DNA of 64,000 nt from an uncultured Candidatus Binatia bacterium (GTDB lineage: Bacteria > Desulfobacterota > Binatia > UBA9968 > JAJDTQ01). The notes below the pieces were generated by a model that was not told where the DNA came from, did no database searches, and was given only the letters and a program-made list of their open reading frames with translations. Both the position numbers and the translations under genes were made by a program. The stretch covers positions 864,001 to 928,000 of the forward strand of contig OZ219754.1 in NCBI GenBank assembly GCA_964291295.2. The letters are read 5' to 3'. Positions within the stretch are counted from its first letter, which is position 1. Every line of letters starts with the position of its first letter. Shown here one piece after another: positions 1 through 64,000 of the stretch.

Positions 1-187
1 CGGGTTGAGGTTGTCGGCATCATGCTCCAGGCCGTCGGAGGTGGCCCGCATGGGCGCGGCTCCGGGCATTGTGTGGCGTCCACCCCTGAGTAACAGTTCG
101 GCGCCGGTTTTTCAAAACATGGAACAGAACAACGGTGCTTGAGAGCGGGGGAAGAGGAAGGCATACTGACTGTCGGAGCGAAGCGGG

Positions 188-1141
188 ATGAGCGACCAGT
201 TGCCGATCCTCATACTTGCCGGCGGCAACGATCGACTGGAGACGATACCCCACGGATTCACGGCCGACGACGTGTTGCGGGGCTTCAAGGGGGCGGTGAA
301 GCTCCCGTCCGGGCGGTGTATCGCCGGCGAGCTGGTTCAGCGCATTCGCGAGAGCGGGCGGTTCAAGGAGCCCGTTCTCGTAGGCCCTCAGCGGGTCTAC
401 GACGGCTTGGTGGACTGTGAGATCCTGGACACCACCGGCGACCTGCTTGCCACCATCACGGCCTTTGCTTCGGTGCTGACCCGGCGTTATCCGGACCGGC
501 CCGTGGCCGTGTCGGCCTGCGACATCCTGCCCACCGCCGCGGATTTCCGGGATCTTCTGGACGAATCGTATCTTCCCAACGCCAACAGCGGCCTCTGGTG
601 GCAGTTGATCGCGGCCGAGCCCGCGGAGATGGGCGTGAGCAGCTGGAAGCCGAGTTACCGCATGCGGCCGGCCCCCGGCGAGCCGCTGCTGAACCTCTAT
701 CCGGGTCATCTGGTGATCCTCCGATCCGAGGCGGTCCGTCTCGACATCTTCAACCGGTTCCTGATGCTCGCCTACCGCTCTCGCAACCGCGGCCTCTGCG
801 GGCGCATGATCCGCATCACGCTCCGCGCCTTGGGCCTGTGGCTGGCGGACGACGCGAGACGCATCGCCTCGTTCCGGTGGCCCGGGCGCATCGTCTCGGC
901 TCCCTGGGGTATCTTCAGGGCTTATCGCAGATACGGCCGGGGGCGGCTCGCGGTTTCCGACCTCGCCGGCGAGTTGACCCGGCAGATCATGGTGCCGGAC
1001 CGCTCTGGCCGCTTCGAGCACCCGGTGGCGATGGTGGTGACCCGGCTGCGCTCCTTTGCCAAGGACATCGACACCCGCCCCGAACTGGAGGAAGTGCTGG
1101 GCGAGGGGGAGGTGACCAGGGACGATGTACGGACGGGGTGA
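188..1141 (+). CDS. Nucleotidyltransferase-like (GT-A/MobA-like fold) protein, function unknown
   Basis: N-terminal ILILAGG followed by FKG..KL, a central CDILP and a C-terminal KDIDT, as in NTP-transferase folds. Confidence 0.55.
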   Translation: MSDQLPILILAGGNDRLETIPHGFTADDVLRGFKGAVKLPSGRCIAGELVQRIRESGRFKEPVLVGPQRVYDGLVDCEILDTTGDLLATITAFASVLTRRYPDRPVAVSACDILPTAADFRDLLDESYLPNANSGLWWQLIAAEPAEMGVSSWKPSYRMRPAPGEPLLNLYPGHLVILRSEAVRLDIFNRFLMLAYRSRNRGLCGRMIRITLRALGLWLADDARRIASFRWPGRIVSAPWGIFRAYRRYGRGRLAVSDLAGELTRQIMVPDRSGRFEHPVAMVVTRLRSFAKDIDTRPELEEVLGEGEVTRDDVRTG

Positions 1142-1147
1142 GGGATA

Positions 1148-1873
1148 TTACAGGAGTGCGAGCCACTCGGTCAGAAACGCGGGCCCCTGGCGCTCGAGCC
1201 GGGGGGCGGCGCGGCCGGTGGCGGCCCGGAGTTCCGCCACCGAGATGCCGGGTGTCGTCTCGATCTCCAGCGTGTGGCCGATGAACCAGCGTTCGAGGCC
1301 GGCAGCCGTCACCTCGGCGTGAAACTGCAGCGCCAGCCCGTGCGCGCCCCAGCGAAAGGCCTGGTTCTCGCACGCTCGGGTGGCGGCCAGATGCACCCCG
1401 CCCCGGGGCAGGTGGAAGGTGTCCCCGTGCCAGTGGAGCACCGGCGTCTTGTCCGGCGCCAGGTGGCGCAGCGCCGACGCCGCGCCCGCCTCGGTCAGCG
1501 TCAGCGGCCCCCAGCCGATCTCCTTCGCCCCGGCCCGGTATACGCGGGCGCCCAGCGCCCGGGCCATGAGCTGGGCGCCCAGGCAGATGCCCAAGGTCGG
1601 CCGGCCGGCGTCCAGGCGCCGCTCCAGCAACCGGGTTTCGTCCGCCAGGAAGGGATACTGCCGGTCGTCGCCGGCGCCGATGGGCCCGCCCAGGACGATC
1701 AGAAGGTCGGCGCCGGCCACGCCGGGCCGGTCGAGCGCGTCCGAACCCGCGTCCAGGTATTCGATGCGGTAGCCGCGCCGGGTCAGCGGCTCGGCAAACG
1801 ACCCCAGATCCTCGAAGGCCACGTGGCGCAGGACCACGGCGCGGCGCGCGGTGACGGCGGTGGTGGCGTGCAT
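1148..1873 (-). CDS. Class I glutamine amidotransferase (GMP synthase-like)
   Basis: LRHVAFEDLG, LGGPIG, GICLGAQL nucleophile motif, WHGDTF, LQFHAE; start placed at MHATT (1873) instead of 1939. Confidence 0.88.
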   Translation of the reverse strand: MHATTAVTARRAVVLRHVAFEDLGSFAEPLTRRGYRIEYLDAGSDALDRPGVAGADLLIVLGGPIGAGDDRQYPFLADETRLLERRLDAGRPTLGICLGAQLMARALGARVYRAGAKEIGWGPLTLTEAGAASALRHLAPDKTPVLHWHGDTFHLPRGGVHLAATRACENQAFRWGAHGLALQFHAEVTAAGLERWFIGHTLEIETTPGISVAELRAATGRAAPRLERQGPAFLTEWLALL

Positions 1874-2069
1874 GAGCAGAAATACGGCGGTGAAGGAAAT
1901 ACGGCCGTGAACCTTCCACCGGGGGAAGGTCTGAACCACCCCGGGTTCGCCGGGGTGGAATCAATGGGGTTCACAGGTTGCGGGCCGCTCACTGTCGAGC
2001 CATCGCCCTGTTCAGACCTTCCCTAGCGCGGACAGGGATCGAGATCAACCGGCGAACGGCAGGGGGGAG

Positions 2070-3776
2070 ATGCAGATGGAAGATCACGGCGATCCCGGAC
2101 CTCTCGGGCTGTGCGGGCATCCGGTACTGCCCGCGCCCGATGGGCCGGTGGTCCTGCTCATTCTTGATGGCGTGGGGAACGGTGCGCAGGACGAGTTCGA
2201 CGCGGTGGCGCGGGCGCGGACGCCGAGCCTTGACCTGCTGCGCGAGACGGGGCTGGCGGCCGCGCTCCGGGCCCACGGCACCGCGGTGGGGCTGCCCTCG
2301 GACGCCGACATCGGCAACTCCGAGGTGGGACACAACATCATGGGCGCCGGGCGGGTGTTCGACCAGGGTGCCAAGTGCGTCGACCGCGCCATCAAGACCG
2401 GAACGCTGTGGAACGGCTACTGGAAGACGCTGGTGCAAGGCCTCCGGTCCGGCGGCGGCGCCCTGCACCTCATGGGCCTGCTCTCGGACGGCAACGTCCA
2501 CTCCCATGAGGCCCACCTTCACGCGCTCATCCGCCGCGCCCGCCAGGAAGGGCTGCCGCGGCTCTACGTGCACGCGCTGCTGGACGGCCGGGACGTCCCC
2601 GACCGCACCGCGCTCGTCCATATCGAACGCCTGGAAGCGCTGCTGGCCGAAGTCCGGGACCAGGACGGCCGCGACTACCGCATTGCCTCCGGCGGCGGCC
2701 GGATGGTGGTGACCATGGACCGGTACGAGGCCGACTGGAACATCGTCGCCCGGGGCTGGAGTGCCCACGTCCACGGCGAGGCCGAGGGCTTCCCCAGTGC
2801 CGCCGCCGCGGTGGAGCATTTCCGCGCCCGGGAGCCCGGTCTCAGCGACCAGGTGTTGCCGGCGTTCACCGTGCGGCAATCCGACGGCAGCCCGGTGGCC
2901 GCCATCGAGGACGGCGACGGGGTGATCTTCTTCAACTTCCGCGGCGACCGCGCCATCGAGATGTCCCGGGCCTTCGCCGAGGGCGGCGCGTTCGACCGCT
3001 TCGACCGCGGTCGGCTGCCGGCCGCGGCCTTCGCCGGCATGATGCTCTACGACGGCGACCGGGGCATCCCCGCGCACTATCTCGTGGCGCCCCCCGAGAT
3101 CAGCCACACTCTCGGCGCCTGTCTGGCGGCCGCCGGGATAACCCAGTTCGCCTGCGCCGAGACCCAGAAGTTCGGGCACGTCACCTATTTCTGGAACGGC
3201 AACCGCTCGGGCAAGTTCGACGACGCACTGGAGACGTACGTGGAGATCGCCTCGGAGCAGGGCTCCTTCGAGCAACGCCCGTGGATGCGCTCGGCCGAGA
3301 CCGCCGACGCGGTCAATGGGGCCATCGCCGAAGGGCGCTACCGTTTCATACGCGCCAACTTCGCCGGCGGCGACATGGTCGGCCACACCGGCAACCTGGA
3401 AGCCACCGTCACCGCCGTGGAAGCCATCGACCGGGCCGTGGGTCGGATCTTCGCGGCGGTGGCCGCGGTCCGGGGTTGCCTGGTGGTGACCGCCGACCAC
3501 GGCAATGCCGAGGACATGGTGGAGCGCGACCCGCAAGGCGCGCCGCTCCGCGACCGCGGCAAGCCGGTCTTTCGCACCGCCCATTCCATCAATCCCGTGC
3601 CGTTCCTGATCCGCGACTTTTCCGGGCGCCGCCACGCGCTGGCGCCGCCCCCGGACGCGGGCCTCGGCAACCTCGCTGCCACCCTGCTCGAACTGCTGGG
3701 CTACCAGCCTCCCGCCCACTTCGCTCCGAGCCTGCTGCGGGCGCCGTCCGGCAACCCGCGCGTTGGGCCGCGTTGA
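2070..3776 (+). CDS. gpmI: 2,3-bisphosphoglycerate-independent phosphoglycerate mutase
   Basis: LILDGVG, GNSEVGH, SDGNVHSH, DGRDVP, NFRGDRA, ETQKFGHVTYF, DMVGHTG, TADHGNAE. Confidence 0.96.
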   Translation: MQMEDHGDPGPLGLCGHPVLPAPDGPVVLLILDGVGNGAQDEFDAVARARTPSLDLLRETGLAAALRAHGTAVGLPSDADIGNSEVGHNIMGAGRVFDQGAKCVDRAIKTGTLWNGYWKTLVQGLRSGGGALHLMGLLSDGNVHSHEAHLHALIRRARQEGLPRLYVHALLDGRDVPDRTALVHIERLEALLAEVRDQDGRDYRIASGGGRMVVTMDRYEADWNIVARGWSAHVHGEAEGFPSAAAAVEHFRAREPGLSDQVLPAFTVRQSDGSPVAAIEDGDGVIFFNFRGDRAIEMSRAFAEGGAFDRFDRGRLPAAAFAGMMLYDGDRGIPAHYLVAPPEISHTLGACLAAAGITQFACAETQKFGHVTYFWNGNRSGKFDDALETYVEIASEQGSFEQRPWMRSAETADAVNGAIAEGRYRFIRANFAGGDMVGHTGNLEATVTAVEAIDRAVGRIFAAVAAVRGCLVVTADHGNAEDMVERDPQGAPLRDRGKPVFRTAHSINPVPFLIRDFSGRRHALAPPPDAGLGNLAATLLELLGYQPPAHFAPSLLRAPSGNPRVGPR

Positions 3777-3903
3777 CTCCGGGACCGCCGCCGGCGCGGA
3801 AGGGGATCGAAGGGGACTGCCCGCGCCGCCAGCCCGGGCGCCGCGTGTTCGACCGACGGCTCGCGGCGGCTCTCCATCCGGCGCAAGGGCATTTCGCATC
3901 CTG

Positions 3904-3933
3904 TTGACCCTTCTTCACCACCCGGAGTAGACT
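3904..3933 (+). promoter_or_regulatory. Sigma70/SigA-type promoter for polA, probably leaderless
   Basis: TTGACC (3904-3909), 18 nt, TAGACT (3928-3933), then 6 nt to ATG 3940. Confidence 0.6.
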
Positions 3934-3939
3934 GAACCA

Positions 3940-6711
3940 ATGGCCGCGACAGGTGACAGCGCCGGTGCTGCGGCACCGGCCGCTTCCGGCGCAGGCAGGA
4001 ACAGGAACCGCATCCTTCTTCTGGACAGCTATTCCCTGGCGTTTCGCGCCTTCTTCGCCCTTCCGGAAACCTTGGTGACGAGTTCCGGGCAGGTGACCAA
4101 CGCGGTGTTCGGCTTCACCTCGATGCTCATCAAGCTGGAGGGCGAGGAACGTCCCGACGCGGTCATCGCCTGCATGGACAAGGGGGAACCGCAGTTCCGC
4201 CTGGACCAGTATCCGGCCTACAAGGCGGGCCGGAGCGAGACACCCCCGACCCTGCGGCAGCAGATCCCCCTGATCCGCGAGGTGCTGGAGACCCTTTGCC
4301 TGCCGGTGGTGGAGCTGGCGGGGTACGAGGCTGACGATCTCCTGGCCACGCTGGCCCGGCGCGGGCGCGAGGCCGGGCATCACGTGATCATCGTCAGCGG
4401 CGACCGGGACTGCCTGCAGCTCGTGAACGACCATGTCACCGTACTCATGACGCGCAGGGGCGTGACCGACATGATTCGCTACGACCCGGCGATGGTGGTG
4501 AAACGTTATGGCGTCGGTCCGGAGCGCTGGATCGATTTCGCCGCCCTCAAGGGCGAGCAGGCCGACAACCTTCCCGGCGTCCCCGGCGTGGGCGACAAGA
4601 CGGCGGCCACGCTGCTGCGGAAGTACGGCGACATCGAGGGCATCATCGAGCATGCGGACGAGCTCACTCCGAAGCTCCGCAAGGGGATCGAGGCGTGCGC
4701 CGACCAGGTGAGGCTCAACCGCAGGCTGGGGCGATTGCTGGACGACGTGCCGCTGGAGACCGACGAGGGCCTGTTCGTGCGCCGGCCCCGGGATCCGGAG
4801 ACGGTGCGCAAGCTGTTCACGTCCCTGGAGTTCAGGACGCTCTACCAGCGGCTGCTGGCACTGGCCCCTGAAACGGAGCCGCCGGAGGAGGCGGTGATCC
4901 GGCCGTCGTCCATCACCCGGTGGAGTTCCGACGCGGACTTTCCCCGGGGGGAGGCGGTGGCGGTGGCCTGGGATGGAGAGATGGCGGCGCTGTGCGTGCG
5001 CCCCGGCAAGGTGGGGGTGCTGCCGCTGGAGGAGGCGGCGGGCGCCGGCGGGGTGCTGGCGGCCGAGGGCACCGCCAAGGTGCTGTACGAGTCCAAGCCT
5101 CTGTACAGCGCCATGATCGACAAGGGCGCCGGATTGCGGGGCGTGCGCTGCGATCTCAAGGTCGCGGCCTACCTGCTGGACCCGGGCGCCAGCGGCGGCT
5201 ACGCGCTCAAGGACCTCGTGCGCCGCTACCTGAACGCCGAGCTCGCCGGCGATGGGGCGAACGGCGCGGCGCCGAACGACAAGACACCGGGTGGGCGGAC
5301 GGGTTCGGGCACCGCCGCGGCGTGCGGTCCGGACGGCGAAACGGCCGAGGCCCCGGCGGGCGCACTCCAGGGAGACCTGCTGGCCGCCGGCGGCGGGGAA
5401 CGGGAGCGGGCGCTGCGCCGGCTGGCCGCCGAGGCGGCGGCGGTGCAGGCCTTGGCGCCGGTCCTGGAGGCGGGACTCCGGGAGGCCGGGGTCCGGGAGC
5501 TGGCGCAGGCGCTGGAGTTCCCGCTCACCGAAGTGCTGGCGCGCATGGAGCATGCCGGCATTCTGGTGGACGCCGACTATCTCGACGGCCTCAACCGGGA
5601 GCTGGGGGAGCGCATGAACTCGCTCCACGCCAAGGTTCAGGAGCACGCCGGCGAGACTTTCAACGTGAACTCCCACCCGCAGTTGTCTCGCATTCTGTTC
5701 GAGAAGCTCGGGCTGCCCAAGACCCGGAAGATCAAGACCGGCTACTCCACCGACGCCTCGGAGCTGGGCAAGCTGGCTGGCCGCCATCCCGTCATCGACA
5801 CGCTCCTGGAGTACCGCGAGGTGGCCAAGCTCAGGACCGGCTTCACCGATTCCCTGCTGGCCTTGGTCAATCCGGCGACCGGTCGCATCCACACCACCTA
5901 CGAGCAGGCGGCCGCCGCCACCGGCCGGCTGTCGTCGTCGGCGCCGAATCTTCAGAACATCCCCATCCGGGCGGACCTGGGACGGCAGATACGGCGTGCG
6001 TTCGTGGCCCCGCCCGGCAGCGTGCTGGTTTCCGCGGACTATTCGCAGATCGAGTTGCGCGTGCTCGCCCACCTGTCCGGGGACGGGAGTCTGCTCTCGG
6101 CCTTCGCCCAGGGGCACGACTTTCACGCCGCCACCGCCGCCAAGGTTTTCGGCGTGGACTTGGGCGATGTCACCTCGGAGATGCGCAGCCGCGTCAAGCA
6201 GTTCTCCTACGGCATCGCCTACGGCATGTCGGCGTTCGGGGTCTCCCAGCGGCTGGGCATCGAGGTGGGCGAGGCGCGGGCGTTCATCGACGCCTACTAC
6301 GCCCAGTTCCCGGCGGTGAAGGCGTTCCTGGACTCGCAGGTGGAGAAGGCCCGGATGGACGGCTTCACCACCACCCTGTTCGGCCGCCGCCGCTATCTGC
6401 CGGAGCTTCAGTCCGCCAACCACCGCCTGCGGGCGGTGGGCGAGCGCATGGCCCTGAACGCGCCGATCCAGGGCACTGCCGCCGACATCATGAAACGGGC
6501 GATGATCGCGGTGGACCGTGCGCTGCTGGAGGAAACGGTGGCGCGCATGCTGCTCACGGTCCACGACGAACTGGTGTTCGAGGTGCCCTGCGCCTCGCTG
6601 GACCGGGCCACGAGCCTGATCAGGGAGTGCATGGAAGGAGCCGCCGCGCTGCGCTGCGGCCTGGTGGTGGATCTCCACACCGGGGACAACTGGGCGGACG
6701 CGCATGCTTAG
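3940..6711 (+). CDS. polA: DNA polymerase I
   Basis: 5'-3' exonuclease motifs (LLDSYSLAFRAF, YEADD, DNLPGVPGVG); polymerase motifs TGRLSS..PNLQNIP, ADYSQIELR, NAPIQGTAADI, VHDELVFE. Confidence 0.97.
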   Translation: MAATGDSAGAAAPAASGAGRNRNRILLLDSYSLAFRAFFALPETLVTSSGQVTNAVFGFTSMLIKLEGEERPDAVIACMDKGEPQFRLDQYPAYKAGRSETPPTLRQQIPLIREVLETLCLPVVELAGYEADDLLATLARRGREAGHHVIIVSGDRDCLQLVNDHVTVLMTRRGVTDMIRYDPAMVVKRYGVGPERWIDFAALKGEQADNLPGVPGVGDKTAATLLRKYGDIEGIIEHADELTPKLRKGIEACADQVRLNRRLGRLLDDVPLETDEGLFVRRPRDPETVRKLFTSLEFRTLYQRLLALAPETEPPEEAVIRPSSITRWSSDADFPRGEAVAVAWDGEMAALCVRPGKVGVLPLEEAAGAGGVLAAEGTAKVLYESKPLYSAMIDKGAGLRGVRCDLKVAAYLLDPGASGGYALKDLVRRYLNAELAGDGANGAAPNDKTPGGRTGSGTAAACGPDGETAEAPAGALQGDLLAAGGGERERALRRLAAEAAAVQALAPVLEAGLREAGVRELAQALEFPLTEVLARMEHAGILVDADYLDGLNRELGERMNSLHAKVQEHAGETFNVNSHPQLSRILFEKLGLPKTRKIKTGYSTDASELGKLAGRHPVIDTLLEYREVAKLRTGFTDSLLALVNPATGRIHTTYEQAAAATGRLSSSAPNLQNIPIRADLGRQIRRAFVAPPGSVLVSADYSQIELRVLAHLSGDGSLLSAFAQGHDFHAATAAKVFGVDLGDVTSEMRSRVKQFSYGIAYGMSAFGVSQRLGIEVGEARAFIDAYYAQFPAVKAFLDSQVEKARMDGFTTTLFGRRRYLPELQSANHRLRAVGERMALNAPIQGTAADIMKRAMIAVDRALLEETVARMLLTVHDELVFEVPCASLDRATSLIRECMEGAAALRCGLVVDLHTGDNWADAHA

Positions 6712-6735
6712 GAACGTGGTCATACGGGAGGTGAC

Positions 6736-7617
6736 ATGACCTGGATACAGGAATTCCCAACCCTGGACGAAGCCTCGCTGCGCGTCCTCAAGAAGGCGTT
6801 CGACTCGGGGTACCGGTCGTTCTCCAGGAGCTACGGCGACGCCATCGAGGGTTTCTTCGATCCGCTGCTCTTCTTTCTGGTGTGGTTCGAGCGCTTCCTG
6901 CTGGCCACCCCCTGGTGGCTGATGATCATCGTGGTGGCTTCGGTGTGCTATGTGGCCGGCCGCAGCCTGAAGCTCTCCATCACGGTGGCGGTTGCGCTCT
7001 TCCTCATCGGCTACTTCGGCATGTGGGAGGACACCATGCGGACCCTGGCGATCATCTTCGTCTCCACGATGATCGCCATCGCCATCGGCATTCCGGTAGG
7101 GATCTGGATGTCCCGTTCCGACCGCGTGCAGGCGGTGATCACGCCGGTGCTGGACGTCATGCAGACCATGCCCATCTTCGTCTACCTGATTCCGGTGGTG
7201 ATGCTCTTCGGACTCGGCAAGATCCCCGGACTCATCGCGGTGGTGATCTATGCCGTGCCGCCGGTGATCCGGCTCACCAATCTGGGGATTCGGCTGGTGG
7301 ACAAGGAGGTGCTGGAGGCCGCTGACGCCTTCGGCACGGACACCTGGCGGCGGCTGTTCGACATCCAGATGCCGCTGGCGCTGCCCAACATCATGGCGGG
7401 CGTGAACCAGACCATCATGATGGCGCTCTCCATGGTGGTGATCGCCTCCATGATCGGCGTCAAGGGCCTGGGGCAGCCGGTGCTTCAGGCGGTGACCAAC
7501 CAGTACTTTGCGCTGGGCCTTTTCAACGGCGCCGCGGTGGTGGCGCTGGCCATCGTGTTCGACCGCATCACCCAGAGCTACGGCAGGCGCATACAAAGCA
7601 ACAGGCAGACATCATGA
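6736..7617 (+). CDS. proW: Glycine betaine/proline ABC transporter permease
   Basis: LDVMQTMPIFVYLIP, IRLTNLGIR, EAA loop, MAGVNQTIMMALSMVVIASMIG. Confidence 0.9.
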   Translation: MTWIQEFPTLDEASLRVLKKAFDSGYRSFSRSYGDAIEGFFDPLLFFLVWFERFLLATPWWLMIIVVASVCYVAGRSLKLSITVAVALFLIGYFGMWEDTMRTLAIIFVSTMIAIAIGIPVGIWMSRSDRVQAVITPVLDVMQTMPIFVYLIPVVMLFGLGKIPGLIAVVIYAVPPVIRLTNLGIRLVDKEVLEAADAFGTDTWRRLFDIQMPLALPNIMAGVNQTIMMALSMVVIASMIGVKGLGQPVLQAVTNQYFALGLFNGAAVVALAIVFDRITQSYGRRIQSNRQTS

Positions 7618-8675
7618 ATATGGCAAATGCTTCGAATATCGAAATCCGGTCCCTGTACAAGGTGTTCGGCAACGCTCCCGCGTCGGTGATGCCCCTGGTG
7701 CGGGACGGCATGGACAAGAAGGAGTTGCTGGATACCCACGGCCACGTGCTGGGGCTGCGGGACATCAATCTGAAGGTCAAGCCGGGCAGCATCCAGGTGG
7801 TGATGGGACTCAGCGGCTGCGGCAAGTCCACGCTGGTGCGGCACATCAATCGGCTTATCGACCCCACCGAGGGGACCGTGCGGGTGGATGGCCAGGACGT
7901 GCTCGGCCTGGACCAGGCCGCGCTTCAGCACCTGCGGCGGCACAAGGTCAGCATGGTGTTTCAGCGCTTTGCGCTGTTTCCCCACCGGACCATCCTGGAG
8001 AACGTCCGGTACGGGCTGCTGATGCAGGGCCTGGCCCGGACCGAGTGCGACAGCCGGGCGGAGCGGTGGATCGAGCGGGTCGGGCTCTCGGGCTACGAAG
8101 GGTCCTATCCGCACCATCTCTCCGGCGGCATGCAGCAGCGCGTGGGCCTCGCCCGGGCGCTGGCCACCGACGCCGAGATCCTGCTGATGGACGAGGCCTT
8201 CAGCGCCCTGGATCCGCTGATTCGCACCGACATGCAGACCCTGCTGCTGGAGCTGCAGCGGGAGTTGAACCGCACCATCCTGTTCGTTACCCACGACCTC
8301 GAGGAGGCCATCACCCTGGGCGACAGCATTGCGATCCTGCGCGACGGCGAGGTGGTGCAGAACGGCGATTCCCAGGAGATCGTGCTGAAGCCCAGCGACG
8401 ATTACATTTCCAACTTCACCCGGAACATCAACCGTGGCCGTGTGATCCGGGTCGGTTCGATCATGGAGCCCACGCAAACCCGGGCGCAGGGAAAGGGCGG
8501 CAAGGACTACTCCGTTCCTTCGGAGATGCTGTTGGAGGAGGCGCTGCCCCGGGTGGTGGCGTCGCCCGACGACAAGGCCGCGGTGGTGGACGTGAAGGGC
8601 AAGACCGTGGGCGCCATCTCGGTGGGCCGCATGGTCCACGCCTTGGCCGGCGACCGGCTGACGGGGGCGGCGTAG
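7614..8675 (+). CDS. proV: Glycine betaine/proline ABC transporter ATP-binding subunit
   Basis: GLSGCGKST Walker A, LSGGMQQRVGLARAL, LLMDEAFSALDPLIR, C-terminal CBS-like region. Confidence 0.9.
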   Translation: MNMANASNIEIRSLYKVFGNAPASVMPLVRDGMDKKELLDTHGHVLGLRDINLKVKPGSIQVVMGLSGCGKSTLVRHINRLIDPTEGTVRVDGQDVLGLDQAALQHLRRHKVSMVFQRFALFPHRTILENVRYGLLMQGLARTECDSRAERWIERVGLSGYEGSYPHHLSGGMQQRVGLARALATDAEILLMDEAFSALDPLIRTDMQTLLLELQRELNRTILFVTHDLEEAITLGDSIAILRDGEVVQNGDSQEIVLKPSDDYISNFTRNINRGRVIRVGSIMEPTQTRAQGKGGKDYSVPSEMLLEEALPRVVASPDDKAAVVDVKGKTVGAISVGRMVHALAGDRLTGAA

Positions 8676-9054
8676 CGCCTGATTCAGGGTCGAAGGGGTG
8701 AGGGTGCGACGGTAAGACTCCGCATGGGGTCGAGACCGGGCTGCCTGCACACCGCCACCGCTTGAAACGTCGGCGCCACAAGGGAATGGAGCGGTCGCGG
8801 CGATTGAGCGAGGCGACCGGGCCGCGATTTTCGAGCGCGTTCCGCGTTGTGGTTCGAGGGTCAAGGTAACAGAAGTAGCCGAGGCTTTGCCCGGGTCCGC
8901 GTCACGAACTCGTCGGTGTCGGCTGGGTCGGTGGGGTGAAAGTCTGCCGGCTCGCCTCGACGAAGGCCGCGAACGAGCTCGATGGACCCAAGGCGTTCGG
9001 TTTGAAATGACAAGATGGTTTGGATAAGCTGGCTTGCGGACAGGAGGACTTGCG

Positions 9055-9922
9055 ATGAGTATCGAATGAACCGGCGGTGATGGCATTGATGAACTGCAGG
9101 GCGGTATTGGCGACGATACGCTGGATGGCCCCGGTGGCGACGACACGCTGTATGGCGGTTCGGGCAACGACAGTCTGTTCGGCGGCCAAGGCGACGACAC
9201 GCTGAGGGGCGGCAGGGGTGGGGACACGCTGTATGGCGGCCTGGGGGCGGACACCTTCGCATTCGCGGTGGGGGACGGCGCCGACAAGATCGTCGCTTTC
9301 GAGGCCGGCGACACGATCGAGATTGCCGGGGTGTCTGGCGGTTTCCCTGCGCTGGTGATCGGCCGATACCTTCGTGTTCCACGAGGGTGATGGGCAGGAC
9401 AAGATCAAGAATTTCGGCTGCGGGTCTGGTAGAAGTGGCGAGCGCCCTTCCACTTACGAAGATTACGTTGCGGCCGAGAAGAAGGCCTTGGCCAATGGGT
9501 GGACGGATATCATCCAGCTTCACCTCAACGCTACGGCCGACGACACCTCGGACCAAGCTGCTTTCGAGTCGCTGAATATCCGTCAGGACGGCGACCATAC
9601 CGTCATCGGCTACGGCGATTCGGGAGATACCATCACACTGTTCGATACCAAGATGGACTCCCTGAGCATGGACGACTTCAAGTTCGTTTTCATCGCCCAG
9701 GAGCCTGCGCCACAGAAAGTTTTCATGGGACAGAGATCCACCAGAGTCCCACTTGGCGCCCAATTCATGTCCAATTCATGTCCAATAATGGGACAAGGCT
9801 ACACGTTTCTGGCATTTTGGACGAAAATCTGGTCATGCGCTCCCACCGGTCACATCCCGAAGCGTCCTGCGGCGCAGGCTCCCAGGGTCGCTTCTGAAGG
9901 CGGGAGGGAAGTTCGAGAATGA
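9055..9922 (+). pseudogene. Disrupted RTX (hemolysin-type Ca-binding repeat) protein
   Basis: RBS CAGGAGG then ATG 9055. Reads [69 protein letters not shown], with TGA at 9067-9069 and a frameshift near 9360 into [15 protein letters not shown]...DDFKF. True 3' end probably near 9700. Confidence 0.8.
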
Positions 9923-11757
9923 AAAGGAGGAGGACATTGATGTACAGGATGATGTACGGGAATGTGGCGACGGTCTTGTGCGCGGTGGTGCTGGCCATGG
10001 GTCTTGCGGCATGCGGCGGCAGCAGCAACAACCGGACCCCGGACACTCCTACCCCCCCCCCCCCCCCGCTGACGGAAGTTGAGACGATCCTGAAGGAGGC
10101 TCGGACGGCGGCCATGACGGCATCCGGCAAGGCCATGACGGCGTCAGACAACGCCGGGACGTCGGCCGATGAGGCGGAAACGGCGACCATGGGTCTGGTG
10201 TTCCACCCTGTTCCCAAGAGGGAGATAACGGCGAAGAGCTACGCGGAGGAGGCCCGGACCGCGGCCAACATGGCGAAGGCCGAGTACGACAAGGCCAAGA
10301 TGGAGTCGGACAAGGCCGCGGCCACGAGCGACGTGCGTGCGGCCGCCAAGGCCAAAGTCGCAGCCGAGGCGGCTCAGGCGAAGGCCGAGGCTCAGGCGGC
10401 GACAGCCGCCGAAAAGGCGAAGATGGCGAAGGAAGCTGCGGCCAGGGAGGTCCGGCATGTCGAGGGAATGACCTACGAGTACGGCGGCACGCGCATCACC
10501 GCCGATGCCCCCAAGGTCACCGTCAAGACCGGGGGCAAGACGGTGGAGAGCGGCAAGGCCGGGGACATCTCAGACGATTCAACTCGTTATTCAAAGGCCC
10601 CCGTCGCCTACGTGGCGGCAACGGATACCAAGCCGGAGGTGGCTGCCCGGACGGGATTCTATGGTCGCCTAATCAAGATCGGTTCCTACACCGACTCGGA
10701 GCAGGTCGGTTCCAGCATCGACTCGGAGGAGCTGGGTTCCACCACCGAATCGGAGCAGTTCCGTCTCTGGCTGGTGGACAAATATATCACCAACACCAAG
10801 GCGGTGAAGGCCTACCGCAAGGACAGCGGCACTAACGGCGCCGAGTTCACGGCCCCGGTCACGGCAGAAAATCCGTTCGGCTCGCGCACCGTTGACAGCA
10901 AGACCTACAAGATCATGCGGGCGGAGGGGGAGTTCTATCGTGTCGACACCGAGGAGCATACGAAATTCGACAAGACGAATGCCAATGACTGGATCAATGT
11001 GACGCACACGGACGCGAACGCGGGCGTGGGGGTCTACTACTACACGGATAGCAGCGGGAAAAAGGTCTATCTTCTGAGCACCGGAGCCGAGGGTGCCACG
11101 GGACTCAAGTACCGTCCGTTGCTCGTCTACGATGTGCCGGATTTCCCGGAGGCGAAGCCCTACGAGCACATGAACTTCGGCATGTGGACCAAGAAGTCAA
11201 ATCGGACCCACCTTGGCATCGCATTCGTCCAGGCGCTGCCGGGCAAGGGGCCGACCCCGACCGCCAACATGCCAAGCTTCGGCACCGCCACCTACGAGGG
11301 CCATGCATATTATCAAATCCGCGCCAAGAACAACGCTCGAACCGTCGGCGGTTTTGCTGGAAACGCAACTACAACGGTGGATTTCGAGGAAAGCACCATC
11401 AAGACGGAAATGCACATAGTGTCTATCTATCCGAATAGGGCCAAACTTGTCCACGGACATCTCATCCCTTTCGCCACACTCCACGGCACCATCGACGGGA
11501 ACCGGTTCTCGGGCAGTAAAGTGACCAATGTCAACACCGTGAACGCCGTTCCCGGCGGATTCGCAAATACCGTCGAACAACTTCGTGGCATTTTGAATTT
11601 GACCCCGAGCGAAGACGGCAGCCTGTATGAGGTGAGGGAGTACAGCGGCCATTTCTTCGGACCGAACGGCGAAGAGGTGGGCGGCGTGTTCGACGTCACG
11701 TCCAAGGACAAGAAGAGCGGCGAGTTTCGCGGCTCCTTCGGTGGCCGCAGGGAGTAA
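9919..11757 (+). CDS. Surface lipoprotein with C-terminal transferrin-binding protein B-like beta-barrel (probable Slam/T11SS cargo)
   Basis: Lipobox LAAC, Ala/Lys/Glu coiled coil, then FGMW...MPSFGTATYEG...VDF...GTIDGNRFSG...GHFFGPNGEEVGGVF...GSFGGRR. Confidence 0.8.
   Translation: MKRRRTLMYRMMYGNVATVLCAVVLAMGLAACGGSSNNRTPDTPTPPPPPLTEVETILKEARTAAMTASGKAMTASDNAGTSADEAETATMGLVFHPVPKREITAKSYAEEARTAANMAKAEYDKAKMESDKAAATSDVRAAAKAKVAAEAAQAKAEAQAATAAEKAKMAKEAAAREVRHVEGMTYEYGGTRITADAPKVTVKTGGKTVESGKAGDISDDSTRYSKAPVAYVAATDTKPEVAARTGFYGRLIKIGSYTDSEQVGSSIDSEELGSTTESEQFRLWLVDKYITNTKAVKAYRKDSGTNGAEFTAPVTAENPFGSRTVDSKTYKIMRAEGEFYRVDTEEHTKFDKTNANDWINVTHTDANAGVGVYYYTDSSGKKVYLLSTGAEGATGLKYRPLLVYDVPDFPEAKPYEHMNFGMWTKKSNRTHLGIAFVQALPGKGPTPTANMPSFGTATYEGHAYYQIRAKNNARTVGGFAGNATTTVDFEESTIKTEMHIVSIYPNRAKLVHGHLIPFATLHGTIDGNRFSGSKVTNVNTVNAVPGGFANTVEQLRGILNLTPSEDGSLYEVREYSGHFFGPNGEEVGGVFDVTSKDKKSGEFRGSFGGRRE
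10052..10067 (+). repeat. C16 homopolymer in the lipoprotein linker (TPPPPP)
   Basis: accccccccc cccccccg, 16 consecutive C. Confidence 0.9.
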
Positions 11758-11791
11758 CAGGCCGCCGTCATCGGCAGTGGTTCACCGAGCG

Positions 11792-11832
11792 GGGCGCCCG
11801 ATCCATCTCCGGGTCGGGCGCCCTTTTCTTTT
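11792..11832 (+). terminator. Intrinsic terminator after the lipoprotein gene
   Basis: GGGCGCCCGA, loop, TCGGGCGCCC, followed by TTTTCTTTT. Confidence 0.8.
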
Positions 11833-11949
11833 CTCGAACGCTGACGGGGGGCCGCGATGCGGGGCGGCGGTGAGCAGGCGCGGTGCCGGGCGATGCTGCG
11901 CACGGAGGGCGGAGCCTCCGGCAGCGGCGGCGGTTCGGCCCGGTAGCCC

Positions 11950-12310
11950 ATCGCTCGCGCGGCTGCGGCCAGGCGGTTCTCCGCATGGTCGAGGACGAAG
12001 CCGAGGTACCCGAGTTTCTCCGGCGACAGGAAGCGCTCGCGCGGCGTCGTATTGCACGCCGCATGTTTCCACGAGAGCCCTGCGGGCGACTATCCCGGAG
12101 TTCCGCCTGCCGCGTCATCACTGACAGCACCGGCAAGGTCCGGTTGGCGTTGCCAAGGGTTCCGCTCAGCGAGTCGAACCGACCCGCACATCGGCGCGGT
12201 CGATCTCGGCGCTGCGCATCGAACCGAAGAAGCGCACAAGTTGGCGGTGGATCAGATGGGCGTTGGCCTTCTTCGTGGACGGCTTCCAGCGCCGTCCGTC
12301 CCGAGGAAAC
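11950..12310 (-). pseudogene. Frameshifted tyrosine integrase remnant (core-binding and start of catalytic domain)
   Basis: Across shifting frames: WKPSTKKANAHLIHRQLVRFFGSMRSAEIDRADV / FDSLSGTLGNANRTLPVLSVMTRQAE / RERFLSPEKLGYLGFVLDHAE; lies beside the tRNA 3' end; boundaries approximate. Confidence 0.72.
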
Positions 12311-12465
12311 AGACAACGGCGGTTCTGAATGGACAACGCGCCCCACGCGCGGGACCGCAGCCACAGGCTGGGCCAAGCCCAGCCATCTGTCCACGCAACG
12401 GAAAACTCCCGACCGATGCAGGCCGGCCTGGCTCGCTTCGCCAGCAAGGGTGGTGGGGCAAGGGT

Positions 12466-12540
<75 letters not shown>

Positions 12541-12576
12541 TCTGAAGCTAATCCATAGGGGATGGAGAACGCGATG

Positions 12577-14318
<1,742 letters not shown>

Positions 14319-14508
14319 TTACCCCCTCGTGTTACCCCCCTGCGGTCACCCTCTTCGTAGCAGATTTTCCGCGGCGCGCCTTCCGGAGAGCGCCTGTCGT
14401 TCCCCTTCGTGCGTTCCCGTTCATGCCGCCGGACACATCGAACGGGGTTCGACGTGACGCCGGTGGTGCGGGAGGCCCGTGCGGGGATGACGCCCGGCCG
14501 GCGGCCGT

Positions 14509-15237
14509 CTACAGCCGCGTCACCATCCAGGCGGGGGTGAAGCGGAGGGCAAAGGCGTTGAGGGCGGTCATGGTGTCGGTGACCAGGAGTATGCCGACGG
14601 CCATCAGGAGCAGGCCGGCGCAGACGTGAATGACCGGCAGCCAGGAGCGGATGGCGCGGGAGAGTCTGAAGAACTGGTTCAAGGCCAGGGCGCTGAGCAG
14701 GAAGGGCAGCGCCAGGCCGGCGGCGTAGGCCGACAGCAACAGCATGCCATGGTGGACCTCGGCGGCGGTGCCGGCCAGGGTCAGGATGGCGCCCAGGATC
14801 GGCCCCACGCAGGGGATCCATGCCACCGCGAACGTGAGCCCCACCAGCACGGATCCCAGGTAGCCCGCAGGTTTGCTGCGCAGGTTGACCTGGGCGTAAC
14901 GCTCCAGGGTCGCGACCTTGAAGAGGCCGGTGAGGTAGATGCCCACCACCAGGATGAACAGGCCTCCGACCACCCGCACACCGTCCTGGTAGCGGATCAG
15001 CAGGCTTCCCAGCAGGCTGGCGGACGCTCCCAGGGCCACGAACGCGGCGGAAAAGCCGGACACGAAGGCCAGGGCGTTGCCCAGGATTCGGGCGTTTCCC
15101 GGGCGGCCCTGGCTCATTTCACGGGGCGATATGCCGGAAACGAAGGAGAGGTAGGACGGGATCAACGGCAGCACGCATGGGCTGAGAAAAGACAGGCCTC
15201 CGGAGGCGAAGGCGATGAGCAGGTTGACGTCGGCCAT
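14509..15237 (-). CDS. ccdA: Cytochrome c biogenesis protein CcdA (DsbD transmembrane family)
   Basis: LSFLSPCVLPLIPSYL and AWIPCVGPILGAIL; start placed at MADVN. Confidence 0.9.
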   Translation of the reverse strand: MADVNLLIAFASGGLSFLSPCVLPLIPSYLSFVSGISPREMSQGRPGNARILGNALAFVSGFSAAFVALGASASLLGSLLIRYQDGVRVVGGLFILVVGIYLTGLFKVATLERYAQVNLRSKPAGYLGSVLVGLTFAVAWIPCVGPILGAILTLAGTAAEVHHGMLLLSAYAAGLALPFLLSALALNQFFRLSRAIRSWLPVIHVCAGLLLMAVGILLVTDTMTALNAFALRFTPAWMVTRL

Positions 15238-15328
15238 GAAGCTTCCTGGTTCCCTTACGCCACACGCGGGCGCACAACGCAACCCGCCGCCTTTACCCGC
15301 GGTCGGGAATCGTGGATACTGGCCCTTC

Positions 15329-15943
15329 ATGCTTGAGTTCCTGAGCAAGGGCGGCCTCTTCATGGTGCCGATTCTGCTGTGCTCGGTCACGGCGCTGGCC
15401 ATCTTCGTCGAGCGGTTGTTCAGCCTGAGGCGGAAGCGGGTGGTGCCGGCCGACCTGGTGCGCAGGATCGAGGCGCTGGTTGCTGACAACGACCTGCGCG
15501 CCGCGGCGGAGTTGCTGCGACGAAGCCGCGTGGCCATCGCCAGGGTGTTGGCGGCGGGGTTGCGCGCGGCGGGGCAGCGCCGCGATGTCATCAAGGACCA
15601 TCTGGAGGAGGCGGGGCACCAGGAGGCGGCCGGGTTGGGGCGGTTCGTCGACACTCTCGGCGCCATCGCCGGCGTGAGCACGCTGCTGGGCCTTCTGGGC
15701 ACCATTTCGGGCATGATCGAGATCTTCGCGGTGATCTCCGCCCAGAGCGTGGTCAATCCGGCGACCCTGGCCGGCGGCATATCCGAGGCGCTGATCACGA
15801 CCCTGGCGGGCCTGAGCGTCGCCATTCCCACCGTCGTCATGCACCACTACCTGCTCAACAAGGCCAACGCCCTCACCCTGGAGATGGAGCGCCTCAGCAC
15901 CCGCTTCATGGAGCTGCTCGGCCCCGGCGGCCTCGCCGAGTGA
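15329..15943 (+). CDS. exbB: MotA/TolQ/ExbB proton channel family protein
   Basis: KGGLFMVPILLCSV..IFVER, LLGLLGTISGMI..F, LAGGISEALITT..GL.VAIP. Confidence 0.85.
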   Translation: MLEFLSKGGLFMVPILLCSVTALAIFVERLFSLRRKRVVPADLVRRIEALVADNDLRAAAELLRRSRVAIARVLAAGLRAAGQRRDVIKDHLEEAGHQEAAGLGRFVDTLGAIAGVSTLLGLLGTISGMIEIFAVISAQSVVNPATLAGGISEALITTLAGLSVAIPTVVMHHYLLNKANALTLEMERLSTRFMELLGPGGLAE

Positions 15944-15944
15944 G

Positions 15945-16361
15945 ATGGATTTCCGGATTCGCAGAAGCTCTGCCGGCAGGCTGCTCGACATGACGCCGGT
16001 GGTGGACACCATATTCAATCTGCTGATCTTCTTCGCCCTGTCCATGAATTTTCTGGCCAATCCCGGCATCGCCGTGGATCTGCCCGGCGCCTCGGCGCCC
16101 CGGGTGCCACCCGGGGACAACGACATCCGCATCGCCATCGCTCCATCGGGGGAAGTCCGCCTCGACGGGGCGCCGGTGACGCTGCCGGTGCTCGGGGCGA
16201 GGCTCCGCGAGATGGCGGGGCAACGCCGCCATCCGCAGGTGTTGATCCGGGCCGACCGCCGGGTCTCTCACGGAGTGGTGGTGGCGGTGATGGATGCCGC
16301 CCGGTCCGCCGGCCTGACCCGGCTTGCCATCATGACCCGGAGCGGGCCGGGGCGGGAGTAG
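15945..16361 (+). CDS. exbD: ExbD/TolR biopolymer transport protein
   Basis: DMTPVVDTIFNLLIFF, VDLP, IRADRRVSHGVVVAVMD. Confidence 0.85.
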   Translation: MDFRIRRSSAGRLLDMTPVVDTIFNLLIFFALSMNFLANPGIAVDLPGASAPRVPPGDNDIRIAIAPSGEVRLDGAPVTLPVLGARLREMAGQRRHPQVLIRADRRVSHGVVVAVMDAARSAGLTRLAIMTRSGPGRE

Positions 16362-16470
16362 AGGCGGCGGTAAGAAGGCCGGTGCTCAGGGCGGTTCGGC
16401 TGCCAGCGCGGGCCGCACCGGGGCTCAACACCGGGGAACCGGGAACCGTCCGGGCGCGTGCGCCGGGTCT

Positions 16471-18054
16471 CTACACCGGCATCAAGCCGTGTTTCTTGGC
16501 CGGGCGGGTCTCCCTTTTCCGGCGTAGCAGCGCCAGTGCGCGGGTGAGGCGGGCGCGGGTATCGGCGGGGTGGATGGCGGCTTGGGAGAACTGCCGGGAC
16601 ACGGCTTCGAAGGGGCCGTCGAAGCGTTGATCGAACTCGGCCCGCTTCTCCCGGCGGGTGCGTTCGGGGTCGTCGGAGGCGGCGATCTCCCGGCGGTAGA
16701 GCACGTTCACGGCGCCGTCGCCGCCCATCACCGCCAGTTCCGCTCCTGGCCACAGCCACAGTTGGTCGGCGCCCATCTCGCGCGTGCACATGGCCTGCTT
16801 GGCGCCGCCGTAACCTTTGCGCAGCACGATGGTGATCTTGGGCACGGTGGCCTCGGCGTAGGCGTAAAGCATTTTGGCGCCGTGCCGGATGATGCCCTGC
16901 GCTTCCTGCTGGCGGCCGGGGAAGAACCCGGGCACGTCCATCAGCGTGACGATGGGGATGTTGAAGGCGTCGCAGAAACGGATGAAGCGCGCGCCCTTGT
17001 CCGAGGCGTCCACGTCCAGGCTGCCGGCCAGGAAAAGGGGCTGGTTCGCCACGAACCCCACCGGGTAGCCGTCGAGCCGCCCGAACCCGGTCACCAGGTT
17101 GCGCGCGAACCGGCGCTTGAGTTCCAGGAATTTGCCGTCGTCCACCACCGCCCTGATCACCTTCACGATGTCGTAGGGCTTGCGTTTGTCGTCGGGGACC
17201 TGTTCCTCGATACCGTCAAGCCGCCGCTCCGGGTCGTCGCCGCTCCCCCTGCGCGGCAGCGGCGCCCTGCAGTTGTCCGGGAGGAACGCCAGCAGTTCCC
17301 GGATCTGCACCAGGCAGGTCGCGTCGTCCGCGCTCACCAAGTCCGCAACCCCGGACACCTCGGAGTGGAGGCGCGCCCCGCCCAGCTCCTCCATGGTGAC
17401 CTCTTCCCCCAGCACCTCCCGGATCACCGGCGGCCCGGTGATGAACATCTGGCTGGTGTCCCGAACCATGAGGATGAAGTCGGTCAGTGCCGGCGAGTAG
17501 GAGGACACGCCGATGCACGGCCCCAAGACCGCCGATATCTGCGGGATGGCGCCGGAAGCGATGCTGTTCTCGAAGAAGATCTCGCCGATGGCGGCGGTGA
17601 CGCCGAGCCCTTCCTGGATGCGCGCCCCCACCGAATCGTAGAGTCCGATGCAGGGCATTCCCAGGGACCGGGCGGTGCGGATGGTGTTGGCGATCTTGCT
17701 GGCGTGGGCGCTGCCCACCGAGCCCGCCAGCACCGTGCGGTCCTGGGCGAACAGGTACACCGGCCGGCCGTCGATGCGTGCGAAGCCGCATACCACGCCA
17801 TCGGTGGGCCGGCGCCGCTCGGCCATGCCGAAATCCGTGCACTGGGTCTCGGCCAGCATGAACTCTTCGGTGAAGGTGTCCGGGTCCACGAGCCGGTGGA
17901 TGCGCTCCCGGGCGGTGAGCTTGCCCTCGCCGTGCTGCTTCTCGATGGCCGCGGCGTCGCCCCGCAGAACCTGTGCCTCAAGGTCGGCCAGTCGCTGCTC
18001 CGGGCTCCTCGTGCCGGGTGTGTCCTTGTCGGGGGTCCTGGCTTCGTCGGCCAT
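16471..18054 (-). CDS. Acyl-CoA carboxyltransferase subunit (MmdA/PccB-like alpha subunit of a Na+-pumping decarboxylase)
   Basis: GKLTARERI, DGVVCG, DSVGARIQEG, MFITGP, ARFIRFCDAFNIP, DVPGF, IRHGAK, KKHGLMPV. Confidence 0.88.
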   Translation of the reverse strand: MADEARTPDKDTPGTRSPEQRLADLEAQVLRGDAAAIEKQHGEGKLTARERIHRLVDPDTFTEEFMLAETQCTDFGMAERRRPTDGVVCGFARIDGRPVYLFAQDRTVLAGSVGSAHASKIANTIRTARSLGMPCIGLYDSVGARIQEGLGVTAAIGEIFFENSIASGAIPQISAVLGPCIGVSSYSPALTDFILMVRDTSQMFITGPPVIREVLGEEVTMEELGGARLHSEVSGVADLVSADDATCLVQIRELLAFLPDNCRAPLPRRGSGDDPERRLDGIEEQVPDDKRKPYDIVKVIRAVVDDGKFLELKRRFARNLVTGFGRLDGYPVGFVANQPLFLAGSLDVDASDKGARFIRFCDAFNIPIVTLMDVPGFFPGRQQEAQGIIRHGAKMLYAYAEATVPKITIVLRKGYGGAKQAMCTREMGADQLWLWPGAELAVMGGDGAVNVLYRREIAASDDPERTRREKRAEFDQRFDGPFEAVSRQFSQAAIHPADTRARLTRALALLRRKRETRPAKKHGLMPV

Positions 18055-18106
18055 CCATGTCCCTCGAATCGCGTGATTGGGGCGCCGGCGCGGGACAGGG
18101 TCCCGG

Positions 18107-19249
18107 TCAGATGATTCCCATGCCCCGCAGCACCGAAAGCATGATGGCGGCGGCGATCACCGAGCCGATCTGGCCGCCGGCGTTGGCGCTCATGGCATGC
18201 ATCAGCAGGTGGTTCTTCTTGTTGTAGCGCTGGCCCACGTTCTGCACCACCCGCGCGGACATGGGAAAGGCCGAGATGCCGGCAGCGCCGATGAGCGGAT
18301 TGATCCTGCCCCGGCTGAGCAGGCACAGGAGCTTGCCGAAGAGCACCCCCATGACCGTGTCCAGGCCGATGGCCACGAGCCCCAGGGCCAGGACCATGAG
18401 GGTCTCGATCCTGAGGAACTGGTCCGCGGCCATGGTGCCGCCGATGGCCAGCCCCAGCAGCAGCGTCACGATGTTGGCGATCTCGTTTTCCGAGGCCAGC
18501 TTGAGCCGCTCCACCACGCCGCACTCCCGCAGCAGGTTGCCGAGCATCAACATGCCGATGAGCGGCGTCCCCAGGGGCGCGATGAGGGAGGCCACCACGG
18601 TGACGATGACGGGGAAGAGAATGCGGGTGGTCCTGGACACCGGCGCCTGCTGCACCATCCCCATGACGATCTGCTTCTCGCGGGCGGTGGTCAGCACCCG
18701 CATGATCGGCGGCTGGATCAGCGGCACCAGCGACATGTAGGAGTAGGCGGCCACCGATACCGCCCCCAGCAGGTGGGGCGCGTAGCGCGAACTCACGTAG
18801 ATGGAGGTGGGGCCGTCGCAGGCGCCGATGACGCCGATGGCCACGGCGTCGAGCTTGTTGAAGCCCAGGGCCAAGGCCAGCAGGAGCGTCAGAAAGATGC
18901 CGAACTGCCCGGCCGCCCCCAGCATGATGATCCTGGGGTTGGAGAAGAGCGGCCCGAAGTCGGTCATGGCGCCGATGCCGATGAAGATCAGCACCGGAAA
19001 GATCTCGGTGCGGATGCCGAAATCGTAGAAGAAGCGGAGCGTTCCCCCTTCGCCCATGAGCTCGGCCTGGGGAATGTTCACCAGGATGGCGCCGAACCCG
19101 ATGGGCACCAGCAGCAGCGGTTCGAACCCCTTGCGGATTCCCAGGTAGAGCAGCACCGCCGCGATGGCCATCATGACCACCTGGCCGAGTCCCAGGTGCG
19201 AAATGCCGTCAAGCAGCCCCAGGGCGCCGGAGAGAATCGCGGATTCCAT
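18107..19249 (-). CDS. Na+-translocating decarboxylase beta subunit (OadB/MmdB/GcdB)
   Basis: EPLLLVPIGFG, IFIGIGAMTDFGP, GACDGPTSIY, AAYSYMSLVPLIQPPIM, SAFPMSARV, HAMSANAGGQIGS. Confidence 0.93.
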   Translation of the reverse strand: MESAILSGALGLLDGISHLGLGQVVMMAIAAVLLYLGIRKGFEPLLLVPIGFGAILVNIPQAELMGEGGTLRFFYDFGIRTEIFPVLIFIGIGAMTDFGPLFSNPRIIMLGAAGQFGIFLTLLLALALGFNKLDAVAIGVIGACDGPTSIYVSSRYAPHLLGAVSVAAYSYMSLVPLIQPPIMRVLTTAREKQIVMGMVQQAPVSRTTRILFPVIVTVVASLIAPLGTPLIGMLMLGNLLRECGVVERLKLASENEIANIVTLLLGLAIGGTMAADQFLRIETLMVLALGLVAIGLDTVMGVLFGKLLCLLSRGRINPLIGAAGISAFPMSARVVQNVGQRYNKKNHLLMHAMSANAGGQIGSVIAAAIMLSVLRGMGII

Positions 19250-19319
19250 GCGGTTCAGTTTCCGTCATGGCCGCCAGGGTGGGAGTCCAGGCGGGGTGGG
19301 GTTCCGGAAGCGGTCGAAC

Positions 19320-19436
19320 TCACGAAGGAAAGATCTTCCTGATCAGGAGAATCAGCAGGCTCAGCAGCCACAGCACCAGCAGCGTGCCTATGCTGCCCAC
19401 CAGCGCCACCGTGAGGCCGAATTCCCAAGTGCCCAT
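19320..19436 (-). CDS. Small single-TM OadG/MmdD-like (gamma/delta) subunit, 38 aa
   Basis: MGTWEFGLTVALVGSIGTLLVLWLLSLLILLIRKIFPS*, located between the biotin carrier and beta subunit genes; below the ORF-track cutoff. Confidence 0.75.
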   Translation of the reverse strand: MGTWEFGLTVALVGSIGTLLVLWLLSLLILLIRKIFPS

Positions 19437-19469
19437 TGCCAACCGTGCGGTGTGTGCGCGGACGCGCGG

Positions 19470-19685
19470 CTACTCGATCTCGGCGAGTTCCTCCCCCGCC
19501 TCCACCGACTGCCCGACCTCGACGTTGATCGTCTTGACCGTCCCGTTGGCCGGAGCCACCACGGGAATCTCCATCTTCATGGCCTCCATCACCACGACCA
19601 CGTCGTCCTCTTCCACGGCCTGGCCGGGATTAGCCTCGATCCTCAGAATCTTGCCTACCATGGGTGCTGTGACGGAGGTTGCCAA
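19470..19685 (-). CDS. Biotin carboxyl carrier protein
   Basis: APMVGKI, EAMKMEIPV biotinylation motif; TTG start with AAGGAG RBS. Confidence 0.92.
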   Translation of the reverse strand: MATSVTAPMVGKILRIEANPGQAVEEDDVVVVMEAMKMEIPVVAPANGTVKTINVEVGQSVEAGEELAEIE

Positions 19686-20501
19686 TGGATGTTCTCCTTG
19701 CCTTGAAGTTGGTTCTGAGATGTTTGCCCTGAAACCAGCCGTGGAATTTCAGCCCTGGAATATCTCCTGAGGCTCGCTCCGAGACGTCGTCTCAAGGCTC
19801 GTGCCGAGATCAGCCCCGCGCGTTGCCCTGAGGTGTTTGTCCCCGGACTCCCGGCCCCGAACAGATCCTGGCCAACTCCTGGCCCCGCGGCAGCCCGAGT
19901 CCGGATGGCCCAAGGTTTTCCCTTTATCCAGGTTTTACGGCGGCAAGTCAAACGAGACGAGACCTCGTTCCGTTCCAGCCCGGGTTCAACCGGCCGGGGG
20001 GCGCCATCGGACCCCTGCGGCAGGGACTGCCGGCGCCCCCCGGGCAGTTGCCACGATGTGCCGGTCCGTTTCCGGCGTCGGAGCAGCGCAGGATGCCCGA
20101 TTCCCTCGATATCCCGTTATCCCGAATCCTGCGAAACCCCGGGCAGGGCCGCGTCCGGGCTTGCATTCCCGCGCGCCAATGGACACAGTCAAGGCCGGAC
20201 GTCTTCAGGACTCGTCAAGGGGTAGCGGGAAACCGTGGAAGGGACGCGGTCGGGACGGTCCTTGGCCTCCCTGCGGTCGCCGGCGTCACGACCGCCGCCG
20301 CCCGCATGCGCCCGGCGGACCCCCGAACCCGTCACGAACCCGAAGACGGCCGTTGTTTCGAATGGTTTCGAATGCCGTCAAGGCGGAATCCGCGGCTGCG
20401 GACCACTGCGCGCCGACGGGTGGCACCCCGGGATCGTGATGGACGGCCCGCCTCTGATCGACCACGAAGCCCGCGCGCGGATGAGCCGGATCAGGAGACC
20501 G

Positions 20502-21860
20502 ATGCATTTCAAGGCCGTATCGCGCACACTGACGCTGCTGTTCCTGTTCGCCGGGATATCCTCTGGCCCGGCCCAGGAGACGGCAGATCCTTTCGAGTCC
20601 CGCGAGAAGGAGGCGCTCCAGTTCATGAGGGGCCGGCAGTTCGGAGAGGCGCTGCCCATATTCCGCGATCTGGTGCGGCTGCGACCGGACCGCAGGGATC
20701 TGCAATTTCTCAGGGGAATGGCGGCCTTGCAGCATTCGCTGCAAGGGGAGATGGGGCTGGCCGACCGCGAAGCTCTTGTCGATGAAGCCATAGCGACCTT
20801 TCGGGCGATGCTCATTGAACAGCCGGGCCTGGTGCGCGTGCGCCTGGAGTTGGCCCGGGCCTTCTTCTACAAAGGTGAGGACGGCCTGTCGCAGGATCAC
20901 TTCGAGCGTGTGCTGGCGGGCAACCCGCCGGCGCCGGTGGTGGCCAATGTGAGGCGGTTCCTTGCCCTCATTCGCGCACGTCGCCGCTGGAACATGCATC
21001 TGGGCTTCGCGTTGGCGCCGGACACCAATATCGGGGGCGGCTCGGACAAGCGGTACATCTACATCGGGGGGCTGCGGTTCCGCAGGAACGAGGAATCGTT
21101 GACCAAGTCGGGCATCGGTCTGTCGGTCTGGGGTGGCGGAGAATACCAGCATCCGCTGGGTGAGCGCGTGCGGCTCCGCCTCGGCATGGACGCATCGCGG
21201 CGGGAGTATTCGGGGTCGAAATTCGACAGCATGCTGGTGTCCTTGTACTTGGGTCCGAGGACCCTGATGAGCCCGAATACGGAGTTCAGCGTCCTGGGCA
21301 ACTGGCGCCATCGGTGGAGCGCCAAAGACTCCGAATATTTCGACTTGGGCGGGCAACTCGCGGTGGCACACCGGTTGACCCGGCGGGTTGTGGTCAGCGG
21401 ACGGGCATCGCGGCATGAGCGCCGGTACCACACGGACAAGGCACTCGACGGACCTGTGCAGGATTTCTCACTGAGCGCCAGCTGGGTGCTCACGCCCACC
21501 ATGCGCCTCGATGCCACCACCGGATACGGGTATAACCGGCCCGACACACGGAGACACCGAAACAGGAGTATCCTGCTGCAGACGAGGTTGTCCGTAGCCT
21601 TGCCGAAGGGCTTCACCGTGGGGGGAGGCGGGGGCGTTCGCTGGACGGCTTACCAGGGCGACTGGTTCCCGCACACGCCCAGCGGCATTTCCCGCGACGA
21701 CAGGACCTACAACCTGCGAGCGTCGGTGCACAACCGCGCCCTCACCTTCTTCGGGTTCAGCCCGGAGGTGTCGTTGATACACGAGGTGCGCAAGACCAAC
21801 GCACAGCTCTACGACTACAAGAGGACCGGCGGAGAGTTGCGGGTGGTGCGGCAGTTCTAG
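20502..21860 (+). CDS. Surface lipoprotein assembly modulator (Slam/DUF560, type 11 secretion translocon)
   Basis: Signal peptide, TPR region with VRLELARAFF and NVRRFL, then barrel from WNMHLGFALAPDTNI to LYDYKR...VRQF with terminal Phe; RBS CAGGAG before ATG 20502. Confidence 0.82.
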   Translation: MHFKAVSRTLTLLFLFAGISSGPAQETADPFESREKEALQFMRGRQFGEALPIFRDLVRLRPDRRDLQFLRGMAALQHSLQGEMGLADREALVDEAIATFRAMLIEQPGLVRVRLELARAFFYKGEDGLSQDHFERVLAGNPPAPVVANVRRFLALIRARRRWNMHLGFALAPDTNIGGGSDKRYIYIGGLRFRRNEESLTKSGIGLSVWGGGEYQHPLGERVRLRLGMDASRREYSGSKFDSMLVSLYLGPRTLMSPNTEFSVLGNWRHRWSAKDSEYFDLGGQLAVAHRLTRRVVVSGRASRHERRYHTDKALDGPVQDFSLSASWVLTPTMRLDATTGYGYNRPDTRRHRNRSILLQTRLSVALPKGFTVGGGGGVRWTAYQGDWFPHTPSGISRDDRTYNLRASVHNRALTFFGFSPEVSLIHEVRKTNAQLYDYKRTGGELRVVRQF

Positions 21861-22031
21861 CGGTGTGTCTCATGAATGGCCTTGCAGTCCGCGATTTCGC
21901 GCAGGATGGTTTTGCGCAGGATGGAGTGGACGGATGTGTTCCGGACGAAAGGCTTGGGATTGGCATTGTGGCAAGCCAAGTAGTGCTTGATGGCGGCAAT
22001 CCGTTCCGGGACGCTGCGAAAGACGCCGGGG
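21857..22031 (-). pseudogene. IS630-family transposase C-terminal fragment (short arm)
   Basis: GVFRSVPERIAAIKHYLACHNANPKPFV...ILR..ADCKAIHETHR*. Confidence 0.8.
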
Positions 22032-22041
22032 AACCCGCCCG

Positions 22042-23007
22042 GTGAGCCTTCCGACGACGCCCCACGATGCGCTGTTCCGGGCACTGGTCTCCGAGCCGGC
22101 CCGCGCTGCTGCGCTGCTCGCACAATACCTGCCGCAAGAAGTCGCCGCTCTCCTCGACCCCGAGGCCCCGCCCGAGGCGGTGGAGGGCCACTTCGTGGAC
22201 GAGGACGCCGCGCGGACCCAGTGCGATGCGCTGTTCCGGGTGAGACTGAGGAGCGGCCACGATGCGCGGCTCTATGTGCTGCTCGAACACAAGAGCCGCG
22301 TCGACGCGGACACGCCGCTCCAACTCCTGAAATACATGGTCAACATCTGGCGCCGCGAGGTCGAGAATGGCGCTGGCGGGGACCGGCTGCCGGCGATCAT
22401 TCCGCTGGTTTTCTACCACGGTCGGGGCCGCTGGACCGCGGCGCGCTCGGTGCCGGGGATGATCGACGCGCCCGGGGAGTTGGAGCCTTTCGTCAGGGAG
22501 TTCGCCTATGTGCTGCATGACCTTGGCGAGATTGCGCCAGGGCGGTTGTCGGTCTCGCCCGAAGTGCGGGCCGGGCTTCTGGCGCTCAAGGTGGTATATG
22601 CCGAGGACATACCGACGGATCTTCTGGACCAGATGACGGGCGGGCCGGTTGCAGGGAGCGCGTTCGAGCGTCATATTGTGCGTTACATGGCCGAGTGCAT
22701 GAACCTGACGCCGCCCTTGCTGGAGGCGTCGCTGCGCCGGACAAAGCCGGACCGTTGGGAGGCGCTGATGGGAACAGTCGCGCAAGCCTGGATCGAACAG
22801 GGAATCGAACAGGGAATCGAACGAGGCCGGATACAGGCCTTGGCGGAGCTTCTTCTTCGTCAACTGGCGTTGCGTTTCGGTGATGTGCCGGATGCGGTGG
22901 GCGAGCGGGTTCGCCGTGCGTCGGCCTCCGAACTGGAGGCTTGGGCGGAGGCCGTGCTGGTGGCGGCGAGCCTCGACGAGGTGCTGGCCGCCACGCCCGG
23001 GCGCTGA
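22042..23007 (+). CDS. Rpn (YhgA-like/Transposase_31) PD-(D/E)xK recombination-promoting nuclease
   Basis: PHDALFR, FVDED...CDALF, YVLLEHKS, LQLLKYM, LPAIIPLVFYHG..W, EQGIEQG repeats, RQLALRFG C-terminal domain. Confidence 0.92.
   Translation: MSLPTTPHDALFRALVSEPARAAALLAQYLPQEVAALLDPEAPPEAVEGHFVDEDAARTQCDALFRVRLRSGHDARLYVLLEHKSRVDADTPLQLLKYMVNIWRREVENGAGGDRLPAIIPLVFYHGRGRWTAARSVPGMIDAPGELEPFVREFAYVLHDLGEIAPGRLSVSPEVRAGLLALKVVYAEDIPTDLLDQMTGGPVAGSAFERHIVRYMAECMNLTPPLLEASLRRTKPDRWEALMGTVAQAWIEQGIEQGIERGRIQALAELLLRQLALRFGDVPDAVGERVRRASASELEAWAEAVLVAASLDEVLAATPGR
22768..23007 (+). CDS. Putative intragenic small Rpn (RpnS-type antitoxin), 79 aa
   Basis: GGGAGG then CGCTG then in-frame ATG (MGTVAQAWIEQG...) inside the Rpn gene. 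Confidence 0.6.
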   Translation: MGTVAQAWIEQGIEQGIERGRIQALAELLLRQLALRFGDVPDAVGERVRRASASELEAWAEAVLVAASLDEVLAATPGR

Positions 23008-23039
23008 GACCGTAGCCGCCAGCGGGCCGGCCGCGGCAC

Positions 23040-23469
23040 GGTCGGGGGCGGTCGTACCTGGACGAAGCGCCTTCATCGGTCCGCATCGGCATCAGGAGTT
23101 CCTGAAGTTCCTGCGGCGCCTCCACCGTGCCTTCCCGCGCGACCCGACCCGGCACATCATCCTGGACAATCATGGAACTCACCGGCATGAAGCGCTGCGC
23201 CGGTGGCTGGCTGCTCACCCGCGATTCCGACTCCATTTCACGCCCACCCGCACCTCCTGGCTCAATCTCGTCGAAAGTGGGTTCGCAAAGCTGACTCCCC
23301 AACGTCTGCGCCGCGGTGTCTTTCGCAGCGTCCCGGAACGGATTGTGGCCATCAAGCACTCCTTGGCTGGCCACAATGCCAATCCCAGGCCTTTCGTCCG
23401 GACCACATCCGTCAATCCATCCTGCGCAAAATCGCAGACTGTAGGGCCATTCATGAGACATACCATTAG
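23040..23469 (+). pseudogene. IS630-family transposase C-terminal fragment (long arm)
   Basis: HRHQEFLKFLR...HIILDNHGTH...HPRFRLHFTPTRTSWLNLVE..F...LRRGVFRSV; frameshifted near the end. Confidence 0.85.
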
Positions 23470-23954
23470 CGGCGGGCCGCTCCCGACCCGTGGCTCCGGT
23501 GTTCGCGGACGTTATCGTCCCAGGGGTCGTAGCTGCCGAAGCACCAGAGATTGCCTTCCGGATCGCGGCAGCAGTAAAGCCGACCCCCGTATTCCTGGTC
23601 CTCCGGCGCCATGACCACCTCGGCGCCCGCCGCCGCGGCTCTGGCATGGTGCGCGTCCACGTCGGAGACGATGAGATAGACCGTCTGCGACACCGGATCG
23701 TCGGACTTGGCCAGGGGCCGGTGAACTGTCCCGTAGTCATCCTCCCGGGCGGAGCCGAGCATCACCATGCCGTTGCCGAACACGAGCTGGGCGTGTAGGA
23801 TGAGGCCGCCCTCGCCGGGCACCACCCGATGCCGCTCGAAGCCGAACGCCTCGCAGAGCCATTCGATGGCCTTGGGCGCGTCATGGTAGCGAAGCGCCGG
23901 AATGATCGTCGCCCGCGTGTCCTTCGGCAGACTGCGCATCGACAGACTGCGCAT
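23466..23954 (-). CDS. VOC/glyoxalase family protein (PhnB-like)
   Basis: IIPALRYHDA..AIEWLCEAFGF, HAQLVFGNGMVML, DVDAHHARA, YGGRLY..RDPEGNLW. Confidence 0.9.
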   Translation of the reverse strand: MRSLSMRSLPKDTRATIIPALRYHDAPKAIEWLCEAFGFERHRVVPGEGGLILHAQLVFGNGMVMLGSAREDDYGTVHRPLAKSDDPVSQTVYLIVSDVDAHHARAAAAGAEVVMAPEDQEYGGRLYCCRDPEGNLWCFGSYDPWDDNVREHRSHGSGAARR

Positions 23955-24065
23955 CGAGTTTCTCCTTTCTCTTCCCGTCCGTTTCGTCCTCTTCCCTGAT
24001 TGGGGTCACCGTTGCATGACGTGTCACGGGCGCCAGGCGGTGTCACAGGCGCCAGGCCGGGCCGC

Positions 24066-25385
24066 TCACACCAGCAGCGCGTTCACCCCGGCCAGCACCA
24101 GGATGGAGCCGGCGGCGAACAGGGTGGAGAACTTGAGGTTGGGGCCCAGGATGACTTTGCCCGGGGGGACCCGGAACAGGGTGGCGGCCGTGCCGACCAT
24201 GATGGCGGAGAGGCCGATCATGGACGAGCAGGACCAGGCCGCCAGGGTGCTCTCGATGAGCACCACGCCCGCCACCCGAACCGGCAGGTCCGAGAACACC
24301 GTCAGGAGCAACGACACCGACACGATCTGGTGCACCCCGGCCAGGGCACCGAGGGACGGCGCGCCGATCATGATGGCGATGACGGCGATGGCGGGCAGGT
24401 CGAGGCCGCCGATCCAGGCAGTGGTCCCGGTCTGCGCGAAAACGTGCCGGACGACTCCGCCCAGGGCCAGCGAGATGGTCAGGATGGTGATCTCGTTGCC
24501 GATGAAGGCGGTTCCCCGCCAAGTGTCGGCCAAGGTGGCCGCGAACGCCCGCCGGCCTTTTCCCGAGAACGCCAGCGCGCACAGGACGGGCACGCTCACG
24601 ATCAGCGCCTCCAGCCCGGACAGCGCCGTGAGGCCGGACAGGAGCGCCACCGACAGAACGCAGAACGCGACCGGCGGGACCATGGGCTGGAGGCTCCGCA
24701 GCGCGCGCCACAGCAGGGTCAGGCCCGGTTCCGGGGCAAAGAGCAGGTGGGAGGCGGCCAACGCGCAGGCGGCCATGGCCATGCCCAGCGCCATGGTGTG
24801 CCACAGCGGCACCCCCGGCACGTACTGCGACGACAGCGCCATGGCGATCCAGAACGGCGACCACAGGCCCGCGAGGCCGCCGCCGCGGTGGCAGGCGCGC
24901 ATGGCGGCGAGGTGCTCCTCCTCCACCTTGCTCCGGCCCACGATGGGGGCGGTGACGGCGTAGGCGCCGGGTCCCAGCACCGCAGCCAGGAGGTGGCTGC
25001 CCACCAGGAAGCCGCCCAGGCGATGGTCGGGCTTGAGTTGCCCGAACAGTTCCCGCGCCCGGGTCATCTGCCGGAGCCGCTCCCCGGTGGCGCGCAACAG
25101 CACGATGGTGCCGAAAAAGGCCGCGAACAGGGGCGCCGCCCTGAAGCCCGTCAGCACCGTGGACGCGCCGCCGTAGACCAGGATGAGGAGAACGGCCAAG
25201 GCGGCGAGCGTGCCGCAAAGCACGAGGGTCGACCGGCGCAGGAACACCAGCACCCGCATCAGGTACAATGCCGCGAGCACCACCCCGGCCAGGTCCATGG
25301 CCGGTGACGGCCAAGCCATCCGCAGGACTTGGCATCCCCACAGCAGCACCACCAGGGTCTCCGCCCGCGCGAGTTGTTTCAACAT
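24066..25385 (-). CDS. Polytopic membrane protein, probable secondary transporter
   Basis: More than 10 hydrophobic helices; LWSPF motif seen in ion-transporter-superfamily permeases. Confidence 0.6.
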   Translation of the reverse strand: MLKQLARAETLVVLLWGCQVLRMAWPSPAMDLAGVVLAALYLMRVLVFLRRSTLVLCGTLAALAVLLILVYGGASTVLTGFRAAPLFAAFFGTIVLLRATGERLRQMTRARELFGQLKPDHRLGGFLVGSHLLAAVLGPGAYAVTAPIVGRSKVEEEHLAAMRACHRGGGLAGLWSPFWIAMALSSQYVPGVPLWHTMALGMAMAACALAASHLLFAPEPGLTLLWRALRSLQPMVPPVAFCVLSVALLSGLTALSGLEALIVSVPVLCALAFSGKGRRAFAATLADTWRGTAFIGNEITILTISLALGGVVRHVFAQTGTTAWIGGLDLPAIAVIAIMIGAPSLGALAGVHQIVSVSLLLTVFSDLPVRVAGVVLIESTLAAWSCSSMIGLSAIMVGTAATLFRVPPGKVILGPNLKFSTLFAAGSILVLAGVNALLV

Positions 25386-25606
25386 CGAACGGCTCTGTCG
25401 TCTGGCGAAACGCGACAGCCGTGCCCGGGTCTGTTACGAATATCGGCACGGAGACTGCCGTTGCGGAGAATACCGGTACGGGCATTGCCGGCACGGACAC
25501 GCCGAAGCCGACGTTCGCGCGAAAGCGTGCCGCGGCTTCCCGCACCGGCGGGACCTGCGGCGAAATGAACGACGGCGGAATGCGAGGCCGCCCCCTGGAG
25601 CGACAC

Positions 25607-27922
25607 ATGACGCAGACTTACATCGGGACGCCCATCCGGCGCGGTGAAGACATTCGTTTTCTGACCGGCAAGGCCACATTCATCGACGATGTGAAGTTGC
25701 CCGGGATGCTGCATGCGGCCGTCCTGCGGAGCCCGCACGCGCACGCCCGCATCCGGGCGGTGGACGTGTCGGAGGCCCTGAAGCTGCCGGGGGTCGTCCG
25801 CGTTCTCACCTTTGTCGATTTGCCCGCGGGCGTCAAGCCGATCCCGCTGCGCATGTACCCGCTGGAGGGGCTGGATCGCTTCCTGCAGTATCCGCTGGCC
25901 CGGGGCAAGGTCGCTTATGTGGGTGAGCCGGTGGCGCTGGTGGCGGCGGTGGACCGCTACGTGGCCGAAGACGGGGCCGATCGGGTCCAGGTGGAATACG
26001 AGCCTCTGGAGGTGGTGGCCGACATCGACGCGGCGCTGCGCGGCGACGTTGTCATCCACGAAGAGCAGGGCACGAATGTGGCCGGCGGCCACGAGTTCAG
26101 ACTGGGAGACGTGGAAGGGGCATTCCGCGACGCCGAGTACACGCGCAAGGAGGTGCTGCGGACGCACCGCCACACCGGCAATCCCATGGAGACCCGCGGC
26201 CTGGTGGCGTCCTGCGACGCGGGCCGCAACGAGGTGACGGTGTGGGGGATGACGAAGGTGCCGCACTTCAACCGCGCGGTGCTGTCGTCGCTGCTGGAGC
26301 TGCCGGAGCATCGCATCCACTTCGTGGAGCCCGATGTGGGCGGTGGTTTCGGCATCCGCGGCGAGTTCTACCCGGAGGACTTCCTGGTTCCCTGGGCGGC
26401 CATGAAGCTGGGGCGGCCGGTCAAGTGGATCGAGGACCGGCGCGAGCATCTGATGGCCGCCAACCATTCGCGGGAGGTGCGCTGCGAGCTGGAGGTGGCG
26501 GCACGGCGGGACGGCACGCTGCTGGGCATGCGCGCCCGCATTCACGGCGACATGGGCGCCTATATCCGCACCCACGGCGGACTGGTGCCGGTGTCCACGG
26601 CCGGGGTGTTGCCCGGGCCGTACCGGGTTCCCGCCTGCGAGGCCCGGATCCACTGCGTCATGACCAACAAGATGGGGGTGGGCACCTACCGCGCGCCCGG
26701 GCGCTACGAGTCCTGCTATTTCCGCGAGCGCATGCTCGACATGGTGGCCGAGGATCTGGGCATGGATCCGGTGGACCTGCGCCGCAAGAATCTGATCCGG
26801 CCCGAAGAGATCCCCTACGAGCTGGGGCCCACCCGGCCCGGCATCGCCTCCACCGTGTTCGACAGCGGTGACTATCCCCGGGCGCTGGAGCAGGCGCTGG
26901 AAAGCTTCGGATGGGAACGGTTGCAACCGCTTCAGGGGACGAAGCGGGACGGGCGCTACCATGGCCTGGGTATCGGCTGGTTCGTGAAGAACACCGGTCT
27001 CGGCCCCTCCGAGGGCGCGCGCATCGCCGTCACCGGCCCCGAGAGCGTGGCCGTCTACCTGGGCATCGCCACCTTGGGTCAGGGCCACGAGACGGTGATG
27101 GCGCAGATCTGCGCCGACGCCCTGGGCGTACCCATGGAATGGATCACCGTGTTCCACGGCAGCACCGACTTGATGCCCTGGGGCGGCGGCACCTACTCGA
27201 GCCGCGGTACGGTCATGGCCGGCAATGCCGTGCATCTGACCGCCGGAGCGCTCAGGAATCGGTTGCTGGAGGTGGCGGCGCGGCGCCTGGAGACGGATCC
27301 CGCGGGCTTGGAGTTCCGTTCCGGATCGGTCCGGGCCGCGGGAACGGCGCCGCCGCTGCTGAATCTGGGACAGCTGCTGGAGATGACGAAGCCGGGCGCG
27401 GCGGCGGGCGGCGCGCCCGGCCTTGAAGCCACGGAGTACTTCCATACAGACCAACTCACCTACACCTACGGCGGCCACCTGGCGCACGTGGCAGTGGACC
27501 CGGAAACGGGCATGGTGGAGATCCTGCGTTATCTCGTGCTGGAAGATGTGGGCCGCTGTATCAATCCGCTGCTGGTGCACGGTCAGGCCTTGGGGGCCGC
27601 GGCCCAGGGCATCGGCGGCACGCTGCTGGAGGAGCTCGTTTACAACGAGGACGGCCAGTTGTTGACCACCACCCTGCTGGACTACCCGCTGCCCTCCAGC
27701 ATGGAGATCCCGCCGCTGGAGAGCATCGTCACCGAGTACTCGCCGTCGCCCCTGAATCCCCTGGGCGTCAAGGGCGCCGGCGAAGGCGGCATCGTCGCTT
27801 GCGGCGCCGCCCTGGCCAACGCGGTCTCCCACGCCCTGTCGCCGCTGGGCGTCCGGATCCGGGAACTGCCGCTCAGCCCGGACCGGTTGCGGGCGCTGAT
27901 CAGGGAGGCGGACCGCGGATAG
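25607..27922 (+). CDS. Xanthine dehydrogenase family molybdopterin-binding subunit (CoxL-like)
   Basis: IG..IRR.ED.RFLTG, RSPHAHARI, VGGGFGIR, GQGHET...QI.AD, GTYSSR, GVKGAGEGG; start placed at MTQTY. Confidence 0.9.
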   Translation: MTQTYIGTPIRRGEDIRFLTGKATFIDDVKLPGMLHAAVLRSPHAHARIRAVDVSEALKLPGVVRVLTFVDLPAGVKPIPLRMYPLEGLDRFLQYPLARGKVAYVGEPVALVAAVDRYVAEDGADRVQVEYEPLEVVADIDAALRGDVVIHEEQGTNVAGGHEFRLGDVEGAFRDAEYTRKEVLRTHRHTGNPMETRGLVASCDAGRNEVTVWGMTKVPHFNRAVLSSLLELPEHRIHFVEPDVGGGFGIRGEFYPEDFLVPWAAMKLGRPVKWIEDRREHLMAANHSREVRCELEVAARRDGTLLGMRARIHGDMGAYIRTHGGLVPVSTAGVLPGPYRVPACEARIHCVMTNKMGVGTYRAPGRYESCYFRERMLDMVAEDLGMDPVDLRRKNLIRPEEIPYELGPTRPGIASTVFDSGDYPRALEQALESFGWERLQPLQGTKRDGRYHGLGIGWFVKNTGLGPSEGARIAVTGPESVAVYLGIATLGQGHETVMAQICADALGVPMEWITVFHGSTDLMPWGGGTYSSRGTVMAGNAVHLTAGALRNRLLEVAARRLETDPAGLEFRSGSVRAAGTAPPLLNLGQLLEMTKPGAAAGGAPGLEATEYFHTDQLTYTYGGHLAHVAVDPETGMVEILRYLVLEDVGRCINPLLVHGQALGAAAQGIGGTLLEELVYNEDGQLLTTTLLDYPLPSSMEIPPLESIVTEYSPSPLNPLGVKGAGEGGIVACGAALANAVSHALSPLGVRIRELPLSPDRLRALIREADRG

Positions 27923-28109
27923 GGGCGCCCCGGGTGTTGGCGCCGATGCCCCGGAACATGTCGTGCCCGCAGTCCCCGAGCGCGGCCCGTGCCGTTCCGG
28001 ATGTCGAGGTCGGCCCTCTTCCGGAGCCACCGGGCGTGATCCTTCGTGAGGGTGTCGATGGACTGTTCGGAAAGGTCTGAACAGATGGAAGACGGCCCGA
28101 ATCGCCGGC

Positions 28110-29147
28110 CTATCGCAGCATGATCTCGGCCCTGCGCTCGATCCGGAAAGGCCCTGCCGGCGACTCTCCGGAGACGATGAACTCCGCGCGGTAAACGCCC
28201 GGCTGCCATCTCCCGGACTTTCGGCGCTTGCCGGCATAGGCGAAATAGCGCGCCCGGTCTTTGTCGAGCGAATGCCGGTTGCGGAACAGGATGCGGCCGT
28301 CCGGGCCGGCGATGGTAGTCTCGATCAACGTGCCCGAAAGCGCGCCCAGCAGGACCGTGTACCCGACGAGCGCCGGCGCGTTCACCGGTGCGGCCTGCGG
28401 GTAGCCGTCATGCAGCGCCCGCACCTGCTCGGGAACCTCCGTCGCCAGGCCGGCGCGATGGACAATCGTCTGCGTGTAGCGCGCCGGATATTCGGAGGTC
28501 CGCCATAGCGCCGTCTCCGTCCGGCCCGAGGCAGCGCAGCGCGGCGGGTCGGCGGGCTGTGCGCCGCCGAACGGATCGACCGGCCGGCCATGCCTTTCAA
28601 GCTGGAAATGCAGATGCGGAAGCTCCGCCAGGCCGGAACTTCCGGTCCGCCCCAGCTCGTCTCCCGCCGAGACCCGCGCGCCCTCGCGCACCGTGACGCT
28701 CCCGCGCTGCAGATGGCAGTATTGGGTCGTCCAGCCGCCTCCGTGGTCCAGGCGCACGCCGTTGCCGCATTCCCTGCCTTCCCGGCTCGGGTCGAAGCCC
28801 CGCACCGGACTGTCCACCATCCCGTCGCGCCGTCCCCGCACGACGCCGTCGGCCGCGGCGATGACAGGCAGCCGCGCGCCCGGATCGACGGGCGCGATAT
28901 CCGTTCCCTTGTGCCCCTCATAGGTCCGGAGCCCGCACCGGTAGTCCCGGTAGGCGGGCCCGGACTGGAGGTCCATGTAAGCGAAGAACCAGCAGTCCCG
29001 GCCGATCTCGCAGCGCACGGGAAAGAGGAGTTCCGGCGGATCCGCCGCCTGCGCGCACGCTCCCGCCAGGGCGGCGCCAACCGCCGCCAGCGCCATGGCG
29101 CGGCAAGTGCGCCGAAGGAGCCGCACAAGGCATTCCGGCATTTTCAT
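28110..29147 (-). CDS. M23 family metallopeptidase
   Basis: HKGTDI, VIAAADG, GNGVRLDH, YCHL, GSSG...PHLHF, VDPF. Confidence 0.88.
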   Translation of the reverse strand: MKMPECLVRLLRRTCRAMALAAVGAALAGACAQAADPPELLFPVRCEIGRDCWFFAYMDLQSGPAYRDYRCGLRTYEGHKGTDIAPVDPGARLPVIAAADGVVRGRRDGMVDSPVRGFDPSREGRECGNGVRLDHGGGWTTQYCHLQRGSVTVREGARVSAGDELGRTGSSGLAELPHLHFQLERHGRPVDPFGGAQPADPPRCAASGRTETALWRTSEYPARYTQTIVHRAGLATEVPEQVRALHDGYPQAAPVNAPALVGYTVLLGALSGTLIETTIAGPDGRILFRNRHSLDKDRARYFAYAGKRRKSGRWQPGVYRAEFIVSGESPAGPFRIERRAEIMLR

Positions 29148-29261
29148 TGTCAACCCGCCGATTTCATGTTTCGAGAATACCCCATCGTTCACCTCTCTCA
29201 GGATCTGCCTCGTCCGGCAAAAAACCGAAACGCCTGCCATGTCTCTCTCACGACCTCTCTC

Positions 29262-30494
29262 TCACGACCACAGGCACGACAGCGGTGCCGCTGTCAGCCT
29301 GTCTCCGAACGGCACGCAATCGGCACTGTCGTAGAGAACGACGCCATGGGCGAAACGCTCCCCGTACGCTTCGGCCAGGGTTCGAAGCCCTGCGAGATCG
29401 CCGGACCGCACCGTCGCGGCAGCCTTGACCTTGATCCCTGCGATCCTGCCGTCGTCGCGTTCCAGCACAAGGTCCACCTCATGCGCCTGTGGGTCGCGGA
29501 AATGGCAGGGTGTCAACTGCATGTCCGACGCCGTCATCAGTTTCATGATCTCCGAAAATACGAAGCTCTCGAGGAGGGCACCGAATTTCCCTCGGTCCGC
29601 CTTGACCCTGGCGAAAGTCAATCCGTGCGCCGCGGCAAGCAGGCCGCTGTCGAGGAATTGCAGTTTGGGCGTCTTCGCAATCCGCTTCAGCGCATTCGTA
29701 TACCAGGGTTGCAATGTGGCGACGAGAAAGACCTGTTCCAGCAGGCCGACATAGCGCTGTGCCGTTTTGTGGCTGACGCCGATGCCGGCACCGAACCGCG
29801 AGTAATTGGCCAGCTGCCCGGAATGCTCCGCCAGGAGGCGGACGAATTTCGGCAACTCGGTCAGCCTCTCGATTTCTGCGATGTCTCTCAGGTCGCGCGT
29901 GAGGATCGACGTCAGCCAGGAGCGCGCCCAGGCCTGCCGGCGTCGTTCGCTTTCGCGGGCCAGTGCCTCCGGGAAACTCCCTGCCAATACGATCCGGACA
30001 AGCTCTTCGCCGAAGGTCGCCCCTGATGCGCTCCCGATATTTCCCTCGAACTTTCCTGCGAACAGCCGTTTCAGGAAGGTCGGCGTCCTGCCCTCGATTT
30101 CCGCACGGGCCAACGGAAGCATCCGGAGGGTCTCGATCCGACCCGCCAGACTGTCGGCGACCCGCGGCAGGGTCATGACATTCGCGGAGCCGGTCAGCAG
30201 AAACCGGCCGGGTCGGTAGTCTTCGTCCACCGCCTTCTTGATCGCCAGAAGCAACTCGGGCGCGCGCTGGACTTCGTCAACGGTTGCCCGATCCAGACCG
30301 CGGATGAAGCCGGCGGGGTCGGATTGCGCGGCGGCGAGCGTCGTTTGGTCGTCAAGCGTGATGTAGGCCCGGTCCGTTTCCCCGATCCTCCGGACAAGTG
30401 TGGTCTTGCCCGCCCGGCGCGGCCCCACGATCAGGACGACGGGAGTGTCCGAGAGGGCTTCTTTCGCCCGATCCTTCAGGAAGCGCTCGTACAT
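29262..30494 (-). CDS. AAA+ ATPase (AAA_14 plus DUF4143 type)
   Basis: GPRRAGKTT, VDEVQR, FLLTGSA, DSLAGR, KTPKL.FLDSGL, EVDLVLE. Confidence 0.88.
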   Translation of the reverse strand: MYERFLKDRAKEALSDTPVVLIVGPRRAGKTTLVRRIGETDRAYITLDDQTTLAAAQSDPAGFIRGLDRATVDEVQRAPELLLAIKKAVDEDYRPGRFLLTGSANVMTLPRVADSLAGRIETLRMLPLARAEIEGRTPTFLKRLFAGKFEGNIGSASGATFGEELVRIVLAGSFPEALARESERRRQAWARSWLTSILTRDLRDIAEIERLTELPKFVRLLAEHSGQLANYSRFGAGIGVSHKTAQRYVGLLEQVFLVATLQPWYTNALKRIAKTPKLQFLDSGLLAAAHGLTFARVKADRGKFGALLESFVFSEIMKLMTASDMQLTPCHFRDPQAHEVDLVLERDDGRIAGIKVKAAATVRSGDLAGLRTLAEAYGERFAHGVVLYDSADCVPFGDRLTAAPLSCLWS

Positions 30495-31001
30495 GTCTGC
30501 CTCTTTCCGATCTTCAAAGATTGGAACCGTAGAGCATGAGAATTGGGAATCAACGGACAGACAATTGGAAAGCGAACCGGATCACGTCTTCTCGCGGGCG
30601 GGCCGGGCGTCGATGTGACGTTCAATCAGTTCGGGCACAATCCGCCCGGCGTCTCCTGGGCGAGGCGTCTGGCCGGTTCGAGGGTGACCCGGCCTTGCGC
30701 CCGGCGGCGAGGCGACGGTGGGCGGCCTTGCGCCCGCCGTCGCCGGCGCGATGGTTGACGATGCGGGAGCGTACGACCGAAGGCTGGGTGCCGAAGCCGG
30801 TGAGGCGGTCATCCATGTCTCCCGGGCCAACCTTCAGTCCTTTGAAATACGCCAATTTCCATGGCCAATGGCCGTCACCCACTCACAGGCGTATGATGGC
30901 CCATTGAAACCTTCGGATACAGCCGCAGCGGACTCGGGGTTGTGCAGGCTCTGCTTCGCACGCCGTCATCGGGTGTACGCGGTCCGCGAAAGGACAGGAA
31001 C

Positions 31002-31658
31002 GTGACCGACCGGCACAGTCTCTCCGTGCTTCTGGACGGTGCCCGCGCCTTCCGGACGACCGAATACCGCGGCGCCGATTCCCTCATGGCCCGCCTGTCC
31101 ATGGGCCAGGAGCCGGATGTCCTGGTGATCGCGTGCAGCGACTCCCGGGTGGATCCGGCGCTGGTTCTCGGCGCCCGGCCCGGGGACCTTTTCGTGGTAC
31201 GCGTGGTGGCGAATCTGGTGCCGGCACGGCGCGCGGATGACACGATGGCCCACGGTGTGATGGCGGCGGTGGAATACGGGGTCAAGGTGCTCGGGGTCTC
31301 GCATCTGGTGGTGTGCGGCCATTCCCACTGCGGCGGAATCAAGGCCGCGACGGATGCGGCGCGGGGAAGGGAACTGCCGCCGTTCGAGTGCCTGGGGCCG
31401 TGGGTGGCGTTGGCCGACGCGTCGTGCCGGGAGGTGCTGGCGGAGAGCCCCGGGGCTGGCCGCCCGGATGAGGAAGTGGCGGCCGCGGCGGAGCAGCGGT
31501 CGGTGCTCAAGTCTCTTGCCAACCTGCGGTCATACGGGTGGATACAGGATCGGGTGGAAGGGGGCCGGCTCGCCCTGCACGGCTGGTGGTTCGATATCGA
31601 TACCGGCCATCTGTGGATCGCGGACACCGCGACGGGGCTCTTCCGGCCGCTGGATTGA
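31002..31658 (+). CDS. Beta-class carbonic anhydrase
   Basis: CSDSRV, PGDLFVVR..ANLVP, CGHSHCGG, HGWWFDI; GTG start after AGGA. Confidence 0.92.
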   Translation: MTDRHSLSVLLDGARAFRTTEYRGADSLMARLSMGQEPDVLVIACSDSRVDPALVLGARPGDLFVVRVVANLVPARRADDTMAHGVMAAVEYGVKVLGVSHLVVCGHSHCGGIKAATDAARGRELPPFECLGPWVALADASCREVLAESPGAGRPDEEVAAAAEQRSVLKSLANLRSYGWIQDRVEGGRLALHGWWFDIDTGHLWIADTATGLFRPLD

Positions 31659-31747
31659 CGGCGTCCGCATCGGGTCGTTCCAGCGGATGCGGCCGGCCGG
31701 ATGGAACCGGGGCCGCCGCCCGGGGCCGCTTCCCCGGTTGAGGCCGT

Positions 31748-32224
31748 TCAGTCTCCTCCTTGCCGCTCCCGTTCGTGAAGCCCGGCGTGTTGCCGGGGCG
31801 TCTCGGGCCGCGTGTCCCTGCCCTTCCCCCGGGTGAGCCGCAGCGTGCCGACGAACTTGACGTTGGCGCAGGCGTCGGCTCCGCCGGTGGCGCATCCTTC
31901 GTCGTCGGGGATGAGGAAGCGCAACGGCCCGCCCTTGTCCCGGGGCAGGGGGGCGCCGCCGACGCGGTAGGCGATGAGCGCGTGGCGAAGTGTCTCCAGA
32001 GGCACGCTGGCGGCAAAGCCGCCGTCGGTGGATTCCACGGTGAGGTAGTCCAGGTCCGGTGCGGGTTGAAGATGGTCGAGGATGGCCTGAAGCGTCACCG
32101 CGCCGCCGACCCGGCCGGGGATCAGCGTGCCGACGTCGGCGACCTGGCCGTCCAGGGCCGCAAGCCGCCGGAAGTCGAGTTCCAGCGCGGGCTTCCCTTC
32201 CTGTTCGATGCGCAGACCGCTCAT
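31748..32224 (-). CDS. Small molybdopterin-dependent oxidoreductase domain protein (Oxidored_molyb-like)
   Basis: STDGGFAASVPL, AYRVGGAPLPRDKGGPLRFLIP, NVKFV. Confidence 0.7.
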   Translation of the reverse strand: MSGLRIEQEGKPALELDFRRLAALDGQVADVGTLIPGRVGGAVTLQAILDHLQPAPDLDYLTVESTDGGFAASVPLETLRHALIAYRVGGAPLPRDKGGPLRFLIPDDEGCATGGADACANVKFVGTLRLTRGKGRDTRPETPRQHAGLHERERQGGD

Positions 32225-32337
32225 GGTTCCCTCCTGTGGCCAGCGTACCGTTAACCGCCCGTCTGCTCAAGCGTCGCGGAAGGCGGTGCGGCACGACCCT
32301 TGGCGGTTGACGCAGCGGGAAGGAACGCAGCGCCCCC

Positions 32338-32541
32338 TCACCGCTGGTGGCGGATCATGAGCCCTCCCGGACGTGCGCCAGGATCGACCTTGGGTTGCAG
32401 GGCAGGCGCCATCAGGTGGGCCAGATGGTGGCGCACGCCCATCGCGGTCATCGCCAGTTGTCGGGCAAGGATGCGCACCGACTGCGGACCGCGGGTTTTC
32501 AGGCTGCGCAGGATATGTTCCTGGTTGCGCGCGAGTCGCAC
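32338..32541 (-). pseudogene. Truncated winged-HTH regulator (SufR/ArsR-like N-terminus)
   Basis: ILRSLKTRGPQSVRILARQLAMTAMGVRHHLAHL, after which similarity is lost. Confidence 0.55.
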
Positions 32542-32641
32542 GGCAAGCTCCTGTATGCCTTTTCGTGGTTTATCGGTATGCGGGGCGAAAGGTTTACCTG
32601 CGCGGCGGCGCGTCCGGGGCCGGAAGCGGCCGCGCCGCGAA

Positions 32642-32671
32642 TTGCAATCGCCCCCGCGATTCGGTTATAAA
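32642..32671 (+). promoter_or_regulatory. Sigma70-like promoter of the autotransporter, -10 inside an inverted repeat
   Basis: TTGCAA, 17-18 nt, (T)TATAAA; CCGCGATT...AATCGCGG palindrome spans the -10. Confidence 0.55.
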
Positions 32672-32734
32672 TCGCGGCACAATATTTCGCCGCGCCAGCG
32701 ATGCGGCGGAATATTGGGGGCAGGAGGACGAGCC

Positions 32735-35700
32735 ATGGCCGTAACTGCGACAAATACGCGACAAATACAAGCGCGAAGACGACGGGCGATCTTGCCGCGG
32801 CTGTTCTGGCGGGGCGCGAGCGCCTCGCGCGCGAACCCCGTACCCCCCCCCCCCCCCCCGAAAACCGGCTGCGGGGCTGAGCCGGTGAACGCCCTCCGGA
32901 GAGCCGGACATGGGCTGAAGGCCGCGTTCACCGCCGGCCTGCTGTTGGCGTTGGCCGCTGTCCTCGCGCCCCAGGACGCAGGGGCGCAAGACTTCACGAT
33001 CACCGTGGGACCGGGCTCCAAACAGGTCACCCTGAACTACCGAACAAGCCGGCCTCCAAGCTCGATCCGGGAATGGGGCTACCAAGTGGGAACCTCCTCG
33101 AGAAATTACCAAAGCAACGTAGCCATTCCCGACTCCGGAGGAAAAAGCTCGGGGTCGCATGTCGTGTCCGGCCTGACCTCGGGGGAAACCTACTACTTCC
33201 GCATACGGACGACCTCTACGGACGGCGCCAACACCTTTGGCAACGAGGTCTCCGTGACGCTGCCGACTGTCACCCTCACGGTGAACGGAAACGATGGATG
33301 GTTCGGTTTCGAGTGGGTGTACGACGGCCCGACTGACGGCGCGGTGAGCTGGCAGCTCGAGTGGATCCGGCTCTCGGACCGAAACGGAGAGGGCCGGTGG
33401 CTTGATTTACCCGGCGGCGTCGCCCTCAGAGCATACAGCTACAGCGCAACCAACGGCGAGACTGGCATCTTCCGGGTTCGGCTGGTGGGTCCGGGCGGGC
33501 GGACCACGATCGCGTCGAGCACCGTCAACAACCAGGGCTGGGTCGAGGCCACGCCGCGGGCGGCGACCCCGACGCTGGTCTCCACTGCGAGCCGGACCTT
33601 GGCAGTGACTCCGGGCGGGACGGTGAATGCGTGCTTCAACCTGCTTTCGGTCACGGCGGGCGACACGACGTATCTGGAGGCGCGCCCCGGCCAGACGGCT
33701 GTCGCCCAGCATGCGGCGCTGTCGCACGGCACCCACGGTGTCCGGATCTCGAGCAATGTCGACGGCGTGCGGACGGAAGTCGGCCAGAACCTGTATCCCT
33801 GCGCCGCGCTGGGCGTCGGCGTCCATACGGTCCGCTGGCACTGGAAGGGCCATGACGGCACGGCGGCGACGGAGGCGTCTACATCCACCACGTTCACCGT
33901 CGTGCAGGTTCCCGACCGGACGAAGGACCTGAGCGCCAACCCGGTTTCCGGCAAACCGGGTGAGATCTTTCTGAGGTGGCGCGATCCGATCGAATCCGGG
34001 ATCACCTGGGAATATCAGTACAAGGAGGGCGCCGGGAGTTACGGTGCGTGGACGGCGGCTTCGCTTCAGTCTACGGGTATCCCGGATACCCTCGGAACCA
34101 CCGTGACGGGCCTGAAGCCCGGCACGACATACACGTTCCAGGTCCGGGCGCGGAATGACGGCGGCGCCGGCGCGGCCTCCGCGGAGGAGAGCGCGACCAC
34201 TGTCGCGCCTTTGGTGCCGGCTGCGCCGACGGGGTTTGCGGCATCTCCGGGGAGCACGAAGGTGTGGCTGACCTGGACCGACCCGGAGGACGCCAGCATC
34301 ACCGGCTGGGAGTATCAGCAGAAGGCGGGGGGCGGGAGTTACGGTTCGTGGACAGCGGTTACGGGTTCGACGGCGACGACGACACACGTCGAAGTGACGG
34401 GTCTGACCAACGACACGGCCTATGCGTTCAAGCTTCGGGCGGTGAGCGATGCCGGCAACGGTACGGCGTCGGCTGAACAGACGGCCACGCCGGGGGCTCA
34501 GGTTGCGGCGGTGCTGACGGGCACGGCGGGCGCCGACGGCGCGCATGATCTCACTTGGACGACGACCTCCGGCGGCCCGCACAGGATCGTCAACAACGCC
34601 AATCACATCGGCCTCTGGTACGCGTATTACCGGGCCAGGGGTAGAACAACATGGGGCGGGCCGAGCTACACGGGCGGCGCCGGCACCCGGAAATGGTCAA
34701 CTTCGGGGTCGCCGCACGGCGCGGTTTTTGAGTATCTCGTCCAGCCGGCCGGGTCTCGCATCATCGCCGGCCTCGGCTCCTTCAACTGGAAAGGCCCGGA
34801 GTCCAATGTGATCGAGCTGACGGTCAACAAGCCGGATTCGCCGGCGCTGACGTTCGCGGATGCGCCGGTGACGGTTTCGCCGGGACAGACGGCGACCTAC
34901 ACGGTGAAGCTGAACCAGGCGTTTGCGGGGACGCTTGCGCTGTCGAGTTCGGCGGCGGGCAAGGCGAGGGTGAGTCCGTCGAGCCTGACGTTCACGACGA
35001 GCAACTACAACGTGGCGCGGGCGGTGACGGTGACCGGGGTGGCGGCGGGGACGGCGACGCTCAACCATGCGTTCACGCTGACGGGGGCCTCGAAGACGTT
35101 CATCCCGGATGCGGGGACGGTGTCGGTAACGGTGGGCTCGGGCGGGGGCCAGGTTCCGGCGAAGCCGACGGTGTTTGCAGCGGCGGCGGGCAACGGGCAG
35201 GCGGTGCTGACGTGGGCCAACCCGAACAACGCGAGCATCACGGGCTACAAGCTGCGCTACGCCAAGACGGGCGACAGGAGCAGCGCGACGTGGACCGCCA
35301 TCCCGGGTTCGGGCGCGACCACCGCGACCCACACGGTGATGGGGCTGGACAACGATGCCGAATACAGCTTCCGGCTGCGCGCGGTGAACGGCGCGGGCGA
35401 CGGTGCCGCCACCGACTGGGTGACGGCGACACCCTCGTCGGCGCCGGCGGCGCTGGCGAAGCCGGTGAAGCCGGTTCTGACGGCGGCGGCGGGCGACGGC
35501 TCGGTCACCCTGAGCTGGAGCGCCCAGACGGATATCGCGAGTTGGGTCTACCAGTACAAGAGCGGGGCCGGCAGCTGGAGCGCGACCCGGACGGTTTCGG
35601 ACGGGAGTGCCACGAGTACGGAGGTGACGGGGCTGACGAACGGGACGGCCTACACGTTCCGGCTGTTCGCCCGGCGCGGCAGCGGCGCCTCGGCCGTTCA

Positions 35701-38700
35701 GTCGGTGTGGTCGGACGAGGTGACGGCGACGCCGGTGGGGGTGGTGGTTTCGAAGTCGGCGCTGACGGTGGCGGAAGGAGCGAGCGGGGCCTACACGGTG
35801 AAGTTGAGCACGGCGCCGTCGTCGGATGTGACGGTGACGGTGGGCGGCGCGTCGGGCGACGTGACGGTGAGTCCGCCGAGCCTGACGTTCACCAGCACCA
35901 GCTACAACACGGCGCAGACGGTGACGGTGAGCGCGGCGCAGGACCCCGACGGGGACACGGACCCGGCGGTGACGCTGTCGCACAGCGCGTCGGGCGGGGG
36001 CTACGGCTCGGTTGCGGTCGACAATGTGGTGGTGACGGTAACGGAGGACGACACGAAGGGGGTGACGGTGTCGTCCGGCGCGCTGACGGTGGTGGAAGGG
36101 GGGACCGGGAGCTACACGGTGAAGCTGGACACGCAGCCGTCGGGAGAGGTGGTGGTGACGGTGGAGGGCGCGTCGGGGGATGTGACGGTGCCGGATTCGC
36201 AGTTGCGGTTTGCTGTGAACAACTGGAGCGAGGCGCAGACGGTGACGGTGAACGCCGCCCTGGATACGGACGCGGACACGGACCCCGACGTGACGTTGAC
36301 CCACGGCGTGTCGGGCGGCGGCTACGGCTCGGTGAGCATCGCAGACGTGGTGGTGAGCGTGACCGAGGCGGTTTCGCTGCCGGCCGCGCCGACGGGCCTC
36401 ACCGCCACGGGGGGCAACGGGCAGGTGGTGCTGACGTGGAGCAACCCGAGCGATGCGAGCATCACCGGCTACGAGCTGAGCCACGGCAAGACGGGCGTCA
36501 GGGGGAGCGCGGCCTGGACCGCGATTTCGAGTGCGGGCGCCACCACGACGACCCACACGGTGACGGGCCTGGACAACGACAGCGAGTACAGCTTCCGGCT
36601 GCGCGCGGTGAACCCTGCGGGCAATGGCGCCGAGACGGGCTGGGTGACGGCGACGCCGCAGACGCCGACGGTGCCCGGCGTGACGGTATCGACCGCTGCG
36701 CTGCGGGTGGCGGAGGGCGGCTCCGGCACGTACACGGTGAGGCTGGACACGGCGCCGTCGAGCGATGTGACGGTGACGGTGGACGGCGCGTCGGGGGACG
36801 TGACGGTAACGGGCACGCCGCTGACCTTCACCCCGAGCGACTGGACCGTCCCGCAGACGGTGACGGTGAACGCGGGGACGGACACGGACACGGACACGGA
36901 CCCCGACGTGACGCTGACGCACGGCGCGTCGGGGGGCGGCTACGGTTCGGTGAGCATCGCCTCGGTGGTGGTGAGCGTGGTGGAGAGCGGCGTGGCGCCG
37001 GCGAAGCCGACGGGCCTTGCCGCTGCGGCGGGCGACGGCTCGGTGACGCTGAGCTGGGCCGACCTGACGAACCCTACGGTCACGAAGTGGCAATACCGGC
37101 AGAAGGCCGTCGGCGGGGCTTGGGGCAAGTGGACGGACATGGACGGCTCCGATGCCGGCACGACCCGCCACGAGGTGAGGGGGTTGACCAACGGCACCGC
37201 CTACCAGTTCGAGGTGCGCGCGGTGAACGCGGCCGGCCCGGGGGCGGGCCCGGATGCGCCGGCGAGCGCGACGCCGGTGGCGGCTTCCGGCGGCGGCGGT
37301 GGCCCGACGGCCCCCCCGCCCCCAACTCCCGCGGCGGTCGGGGTGACGGTGACGCCGACCGCGCTGACGGTGGAGGAGGGGAGCAGCGCCACCTACACGG
37401 TGAAGCTGGACACCGAGCCGTCGGCGGATGTGACGGTGAGGGTGAGCGGCGCGTCGGGCGAGGTGACGGTGACGGGGTCTCCGCTCACCTTCACGCCGGG
37501 CGATTACAGCACGGCGCAGACGATCACGGTGAATGCCGGGGCCGACGACGACACGACCGACGACAGGGCGACGTTGACGCATGCGGCTTCCAGCAGTGAC
37601 CCGGACTACGGGGCGTCGCTTGAGATCGATGACGTCGAGGTGACGGTCACCGACACGACGCCGTTGCCGGTGCTGACGCTGGCGCAGGACCCTGCTGCGG
37701 TGGCCGAAGGAGAGGACATCCGTCTCGTGGTGACCGCCGACCGGGCGCTGACGGGCAGTCTGCGAGTGAGCTTGACGCTGGCGGCGCGCGGTGCCGGCGG
37801 CTTCGATGCCGGGGACGTTCCGGGCGGGCTCGGGCCGAGGCTGTTCGATGCGTTGTTCGGCGCCGCGGGGAGCCGGACGGGAGTGGTGACGATTCCGACG
37901 GCGGCGGATACGGATGTGGAAGGCGCGGAGGGCTACCGGGTGACGCTGAACGATGCGGCGGACTACACGGTGGGGAGCGACGCCACGGCCGCGGGTGTGC
38001 TGCGCGACCGGGCGCCGGAGTCTGCGGCGCGGGCGAACCGGGTGAATGCCGCAGTGCTGCCGCAAGTGGCTGCGGCGGCGATGTCGCAGACGCTGGGGGC
38101 GGTGACGGGGCGCATCGAGGCGGCGGCGTCCGGCAAGTCGGGCGGCTCGATGCAGTTCGGCGCCCTGCCGTCGCCGGTGGAGGATGACCGGGCCGTGCTG
38201 CCGCGTTGGGATCGTTCCGGCCCGACCTTGCGCGAGATGCTGGACGGGGCGTCCTTCACGCTGGCGCCCGGCAGTGCCGCCGGCGAGGCGTTCCCGGCTC
38301 CGCTTGCGGTATGGGGCCGGGGCGAGTGGGTATCGGTGTCGGGTTCGGAGAAGGACGTGTCGTGGGACGGCGGGCTGTGGTCGGCGCAGTTGGGGGCGGA
38401 CCTGCGGGTGCGCCCGGACTTGCTGGCCGGGGCGGCGCTGTCCCATGCGTGGGGCGAACTGGACACGGAGACGAGCGGCGGCGGCGGTCGGGTGAAGGGC
38501 GTGCACGAGACGGTGGTCACGTCGTTCAACCCCTATGCGGCGTGGCTGGCACCGGACGGCTCGACCCTGTGGGCAAGCCTCGGCTACGGCCGGGGCGAGG
38601 TGCGGGTCCGGGAGAAGGGTGCGCCGGTGCGCAGCGCCGGCCTGACGCAGTGGAGTGCGTCTGCGGGCGGTCGGGGCGTACTGGCCGAGGATGCGGCGCT

Positions 38701-39421
38701 GATCGGGGGCGGGGTGACGCGCCTTGCGTTGAAGGGCGAGGGTTCGGCCGCGCGTTTGCGCACGGGGGCCGATGACGGTCTGACGGCGCTGACGGTGAAG
38801 ACGACGCGGCTGCGTCTGCTGCTGGAGGGGTCGTACGAGCACGCGCTGGAGGGCGGTGCGACGCTGACGCCGGTGCTGGAGGCGGGGGTGCGTCATGACG
38901 GGGGCGACGCCGCCGAAGGGGCGGGCCTTGAGGCCGGTGCGAGCGTGACCTGGCGGGACCCGGCGGCGGGTCTGACGGCGGCGTTGCGCGCGCGGCTTCT
39001 GGCGGTGCATGAGGCGGACCGCGACGAGTGGGGGGTGAGCGCGCTGGTGCGCCTCGACCCCGGGGCCGACGGTCGGGGGACGTTCCTGAGCTTCGGTCCC
39101 GCGCACGGGCGAACGGAGAGCGGTCTCGGGCAGTGGTTCGACCACAGCCTGCCCGCGGCCGCATCCGGCGCGGCGCCGGAAGAGGCGCGGAGCCGTCTGG
39201 AGGCCGAGGTGGGCCACGGGTTCGGCCTTACCGGTCCGGGGCCTCTGGCGGTGCTGACGCCCTGGGCCGGGCTGAGTCTGGCGGAGACGGGCGGGCGCAC
39301 GCTGCGGCTCGGCGTGCGCTACCGCCTTGGTACGAGGCTTTCGCTCGGCCTCGAGGGCGCGCACCGGCCGGGCCCGGCTCCCGAAGACAGCCTCCTGCTG
39401 CGCGGCGCGCTCCGCTGGTAG
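32735..39421 (+). CDS. Large autotransporter adhesin with fibronectin type III and Calx-beta-like repeats (~2228 aa)
   Basis: RBS CAGGAGG then ATG 32735; extended signal peptide ending AGAQ; repeated V.LTW...Y...VTGL.N...Y.F..RAVN and VTVS...LTV.EG...YTVKL modules; C-terminal barrel (WGRG...GAD...LRW). Confidence 0.88.
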   Translation: MAVTATNTRQIQARRRRAILPRLFWRGASASRANPVPPPPPPKTGCGAEPVNALRRAGHGLKAAFTAGLLLALAAVLAPQDAGAQDFTITVGPGSKQVTLNYRTSRPPSSIREWGYQVGTSSRNYQSNVAIPDSGGKSSGSHVVSGLTSGETYYFRIRTTSTDGANTFGNEVSVTLPTVTLTVNGNDGWFGFEWVYDGPTDGAVSWQLEWIRLSDRNGEGRWLDLPGGVALRAYSYSATNGETGIFRVRLVGPGGRTTIASSTVNNQGWVEATPRAATPTLVSTASRTLAVTPGGTVNACFNLLSVTAGDTTYLEARPGQTAVAQHAALSHGTHGVRISSNVDGVRTEVGQNLYPCAALGVGVHTVRWHWKGHDGTAATEASTSTTFTVVQVPDRTKDLSANPVSGKPGEIFLRWRDPIESGITWEYQYKEGAGSYGAWTAASLQSTGIPDTLGTTVTGLKPGTTYTFQVRARNDGGAGAASAEESATTVAPLVPAAPTGFAASPGSTKVWLTWTDPEDASITGWEYQQKAGGGSYGSWTAVTGSTATTTHVEVTGLTNDTAYAFKLRAVSDAGNGTASAEQTATPGAQVAAVLTGTAGADGAHDLTWTTTSGGPHRIVNNANHIGLWYAYYRARGRTTWGGPSYTGGAGTRKWSTSGSPHGAVFEYLVQPAGSRIIAGLGSFNWKGPESNVIELTVNKPDSPALTFADAPVTVSPGQTATYTVKLNQAFAGTLALSSSAAGKARVSPSSLTFTTSNYNVARAVTVTGVAAGTATLNHAFTLTGASKTFIPDAGTVSVTVGSGGGQVPAKPTVFAAAAGNGQAVLTWANPNNASITGYKLRYAKTGDRSSATWTAIPGSGATTATHTVMGLDNDAEYSFRLRAVNGAGDGAATDWVTATPSSAPAALAKPVKPVLTAAAGDGSVTLSWSAQTDIASWVYQYKSGAGSWSATRTVSDGSATSTEVTGLTNGTAYTFRLFARRGSGASAVQSVWSDEVTATPVGVVVSKSALTVAEGASGAYTVKLSTAPSSDVTVTVGGASGDVTVSPPSLTFTSTSYNTAQTVTVSAAQDPDGDTDPAVTLSHSASGGGYGSVAVDNVVVTVTEDDTKGVTVSSGALTVVEGGTGSYTVKLDTQPSGEVVVTVEGASGDVTVPDSQLRFAVNNWSEAQTVTVNAALDTDADTDPDVTLTHGVSGGGYGSVSIADVVVSVTEAVSLPAAPTGLTATGGNGQVVLTWSNPSDASITGYELSHGKTGVRGSAAWTAISSAGATTTTHTVTGLDNDSEYSFRLRAVNPAGNGAETGWVTATPQTPTVPGVTVSTAALRVAEGGSGTYTVRLDTAPSSDVTVTVDGASGDVTVTGTPLTFTPSDWTVPQTVTVNAGTDTDTDTDPDVTLTHGASGGGYGSVSIASVVVSVVESGVAPAKPTGLAAAAGDGSVTLSWADLTNPTVTKWQYRQKAVGGAWGKWTDMDGSDAGTTRHEVRGLTNGTAYQFEVRAVNAAGPGAGPDAPASATPVAASGGGGGPTAPPPPTPAAVGVTVTPTALTVEEGSSATYTVKLDTEPSADVTVRVSGASGEVTVTGSPLTFTPGDYSTAQTITVNAGADDDTTDDRATLTHAASSSDPDYGASLEIDDVEVTVTDTTPLPVLTLAQDPAAVAEGEDIRLVVTADRALTGSLRVSLTLAARGAGGFDAGDVPGGLGPRLFDALFGAAGSRTGVVTIPTAADTDVEGAEGYRVTLNDAADYTVGSDATAAGVLRDRAPESAARANRVNAAVLPQVAAAAMSQTLGAVTGRIEAAASGKSGGSMQFGALPSPVEDDRAVLPRWDRSGPTLREMLDGASFTLAPGSAAGEAFPAPLAVWGRGEWVSVSGSEKDVSWDGGLWSAQLGADLRVRPDLLAGAALSHAWGELDTETSGGGGRVKGVHETVVTSFNPYAAWLAPDGSTLWASLGYGRGEVRVREKGAPVRSAGLTQWSASAGGRGVLAEDAALIGGGVTRLALKGEGSAARLRTGADDGLTALTVKTTRLRLLLEGSYEHALEGGATLTPVLEAGVRHDGGDAAEGAGLEAGASVTWRDPAAGLTAALRARLLAVHEADRDEWGVSALVRLDPGADGRGTFLSFGPAHGRTESGLGQWFDHSLPAAASGAAPEEARSRLEAEVGHGFGLTGPGPLAVLTPWAGLSLAETGGRTLRLGVRYRLGTRLSLGLEGAHRPGPAPEDSLLLRGALRW
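32843..32859 (+). repeat. C17 homopolymer in the autotransporter signal-peptide extension (PPPPPP)
   Basis: tacccccccc cccccccccg, 17 consecutive C. Confidence 0.9.
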
Positions 39422-39463
39422 GAAACGCCCGGCGATGACGCGCACCGCCGAAGAGGCGGGCGA

Positions 39464-39691
39464 TCATGGGGCGGCGGTGTCGTCCGCGAGGTTCCCCCGG
39501 AGGCTCCCGGCGACGCGCGCCGCCGACGCCTTCACCGAGTCGCGCGCGAGGTTCGGGTCGCGGGCCGTGGTCTGCACTTTCCGGTGACCGAGCATCCTGC
39601 CGATTATCGGCAGAATCTCGCCAAGCGCGAGAGCCCTGCTGTCACGACCGTGTCTGATCTCACGGACACGAACGTCATCCTCGAATGCCAC
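39464..39691 (-). pseudogene. Tyrosine integrase C-terminal remnant
   Basis: VRVREIRH..SRALALGE.LPIIGRMLGHRKVQTTARD.NLARDSVKASA, a degenerate HxLRH...LGH...T..Y box with the catalytic Tyr lost. Confidence 0.78.
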
Positions 39692-40147
39692 CCCAAGGAT
39701 GCCACCACAAGGGTTGGTGGCGAGCGCTGACGGGCGGCTATTCGGTCGAAACCGTCGAGGACTGCGTGGCGGAAACGCAGACGGGTTTTCAGCGCCGGCG
39801 GCCCGAGCAACGGATCGACATCGTGGAACTGCGCGTGTCGCTGACGGCGGTTCACATTGTCGGGGATCGCCAGCTTGCTGAACCGGGCGTGCGGATATCC
39901 GACATTACGCTGGACCGGGGCGGGGTCTTGCTCCGGGCGCAGGCGGTCCAGCGGGGCGATGCCTGGCTGTCATTCGGGCCGGACAGCGCCAGCCTGCGCT
40001 TCGGGGTCCGGCTCGGATGCCGCGAGCGGCGGGTGTCCCTGGAAAGGCTGCCAAGGTCGCAGGTCACCGGTCAAGTCCGGCACTGAGAGAGGCGTACACA
40101 AGAAGCTGGCACGACAGGACGGTTGGCCAACTGGTTCTTGCGGAGCA

Positions 40148-40609
40148 ATGCGGGGCATGAAGCGGCATCTGACGCAGCGATCGGCCGGTTTGCAAGGGCT
40201 GGCGGCTGTCCTGCTCGTCCTGGCAGCTGGAGCCGGTATTGGCGGGTATCTTTATTTCCAGGGGCGCGGCGACGCCCCCGGGAACGGTTTGCCGATCGTG
40301 TCGGTTACCGTGCCCGAGACCCTCTCGGTGCGGGCGCAACTTGGGCGAAGGACCTACGAAGCCCGCTGCGCCGCATGCCACGGCCGGCATGCGGCGGGAC
40401 AGGACGGAGTCGCCCCGCCGCTGATCCACATCATCTACGAGCCCGGCCATCACGGTGACGAGTCGTTCCAGCGGGCGGTGGCCCGGGGTGTCCGGGCGCA
40501 CCACTGGCGTTTTGGGGACATGCCGCCGATGGACGGTCTTACCCGCCGCGACGTGGCGCCGGTCATCGCCTATGTCCGGGAATTGCAACGGGCCAACGGC
40601 ATCCGATGA
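40148..40609 (+). CDS. Membrane-anchored monoheme cytochrome c
   Basis: N-terminal TM helix, CAACH, YEPGHHGD, HHWRFGDMPP with axial Met. Confidence 0.85.
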   Translation: MRGMKRHLTQRSAGLQGLAAVLLVLAAGAGIGGYLYFQGRGDAPGNGLPIVSVTVPETLSVRAQLGRRTYEARCAACHGRHAAGQDGVAPPLIHIIYEPGHHGDESFQRAVARGVRAHHWRFGDMPPMDGLTRRDVAPVIAYVRELQRANGIR

Positions 40610-40619
40610 GGGAGCGACC

Positions 40620-40845
40620 GTGAGAACGTTCCTCTGGCCGTAATCCTCGCCCGGTGCGGCGGCCCCGGCACTGTCCCATTCCGCCCTCGACGCCACCGCG
40701 CTGGAGGACGACGCCGTGCTGGCGCAGACGCCGCCGCACGTCGTCCTCATCTTCGCCAAACTCATACGCCTGACGCGGGTCCGCGTGACCGATGACGACG
40801 GAGCCGCGAGCGGTCTTGACCTGGGCGGCGGCCCGGCGCCGGGCC
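40620..40845 (+). pseudogene. Frameshifted, truncated CopC-like copper-binding protein
   Basis: GGGAG RBS and GTG start; signal peptide broken by frameshifts; then ALSHSALDATALEDDAVLAQTPPHVVLIFAKLIRLTRVRV resembling the CopC N-terminus. Confidence 0.6.
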
Positions 40846-41084
40846 GACAATTATCATATACAAGCAGCCAGTTGGTCGTTTGCCGGGGGGAGCCCGGCTT
40901 GAGGACTCGACAGCCTTGCGGACCGCGATGTGCGGCATGACCGCGACCCGGTGACGTTACCCAGAGTCCCCCATAAACGGCCGTACCGGAAATTTGCCCC
41001 GGGCAAGCGCTTCGATTCGGTTTTGGATCGGGGCGGGGTCGGAGGTCCGGTAGGACGGGGCGAACAGGAAATTGAAACTTGCCG

Positions 41085-41588
41085 TCAATTGCTCAGGCCG
41101 AACCGATTCTCCACGGCCAGCATCACCGCCCGCGCGTTTTCGGCTTCGTCCTGGGCTGTCCTCACCTTCCCCGTGAAATCTCCTGCATCGTTGAATTCCA
41201 AGTGTGCCTTCTCGTGGACGAGCTCTCGCCTTGCGCATTGCAGTTGTGCAACCTTCCTCAGTAGTTCTTCGTCCCCGCAATCGAGCAACCTCAATTTGTT
41301 TTCGTAGCTGGAGTGGTCGATTTTCTCCGTGTAGCCCTCTCTGCCGCGTCTCCCGACCATCAGAAGATGCAAGGCAGCTTCCAGCCAGATGCAGGTAAAG
41401 ACAATGGAGATCATCGCCTGTTTGAACGACGACCGCTCAGGATCGAAGGTCTTGACGACAACATTGCTTTTCTCCGGTCCCGGCCGGACATTCACATCCA
41501 TGTCTGCCGACATCGCCCTGCAGGCATCGTCCGCCATGGATCTGTAAACGTCGATATTCGTCAGAGGCAGCCTCGGTGCTGAGATCAT
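41085..41588 (-). CDS. Hypothetical protein with HEPN-like features
   Basis: All-helical pattern, SIVFTCIWLEAALH helix and RRELVH (Rx4H) motif; more AT-rich than its neighbours. Confidence 0.55.
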   Translation of the reverse strand: MISAPRLPLTNIDVYRSMADDACRAMSADMDVNVRPGPEKSNVVVKTFDPERSSFKQAMISIVFTCIWLEAALHLLMVGRRGREGYTEKIDHSSYENKLRLLDCGDEELLRKVAQLQCARRELVHEKAHLEFNDAGDFTGKVRTAQDEAENARAVMLAVENRFGLSN

Positions 41589-41960
41589 GTTCCCACTCCT
41601 TCTCGCGCTTTCCCTGCACGACAGTGCACCACATGCTGAAACCGAAGCCGCGAATACATGGCGGAAGGTCGCAAAGTCGCCCGGAACCCTCCCGGATTCG
41701 TCCCCTTCCTGGCGGTGGCGCGAGCCGGTGCTGTTCCCGACGGTTTCGACGATTCTGCGGTGCAGGACGGCGTCCGGATCGATGAGCCGGGTTCGCGATC
41801 CGTTGAGAAAGCTCTGGTGCAGGCTGGTCAGAGGCCAAGCCCGGACAGTGTTGCTTCAGGTGGAACTTGGTCACAACTGGAGATCCCGTCGTTACCCGCC
41901 CGTTTCCTCAAGCGTCGCGGGAGAGCGCTGTGCCGTCCCGACCCGATGCGGCAGCCCGGT

Positions 41961-42398
41961 TCAGGCAGGCATTCCCGTGCACGGGGGGCACACGCCGTAG
42001 AGCACCAAATGGTGGCTTTCGAGGTGGAAGCCCTTGGGCGCCAGTTTCGTCAGTTTGTCGGTAGGACACCCCGGGACGTCGAAGACGCCGTGGCACTCGC
42101 GGCACTGGAAGTGGTGGTGGTGCTCCTTGCCGGTGATCTCGTAGCGGGCCGCCTCTCCGGGGATTTTCACCACAGCGAGCGCGCCGTCGGTCATCATGGT
42201 CTGGAGGGTGCGGTACACCGTGGCGATGCCCAGGCCGGGTGCCTTCACTTGCGCGGCTGCCAGGATGTCCCGTGGATTCAAGGGTCGATTGGCTTCCAGC
42301 AGCACGCGCTGGATGACGCTTCGCTGTCTCGTGCGTCTCTTGGCGCGCGGGCGCGTCAAGGGGTCTGTTTTGCCCGAGCGGCTTGTTCGGCTGATCAT
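41961..42398 (-). CDS. Fur-family metalloregulator (Zur-like by context)
   Basis: TRQR..I, GIATVYRTL, HHHHFQCRECH, C-terminal LYGVCPPC; divergent from the metal uptake operon. Confidence 0.9.
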   Translation of the reverse strand: MISRTSRSGKTDPLTRPRAKRRTRQRSVIQRVLLEANRPLNPRDILAAAQVKAPGLGIATVYRTLQTMMTDGALAVVKIPGEAARYEITGKEHHHHFQCRECHGVFDVPGCPTDKLTKLAPKGFHLESHHLVLYGVCPPCTGMPA

Positions 42399-42637
42399 TT
42401 GAACCCCCAAGGCCGGTCCCGGCGGGTGTGCCCGTCGGGCCGGCCTCGTCTCACCCATCCCCGCCGGTTCCGGCAACCCCGCCGGTCGGGCCGTGCGCTC
42501 TGTGGAAGGGCAGTCTTCATTATATCGGCCACGGACCTTCAGGTACACCTGACGGCGCCCGGGTCGCCGTCAGCCTCCTGAGCGGTTTCGCCCGGGCCAT
42601 GCGAGCGGGCCGCGCCGCCGGGTCTGCGGCGGCCACT

Positions 42638-42745
42638 CATGATATTCCATAATCATATACAATAGGCTATTCTCCAACAAACTCGCCTGCTGGTGCATTT
42701 TTTGCTTTCTATTGATATTGATAATCTGTTAGCTTATAAATCAAT
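42638..42745. promoter_or_regulatory. AT-rich divergent promoter with Fur/Zur-box-like sites
   Basis: TGATATTCCATAATCA and GATATTGATAATCTGTTAG partly match Zur/Fur boxes. Confidence 0.5.
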
Positions 42746-42773
42746 CCAACGGTGACTGTCGGAAGGAGATCCC

Positions 42774-44249
42774 ATGAGATGTTTCGCGATCAACAGGGTG
42801 GTTCTTGGCTGCACGGCGTTTCTGCTGTCATGCGGGCTTTCGGTCCTTGCGGGGGCGCAGGAGCCGGTGGACGCACTCAAGCAGCAACTGCGGGAAATGC
42901 AGCAGCAGATGAGCGAATTGATGGAGCGTATCGAGGCGGTGGAGCGGGAGAAAGCTGAGACGGAACGCGTCTCTTCGGTCGAGCAATCGGTAAAGGCGAT
43001 TCAGGAGAGTCCGTCGATCCTGAATCCGTCCATCGGCCTGGCCATCGACACGACACTCGAACACCAGGGTGACACGGACGGAGAGTTCAACCTGCGGTCG
43101 GTGGAACTTGGCTTGGCGGCCGAGATCGACCCGTACGCCCGGGCCTATGCGTTCATCACTGCCAACGAGGATGGCGTCGAGATCGAAGAGGCGGCCGTGC
43201 AGACGACATCTCTGCCGGTCAACGTGACCGCCGGCCGTTTCTTCGCCGATTTTGGCCGTCTGGCCCAGTTCCATCAACACGAGCTTCCGTTCGTCAACAC
43301 GCCCTTGTCCCTCACACGGATGGTTGGCGGAGAGTCCCTGGGCACGGGCGTTCAGTGGAAATGGCTCATGCCGACTCCGTTCTTCCTTTCCTTCAGCGGT
43401 GGCGTGTTCAACGAGATCGGGCACGCGCACGGAGCCCACGACCATGGAGGCGACGCCCACGGTGACGAGGAAGAGGGGCACGAGAACCACGACCATCATG
43501 GCGACAATGATGGCGAGGACGAGGACCACGAGGGTGAGGACGAGGACCACGAGGGTGAGGACGAGGACCACGATGGCGAGGACGAGGACCACGAGGGTGA
43601 GGACGAGGACCACGAGGGTGAGGACGAGGACCACGGGGGTGAGGACGAGGACCACGGGGGTGAGGACGAGGACCACGCGGATACCAGTGGGGGTCGGGCC
43701 CTCCGCGACCTGACATACCTGGGCCGGGTGCATACCTTCTTCGATCTGAGCGAAACCTGGAACCTTGAGCTGGGCTCCTCGGTTGCGTTCACGCCGAGGT
43801 CGGAAGCCGGCCAGGAAGACAGCCGGCGCGCGCTCTTCGGGGCCGACGTGACGCTTCGGCATCGGCCGCTCACGCCCGGCGTTTATGAAGGCCTCACCAT
43901 CGCGGGCGAGTGGCTGACCAACAGGCAGGAGTTCCATGATGTCGGAACCATGACCGCCCGCGGCGGCTACGCCTACGCCAACCTGGACTTCAACCCGGAA
44001 TTTCCGGGCAAGTGGAGCTTCGGTCTGTTGCTGGACTCCGCGCCGAACCTGGAGAAACCCTCCGACAAGACGCTGAGCCTGTCGCCGTACATTTCGTGGT
44101 CGCCCAGCGAGTTCAATCGCCTGCGGCTGCAGTACACCCATGGTTGGGATCAGATCAAAGAAACACCGGGCCACGACGGCGCGCAGGTCTATCTCCAGTG
44201 GACCACCGTTATTGGCAGCCATACACATGGTTTTCGCGAGCGGCATTGA
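42774..44249 (+). CDS. Outer-membrane beta-barrel protein of a Zn/metal uptake locus, with His/Asp/Glu-rich insert
   Basis: Signal peptide, coiled coil, LNPSIG, ELGLAAEIDPY, GRFFADFGRL, SEFNRLRLQY, C-terminal IGSHTHGF. Confidence 0.78.
   Translation: MRCFAINRVVLGCTAFLLSCGLSVLAGAQEPVDALKQQLREMQQQMSELMERIEAVEREKAETERVSSVEQSVKAIQESPSILNPSIGLAIDTTLEHQGDTDGEFNLRSVELGLAAEIDPYARAYAFITANEDGVEIEEAAVQTTSLPVNVTAGRFFADFGRLAQFHQHELPFVNTPLSLTRMVGGESLGTGVQWKWLMPTPFFLSFSGGVFNEIGHAHGAHDHGGDAHGDEEEGHENHDHHGDNDGEDEDHEGEDEDHEGEDEDHDGEDEDHEGEDEDHEGEDEDHGGEDEDHGGEDEDHADTSGGRALRDLTYLGRVHTFFDLSETWNLELGSSVAFTPRSEAGQEDSRRALFGADVTLRHRPLTPGVYEGLTIAGEWLTNRQEFHDVGTMTARGGYAYANLDFNPEFPGKWSFGLLLDSAPNLEKPSDKTLSLSPYISWSPSEFNRLRLQYTHGWDQIKETPGHDGAQVYLQWTTVIGSHTHGFRERH
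43512..43679 (+). repeat. 8 x 21-bp coding tandem repeat (GEDEDHx)
   Basis: GG(T/C)GAGGACGAGGACCACGNN repeated 8 times. Confidence 0.95.
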
Positions 44250-44329
44250 AGCGAGGCAAGGCGGAATCGCCTTGCCGGCCCCTCGCCGCGGGTCGGGCTG
44301 ATCCGACGAGTTCCTGAAACCAGGGAGAC

Positions 44330-45277
44330 ATGCGCATGATGAACATATTCTTGACGAGCACATTCCAACGATGGTGGCCGCTGCCCGCACTGGCGCTGGC
44401 GCTGGTCATGGGGTTCGCGGTTCCGGCGGCAGCAAGGGAGATCCGCGTGGTGACGACCATCCCGGACCTCGCCGACATCACGCGGCAGATCGGTGGTGAG
44501 CAGGTTGCGGTGCGGAGCCTGACGTTGGGCGCCCGGGACATGCACGGCATCCAGGTGAAGCCAAGCATGGTCAGCCTGCTGAGCCGTGCGGACGCGGTGG
44601 TGCTGATGGGGCTTTCGCTGGAGCATTCCTTCCTGCCGGCCCTGCTCGATGTGGCGGCCAACCCGCGGATCGTGCGCGGCGGGGCGGGTTACATCGACAC
44701 CTCTGCCGGCGTCGTTCCTCTGGGGCCGCCCAAGACGCTCTCGCGCAAGGGCGGCGATGTCCATCCCTTGGGCAATCCCCACTACAATCTCGACCCGGTC
44801 CTGGGCAAGCTCATCGCGCGCAACATCGCCGAGGGCCTGTCCAGGGCGGACTCACGGCGGCGTGCCTTCTTCATGAAGAACCTGCAAGCCTACGAAGCGG
44901 AGCTGGACCGGCGCATCACCGGTTGGCAGCGGAGGGCTGCGGGCCTGAAGGGGGTCCGGTTCGTCAACTACCACGACGACATGGCCTACTTCGCCCGGCG
45001 CTACGGCATGCGGCTCTTCGGCACGCTGGAGTTGGCCCCGGGCATCGGGCCGACGCCGGCACACATCGTTCAACTGGTGGAGCGGATGAAGGCCGCCAAG
45101 GTGCCGCTGGTGCTCTACGGCACCTATCCGAGCCGGGTGCCGAAACGCGTGGCCCGGGAGACCGGCGCCGCTCTGGTGCCCGTGCCCTTGTACGTGGGCG
45201 GTGCCCCGGGGGTGGACACGTACGTCGGGTTGATCGACCACCTCGTCACCCGCCTGTCGCAGGCCGTCGCTCGATGA
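44330..45277 (+). CDS. Metal ABC transporter substrate-binding protein (ZnuA/TroA family)
   Basis: VVTTIPDL, DMH, GDVHPLGNPHYNLDP, YHDDMAYFA, PTPAH. Confidence 0.9.
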   Translation: MRMMNIFLTSTFQRWWPLPALALALVMGFAVPAAAREIRVVTTIPDLADITRQIGGEQVAVRSLTLGARDMHGIQVKPSMVSLLSRADAVVLMGLSLEHSFLPALLDVAANPRIVRGGAGYIDTSAGVVPLGPPKTLSRKGGDVHPLGNPHYNLDPVLGKLIARNIAEGLSRADSRRRAFFMKNLQAYEAELDRRITGWQRRAAGLKGVRFVNYHDDMAYFARRYGMRLFGTLELAPGIGPTPAHIVQLVERMKAAKVPLVLYGTYPSRVPKRVARETGAALVPVPLYVGGAPGVDTYVGLIDHLVTRLSQAVAR

Positions 45278-45951
45278 TCGCGGGCGCGGCGTCGGCGCGT
45301 CCGCTTCTGGCGCTCCAACGGGCGCGCCTGGGGTACGGCGGAGAGACGGTGCTCGACCATGTCCACGTGCGCATCGACGCCGGCGAATTCGTCGGGCTGA
45401 CGGGGGCCAACGGCTCCGGCAAGACCACTCTCCTGCGGTCCATGCTGGGGCTGTTGCCGCTGCACGGCGGCAGCGTGGAACGAGAAAACCTGCCGCCCGC
45501 GCGGCTCGGCTACGTGCCCCAGCAACTATCCCTTGACGCCTGGTTCCCGTTGAGCGTGTGGGAGGTGGCGGCCATGGGCGCTTACGGACGCTTGCGTCCC
45601 TGGCGGCGATTTCCCCGGCATGAACGCCAGCGGGTCGATGCGGCCCTGGAACAGGTGGGGCTTGCTTCCCTCCGGCGGGTTCTCTTCTTCCATCTTTCCG
45701 GCGGGCAGCGCCAGCGCGTGCTCATGGCCAGGGCGCTGACGGTGGAGCCGTCGCTGTTGCTGCTCGATGAGCCCTTCGCCGGCGTCGATCGGGCGGCCCG
45801 CGAGGACATCGCGCAGCGACTCGGAGCGATCAACCGGCGCTCGCGTCTGGCCATCGTCCTGTGCAGTCACGACAGCGAACTTCTGGCGCGCGCTTGCGGG
45901 CGCGTGATCCACGTTTCGGACGGGCGCGTGCATGGCAGCGCGCGTGCATGA
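45274..45951 (+). CDS. Metal ABC transporter ATP-binding protein (ZnuC-like)
   Basis: GANGSGKTT, GYVPQ, LSGGQRQRV, LLLDEPFAGVD; ATGA overlap with the binding-protein gene. Confidence 0.9.
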   Translation: MIAGAASARPLLALQRARLGYGGETVLDHVHVRIDAGEFVGLTGANGSGKTTLLRSMLGLLPLHGGSVERENLPPARLGYVPQQLSLDAWFPLSVWEVAAMGAYGRLRPWRRFPRHERQRVDAALEQVGLASLRRVLFFHLSGGQRQRVLMARALTVEPSLLLLDEPFAGVDRAAREDIAQRLGAINRRSRLAIVLCSHDSELLARACGRVIHVSDGRVHGSARA

Positions 45952-45963
45952 GGTCCGTCTGGC

Positions 45964-46875
45964 GTGCTGCAGGCGTTCGCGGAGATACTGGCCCCTTCCT
46001 TCCTGCTCTTCCCGGCGGTGCTGGGAAGCGTGGTCCTCGGACTGGTGTGCCCCGCGGTGGGAGGCTTCCTGGTGCTCCGGCGCAGCGTTCTGCTGGGCTT
46101 GGTGCTGCCTCAGTTGGCGGCTGCGGGCGCGGCGTTCGCCCTGTTTGCGCACGCAGTCGGCCTTGTGCCGCATCCGGGCCACTCCACGGGCCACGCCGGC
46201 CACGCGGGCCAGATGGAGGGCATTCTGGCCTACGGCGGTTCGTTGCTGTTCACCTTCGCGGGCATGGCGCTCCTGGGCCTGACGCACCGGGGCGGCGCCG
46301 GGCGCTCGGAGACGCGGCTGGCCGTGGTCTATGCCTTGGCGGGGTCGCTCACGGTTCTCTTCGTGGCGTTCCACCCCTTTGGCGACGCGGCGATCCTGGG
46401 TCTCGTCAAGGGCGAGGCCGTGGTGCTGTCTTGGGCCGAACTCGCCGGCTTGAGCGCGGTCCATGTGGCGGCGGCGGCGTGCCTTGTACTGTTTCGACGT
46501 GAATTGCTGATGGTGTCGTTCGACCGCGACCTCGCCTTCCTCCTCCGGGGAGGCGTCTCCAGGTGGGACCTGCTCTTCCATCTGACCGCCGGGGTCACCA
46601 TTGCACTGGGCGTCATGATGGCCGGTCCTCTGCTCACCTTCGGCCTGCTGATGCTCCCGCCCATCGCCGCGCGGCCCCTGGTGTCGCGGATGGCGCCGTG
46701 GTTCATCGCATCGTCGCTCGCGGGTGCCGGCATCGGTGTCACCGGCTTCGCTGTCGCCTACCGGTTCGACGTGCCGCTGGGTCCTGCGGTGCTGACCCTG
46801 GGCTGTGGGCTGGTGCTGGCGGTTCACGCCCTGGCGCGGCTGTTGGTACGTCTCATGAAGGGCCTAGCATTTTGA
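45964..46875 (+). CDS. Metal ABC transporter permease (ZnuB-like)
   Basis: GGFLVLRR, RELLMVSFDRDLA, GPLLTFGLLMLPP, DVPLGP; last ~12 codons lie inside cassette B. Confidence 0.88.
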   Translation: MLQAFAEILAPSFLLFPAVLGSVVLGLVCPAVGGFLVLRRSVLLGLVLPQLAAAGAAFALFAHAVGLVPHPGHSTGHAGHAGQMEGILAYGGSLLFTFAGMALLGLTHRGGAGRSETRLAVVYALAGSLTVLFVAFHPFGDAAILGLVKGEAVVLSWAELAGLSAVHVAAAACLVLFRRELLMVSFDRDLAFLLRGGVSRWDLLFHLTAGVTIALGVMMAGPLLTFGLLMLPPIAARPLVSRMAPWFIASSLAGAGIGVTGFAVAYRFDVPLGPAVLTLGCGLVLAVHALARLLVRLMKGLAF

Positions 46876-47301
46876 GATTTTGAGGAAGATGGATTGACGG
46901 ATGTGGTCCGGACGAAAGGCCTGGGATTGGCATTGTGGCCAGCCAAGGAGTGCTTGATGGCCACAATCCGTTCCGGGACGCTGCGAAAGACACCGCGGCG
47001 CAGACGTTGGGGAGTCAGCTTTGCGAACCCACTTTCGACGAGATTGAGCCAGGAGGTGCGGGTGGGCGTGAAATGGAGTCGGAATCGCGGGTGAGCAGCC
47101 AGCCACCGGCGCAGCGCTTCATGCCGGTGAGTTCCATGATTGTCCAGGATGATGTGCCGGGTCGGGTCGCGCGGGAAGGCACGGTGGAGGCGCCGCAGGA
47201 ACTTCAGGAACTCCTGATGCCGATACGGACCGATGAAGGCGCTTCGTCCAGGTACGACCGCCCCCGACCGTGCCGCGGCCGGCCCGCTGGCGGCCACGGT
47301 C

Positions 47302-47589
47302 TCAGCGCCCGGGCGTGGCGGCCAGCACCTCGTCGAGGCTCGCCGCCACCAGCACGGCCTCCGCCCAGGCCTCCAGTTCGGAGGCCGACGCACGGCGAAC
47401 CCGCTCGCCCACCGCGTCCGGCACATCACCGAAGCGCAACGCCAGTTGACGAAGAAGAAGTTCCGCCAAGGCCTGTATCCGGCCTCGTTCGATTCCCTTC
47501 TCCATTCCCTCGGCCCTTCCTTCAGCTCTTCCCCGTTCGATTCCCTGTTCGATTCCCTGTTCGATCCAGGCTTGCGCGACTGTGCCCAT
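47302..47589 (-). CDS. Putative intragenic small Rpn (RpnS-type), 95 aa
   Basis: GGGAGG RBS before the in-frame ATG of MGTVAQAW is conserved. Confidence 0.6.
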   Translation of the reverse strand: MGTVAQAWIEQGIEQGIERGRAEGRAEGMEKGIERGRIQALAELLLRQLALRFGDVPDAVGERVRRASASELEAWAEAVLVAASLDEVLAATPGR

Positions 47590-48315
47590 CAGTGCCTCCC
47601 AACGGTCCGGCTTTGTCCGGCGCAGCGACGCCTCCAGCAAGGGCGGCGTCAGGTTCATGCACTCGGCCATGTAACGCACAATATGACGCTCGAACGCGCT
47701 CCCCGCAACCGGCCCGCCCGTCATCTGGTCCAGAAGATCCGTCGGTATGTCCTCGGCATATACCACCTTGAGTGCCAGAAGCCCGGCCCGCACTTCGGGC
47801 GAGACCGACAACCGCCTTGGCGCAATCTCGCCAAGGTCATGCAGCACATAGGCGAACTCCCTGACGAAAGGCTCCAACTCCCCGGGCGCGTCGATCATCC
47901 CCGGCACCGAGGGCGCCGCGGTCCAGCGGCCCCGACCGTGGTAGAAAACCAGCGGAATGATCGCCGGCAGCCGGTCCCCGGCGGCGCCATTCTCGACCTC
48001 GCGGCGCCAGATGTTGACCATGTATTTCAGGAGTTGGAGCGGCGTGTCCGCGTCGACGCGGCTCTTGTGTTCGAGCAGCACATAGAGCCGCGCATCGTGG
48101 CCGCTCCTCAGTCTCACCCGGAACAGCGCATCGCACTGGGTCCGCGCGGCGTCCTCGTCCACGAAGTGGCCCTCCACCGCCTCGGGCGGGGCCTCGGGGT
48201 CGAGAAGAGCGGCGACTTCTTGCGGCAGGTATTGCGCCAGCAGCGCGGCGGCGCGGGCCGGCTCGGAGACCAGTGCCCGGAACAGCGCATCGTGCGGCGT
48301 CGTCGGAAGGCTCAC
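47302..48315 (-). CDS. Rpn (YhgA-like) nuclease, second copy
   Basis: Near-identical to 22042-23007 with a 16-aa longer EGR/EKG repeat block. Confidence 0.92.
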   Translation of the reverse strand: MSLPTTPHDALFRALVSEPARAAALLAQYLPQEVAALLDPEAPPEAVEGHFVDEDAARTQCDALFRVRLRSGHDARLYVLLEHKSRVDADTPLQLLKYMVNIWRREVENGAAGDRLPAIIPLVFYHGRGRWTAAPSVPGMIDAPGELEPFVREFAYVLHDLGEIAPRRLSVSPEVRAGLLALKVVYAEDIPTDLLDQMTGGPVAGSAFERHIVRYMAECMNLTPPLLEASLRRTKPDRWEALMGTVAQAWIEQGIEQGIERGRAEGRAEGMEKGIERGRIQALAELLLRQLALRFGDVPDAVGERVRRASASELEAWAEAVLVAASLDEVLAATPGR

Positions 48316-48481
48316 CGGGCGGGTTCCCCGGCGTCTTTCGCAGCGTCCCGGAACGGATTGCCGCCATCAAGCACTACCTGGCTTGCCACAATGCCAATCC
48401 CAAGCCTTTCGTCCGGAATACATCCGTCCACTCCATCCTGCGCAAGATCGCAGATTGTAAGGCCATTCATGAGACACACCA

Positions 48482-49891
48482 CTAGGGACATGGCTCCGGC
48501 GCTGACGGGCCGCGTCGCCCGGCGTCGCGGAACGCCTCCTCGGTGCAGGCTGTCAGCAGCCGGTCATGGGCGTGGTCCGGGGCGAAGACGCGGAACTTGA
48601 CGATCTTGGAGGGGATGTAGGCGAACAGCTCGGCCATGGACTCCTTGGTGATGACGCCGGTGGCCGGATCGTAGGTGTGAATCTGCTTCTTTCCCATGGC
48701 CATGGGGTTTTCCGGACGGGAATCCTGGCTCGCGATGTCCACGTGGTACACCAGGCTCCGTTGCGCCTCGGGCAGGGCCGCGCGGATCAGGCTCTCCCAC
48801 CGGGGAACCTCGATGGCGTCGAGCCCGCTCTCCAATTCCGCCGCCGAGAGGGTTCGCTCGCAAGCCAGCCGCCACTTGAGGTCGCGGTCGAGGATGCGGC
48901 CCCATTCGCGTCCCAGGGAGATGCCGAGACGGCGCCAGCGGGACACCTCCTGCAGCAGCGACCCGTCGGTCAGATTCAGGTACGACTCCATGTTGTCCAA
49001 GGGGTTGCCCGGTGCGATGCGGGCCATGGTTTCCGGGAACAACTCCTGGAGGTGCACGTCGATGGCTCGGGTGGTGCGGTGGAAGTAGACGTTCTCATAG
49101 AGGTATTTGCGCGCGTTCAGGAACATGGTGAGGGCGCCCTCGCCGGAACGGTGCAGGGTCAGCCCCTTGGGCGAGATGAAGGTGTAGTGGATGAGCCTTT
49201 CGCGGTCGATGGGGCCCACCGAGACCCCGCACATGTAGGAGTCGCGCGACACGTAGTCGAGGTTGTCGAAGGTGAAGATGCCGTTGGTGAGGGGCTGAAG
49301 GAAGCGCAGCCACAGGGGCCTGGCGGGGTCGTCCGCGGAGTCCTTCTTGATGGGAAAGGCGATGTCGTCGGGGTCGAGCGCTTCTCCGTCGGCAAAGCGC
49401 CCCGACGGGCTGCGGCGGATGCGGCGGATGATGTCGCCGAGATGCTCGCGGATGATGACCTGGGAGATGTCTTCGTGGATCAGGCCGTACTGGCTCAGGA
49501 AGTGGTTGTCGAAAAAATGACAGAAGGGGCCGTGGCCGACATCGTGCAGCAGTCCGGTGACCCGCATGTACTCTTCCACGCAGGCGGCGGAAGGGCACGC
49601 GTCGCCCAGTACCCGGCGCAGCGACGGGTAGAGGCTGCGGGCAAAGGCGCCGGCGAGGTGCATGGCCCCCAGACAGTGCTGGAAACGGCTGTGCTCCGCC
49701 GAGGGATAGACCCAGCGGGCGCTCTGAAGCTGGAATATGTAGCGAAGGCGCTGGAACCAGGGGGAATCGATCAGGTTCTTTTCCGTGACCTCGTCCGGAT
49801 CCTCGGGGACGGTGAAAGGGATGTAACGGTGGATCGGGTCGGCGATGAGGGAGCACCCCGAGTACGCCTCACGCGCCCCGTCGGCGGTCAC
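48482..49891 (-). CDS. HD-domain phosphohydrolase (SAMHD1/dNTPase-like)
   Basis: DPIH, FQRLRYI.QL, YPSAEHSRFQH.LG, LLHDVGHGPF.H, D.LDY..RDS; GTG start overlaps the archease stop. Confidence 0.88.
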   Translation of the reverse strand: MTADGAREAYSGCSLIADPIHRYIPFTVPEDPDEVTEKNLIDSPWFQRLRYIFQLQSARWVYPSAEHSRFQHCLGAMHLAGAFARSLYPSLRRVLGDACPSAACVEEYMRVTGLLHDVGHGPFCHFFDNHFLSQYGLIHEDISQVIIREHLGDIIRRIRRSPSGRFADGEALDPDDIAFPIKKDSADDPARPLWLRFLQPLTNGIFTFDNLDYVSRDSYMCGVSVGPIDRERLIHYTFISPKGLTLHRSGEGALTMFLNARKYLYENVYFHRTTRAIDVHLQELFPETMARIAPGNPLDNMESYLNLTDGSLLQEVSRWRRLGISLGREWGRILDRDLKWRLACERTLSAAELESGLDAIEVPRWESLIRAALPEAQRSLVYHVDIASQDSRPENPMAMGKKQIHTYDPATGVITKESMAELFAYIPSKIVKFRVFAPDHAHDRLLTACTEEAFRDAGRRGPSAPEPCP

Positions 49892-50316
49892 AGCTCGAAA
49901 CCCACCTGCGCGGTCCACTGGGCGCCCATCTTGCCCAAGTGGCTCACGCGCTCGGCCACAGCGCCGATGGCCTCGCGCTCCTCGTGACGGTCGGGATCGA
50001 ACTTCTCGCCCCGCGCCTCGGCATGCACGAAGAATTCGCCGGCCTTGCGCACGTCGAATTCCTTCAACACGTACCCGCTGGCCTGGTACTCGTAGAGCAG
50101 TTCGCGTATCCAGTTGACCATCAGGTCGTCGTTGTCGAGCCCTTCCACCTCAAGGATGACGCTCTCGCGCACCTCCACGGTGTCCGGGTCCACCAACAGG
50201 TCGAACAGCGCAGTTCCGGCGTCCGCGAGAATCTGCGGCAGCGAATCGCCGGAGAGCCGGATGCTCAGCTCCGACGACTTCCGAATCACTCTGTATTTCT
50301 TGTTCCCGTCCGCCAT
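49888..50316 (-). CDS. Archease-family protein (divergent)
   Basis: 142 aa; G.SL..IL..AG.ALFDL, DLMVNWIRELLY, ARGEKFDPDRH, WTAQV.F.L. Confidence 0.75.
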   Translation of the reverse strand: MADGNKKYRVIRKSSELSIRLSGDSLPQILADAGTALFDLLVDPDTVEVRESVILEVEGLDNDDLMVNWIRELLYEYQASGYVLKEFDVRKAGEFFVHAEARGEKFDPDRHEEREAIGAVAERVSHLGKMGAQWTAQVGFEL

Positions 50317-50434
50317 CGTCGTGTTACCTTGAGCCCCCCCTGTCCCCGGCCGCCGCTCTTGCCGAAACCGTGGATCCCGGGCCTCCTTCAGTCTCGCACA
50401 AACAGGCGGAGGTGCACAGGGCCGTTGCGGGACG

Positions 50435-51184
50435 TCAGTCCCGGTTGATCAGCGAGGCCGCGAAGCCGGCGCCGAAGCCATTGTCGACGTTCACTACCGT
50501 CACTCCCGCGGCGCAGGAGTTGAGCATGGCCAGCAGCGCCGCCAGGCCGCCGAAGCTGGCGCCGTAGCCGATGCTGGTGGGCACGGCGATGACCGGCCGC
50601 CGGACCAGCCCGGCCACCACGCTGGGCAGGGCGCCTTCCATGCCCGCAACCACGATGAGCAGCGCCGCCTCGGAGAGTTGCCGGTGGTGGCTCAGCAGCC
50701 GGTGCAGGCCGGCGACGCCGACGTCGTAGATCCGTTCCACCCGGTTGTCCATGATCTCGCTGGTCACCGCGGCCTCCTCCGCCACCGGTATGTCGGAGGT
50801 GCCGGCGCACACCACCGCGATGGTCCCCTTGCCCTTGTGCGGGGCCTCCCGGGCGCGCCAGGTGGCGCACCGGGCCTGGCGGTGGAAACGGAAACCCCGG
50901 AGGCGCCGCCGCAGGGCGTCCATCTTGTCCCCGGACAGCCGGGTGATGAGCACGTTCACGCCCCGCTTCCGGATGGCCCGGGCGATCTCGACGATGTCCG
51001 GGACTTCCTTGCCTTCGCCCATGATGACCTCGGGAAACCCCTGCCGCAAGGCCCGGTGATGGTCCACCTTGGCAAACCCCAGATCCTCGAAGGGAAGGTG
51101 ACGGAGCCGCTTCAGCGCCTCCTCGACAGGAACCTGGCCGTGCCGCACGTCTTCCAGGAGAGCTGCGAGTCTCTCTTCGTCCAT
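50435..51184 (-). CDS. larB: Nickel-pincer cofactor biosynthesis protein LarB (PurE-like)
   Basis: AKVDHHRALRQGFPEVI, AGTSDIPVAEEA, DVGVAGLHRL, VPTSIGYGA, VNVDNGFGA. Confidence 0.92.
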   Translation of the reverse strand: MDEERLAALLEDVRHGQVPVEEALKRLRHLPFEDLGFAKVDHHRALRQGFPEVIMGEGKEVPDIVEIARAIRKRGVNVLITRLSGDKMDALRRRLRGFRFHRQARCATWRAREAPHKGKGTIAVVCAGTSDIPVAEEAAVTSEIMDNRVERIYDVGVAGLHRLLSHHRQLSEAALLIVVAGMEGALPSVVAGLVRRPVIAVPTSIGYGASFGGLAALLAMLNSCAAGVTVVNVDNGFGAGFAASLINRD

Positions 51185-51190
51185 GGCGCC

Positions 51191-52183
51191 CTACGCGGAC
51201 CTCCTGAAGTGGTCGTGACCGCCGCCCGTCAGGGGTACGCTTCCGCCCCGCGGGTCCAGCAGCGTGACGCCCCGCTTCCGGGCCACGCACTCGCCGATGC
51301 GGGTGATGGCGACGCCGGTGCGCCGGGCGACCCGCTCCACCCCCGTGCCGGCCCCGCCCGGCGCGGTGAACAGCAGCTCGTAGTCCTCGCCGCCGGCCAG
51401 CGCGCAGGGGAGGTCTTCCGGTCCGGCCACCCGGTTGAAAACCGGCGACAGCGGCACCCGGTCCTGACGCACCACCGCCCCGACGCCGCTGGCCCGGCAG
51501 AGCTGTCCGAGGTCCTGCGCGAGGCCGTCGCTCACGTCCATCATGGCCCGGGCCAGGCCTTCCCTGGCCAGTTGCAGGCCGGTCTCCAGGCGCGCCGCGG
51601 GGTGGTGGTGCCTGCGCACGAGGTAGTTCCGGTCCCGGGCGGAAATCGCGCTCCGGGGCTCGGAAAGCAGCGCCAGCCCCAGCGCGGAGTCTCCCAGGGT
51701 GCCGGTCACGTAGATGTCGTCACCCACCCTGGCGCCGCTTCGGGTGACTGCGCCGTGGGGCGCGAAGCCCGCAAGGAACACGTCGATGACCAGCCGGTCC
51801 GCGGCGCAGGTGTCGCCTCCCACCAGCGCCACCCGATGCTCCGCGGCCGCGGCGTGAATGCCCCGGACCAGCGCGGCCGCCTGGTGCGCGGCCAGGTCCG
51901 GCAGGGCCAGCGACAGCAGGAAATAGGCCGGCCGGCCGCCCATGGCGGCGATGTCGCTCAAGCTGGCGGTCAGGGACTTGTGTCCGAGATCCCGCATCGA
52001 GATCCAGTCGCGGTTGAAGTGGACGTCTTCGATCAGCAGGTCCGAGGTGAACAGCATGGAATCGTCCGGTGTGGCGACCCGGGCAGCGTCGTCGCCGATG
52101 CCCAGCCGCACGCCGCGCGCCCGCGGGGTCTGCTTCCGGATCAGGTCGATGAGCCCGAACTCTCCCAGGTCCCGAAGTCTCAT
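51191..52183 (-). CDS. thiL: Thiamine-monophosphate kinase
   Basis: GEFGLI, GIGDDAA, LSDIAAMGG, GGDT, MDVSDGL, GGEDYELLFT. Confidence 0.95.
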   Translation of the reverse strand: MRLRDLGEFGLIDLIRKQTPRARGVRLGIGDDAARVATPDDSMLFTSDLLIEDVHFNRDWISMRDLGHKSLTASLSDIAAMGGRPAYFLLSLALPDLAAHQAAALVRGIHAAAAEHRVALVGGDTCAADRLVIDVFLAGFAPHGAVTRSGARVGDDIYVTGTLGDSALGLALLSEPRSAISARDRNYLVRRHHHPAARLETGLQLAREGLARAMMDVSDGLAQDLGQLCRASGVGAVVRQDRVPLSPVFNRVAGPEDLPCALAGGEDYELLFTAPGGAGTGVERVARRTGVAITRIGECVARKRGVTLLDPRGGSVPLTGGGHDHFRRSA

Positions 52184-52202
52184 GGACGGATCGGGAGGAA
52201 CG

Positions 52203-54683
52203 TCAGGCGTTGGCCGGCACCGCTCTGTCCGCGCCGCCCTTGGGTCGGGGGCGCCGGCCGGCTTTCTTGCGCCTTGCCGCGGCAGGGGGCTTCGGCGTGT
52301 CGCCGGACACGCTTTCCGGCTGCTTGTCTCCGAACGCCGCCGCCAGCACGTCGTTCATGTTGCGCGCCAGGATGAAGTGCAGCTTGTTGCGCAAGGGTCG
52401 CGGGATCTCTTCGAGATCCTTCTGGTTCTGGAACGGAATGGCCACGGTCTCGACGCCGGAACGAAAGGCCGCCAGACATTTCTCCTTCAGGCCGCCCACC
52501 GGCAGGACCCGGCCCCGGAGGGTGATCTCCCCGGTCATGGCCACATTCCGGCTCACCGGCCGGCGGGTCAGCGCGGAGATGAGGGCGGTTCCCATGGTGA
52601 TGCCCGCCGAGGGGCCGTCCTTGGGAATGGAGCCGGAGGGTACGTGTATGTGGATGTCCTGCTTCTGGTAGAAGCTCTCTTCGAGGCCCAGGTTCTTGGC
52701 CTGGGCCCGGGCGTAGCTCACCGCGGCCTGGGCCGACTCCCTCATGACGTCACCCAGCTGGCCCGTCAGCGTGAGGTTGCCGCGGCCCTTGGACAGCGAT
52801 GCTTCGACGTGCAGCACCTCGCCGCCGGCGCTGGTCCAGGCGAGACCGGTGGCCACGCCGATCTCGTTCTGGTCCTGGGTTTCGGTCAGGAACCGAGGGG
52901 GGCCGAGGAACCGGTGCAGGTTCCTCCGGGTGATGCGGGTGCGGGCGGTGCGCCCGTCGGCCACCCTGCGCGCCACCTTCCGGCAGATGGCCGCCATCTC
53001 CCGCTCGAGATTCCGGAGCCCCGCCTCCCGCGTGTACTGTTCGATGATCCGCAGTACCGCGTCGTTGGATATCTCCAGCAGATCGCTCGAAATCCCGGCC
53101 TCCTGCAACTGCCGCGGGACCAGGAAACGCCGGGCAATCTCCAGCTTCTCCTCATTGGTATAGCCGGAGAGGTTGATCACCTCCATGCGGTCGCGCAGCG
53201 CCGGCGGGATCGTGTCGAGGAGATTGGCGGTGCAGATGAAGAGCACGCTGGACAGGTCGAACGGGACATTCAGGTAGTGGTCGCTGAATTCGTGGTTCTG
53301 CTCGGGATCGAGCACCTCCAGCAAGGCTGCCGAGGGGTCGCCGCGGAAGTCGTTGCCGAGCTTGTCGAGTTCGTCCAGCATGAATACCGGATTGTGGCTG
53401 CCGGCCTGCTTCATGCCCTGGATGATGCGGCCCGGCAGCGCCCCCACGTAGGTTCTGCGGTGGCCGCGGATCTCCGCCTCGTCGCGGATGCCGCCCAGGG
53501 ACACGCGGACGAAGTTCCGCCCGAGGGCCCGGGCGATGGATTTGCCCAAGGAGGTCTTGCCGACCCCCGGCGGCCCCACGAAGCACAGGATGGGCCCGCG
53601 GATCTTCTTTCTCAGCTTGTTGACCGCGAGATACTCGAGAAAGCGCTCCTTGATCTTCTCCAGGTTGTAGTGGTCCTCGTCCAGAACCTGCTTGGCCTTC
53701 CCGAGGTCGAGATTGTCGTCGGTCTTCACGCTCCAGGGAAGCTCCACCATCCAGTCCAGGTAGGTCCTCACCAGTGAGGACTCGGACGACTCGGGATGCA
53801 TCTGCTCCAGGCGCTTGAGCTGCTTGGCGGCCTCCTTCCGGACCTCGGACGGCATGCCGGCCTTGTCGATCCGGGCCTTGAACTCGTTCATCTCCTCGGT
53901 TTTCTCGTCGCCTTCCCCCAGCTCTTGGTGGATCTGCCTGAGCTGCTCCCGCAGGAAGTATTCCCGCTGGGTCTTGCTCATTTCGTCCTTGGCCTGGTTC
54001 TGGATGCGCGCCTGCATGGTAGCCAGCTCGAGTTCCCGGGTGAGCAGCTCGTTGACCTTCCTGAGCCGGTCCAGCGGCTCGTAGATCTCGAGGATGGCCT
54101 GGCTTTCCTCGATCTGGAGCCGCAGGTTCGAAGCCACCAGGTCCGCCAGCACGCCGGGATCCACCACGTTGTCCGTGACCATGACGATCTCGGGCGGAAG
54201 GTTCTTGAGGTTGAGGATCTGCTCGATCTTCTCCTTGACGCTGCGCATCAGCGCCTCGACCTCGACGGACAACTCGACGATCTGCTGCTCCACCACCTTG
54301 CGGATACGCACCTCGAAGAACGGCTTTTTCCGCACCACCTGTTCGAGGGAGCCCTTGGTGAGTCCCTGTACCAGGATCTTCACGCGTCCGTCGTCGAGCT
54401 TGAGCATGCGCAGGATGGTCGCCACCGTGCCCACGCGGTACAGGTCGTCGGCCCCGGGCTTGTCCTCCGCGGCGTCCTTCTGCACCACGAGAAAGATGTG
54501 GCGGTCACGCGCGAGCGCCTCGTTCACCGCGTTGATGGAGATCTCCCGCCCGACGAACAGGGGTATCATCATGTAGGGATAGATGACGATGTCCCTGATG
54601 GGCAGCAGCGGTACGACGTCGGGGATGTCCTCGATCGGCCGGTCGGCAACGAACTCCGCGGTGTCCTTGTCCGATACGTCCAT
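52203..54683 (-). CDS. lon: ATP-dependent protease La
   Basis: GPPGVGKTS, GHRRTYVGA, PKDGPSAG, GGLKEK. Confidence 0.97.
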   Translation of the reverse strand: MDVSDKDTAEFVADRPIEDIPDVVPLLPIRDIVIYPYMMIPLFVGREISINAVNEALARDRHIFLVVQKDAAEDKPGADDLYRVGTVATILRMLKLDDGRVKILVQGLTKGSLEQVVRKKPFFEVRIRKVVEQQIVELSVEVEALMRSVKEKIEQILNLKNLPPEIVMVTDNVVDPGVLADLVASNLRLQIEESQAILEIYEPLDRLRKVNELLTRELELATMQARIQNQAKDEMSKTQREYFLREQLRQIHQELGEGDEKTEEMNEFKARIDKAGMPSEVRKEAAKQLKRLEQMHPESSESSLVRTYLDWMVELPWSVKTDDNLDLGKAKQVLDEDHYNLEKIKERFLEYLAVNKLRKKIRGPILCFVGPPGVGKTSLGKSIARALGRNFVRVSLGGIRDEAEIRGHRRTYVGALPGRIIQGMKQAGSHNPVFMLDELDKLGNDFRGDPSAALLEVLDPEQNHEFSDHYLNVPFDLSSVLFICTANLLDTIPPALRDRMEVINLSGYTNEEKLEIARRFLVPRQLQEAGISSDLLEISNDAVLRIIEQYTREAGLRNLEREMAAICRKVARRVADGRTARTRITRRNLHRFLGPPRFLTETQDQNEIGVATGLAWTSAGGEVLHVEASLSKGRGNLTLTGQLGDVMRESAQAAVSYARAQAKNLGLEESFYQKQDIHIHVPSGSIPKDGPSAGITMGTALISALTRRPVSRNVAMTGEITLRGRVLPVGGLKEKCLAAFRSGVETVAIPFQNQKDLEEIPRPLRNKLHFILARNMNDVLAAAFGDKQPESVSGDTPKPPAAARRKKAGRRPRPKGGADRAVPANA

Positions 54684-54686
54684 GCG

Positions 54687-55811
54687 TTACCCTCTGTCGT
54701 CGAACAGTTCCCGTACCTTTTCGAAGAAACCCTTGGCGATGGGATGCGCTTCCTCCTGGTCTTCCTGGGCGAAATCCTTGAGCAATTTCTTCTGGCGCGA
54801 GTTGAGCCGGGTCGGGGTTTCCACCAGGACGCGCACGTGTTCGTCGCCCCGGCGGCCGCCGTGAACGTCCTTGATCCCTTTGCCCTTGAGGCGGAAGAGC
54901 GCGTGGGACTGGGTCCCGGAAGGGATCTTCATCTTGACCTTGCCATCCAGCGTGGGCACCTCGATCTCGGCTCCGAGAGCGGCGTCGACGAAGCTGATGG
55001 GCATCTCGCAGATGACGTCGGTGCCGTCACGGGAGAAGATCGCGTGCTCCTGGACGATGATGACCACGTACAGGTCTCCGGGCGGGCCGCCCCGGCCGCC
55101 GTTCTCGCCTTCGCCCCGAAGCTTGAGCCGCGAGCCGGTGTCGACGCCGGCCGGAATCTTGACGTTGATGGTGTGGAATTTCCGCACGAGGCCGGTGCCG
55201 CCGCAGCCGGTGCAAGGGTGGGGGATCACCCGGCCCTGGCCGGCGCACTGGCCGCAGGTGCGGGATACGGTGAAGAAGCCTTGCTGAAAGGCGGTCTGTC
55301 CGCTGCCCTGGCAGGCGGGACAGGTCTGCGGCGACGTGCCCTTCTCGGCACCGCTCCCCTCGCAGGCGTCGCAGGGTCCGTGGCGCGGGATCTTGATCTT
55401 CTTCTCGGTGCCGGAGGCGGCCTGCTCGAAGGTGATCTCGAGGTTGTAGCGGAGGTCGTCGCCCCGCTGCGCCCGTGAAGTGCTCCGGCCCCGGGGCGAG
55501 CCGCCGAAGATGTCGCCGAAGATATCGCCGAAAATGTCCTGGAACCCGTGGGCGAAGTCGAAGCCGCCGGCGAACGGCCCGCTTTCGCCGAACGCGGCAT
55601 GGCCGAACTGGTCGTACCTGGAGCGCTTCTCCGGATCCGAGAGCACCTGGTAGGCCTCGGAGAGCACCTTGAACTTCTCCTCCGCCTCCTTGTCGCCAGG
55701 GTTCCGGTCCGGGTGGTACTGCAGGGCCAGCTTGCGGTACGCTTTCTTGATCTCGTCCTCGCCGGCGTTGCGGCTCAGGCCGAGGATCTCGTAGTAATCC
55801 CTCTTGTCCAA
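54687..55811 (-). CDS. dnaJ: Chaperone DnaJ
   Basis: J-domain HPD, G/F region, four CxxCxGxG motifs. Confidence 0.97.
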
Positions 55812-55865
55812 TACGGAGTCCCTTTCGGCACACGGCTCCGAAACCGGCGCACGGTCCCGGAACCA

Positions 55866-55891
55866 TCATCCCCGCGCAAGCGGGAATCCAG
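55866..55891. repeat. REP-like palindrome between dnaK and dnaJ
   Basis: TCATCCCCGCGCAAGCGGGAATCCAG stem-loop of the common CCCGC-N4-GCGGG class. Confidence 0.55.
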
Positions 55892-55923
55892 GCGGGTGTG
55901 GGTGGGTGGCGGAGGGGTGAAGG

Positions 55924-57840
<1,917 letters not shown>

Positions 57841-57909
57841 CTCATTGTCTCCTTGTCGTGCGGTTTCATTGTAAATCTAATCATCGGTCTGGTCGGTTTC
57901 AACCGGGGT

Positions 57910-58488
57910 TTATTCTTTTGAAATCGAAGCCTTGGCCACACTCACCAGGGACGGCCGCAACAGCCGGTCGGCCAGGTAGTAGCCCGGGTGCACCTCGTCC
58001 ACCACCGTGTTGGCCGGGTGCTCGTCGGTCTCCACCTGGGCGTAGGCCTCGTGCTTCCCGGGGTCGAAGGGTTGTCCCTTGGCCGTGACCCGCGTGACTC
58101 CGTGTTTCTGAAGCGCTTCGAGACAGCCCTTGAGCACCAGTTCGAGGCCGTCCCGCAGCGTGCCTTCGGCCGGAGCGTGCCGGGCCGCCCGCTCAAGGTC
58201 GTCGATCACCGGCAGAAGATCCCGCACCAGGGACTCGTTGGCGTACTGGATGGCGTCCTGCTTCTCACGGGCGACGCGCTTCCTGTAGTTCTCGGTATCG
58301 GCAGCGTTGCGCAGGTAGTGCTCGTGATGGCGGCGTGCTTCCTCCCGCGCGGCCTCCAGTTCGGCCGCCAACCGCTCGACCTCCGACGGCTCCCGCTCCT
58401 CTTCCGCCGCCGGGTCTGCATCGGGCGGGGTTGCCGTTTCCGGGTCTTCCGCCGCCGCTTCGCCCCGATGTCTGCTCTCTCCGTCCAT
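57910..58488 (-). CDS. grpE: Nucleotide exchange factor GrpE
   Basis: ADTENYRKR, LLPVIDDLERA, FDP..HEA, GY....RLLRP..V. Confidence 0.95.
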   Translation of the reverse strand: MDGESRHRGEAAAEDPETATPPDADPAAEEEREPSEVERLAAELEAAREEARRHHEHYLRNAADTENYRKRVAREKQDAIQYANESLVRDLLPVIDDLERAARHAPAEGTLRDGLELVLKGCLEALQKHGVTRVTAKGQPFDPGKHEAYAQVETDEHPANTVVDEVHPGYYLADRLLRPSLVSVAKASISKE

Positions 58489-58557
58489 GATTGCGTCCGC
58501 TTTCGGCCTATTTCCTGCTTGCGGGCGGAACAGCCCCCACCCCGCGGCGAACGAGTG

Positions 58558-58586
58558 AAGGTAATCACGGCTCCGGACCTTGTCAA
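58558..58586 (-). promoter_or_regulatory. Sigma70-type promoter for grpE-dnaK-dnaJ-lon
   Basis: TTGACA, 17 nt, TACCTT on the minus strand. Confidence 0.65.
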
Positions 58587-58787
58587 GGTAGCCGGAATCG
58601 CCGGCGGACGTCATTTCGGCCCGCGCGCCGCGGCGGGGACGGTGCCGTGCGCGGGTGCCCGGAATGGCCGAAACCGGACGTTTCCGCGGGATTTTTCCGA
58701 TGGCCTGGTGTATAAGGCACCGGATATCGGCGATGGCGTGGCGGGGTCGGGCGGCCGTTGGACGCCGTTCATGTCGGGGGGTGTCGA

Positions 58788-59561
58788 GTGTCGGCGATAC
58801 GGTCGAGCCAGGCCATCGTGCTGCGGTCCTGGGCCTATGGCGAATCGGACAAGATCGTCTCTTTCCTCACGCGGGATTTCGGCAAGATCAGGGGCATCGC
58901 CAAGGGAGCCCGGCGGTCCCGCAAACGATTGCTGAACGTTCTGGAACCGTTCACGCTGGTCCAGTTGCGCTTTCATCAGCGCTCCAGCAGCCCGCTCGTC
59001 TTTGTCCACGCCTGCGAGTGGGTCCATGTGTTCCGGGAACTGACGCGGACCCTGGCCAAGATCGCCCACGCTTCCTATTTCGTGGAAATCACCGATGAAC
59101 TGACGCGGGACGGCGACGACAGCCGGTCGCTGTTCGACCACCTGCGGGACGGGCTGCGGTTCCTGGAGAAGAACGAGGCGTCGGCGGAGTATCTCGTCGC
59201 CTTCGAACTGGCGCTGCTGCGGCTGGCCGGGTTTCAGCCGGCCCTGGAGCATTGCCAGCGCTGCGGCGCCAGGCCCTCGCCCGGTGATGGCCGGGGAGGT
59301 GGCCGCTGGGGGTTCAGCCCGCGGGACGGCGGCGCGCTGTGCCGAAACTGTTGCAGCCTTCGCAAGGAGGCGGTGCCCCTGTCCATGGAGGCCCTCGCCA
59401 TCATGGCCCACTTCCAGCGGCACGGGTGGATGCACGGGAAGACGCCGCCGTTCTCCCGGCCGGCGCTCGGGGAGGCCCGCGAGCTGCTGCCCTTGTTTAT
59501 CCAGTACCAGATTAGTAAGAAGCTCAAGTCCGCGGCTTTCCTGAACGGCTCGTTTCGATAG
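58788..59561 (+). CDS. recO: DNA repair protein RecO
   Basis: AIVLR...YGESDKIV..LT..FGK...AKGARRS, LEPF, Zn-finger CxxC...CxxC. Confidence 0.93.
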   Translation: MSAIRSSQAIVLRSWAYGESDKIVSFLTRDFGKIRGIAKGARRSRKRLLNVLEPFTLVQLRFHQRSSSPLVFVHACEWVHVFRELTRTLAKIAHASYFVEITDELTRDGDDSRSLFDHLRDGLRFLEKNEASAEYLVAFELALLRLAGFQPALEHCQRCGARPSPGDGRGGGRWGFSPRDGGALCRNCCSLRKEAVPLSMEALAIMAHFQRHGWMHGKTPPFSRPALGEARELLPLFIQYQISKKLKSAAFLNGSFR

Positions 59562-59621
59562 CCTCCGGGAAGGCCCCGTTTCCACCGCGTCCCGACCACA
59601 GACAGGAGAACCCGAGCACTC

Positions 59622-60944
59622 ATGAACGAACGCGCGACGATGGAAAAAGTCGTCAATCTTTGCAAGCGGAGAGGGTTCATCTTTCCGTCCAGTGAGATTT
59701 ACGGAGGAATCGGCAGCACCTGGGACTACGGGCCGGTGGGGGTGGAGCTCAAGCGCAACGTCAAGGAGGCGTGGTGGAAGGCGGTGGTGACCGGCCGCAA
59801 CGACACGGTGGGCCTGGACGCCTCGATCCTGATGCATCCGCGGGTGTGGGAGGCGTCGGGCCACGTCGCCGGTTTTTCCGATCCACTGGTGGAGTGCCGG
59901 GTATGCCACCTGCGTTTCCGGGAAGACCACGTGGAGGAGGCGGGCAAGTGCCCGGACTGCGGCGGCGGGCTGACGGAGGCGCGTCAGTTCAACCTCATGT
60001 TCAAGACCTTCATGGGACCGGTGGAGGACACCGCCAGCACGGTGTTCCTGCGGCCCGAGACCGCCCAGGGCATCTTCGTCAACTTCACCAATGTGCTGGA
60101 CACCGCACGCCGGAAGATCCCCTTCGGCATCGCGCAGATCGGCAAGAGCTTCCGCAACGAGATCACTCCCGGCAACTTCATCTTCCGCACCCGCGAGTTC
60201 GAGCAGATGGAGATCGAGTACTTCGTCAAGCCGGGCGAGGACGAGGATGCCTTCCGGTCCTGGCAGGAAGCGCGTCTCCAGTGGTACGTGGACAATGGCA
60301 TCCGCGCCGCCAACCTCCGCATCCGCCCCCACGGCAGCGACGAGCTGGCCCATTACGCCAAGGCCTGCGTGGACGTGGAGTACGAGTTCCCGTTCGGCTG
60401 GTCGGAGCTCGAGGGCATCGCCAACCGCAGCGACTTCGACCTGAAGCAGCACATGGAGTACAGCGGCAAGGACATGACCTACTTCGACGAGGTCAGCCGC
60501 AGCCGCTACATCCCCTATGTCATCGAACCTTCCGCTGGCGTGGACCGCCCGCTGCTGGCGTTCCTGGTGGACGCCTACGATGAGGAGGAAGTGGCCGGCG
60601 AACGGCGCATCGTGCTGCGTCTCGATCCGCGCCTGGCGCCCTTCAAGGCCGGCGTCTATCCACTGCTGCGCAAGGACGGACAGCCGGAACGGGCCCAGGA
60701 GATACGGGACATCCTCAAGGAGCGTTTCCCGGTGATCTACGATCAGGCCGGCTCCATCGGCCGGCGCTACCGGCGCCAGGACGAGATCGGCACGCCCTTC
60801 GGCGTCACCGTGGACCACGAGACCATGAAGGACCAGACGGTGACACTGCGGGACCGCGACGCCATGACCCAGGTGCGGATTCCGGTGGACCGGCTGGCGG
60901 ACGAGATTGCCCGCCGTATCGACCCGCGCACGAGGGACCGCTGA
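59622..60944 (+). CDS. glyQS: Glycine--tRNA ligase, homodimeric alpha2 type
   Basis: [61 protein letters not shown]. Confidence 0.95.
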
Positions 60945-63658
60945 TGGCCCGCCACGTCTACTCCTTCGGAGCGGGCAAGGCCATGGGCGGGGCCTCCATG
61001 CGCGAGTTCCTGGGAGGCAAGGGCGCCGGCCTGCACGAAATGACCCGCATGGGCGTTCCGGTGCCGCCGGGCTTCACCCTCTCCACCGCCGTCTGCGCTC
61101 ATTTCTACGAAAACGGGGGAGGTTACCCCGAGGGGCTGCGGCAGGAGGTCGCCCGCGCCATGACGCGGGTGGAGAAGATCATGGGCCGGCGCTTCGGCGA
61201 CGGCGACGACCCGTTGCTGGTGTCGGTGCGGTCGGGCGCCCGGGAGTCCATGCCCGGGATGATGGACACGGTGCTGAACCTCGGGCTCAACGACCGGACC
61301 GCGGCGGGTCTGATCCGGCGCACCGGCAACCCGCGGTTCGTCTACGACTCCTATCGCCGTTTCGTGCAGATGTACGGCGACGTGGTGCTGGGCATGAAGC
61401 CCGACAAGGCCGCCCCGCACGACGCGTTCGAAGCCCTGCTGGAGCGCCGGAAGCGCGCCCGGGGGGTTACCGCCGACACCGGCCTCGCGGCCGCGGACCT
61501 GCGCGATCTGGTGGTCCGGTTCAAGGAGGAGGTGAGGCGGCAGCGCGGCGTGCCGTTTCCCGAAGACCCGCTGGAACAGCTCTGGGGCGCCATCGGCGCG
61601 GTATTGGGATCGTGGCACAACGACCGCGCCGCGGCCTACCGGGAGATGTACGATATCCCCGACAGTTGGGGGACGGCGGTCAATGTTCAGGCCATGGTGT
61701 TCGGCAACATGGGCGAGAGTTCCGGCACCGGCGTCGCCTTCACCCGCGATCCGGCGTCCGGGGAGCGGCGGTTCTACGGCGAGTTTCTGATGAACGCCCA
61801 AGGCGAGGATGTGGTGGCGGGTATCCGCACGCCGCAGCCCATCCGCGCACTGGCCAAGGTCCAGCGCCCCGCATACCGCGAGTTGCAGCGCATTGCCGGC
61901 GTCCTGGAAGAGCGCTACCGGGACATGCAGGACCTCGAATTCACCATCGAGGAGGGCAGGCTCTGGTTGCTGCAGACACGGACGGGCAAGCGCACCGGCT
62001 TTGCTGCGGTGCGCATCGCCGTGGACATGGCCAATGCCGGCGTCATCCCCAGGGAAGAGGCGTTGCGGCGCATCGAGCCGGACCATCTGAGCCAGGTGCT
62101 GCGCCCGGTCTTCGACCAGACGGCAAGGGAGACGGCGCAGGCCAGGGGCCGGGTGCTGGCGCGGGGCCTGCCAGCGGGTCCGGGCGCGGCGGCAGGACGG
62201 ATCGTGTTCCACGCCGCCGACGCGGAAGAACGGTGCAACCGGGGGGACAAGGTCATCCTCTGCCGGGTGGAGACCAGCCCGGAAGACATCCGCGGCATCG
62301 AGGCGGCCGAGGGCATTCTCACGGCCCGGGGCGGCATGACCTCGCACGCGGCGCTGGTGGCGCGGCAGCTCGGCACGGTATGCGTGGTGGGCTGTGACGC
62401 CCTGACCATCGACTACCGTGCCGGCGAGGCCCGGATGGGCGGTACAACGCTCAAGGAAGGAGACTGGCTCTCCCTGGACGGCAGCACCGGGGAAGTGATC
62501 CGGGGCCAGCTCCGGACCCACCCTTCGGACGTCCAGCGGGTGTTGCTGGACCGCGAGGCCGCCGCCTCGCCCACCTCACGGCGCTTCGCCAGGCTCATGC
62601 GCTGGGTGGACGGGAACCGCCGGCTCGGGGTCAAGGCCAACGCCGATCTGCCGGAGCAGGCGCGCATCGCCCGGAACTTCGGCGCCGAGGGCATCGGCCT
62701 GTGCCGTACCGAGCACATGTTCTTCGAGGCGCAGCGCATCCACACGGTCCGTGAGATGATCCTGGCCGACGACGAGGAGGGGCGGCGTGCGGCCCTCGAC
62801 AAGCTGCTGCCCATGCAGAAGGGCGACTTCAAGGCGATCCTGGGCATCATGGACAGGCTGCCCGTCACCATCCGCCTGCTGGACCCGCCCCTGCACGAGT
62901 TTCTGCCCCAGACCGGCGCCGACATCGCCGCCCTCGCCAAGGTGTTGTCCATCCGTCCCGGCAAGGTGCGCGAGAAGGTGGAAGCGCTCAGGGAGTTCAA
63001 TCCCATGCTCGGCCACCGGGGCTGCCGGCTGGCCATCTCCTTCCCGGAGATCACCGAGATGCAGACCCGGGCCATCTTCCAGGCAGCCTGCGAGCTGCGC
63101 AAGGAGCGCAGGGATCCGCGCCCCGAGGTGATGATTCCGCTGGTGGGCAGCCTGGAGGAGTTCCGCGCCCAGCGGGAGATCGTGGAACGGGTCGCCCTGG
63201 ACACCATGAAAGGGTACGGCGTCAAGGTGCGTTACGCCGTGGGCACCATGATTGAACTGCCCCGGGCCTGTCTGGTAGCCGATCAGATCGCCCGGGAAGC
63301 GCAATTTTTCTCCTTCGGCACCAACGACCTGACCCAGACCTGCCTGGGCCTTTCCCGGGACGACGCCGGCAGGTTCCTGCCCCGCTACGTGGCCCAGGGG
63401 CTGCTGCCCGAGGATCCGTTCGTGACCATCGACGAGCCCGGGGTGGGCGCGTTGATGGCGCTGGGGGTCGAGAAGGGTCGAAGCTCCCGCCAGGATCTTG
63501 ACGTGGGCATATGCGGCGAACACGGAGGCGACCCCAGGTCGGTGGCCTTCTGCCACGATCTGGGCCTCGACTACGTCAGTTGCTCCCCTTACCGCGTGCC
63601 CATCGCCAAGCTGGCCGCGGCCCAGGCCGCACTCCGGGCAAAGGGCAACGGCCGGTAG
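60944..63658 (+). CDS. ppdK: Pyruvate, phosphate dikinase
   Basis: LGGKGA, VRSGA..SMPGMMDT, GGMTSHAA, GLCRTEHMF, SFGTNDLTQ, GICGEHGG. Confidence 0.97.
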   Translation: MARHVYSFGAGKAMGGASMREFLGGKGAGLHEMTRMGVPVPPGFTLSTAVCAHFYENGGGYPEGLRQEVARAMTRVEKIMGRRFGDGDDPLLVSVRSGARESMPGMMDTVLNLGLNDRTAAGLIRRTGNPRFVYDSYRRFVQMYGDVVLGMKPDKAAPHDAFEALLERRKRARGVTADTGLAAADLRDLVVRFKEEVRRQRGVPFPEDPLEQLWGAIGAVLGSWHNDRAAAYREMYDIPDSWGTAVNVQAMVFGNMGESSGTGVAFTRDPASGERRFYGEFLMNAQGEDVVAGIRTPQPIRALAKVQRPAYRELQRIAGVLEERYRDMQDLEFTIEEGRLWLLQTRTGKRTGFAAVRIAVDMANAGVIPREEALRRIEPDHLSQVLRPVFDQTARETAQARGRVLARGLPAGPGAAAGRIVFHAADAEERCNRGDKVILCRVETSPEDIRGIEAAEGILTARGGMTSHAALVARQLGTVCVVGCDALTIDYRAGEARMGGTTLKEGDWLSLDGSTGEVIRGQLRTHPSDVQRVLLDREAAASPTSRRFARLMRWVDGNRRLGVKANADLPEQARIARNFGAEGIGLCRTEHMFFEAQRIHTVREMILADDEEGRRAALDKLLPMQKGDFKAILGIMDRLPVTIRLLDPPLHEFLPQTGADIAALAKVLSIRPGKVREKVEALREFNPMLGHRGCRLAISFPEITEMQTRAIFQAACELRKERRDPRPEVMIPLVGSLEEFRAQREIVERVALDTMKGYGVKVRYAVGTMIELPRACLVADQIAREAQFFSFGTNDLTQTCLGLSRDDAGRFLPRYVAQGLLPEDPFVTIDEPGVGALMALGVEKGRSSRQDLDVGICGEHGGDPRSVAFCHDLGLDYVSCSPYRVPIAKLAAAQAALRAKGNGR

Positions 63659-63823
63659 TCCGGCCGGGTTCCGCGGACTCCTCCGACTCCTTCTACAGTT
63701 TTCGGCCGGCCGGCCGATTCATCACTCATGGGAACGCGCGGTTCCGCCAGTCCCGCGAAGGCGGGAACGGCGGAGCCGGAGTGGAATGCGAAGCGGCGCG
63801 ACAGGTTCGCGCGGGGGTTCGTC

Positions 63824-64000
63824 ATGGAGCTGTCGCTTGGCGAGTTGATGGTGGGGGCCGGTCTGATCACCCGCGAGGAGCGGGGCCGGGCCGAGGCGGT
63901 TCAACGGCGCACCGGCGTCAACCTGGTGGCGGCGCTGGTCCGGGACGGCGTCGCGGACGAAGGCCGGCTCATGGCGTTCATCGCCCGGCGGTTCGGTCTG
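63824..64000 (+). CDS. Start of a GspE/PilB-like ATPase with MshEN-type N-domain (partial, runs off window)
   Basis: MELSLGELMVGAGLITREE...L...LVRDG..DE..L..FIARRFGL. Confidence 0.6.
   Translation, partial: MELSLGELMVGAGLITREERGRAEAVQRRTGVNLVAALVRDGVADEGRLMAFIARRFGL

Follow-up and report, generated by a model that had tools for sequence, protein, structure and literature searches.

The 64,000-nucleotide stretch of DNA that we analysed (the window), from an uncultured Candidatus Binatia bacterium, contains two copies of a 1.6-kb cassette that is very probably a non-autonomous, IS630-family mobile insertion cassette carrying a complete rpnL/rpnS gene, a predicted toxin-antitoxin (phage-defence) gene. 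The initial annotation had proposed such an IS630-mobilised Rpn carrier, and this reading is supported by the number of copies, their exact ends, the TA duplications beside them and their empty sites.

The first window copy (copy 1) occupies positions 21860-23466 and is bordered by TA at 21858-21859 and 23467-23468. An intact rpn gene lies between the 3′ ends of two IS630 transposase genes, 172 nt on one side and 404 nt on the other, both facing outward. This is the arrangement described in the initial annotation, with the arm lengths corrected and the limits of both window copies shifted slightly. The left arm (21860 to about 22031, minus strand) consists of a transposase gene 3′ end and its terminus (GCGGTGTGTCTCATGAATGGCC...), and contains ...VFRSVPERIAAIKHYLACHNANPKPFVRNTS... 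when its minus-strand open reading frame is read. The right arm (about 23063-23466, plus strand) extends from ...IGPHRHQEFLKFL... to the terminus ...GGCCATTCATGAGACATACCAT and carries a frameshift near its end. It matches Pfam DDE_3 (E = 1e-13, profile positions 60-140 of 146) and the NCBIfam IS630 transposase model (E = 6.8e-24, model positions 201-298 of 299), and the arms share 77% identity with the C-terminus of IS630 transposases of 360 aa. The part shared by the arms forms the long terminal inverted repeats that had been noticed in the window (21929-22031 pairs with 23311-23413; 103 nt, 92%), and left and right arms are 81-92% identical across copies. Since the cassette has only C-terminal DDE_3 fragments, amounting to the last 57-135 codons, and the region of the first catalytic D is missing, it is not an autonomous IS.

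The internal junctions preserve traces of how the arms and the gene were joined. At the junction between the left arm and the rpn leader (22021-22033, plus strand), placed by aligning copy 1, copy 10, arm-less rpn loci and the right arm, the sequence AAGAC(G/A)CCG(G/C)GG is common to the IS630 arm and the native rpn upstream region, which argues for a microhomology-mediated deletion joint. On the other side of the gene is a 55-nt spacer (23008-23062, plus strand), the first ~10 nt of which are native rpn downstream sequence; homology with an arm-less rpn locus stops ~10 nt past the rpn stop. At the outer left edge, the TA at 21858-21859, with the preceding C and the first G of the element, forms CTAG and preserves the TAG stop of an upstream Slam-like gene (20235-21860, Pfam SlipAM match).

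The cargo gene, rpnL (22042-23007, plus strand), encodes by Pfam a full-length, 321-aa Rpn (YhgA-like) PD-(D/E)XK nuclease and starts with GTG in copy 1 and ATG in copy 5. Its product matches Transposase_31 (E = 4.7e-43, 147.6 bits against a cut-off of 21) and, over residues 260-313, DUF4351 (E = 6.2e-8). The NCBIfam RpnA and Rpn family models match below their cut-offs, likeness to E. coli RpnA being low (53 bits for the equivalog against a cut-off of 583), and a search by sequence among solved structures gave no match. In the translation, D9, D62 and E82-H-K84 are the PD-(D/E)XK residues. Judged by the span of the NCBIfam alignment, in which residues 5-127 cover model positions 7-125, these would correspond to D11, D63, E82 and position 84, the catalytic residues of RpnA (PMC5350276, available text).

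Within rpnL, a GGGAGG Shine-Dalgarno-like motif is followed 5 nt on by an in-frame internal ATG at 22768 (motif and codon at 22757-22770, plus strand), a candidate RpnS start. Both are kept in all nine intact copies, 11 codons before the 4-residue repeats; in cases reported in the available part of PMC10400941, RpnS starts 8-20 residues before them. The putative gene within a gene, rpnS (22768-23007, plus strand), would encode the C-terminal domain, with 79 aa here and 79-115 aa in the other copies. The repeats themselves are dodecamers (GIEQ-GIER; 22801-22824, plus strand), present in two units here and in 4-11 elsewhere. Across the nine intact copies the unit numbers are 2, 6, 4, 7, 9, 8, 11, 11 and 9, and all nine arrays differ in composition. 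In E. coli, the number of 4-residue repeats determines which toxin an antitoxin neutralises (PMC10400941), and by this rule the copies, with their differing repeat numbers, would be non-redundant modules. By analogy with the family, rpnL would encode a toxin and rpnS its antitoxin, acting in phage defence.

A promoter scan detected no sigma-70-like site within the cassette. As the native rpn leader has been lost and the usual insertion site is just after a gene in the same direction, we tentatively suggest that expression is probably by read-through. By a crude gene call based on GC3, a same-direction, high-GC3 frame lies upstream in seven of the nine standard copies, and in four it ends at the junction TAG.

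BLASTN located the cassette at ten places on the 3.65-Mb chromosome (contig C1), with E = 0 for each, a similarity well outside what chance would give. Nine copies are 1607-1722 nt long and have identical internal junctions; the remaining one, copy 10, is an older form with longer arms. The flanks of the copies are all unrelated; homology breaks off at G(T/C)GGTGTGTCTCATGAATGGCC ... GGCCATTCATGAGACACACC(A/G)C, that is, exactly at IS630-type termini. In every complete copy both ends carry the 20-nt terminus, differing at 0-4 positions. Both the copy count and the limits of homology, which had been proposed as checks, bear out a unit that moves as one piece.

Repeats commonly cause misassembly, and the two window copies are inverted relative to each other and 94-98% alike, which could be taken as a sign of segmental duplication, homologous recombination or faulty assembly. 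We regard this as close to negligible, for it is already contradicted by ten copies in unrelated flanks whose homology ends at the same base, and by empty sites that lack exactly the element and one TA. The copies also differ pairwise by 2-15%, as well as in repeat number, and so are not collapsed or duplicated reads. Finally, contigs from three sequencing runs cover the junctions: record 1 of run X1 and record 10 of run X2 reach across 21860, and record 8 of X1 and record 15 of X2 span 23466 (X1 and X2 may be the genome's own source sample).

The second window copy (copy 2; 46843-48482, minus strand, 1640 nt) is inverted relative to copy 1 and has the same internal junctions, as first noted. 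Similarity between the two falls into two inverted-repeat blocks, 21912-22826 with 47531-48445 (915 nt, 98%) and 22799-23474 with 46835-47510 (676 nt, 97%), which are one unit interrupted by a 48-nt indel at the 4-residue repeats; homology ends at the cassette limits. The arms of copy 2 are likewise mutually inverted (46896-46998 pairs with 48326-48428), and its rpnL (47302-48315, minus strand) encodes 337 aa with six repeat units. TA adjoins its left end (48483-48484, CCC-TA-G...), and the dinucleotide at its right end (46841-46842) is CA when read in the direction of the element, one transition away from TA. The 23 kb between copies 1 and 2 are collinear with the genome of a relative, G005, so the two copies are separate insertions. 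This collinearity, together with the presence of a site of its own for each copy, rules out a composite transposon that moved the intervening 23 kb.

Duplication of TA within a CTAG target is the signature of IS630/Tc1-mariner DDE transposases. TA is found on both sides of five of the nine complete copies, and the other four show one transition on one side. The base before the left TA is C in nine of ten copies, that after the right dinucleotide is G in seven of nine, and the target is usually CTAG. The repeats had originally been described as ending in (C/T)TAG; the motif is there, but it represents the TA duplication inside the CTAG target.

Empty sites, also named in the initial annotation as a check, were recovered. 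In G002, G006, G042 and G007 the two flanks of copy 3 meet and overlap by 2 nt, and the empty allele is CTCC-TA-GAAG in all four relatives read. For copy 1, run X3 has a 2,961-nt contig in which 21860 is followed by 23472 and 1611 nt are missing; its flanks differ from the present genome by only 3-6%. A clean empty site for this copy was not found in species representatives, in which the flanking sequences are separated or fall on different contigs. The empty site of copy 2 is approximate, its flanks being contiguous in G015 and G008. In-silico excision of the cassettes, meant to reveal restored reading frames, was not informative, as a G+C content of 66% makes long open frames frequent.

Autonomous IS630 relatives have CTAG-flanked terminal inverted repeats of only ~35 nt (range ~20-37 nt), with sequences related to the cassette ends. 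In three of them (L104, L105 and L027) the termini read CTAG-TGTAGTGTCTCA..., resembling those of the cassette, and the transposase stop codon of the relatives is supplied by the target TAG. Since their repeats are far shorter than the left arm, this arm is a second right end, which also fits copy 10, whose left side holds ~440 nt of transposase-coding sequence. The same two observations rule out a parent IS630 with natural 170-nt inverted repeats. At another locus, L028, a 165-nt MITE-like pair of ends adjoins a full IS630.

On one point, an intact IS630 transposase with the same right end, the search came back empty. None was detected by a DDE_3 search of all three contigs of this 99%-complete genome, and tblastn with a full-length relative returned nothing before residue 172. 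The sole intact IS630-family element of the genome (C1:2583298-2584422) has ends unrelated to those of the cassette, which rules it out as a helper. A matching transposase was also absent from 27 other species of the genus, where the best identity was 50%. In 400 sampled genomes of the class, none of which held the cassette, the best match was 63% identical to P0001, and the closest transposase anywhere searched, a full-length protein in a protein database, was 77% identical. With no cognate transposase in the genome, the cassette would have been mobilised in trans, and with identities of only 50% in the genus and 77% elsewhere the partner is hypothetical. Because the genome now holds no matching transposase, the copies are probably stranded, and they may be immobile today.

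Alternatively, the cassette could be a still-active composite transposon and no fossil, its transposase residing on a replicon or in a strain variant absent from the assembly. The insertion of copy 1 is polymorphic relative to the closely similar organism of run X3, public data contain full-length transposases 77% identical, and the genome has two small extra contigs, plasmids being easily lost. We nonetheless consider continuing activity very unlikely, since the DDE_3 search of all three contigs gave nothing suitable and the right terminus of copy 10 has been lost. Moreover, the arms are ~9% diverged on average and bear frameshifts, indels and internal deletions, which points to an old burst.

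The copies have not diverged evenly. Mean identity among them is 98% in rpn versus 91% in the arms, and rpn shows a synonymous divergence of 0.049, roughly half the divergence of the arms. The arms are also mosaic: copies 5 and 9 have left arms 97% alike and right arms 91% alike, and copies 6 and 9 have right arms 98% alike and left arms 87% alike. These relationships, together with the low synonymous divergence of rpn, indicate that gene conversion between copies also contributes, and ages are thus not simply readable. Each resident rpn gene is under purifying selection: the open reading frame is intact in nine of ten copies, dN/dS is 0.10 (36 pairs), and changes private to one copy comprise 11 synonymous versus 4 non-synonymous (195 and 555 sites).

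Comparison of the copies suggests a series of steps by which the cassette may have arisen. An rpn gene with its own leader would have been flanked by two inverted IS630 elements with their right ends outward. Internal deletions could then have taken away both left ends and the greater part of the two transposase genes, leaving ~440 nt and ~400 nt of 3′ sequence. This form would persist in copy 10, whose ~440-nt left arm (which reads TLFAALDVLTGKVIG...) reaches into transposase-coding sequence and which retains ~130 nt of native rpn leader common to two arm-less rpn loci. A further deletion of ~420 nt, between short matching stretches, would have brought the left arm nearly up to the rpn start codon and produced the 1.6-kb unit. 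The nine standard copies all trace back to a single deleted derivative. An IS630-family DDE transposase from elsewhere would have recognised the two outward-facing right termini and inserted the unit at TA, mostly within CTAG, so that the dinucleotide was duplicated. The chromosome holds at least nine insertions of this kind; we see their footprints and infer the movement.

It could instead be the Rpn nuclease that moves or copies the unit, for example through DNA cutting and RecA-independent recombination, with the IS630 ends as passengers or recombination substrates. Rpn proteins increase recombination independent of RecA in E. coli (PMC5350276, available text), the mosaic arms suggest recombination between copies, and another Rpn type, lacking any IS ends, has multiplied to 8-10 copies in related species. 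In its fullest form, this proposal would dispense with an IS630 transposase, the cassette's own Rpn nuclease, perhaps with host repair, cutting at or near the ends and driving copying. If true, the cassette would count as an autonomous mobile element driven by a nuclease of restriction-enzyme fold, which would explain the lack of a cognate transposase in the genome, the purifying selection on rpn in every resident copy (private changes included) and the multiplication of Rpn genes in many bacteria. However, the cassette has exact ends of the IS630 type, with TA duplicated in a CTAG target, and DNA cutting by RpnA has little sequence specificity (PMC5350276). In addition, Rpn units of G005 that lack IS ends have ragged, variable ends, as reported for rpn genes in the accessible part of PMC10400941; Rpn-linked spread thus does not yield the footprint of the cassette. 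We therefore judge movement by Rpn very unlikely, and the version in which no IS630 transposase is needed highly improbable.

The cassette was found in one species only. It was absent from all 40 genomes of relatives examined. Matches to its 19-nt terminus among ~185,000 species scanned fell at 11 loci, all of them terminus-only. A metagenome scan with Rpn gave 19 loci, none with IS630 sequence, the best being 67-73% identical. In a plasmid collection no record held the cassette, and 35 records matched the transposase part only. The suggestion that such a carrier could be a route by which Rpn paralogues multiply therefore holds for this genome and fails as a general route, since related species multiplied different Rpn genes without IS630 ends.

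Mobile insertion cassettes (MICs) are non-autonomous derivatives of ISs or transposons in which two terminal inverted repeats enclose passenger genes; an example is the IS231-derived MIC231 of Bacillus cereus. Like MICs, the cassette has IS-type ends on both sides, a passenger gene and no transposase, and shares with them a target-site duplication of the parent IS type, several copies and presumed movement in trans. Its identical internal structure, target duplication and empty sites are those of a MIC that moves in one piece. It differs from other MICs in that its ends derive from IS630, its cargo is rpn and the genome contains no partner IS, and in that two right ends, with 172-440 nt of transposase-coding sequence, take the place of one left and one right end. 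The cassette thus belongs to a known kind of element (the term mobile insertion cassette occurs in the available text of PMC5444012 and PMC4337579), and its cargo and build are new.

Other elements share some of these features. With IS630/Tc1-mariner ISs and MITEs the cassette has in common the TA duplication, the CTAG target, related terminal sequence and a transposase stop supplied by the target TAG; unlike the ISs it lacks a transposase, and unlike MITEs it is far larger (1.6 kb) and holds a gene predicted to be functional. Like a composite transposon, it probably originated in two inverted IS630 elements around a gene, with the outer ends used for movement. Unlike one, its arms are 172-440-nt 3′ fragments, and as neither flanking IS is complete, it cannot supply its own transposase. 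The result is a gene of predicted defence or toxin-antitoxin function carried by a MITE-like element.

Rpn genes are widespread, often annotated as 'putative transposase', and can reach dozens of copies per genome. Like E. coli RpnA-E and RpnP2, the cassette rpn has Transposase_31, the PD-(D/E)XK residues and a DUF4351 C-terminal domain, and like E. coli Rpn it has an internal ATG with a Shine-Dalgarno motif before G-hydrophobic-charged-charged repeats whose number varies between copies. Nine intact, selected copies, each with its own array, offer a natural set on repeat number and the independence of toxin-antitoxin pairs. Titles and abstract openings yielded no description of rpn inside an IS630-ended unit; Fig. 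S1B in the supplement of PMC10400941, on rpn arrays, could hold related cases. In the available text of that survey, rpn genes have variable ends and neither inverted terminal repeats nor target-site duplications that can be recognised, and they probably spread by hitch-hiking (PMC10400941). Here, by contrast, we see defined ends and can name the vehicle, if so far in one species. It can be followed base by base through its IS630 ends and the duplicated TA, through empty sites and an intermediate form, and through a deletion joint, which turns the suggestion of hitch-hiking for Rpn into a concrete case that can be tested at the bench.

A repeat finder, pairwise alignment and Pfam and NCBIfam matches bore out the initial annotation's description of an Rpn gene flanked by outward-facing 3′ ends of an IS630 transposase gene, in a unit that recurs inverted. 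Copy 1 (window 21860-23466) and copy 2 (46843-48482, minus strand) form two inverted repeats, one pairing 21912-22826 with 47531-48445 (915 nt, 98%) and the other 22799-23474 with 46835-47510 (676 nt, 97%). The arms within each copy also pair: 21929-22031 with 23311-23413 in copy 1 (103 nt, 92%) and 46896-46998 with 48326-48428 in copy 2 (90%). When the two copies were aligned with their flanks, likeness started at CTAG on the left and stopped a few bases past ...CATGAGAC(A/G)TACCA on the right; two internal indels distinguish them, one of 15 nt in the left arm and one of 48 nt in the repeat tract. The central rpn ORF (22042-23007, 321 aa) matches Pfam Transposase_31 (YhgA-like/Rpn; E 4.7e-43) and DUF4351. 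Part of an IS630 transposase is encoded in the right arm (DDE_3 positions 60-140 of 146; positions 201-298 of 299 of the NCBIfam IS630 transposase model), and its C-terminal peptide is encoded again on the minus strand of the left arm.

BLASTN of the host genome (3 contigs, 66% G+C) found the unit ten times on C1, the 3.65-Mb contig that holds the window, together with an arm-less, frameshifted rpn gene (C1:135518-136530, 86% identical), two rpn fragments and one solitary right end. Alignment of the ten copies, each with 60 nt of flank, revealed unrelated flanks and homology that stops at identical bases in each copy, in agreement with the mobile carrier initially proposed. The left limit of homology is G(T/C)GGTGTGTCTCATGAATGGCC and the right limit its complement, and complete units, of which there are nine, measure 1607-1722 nt. 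TA lies at both sides of 5 of these 9 (copies 1, 4, 5, 6 and 8), while the CA on the right of copies 2, 3 and 9 and the TG on the left of copy 7 are each a single transition from TA. The usual target is CTAG: the base before the left TA is C in 9 of 10 copies, and the one after the right dinucleotide is G in 7 of 9. As the first base of the element is G and the last is C, CTAG is re-created at each junction.

The two genes flanking copy 1 converge, and both retain a stop codon. The gene immediately upstream (window 20235-21860) matches the SlipAM (surface lipoprotein assembly modifier) family (E 8e-25), and its TAG stop was the insertion target. Copy 3 (C1:3211593-3213234) lies inside a ~10-nt spacer bounded by the stop codon of one gene and the start codon of its downstream neighbour, which has the same orientation, and probably splits two genes of one operon. 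The solitary right end, which is of the cassette type (C1:2796847-2797041, ~190 nt with terminus), lies 3 kb from copy 5 and may be a remnant of another cassette or of a lost parent.

Empty sites, which the initial annotation had named as a mark of mobility, were recovered for copies 1 and 3 and, approximately, for copy 2. When copy 3 with 1.5 kb of flank per side was used to search 27 further species of the genus, its flanks abutted with a 2-nt overlap in four relatives (G002, G006, G042 and G007). All four carry the empty site ...CTCC-TA-GAAG..., an intact CTAG; thus, the non-TA dinucleotide now beside copy 3 arose later. The flanks of copy 2 are contiguous in G015 and G008, where the site differs by a 1-nt indel. 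Among species representatives, there was no clean empty site for copy 1. One contig of 2,961 nt from X3, a close relative's sequencing run, passes from 21860 to 23472 with 1611 nt missing and two other letters in their place; its flanks differ 3-6% from this genome. The copy 1 site is therefore polymorphic, occupied here and empty in X3. That copies 1 and 2 might be the ends of one larger transposon is ruled out by the stretch between them, which has identical order and orientation in the related genome G005. Thus, copies 1 and 2 are independent insertions.

In other genomes, autonomous elements related to this IS630 group have CTAG-flanked terminal repeats of only ~20-37 nt, while the left arm contains 172 coding nt. 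The left arm is therefore a second IS630 right end, as first proposed. The end at locus L104 reads CTAG-TGTAGTGTCTCACAAATAACTTTACA..., with similar ends at L105 and L027 (loci from other genomes), and in autonomous relatives the target TAG supplies the transposase stop codon.

Copy 10 (C1:740890-742714) appears to keep an earlier stage of the unit. Its left arm, which reads TLFAALDVLTGKVIG..., enters the transposase gene by ~440 nt, farther than the right arm, and is followed by ~130 nt of native rpn leader common to two arm-less rpn loci; the right arm is truncated by unrelated DNA. Only the final ~20 nt of this leader remain in the nine standard copies, where they meet the left arm at AAGAC(G/A)CCG(G/C)GG, a stretch found in both partners; this suggests that ~420 nt were deleted between short matching sequences. 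Since this joint and the right-hand joint are common to all nine standard copies, they descend from one derivative that afterwards spread as a unit, consistent with the earlier claim that it duplicated in one piece. At locus L028 (575-739) in the related species G042, IS630 ends lie back to back within 165 nt, with 37-nt arms that are 97% complementary and CTAG at both sides; this MITE-like derivative adjoins a full IS630.

An intact IS630 transposase with the cassette right end, also sought on the basis of the initial annotation, was not found in the genome by DDE_3 search or tblastn. Of 17 DDE_3 matches in the whole genome, 12 are in cassette arms or the solitary end; the others are in a different IS630-family element (two copies plus a partial) and a 156-aa remnant. 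Using a full-length relative as query, tblastn gave no match upstream of residue 172. A full-length IS630 with the cassette terminus would end in GTGGTGTGTCTCATGAATGGCC. The different element is 1125 nt long (C1:2583298-2584422 and C1:460362-461494), with TA-flanked ends reading TACACAGCGACTTAAGTAATGCC that are unrelated to the cassette termini, and its transposase is split over two frames that overlap (181 and 175 aa), suggestive of programmed frameshifting. The nearest transposase is 50% identical within the genus and 77% identical, in 360-aa proteins, among 5.8 billion database proteins. As the genome holds no matching transposase, we infer movement in trans from its footprints. The arms differ by ~9% on average and contain frameshifts and indels; thus, the burst is not recent.

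Nine of the ten copies retain an intact rpn ORF; copy 4 has a frameshift. Averaged over 36 pairs, identity reaches 98.2% and 97.4% in the two rpn parts, versus 91.3% and 90.6% in the arms. The dN/dS ratio over codons 1-250 is 0.10 (dN 0.005, dS 0.049). Changes private to a single copy comprise 11 synonymous (195 sites) and 4 non-synonymous (555 sites), indicating that selection acted on resident copies. Conversion between copies is probably a further factor, given that rpn dS reaches about half of the divergence of the arms and that similarity among arms is mosaic. The protein contains D9, D62 and E82-H-K84; in RpnA, mutations of D11, D63 and E82 are reported to abolish activity (PMC5350276).

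All nine intact copies keep an in-frame ATG (22768 in copy 1) with GGGAGG 5 nt upstream, which precedes by 11 codons a tract of 4-residue repeats (GIEQ, GIEK, GRAE, GMEK). The number of repeat units varies among these copies (2, 6, 4, 7, 9, 8, 11, 11 and 9). RpnL/RpnS toxin-antitoxin pairs are described as having an internal ATG and a repeat tract, and their RpnS is reported to block RpnL only where the repeat number is equal; phage protection is described for one Rpn (PMC10400941). By analogy, the copies here may work as separate modules.

We found no sigma-70-like promoter within the unit, and the native rpn leader has been lost from it. By a crude coding-frame call from third-position G+C, 7 of the 9 standard copies have a same-direction gene upstream, which in 4 of those 7 stops at the junction TAG; one of the other two has an opposite gene upstream and one has none. 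With this layout, rpn may be expressed by read-through from the upstream gene.

Other repeats are present on the chromosome. The long stretch at window 34200-37540 consists of diverged tandem repeats (60-86% alike; units of ~300-320 nt and larger periods of 618-1224 nt) and resembles a coding sequence for a protein of many repeated domains. Comparing the region around C1:555150-555325 with the genome revealed a dispersed repeat of ~175 nt, 75-90% alike, at window 9697-9884 (C1:873697-873884) and more than 20 other places on C1; one (C1:943872-944031) lies ~40 nt from the end of copy 9. There are also about a dozen copies of a second repeat, ~130 nt long.

A DNA search of 40 relatives did not detect the cassette. 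By protein search, Rpn genes occur in 17 of 27 species of the genus, at only 27-38% identity, and in 0 of 95 other genomes of the order. G005 has 10 matches and G020 has 8. Nine G005 units of another Rpn type (L089-L097) share ~1.1 kb at 89-96% identity, with ragged, variable ends, varying upstream limits and neither IS630 sequence nor terminal repeats; these paralogues bear their own variable dodecamer repeats of the GRAE/GEAK type. Their ragged ends fit the pattern of published rpn genes, described in one survey as without inverted repeats or target duplications and as probably hitch-hiking (PMC10400941). Judging by titles and the starts of abstracts, the literature searched describes no unit with IS630 ends that encloses an rpn gene. 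The unit in this genome is thus best classed among mobile insertion cassettes, an already known kind of non-autonomous element, and its history can be read from its copies. Compared with known mobile insertion cassettes, its build from two right ends is unusual and its cargo is new.
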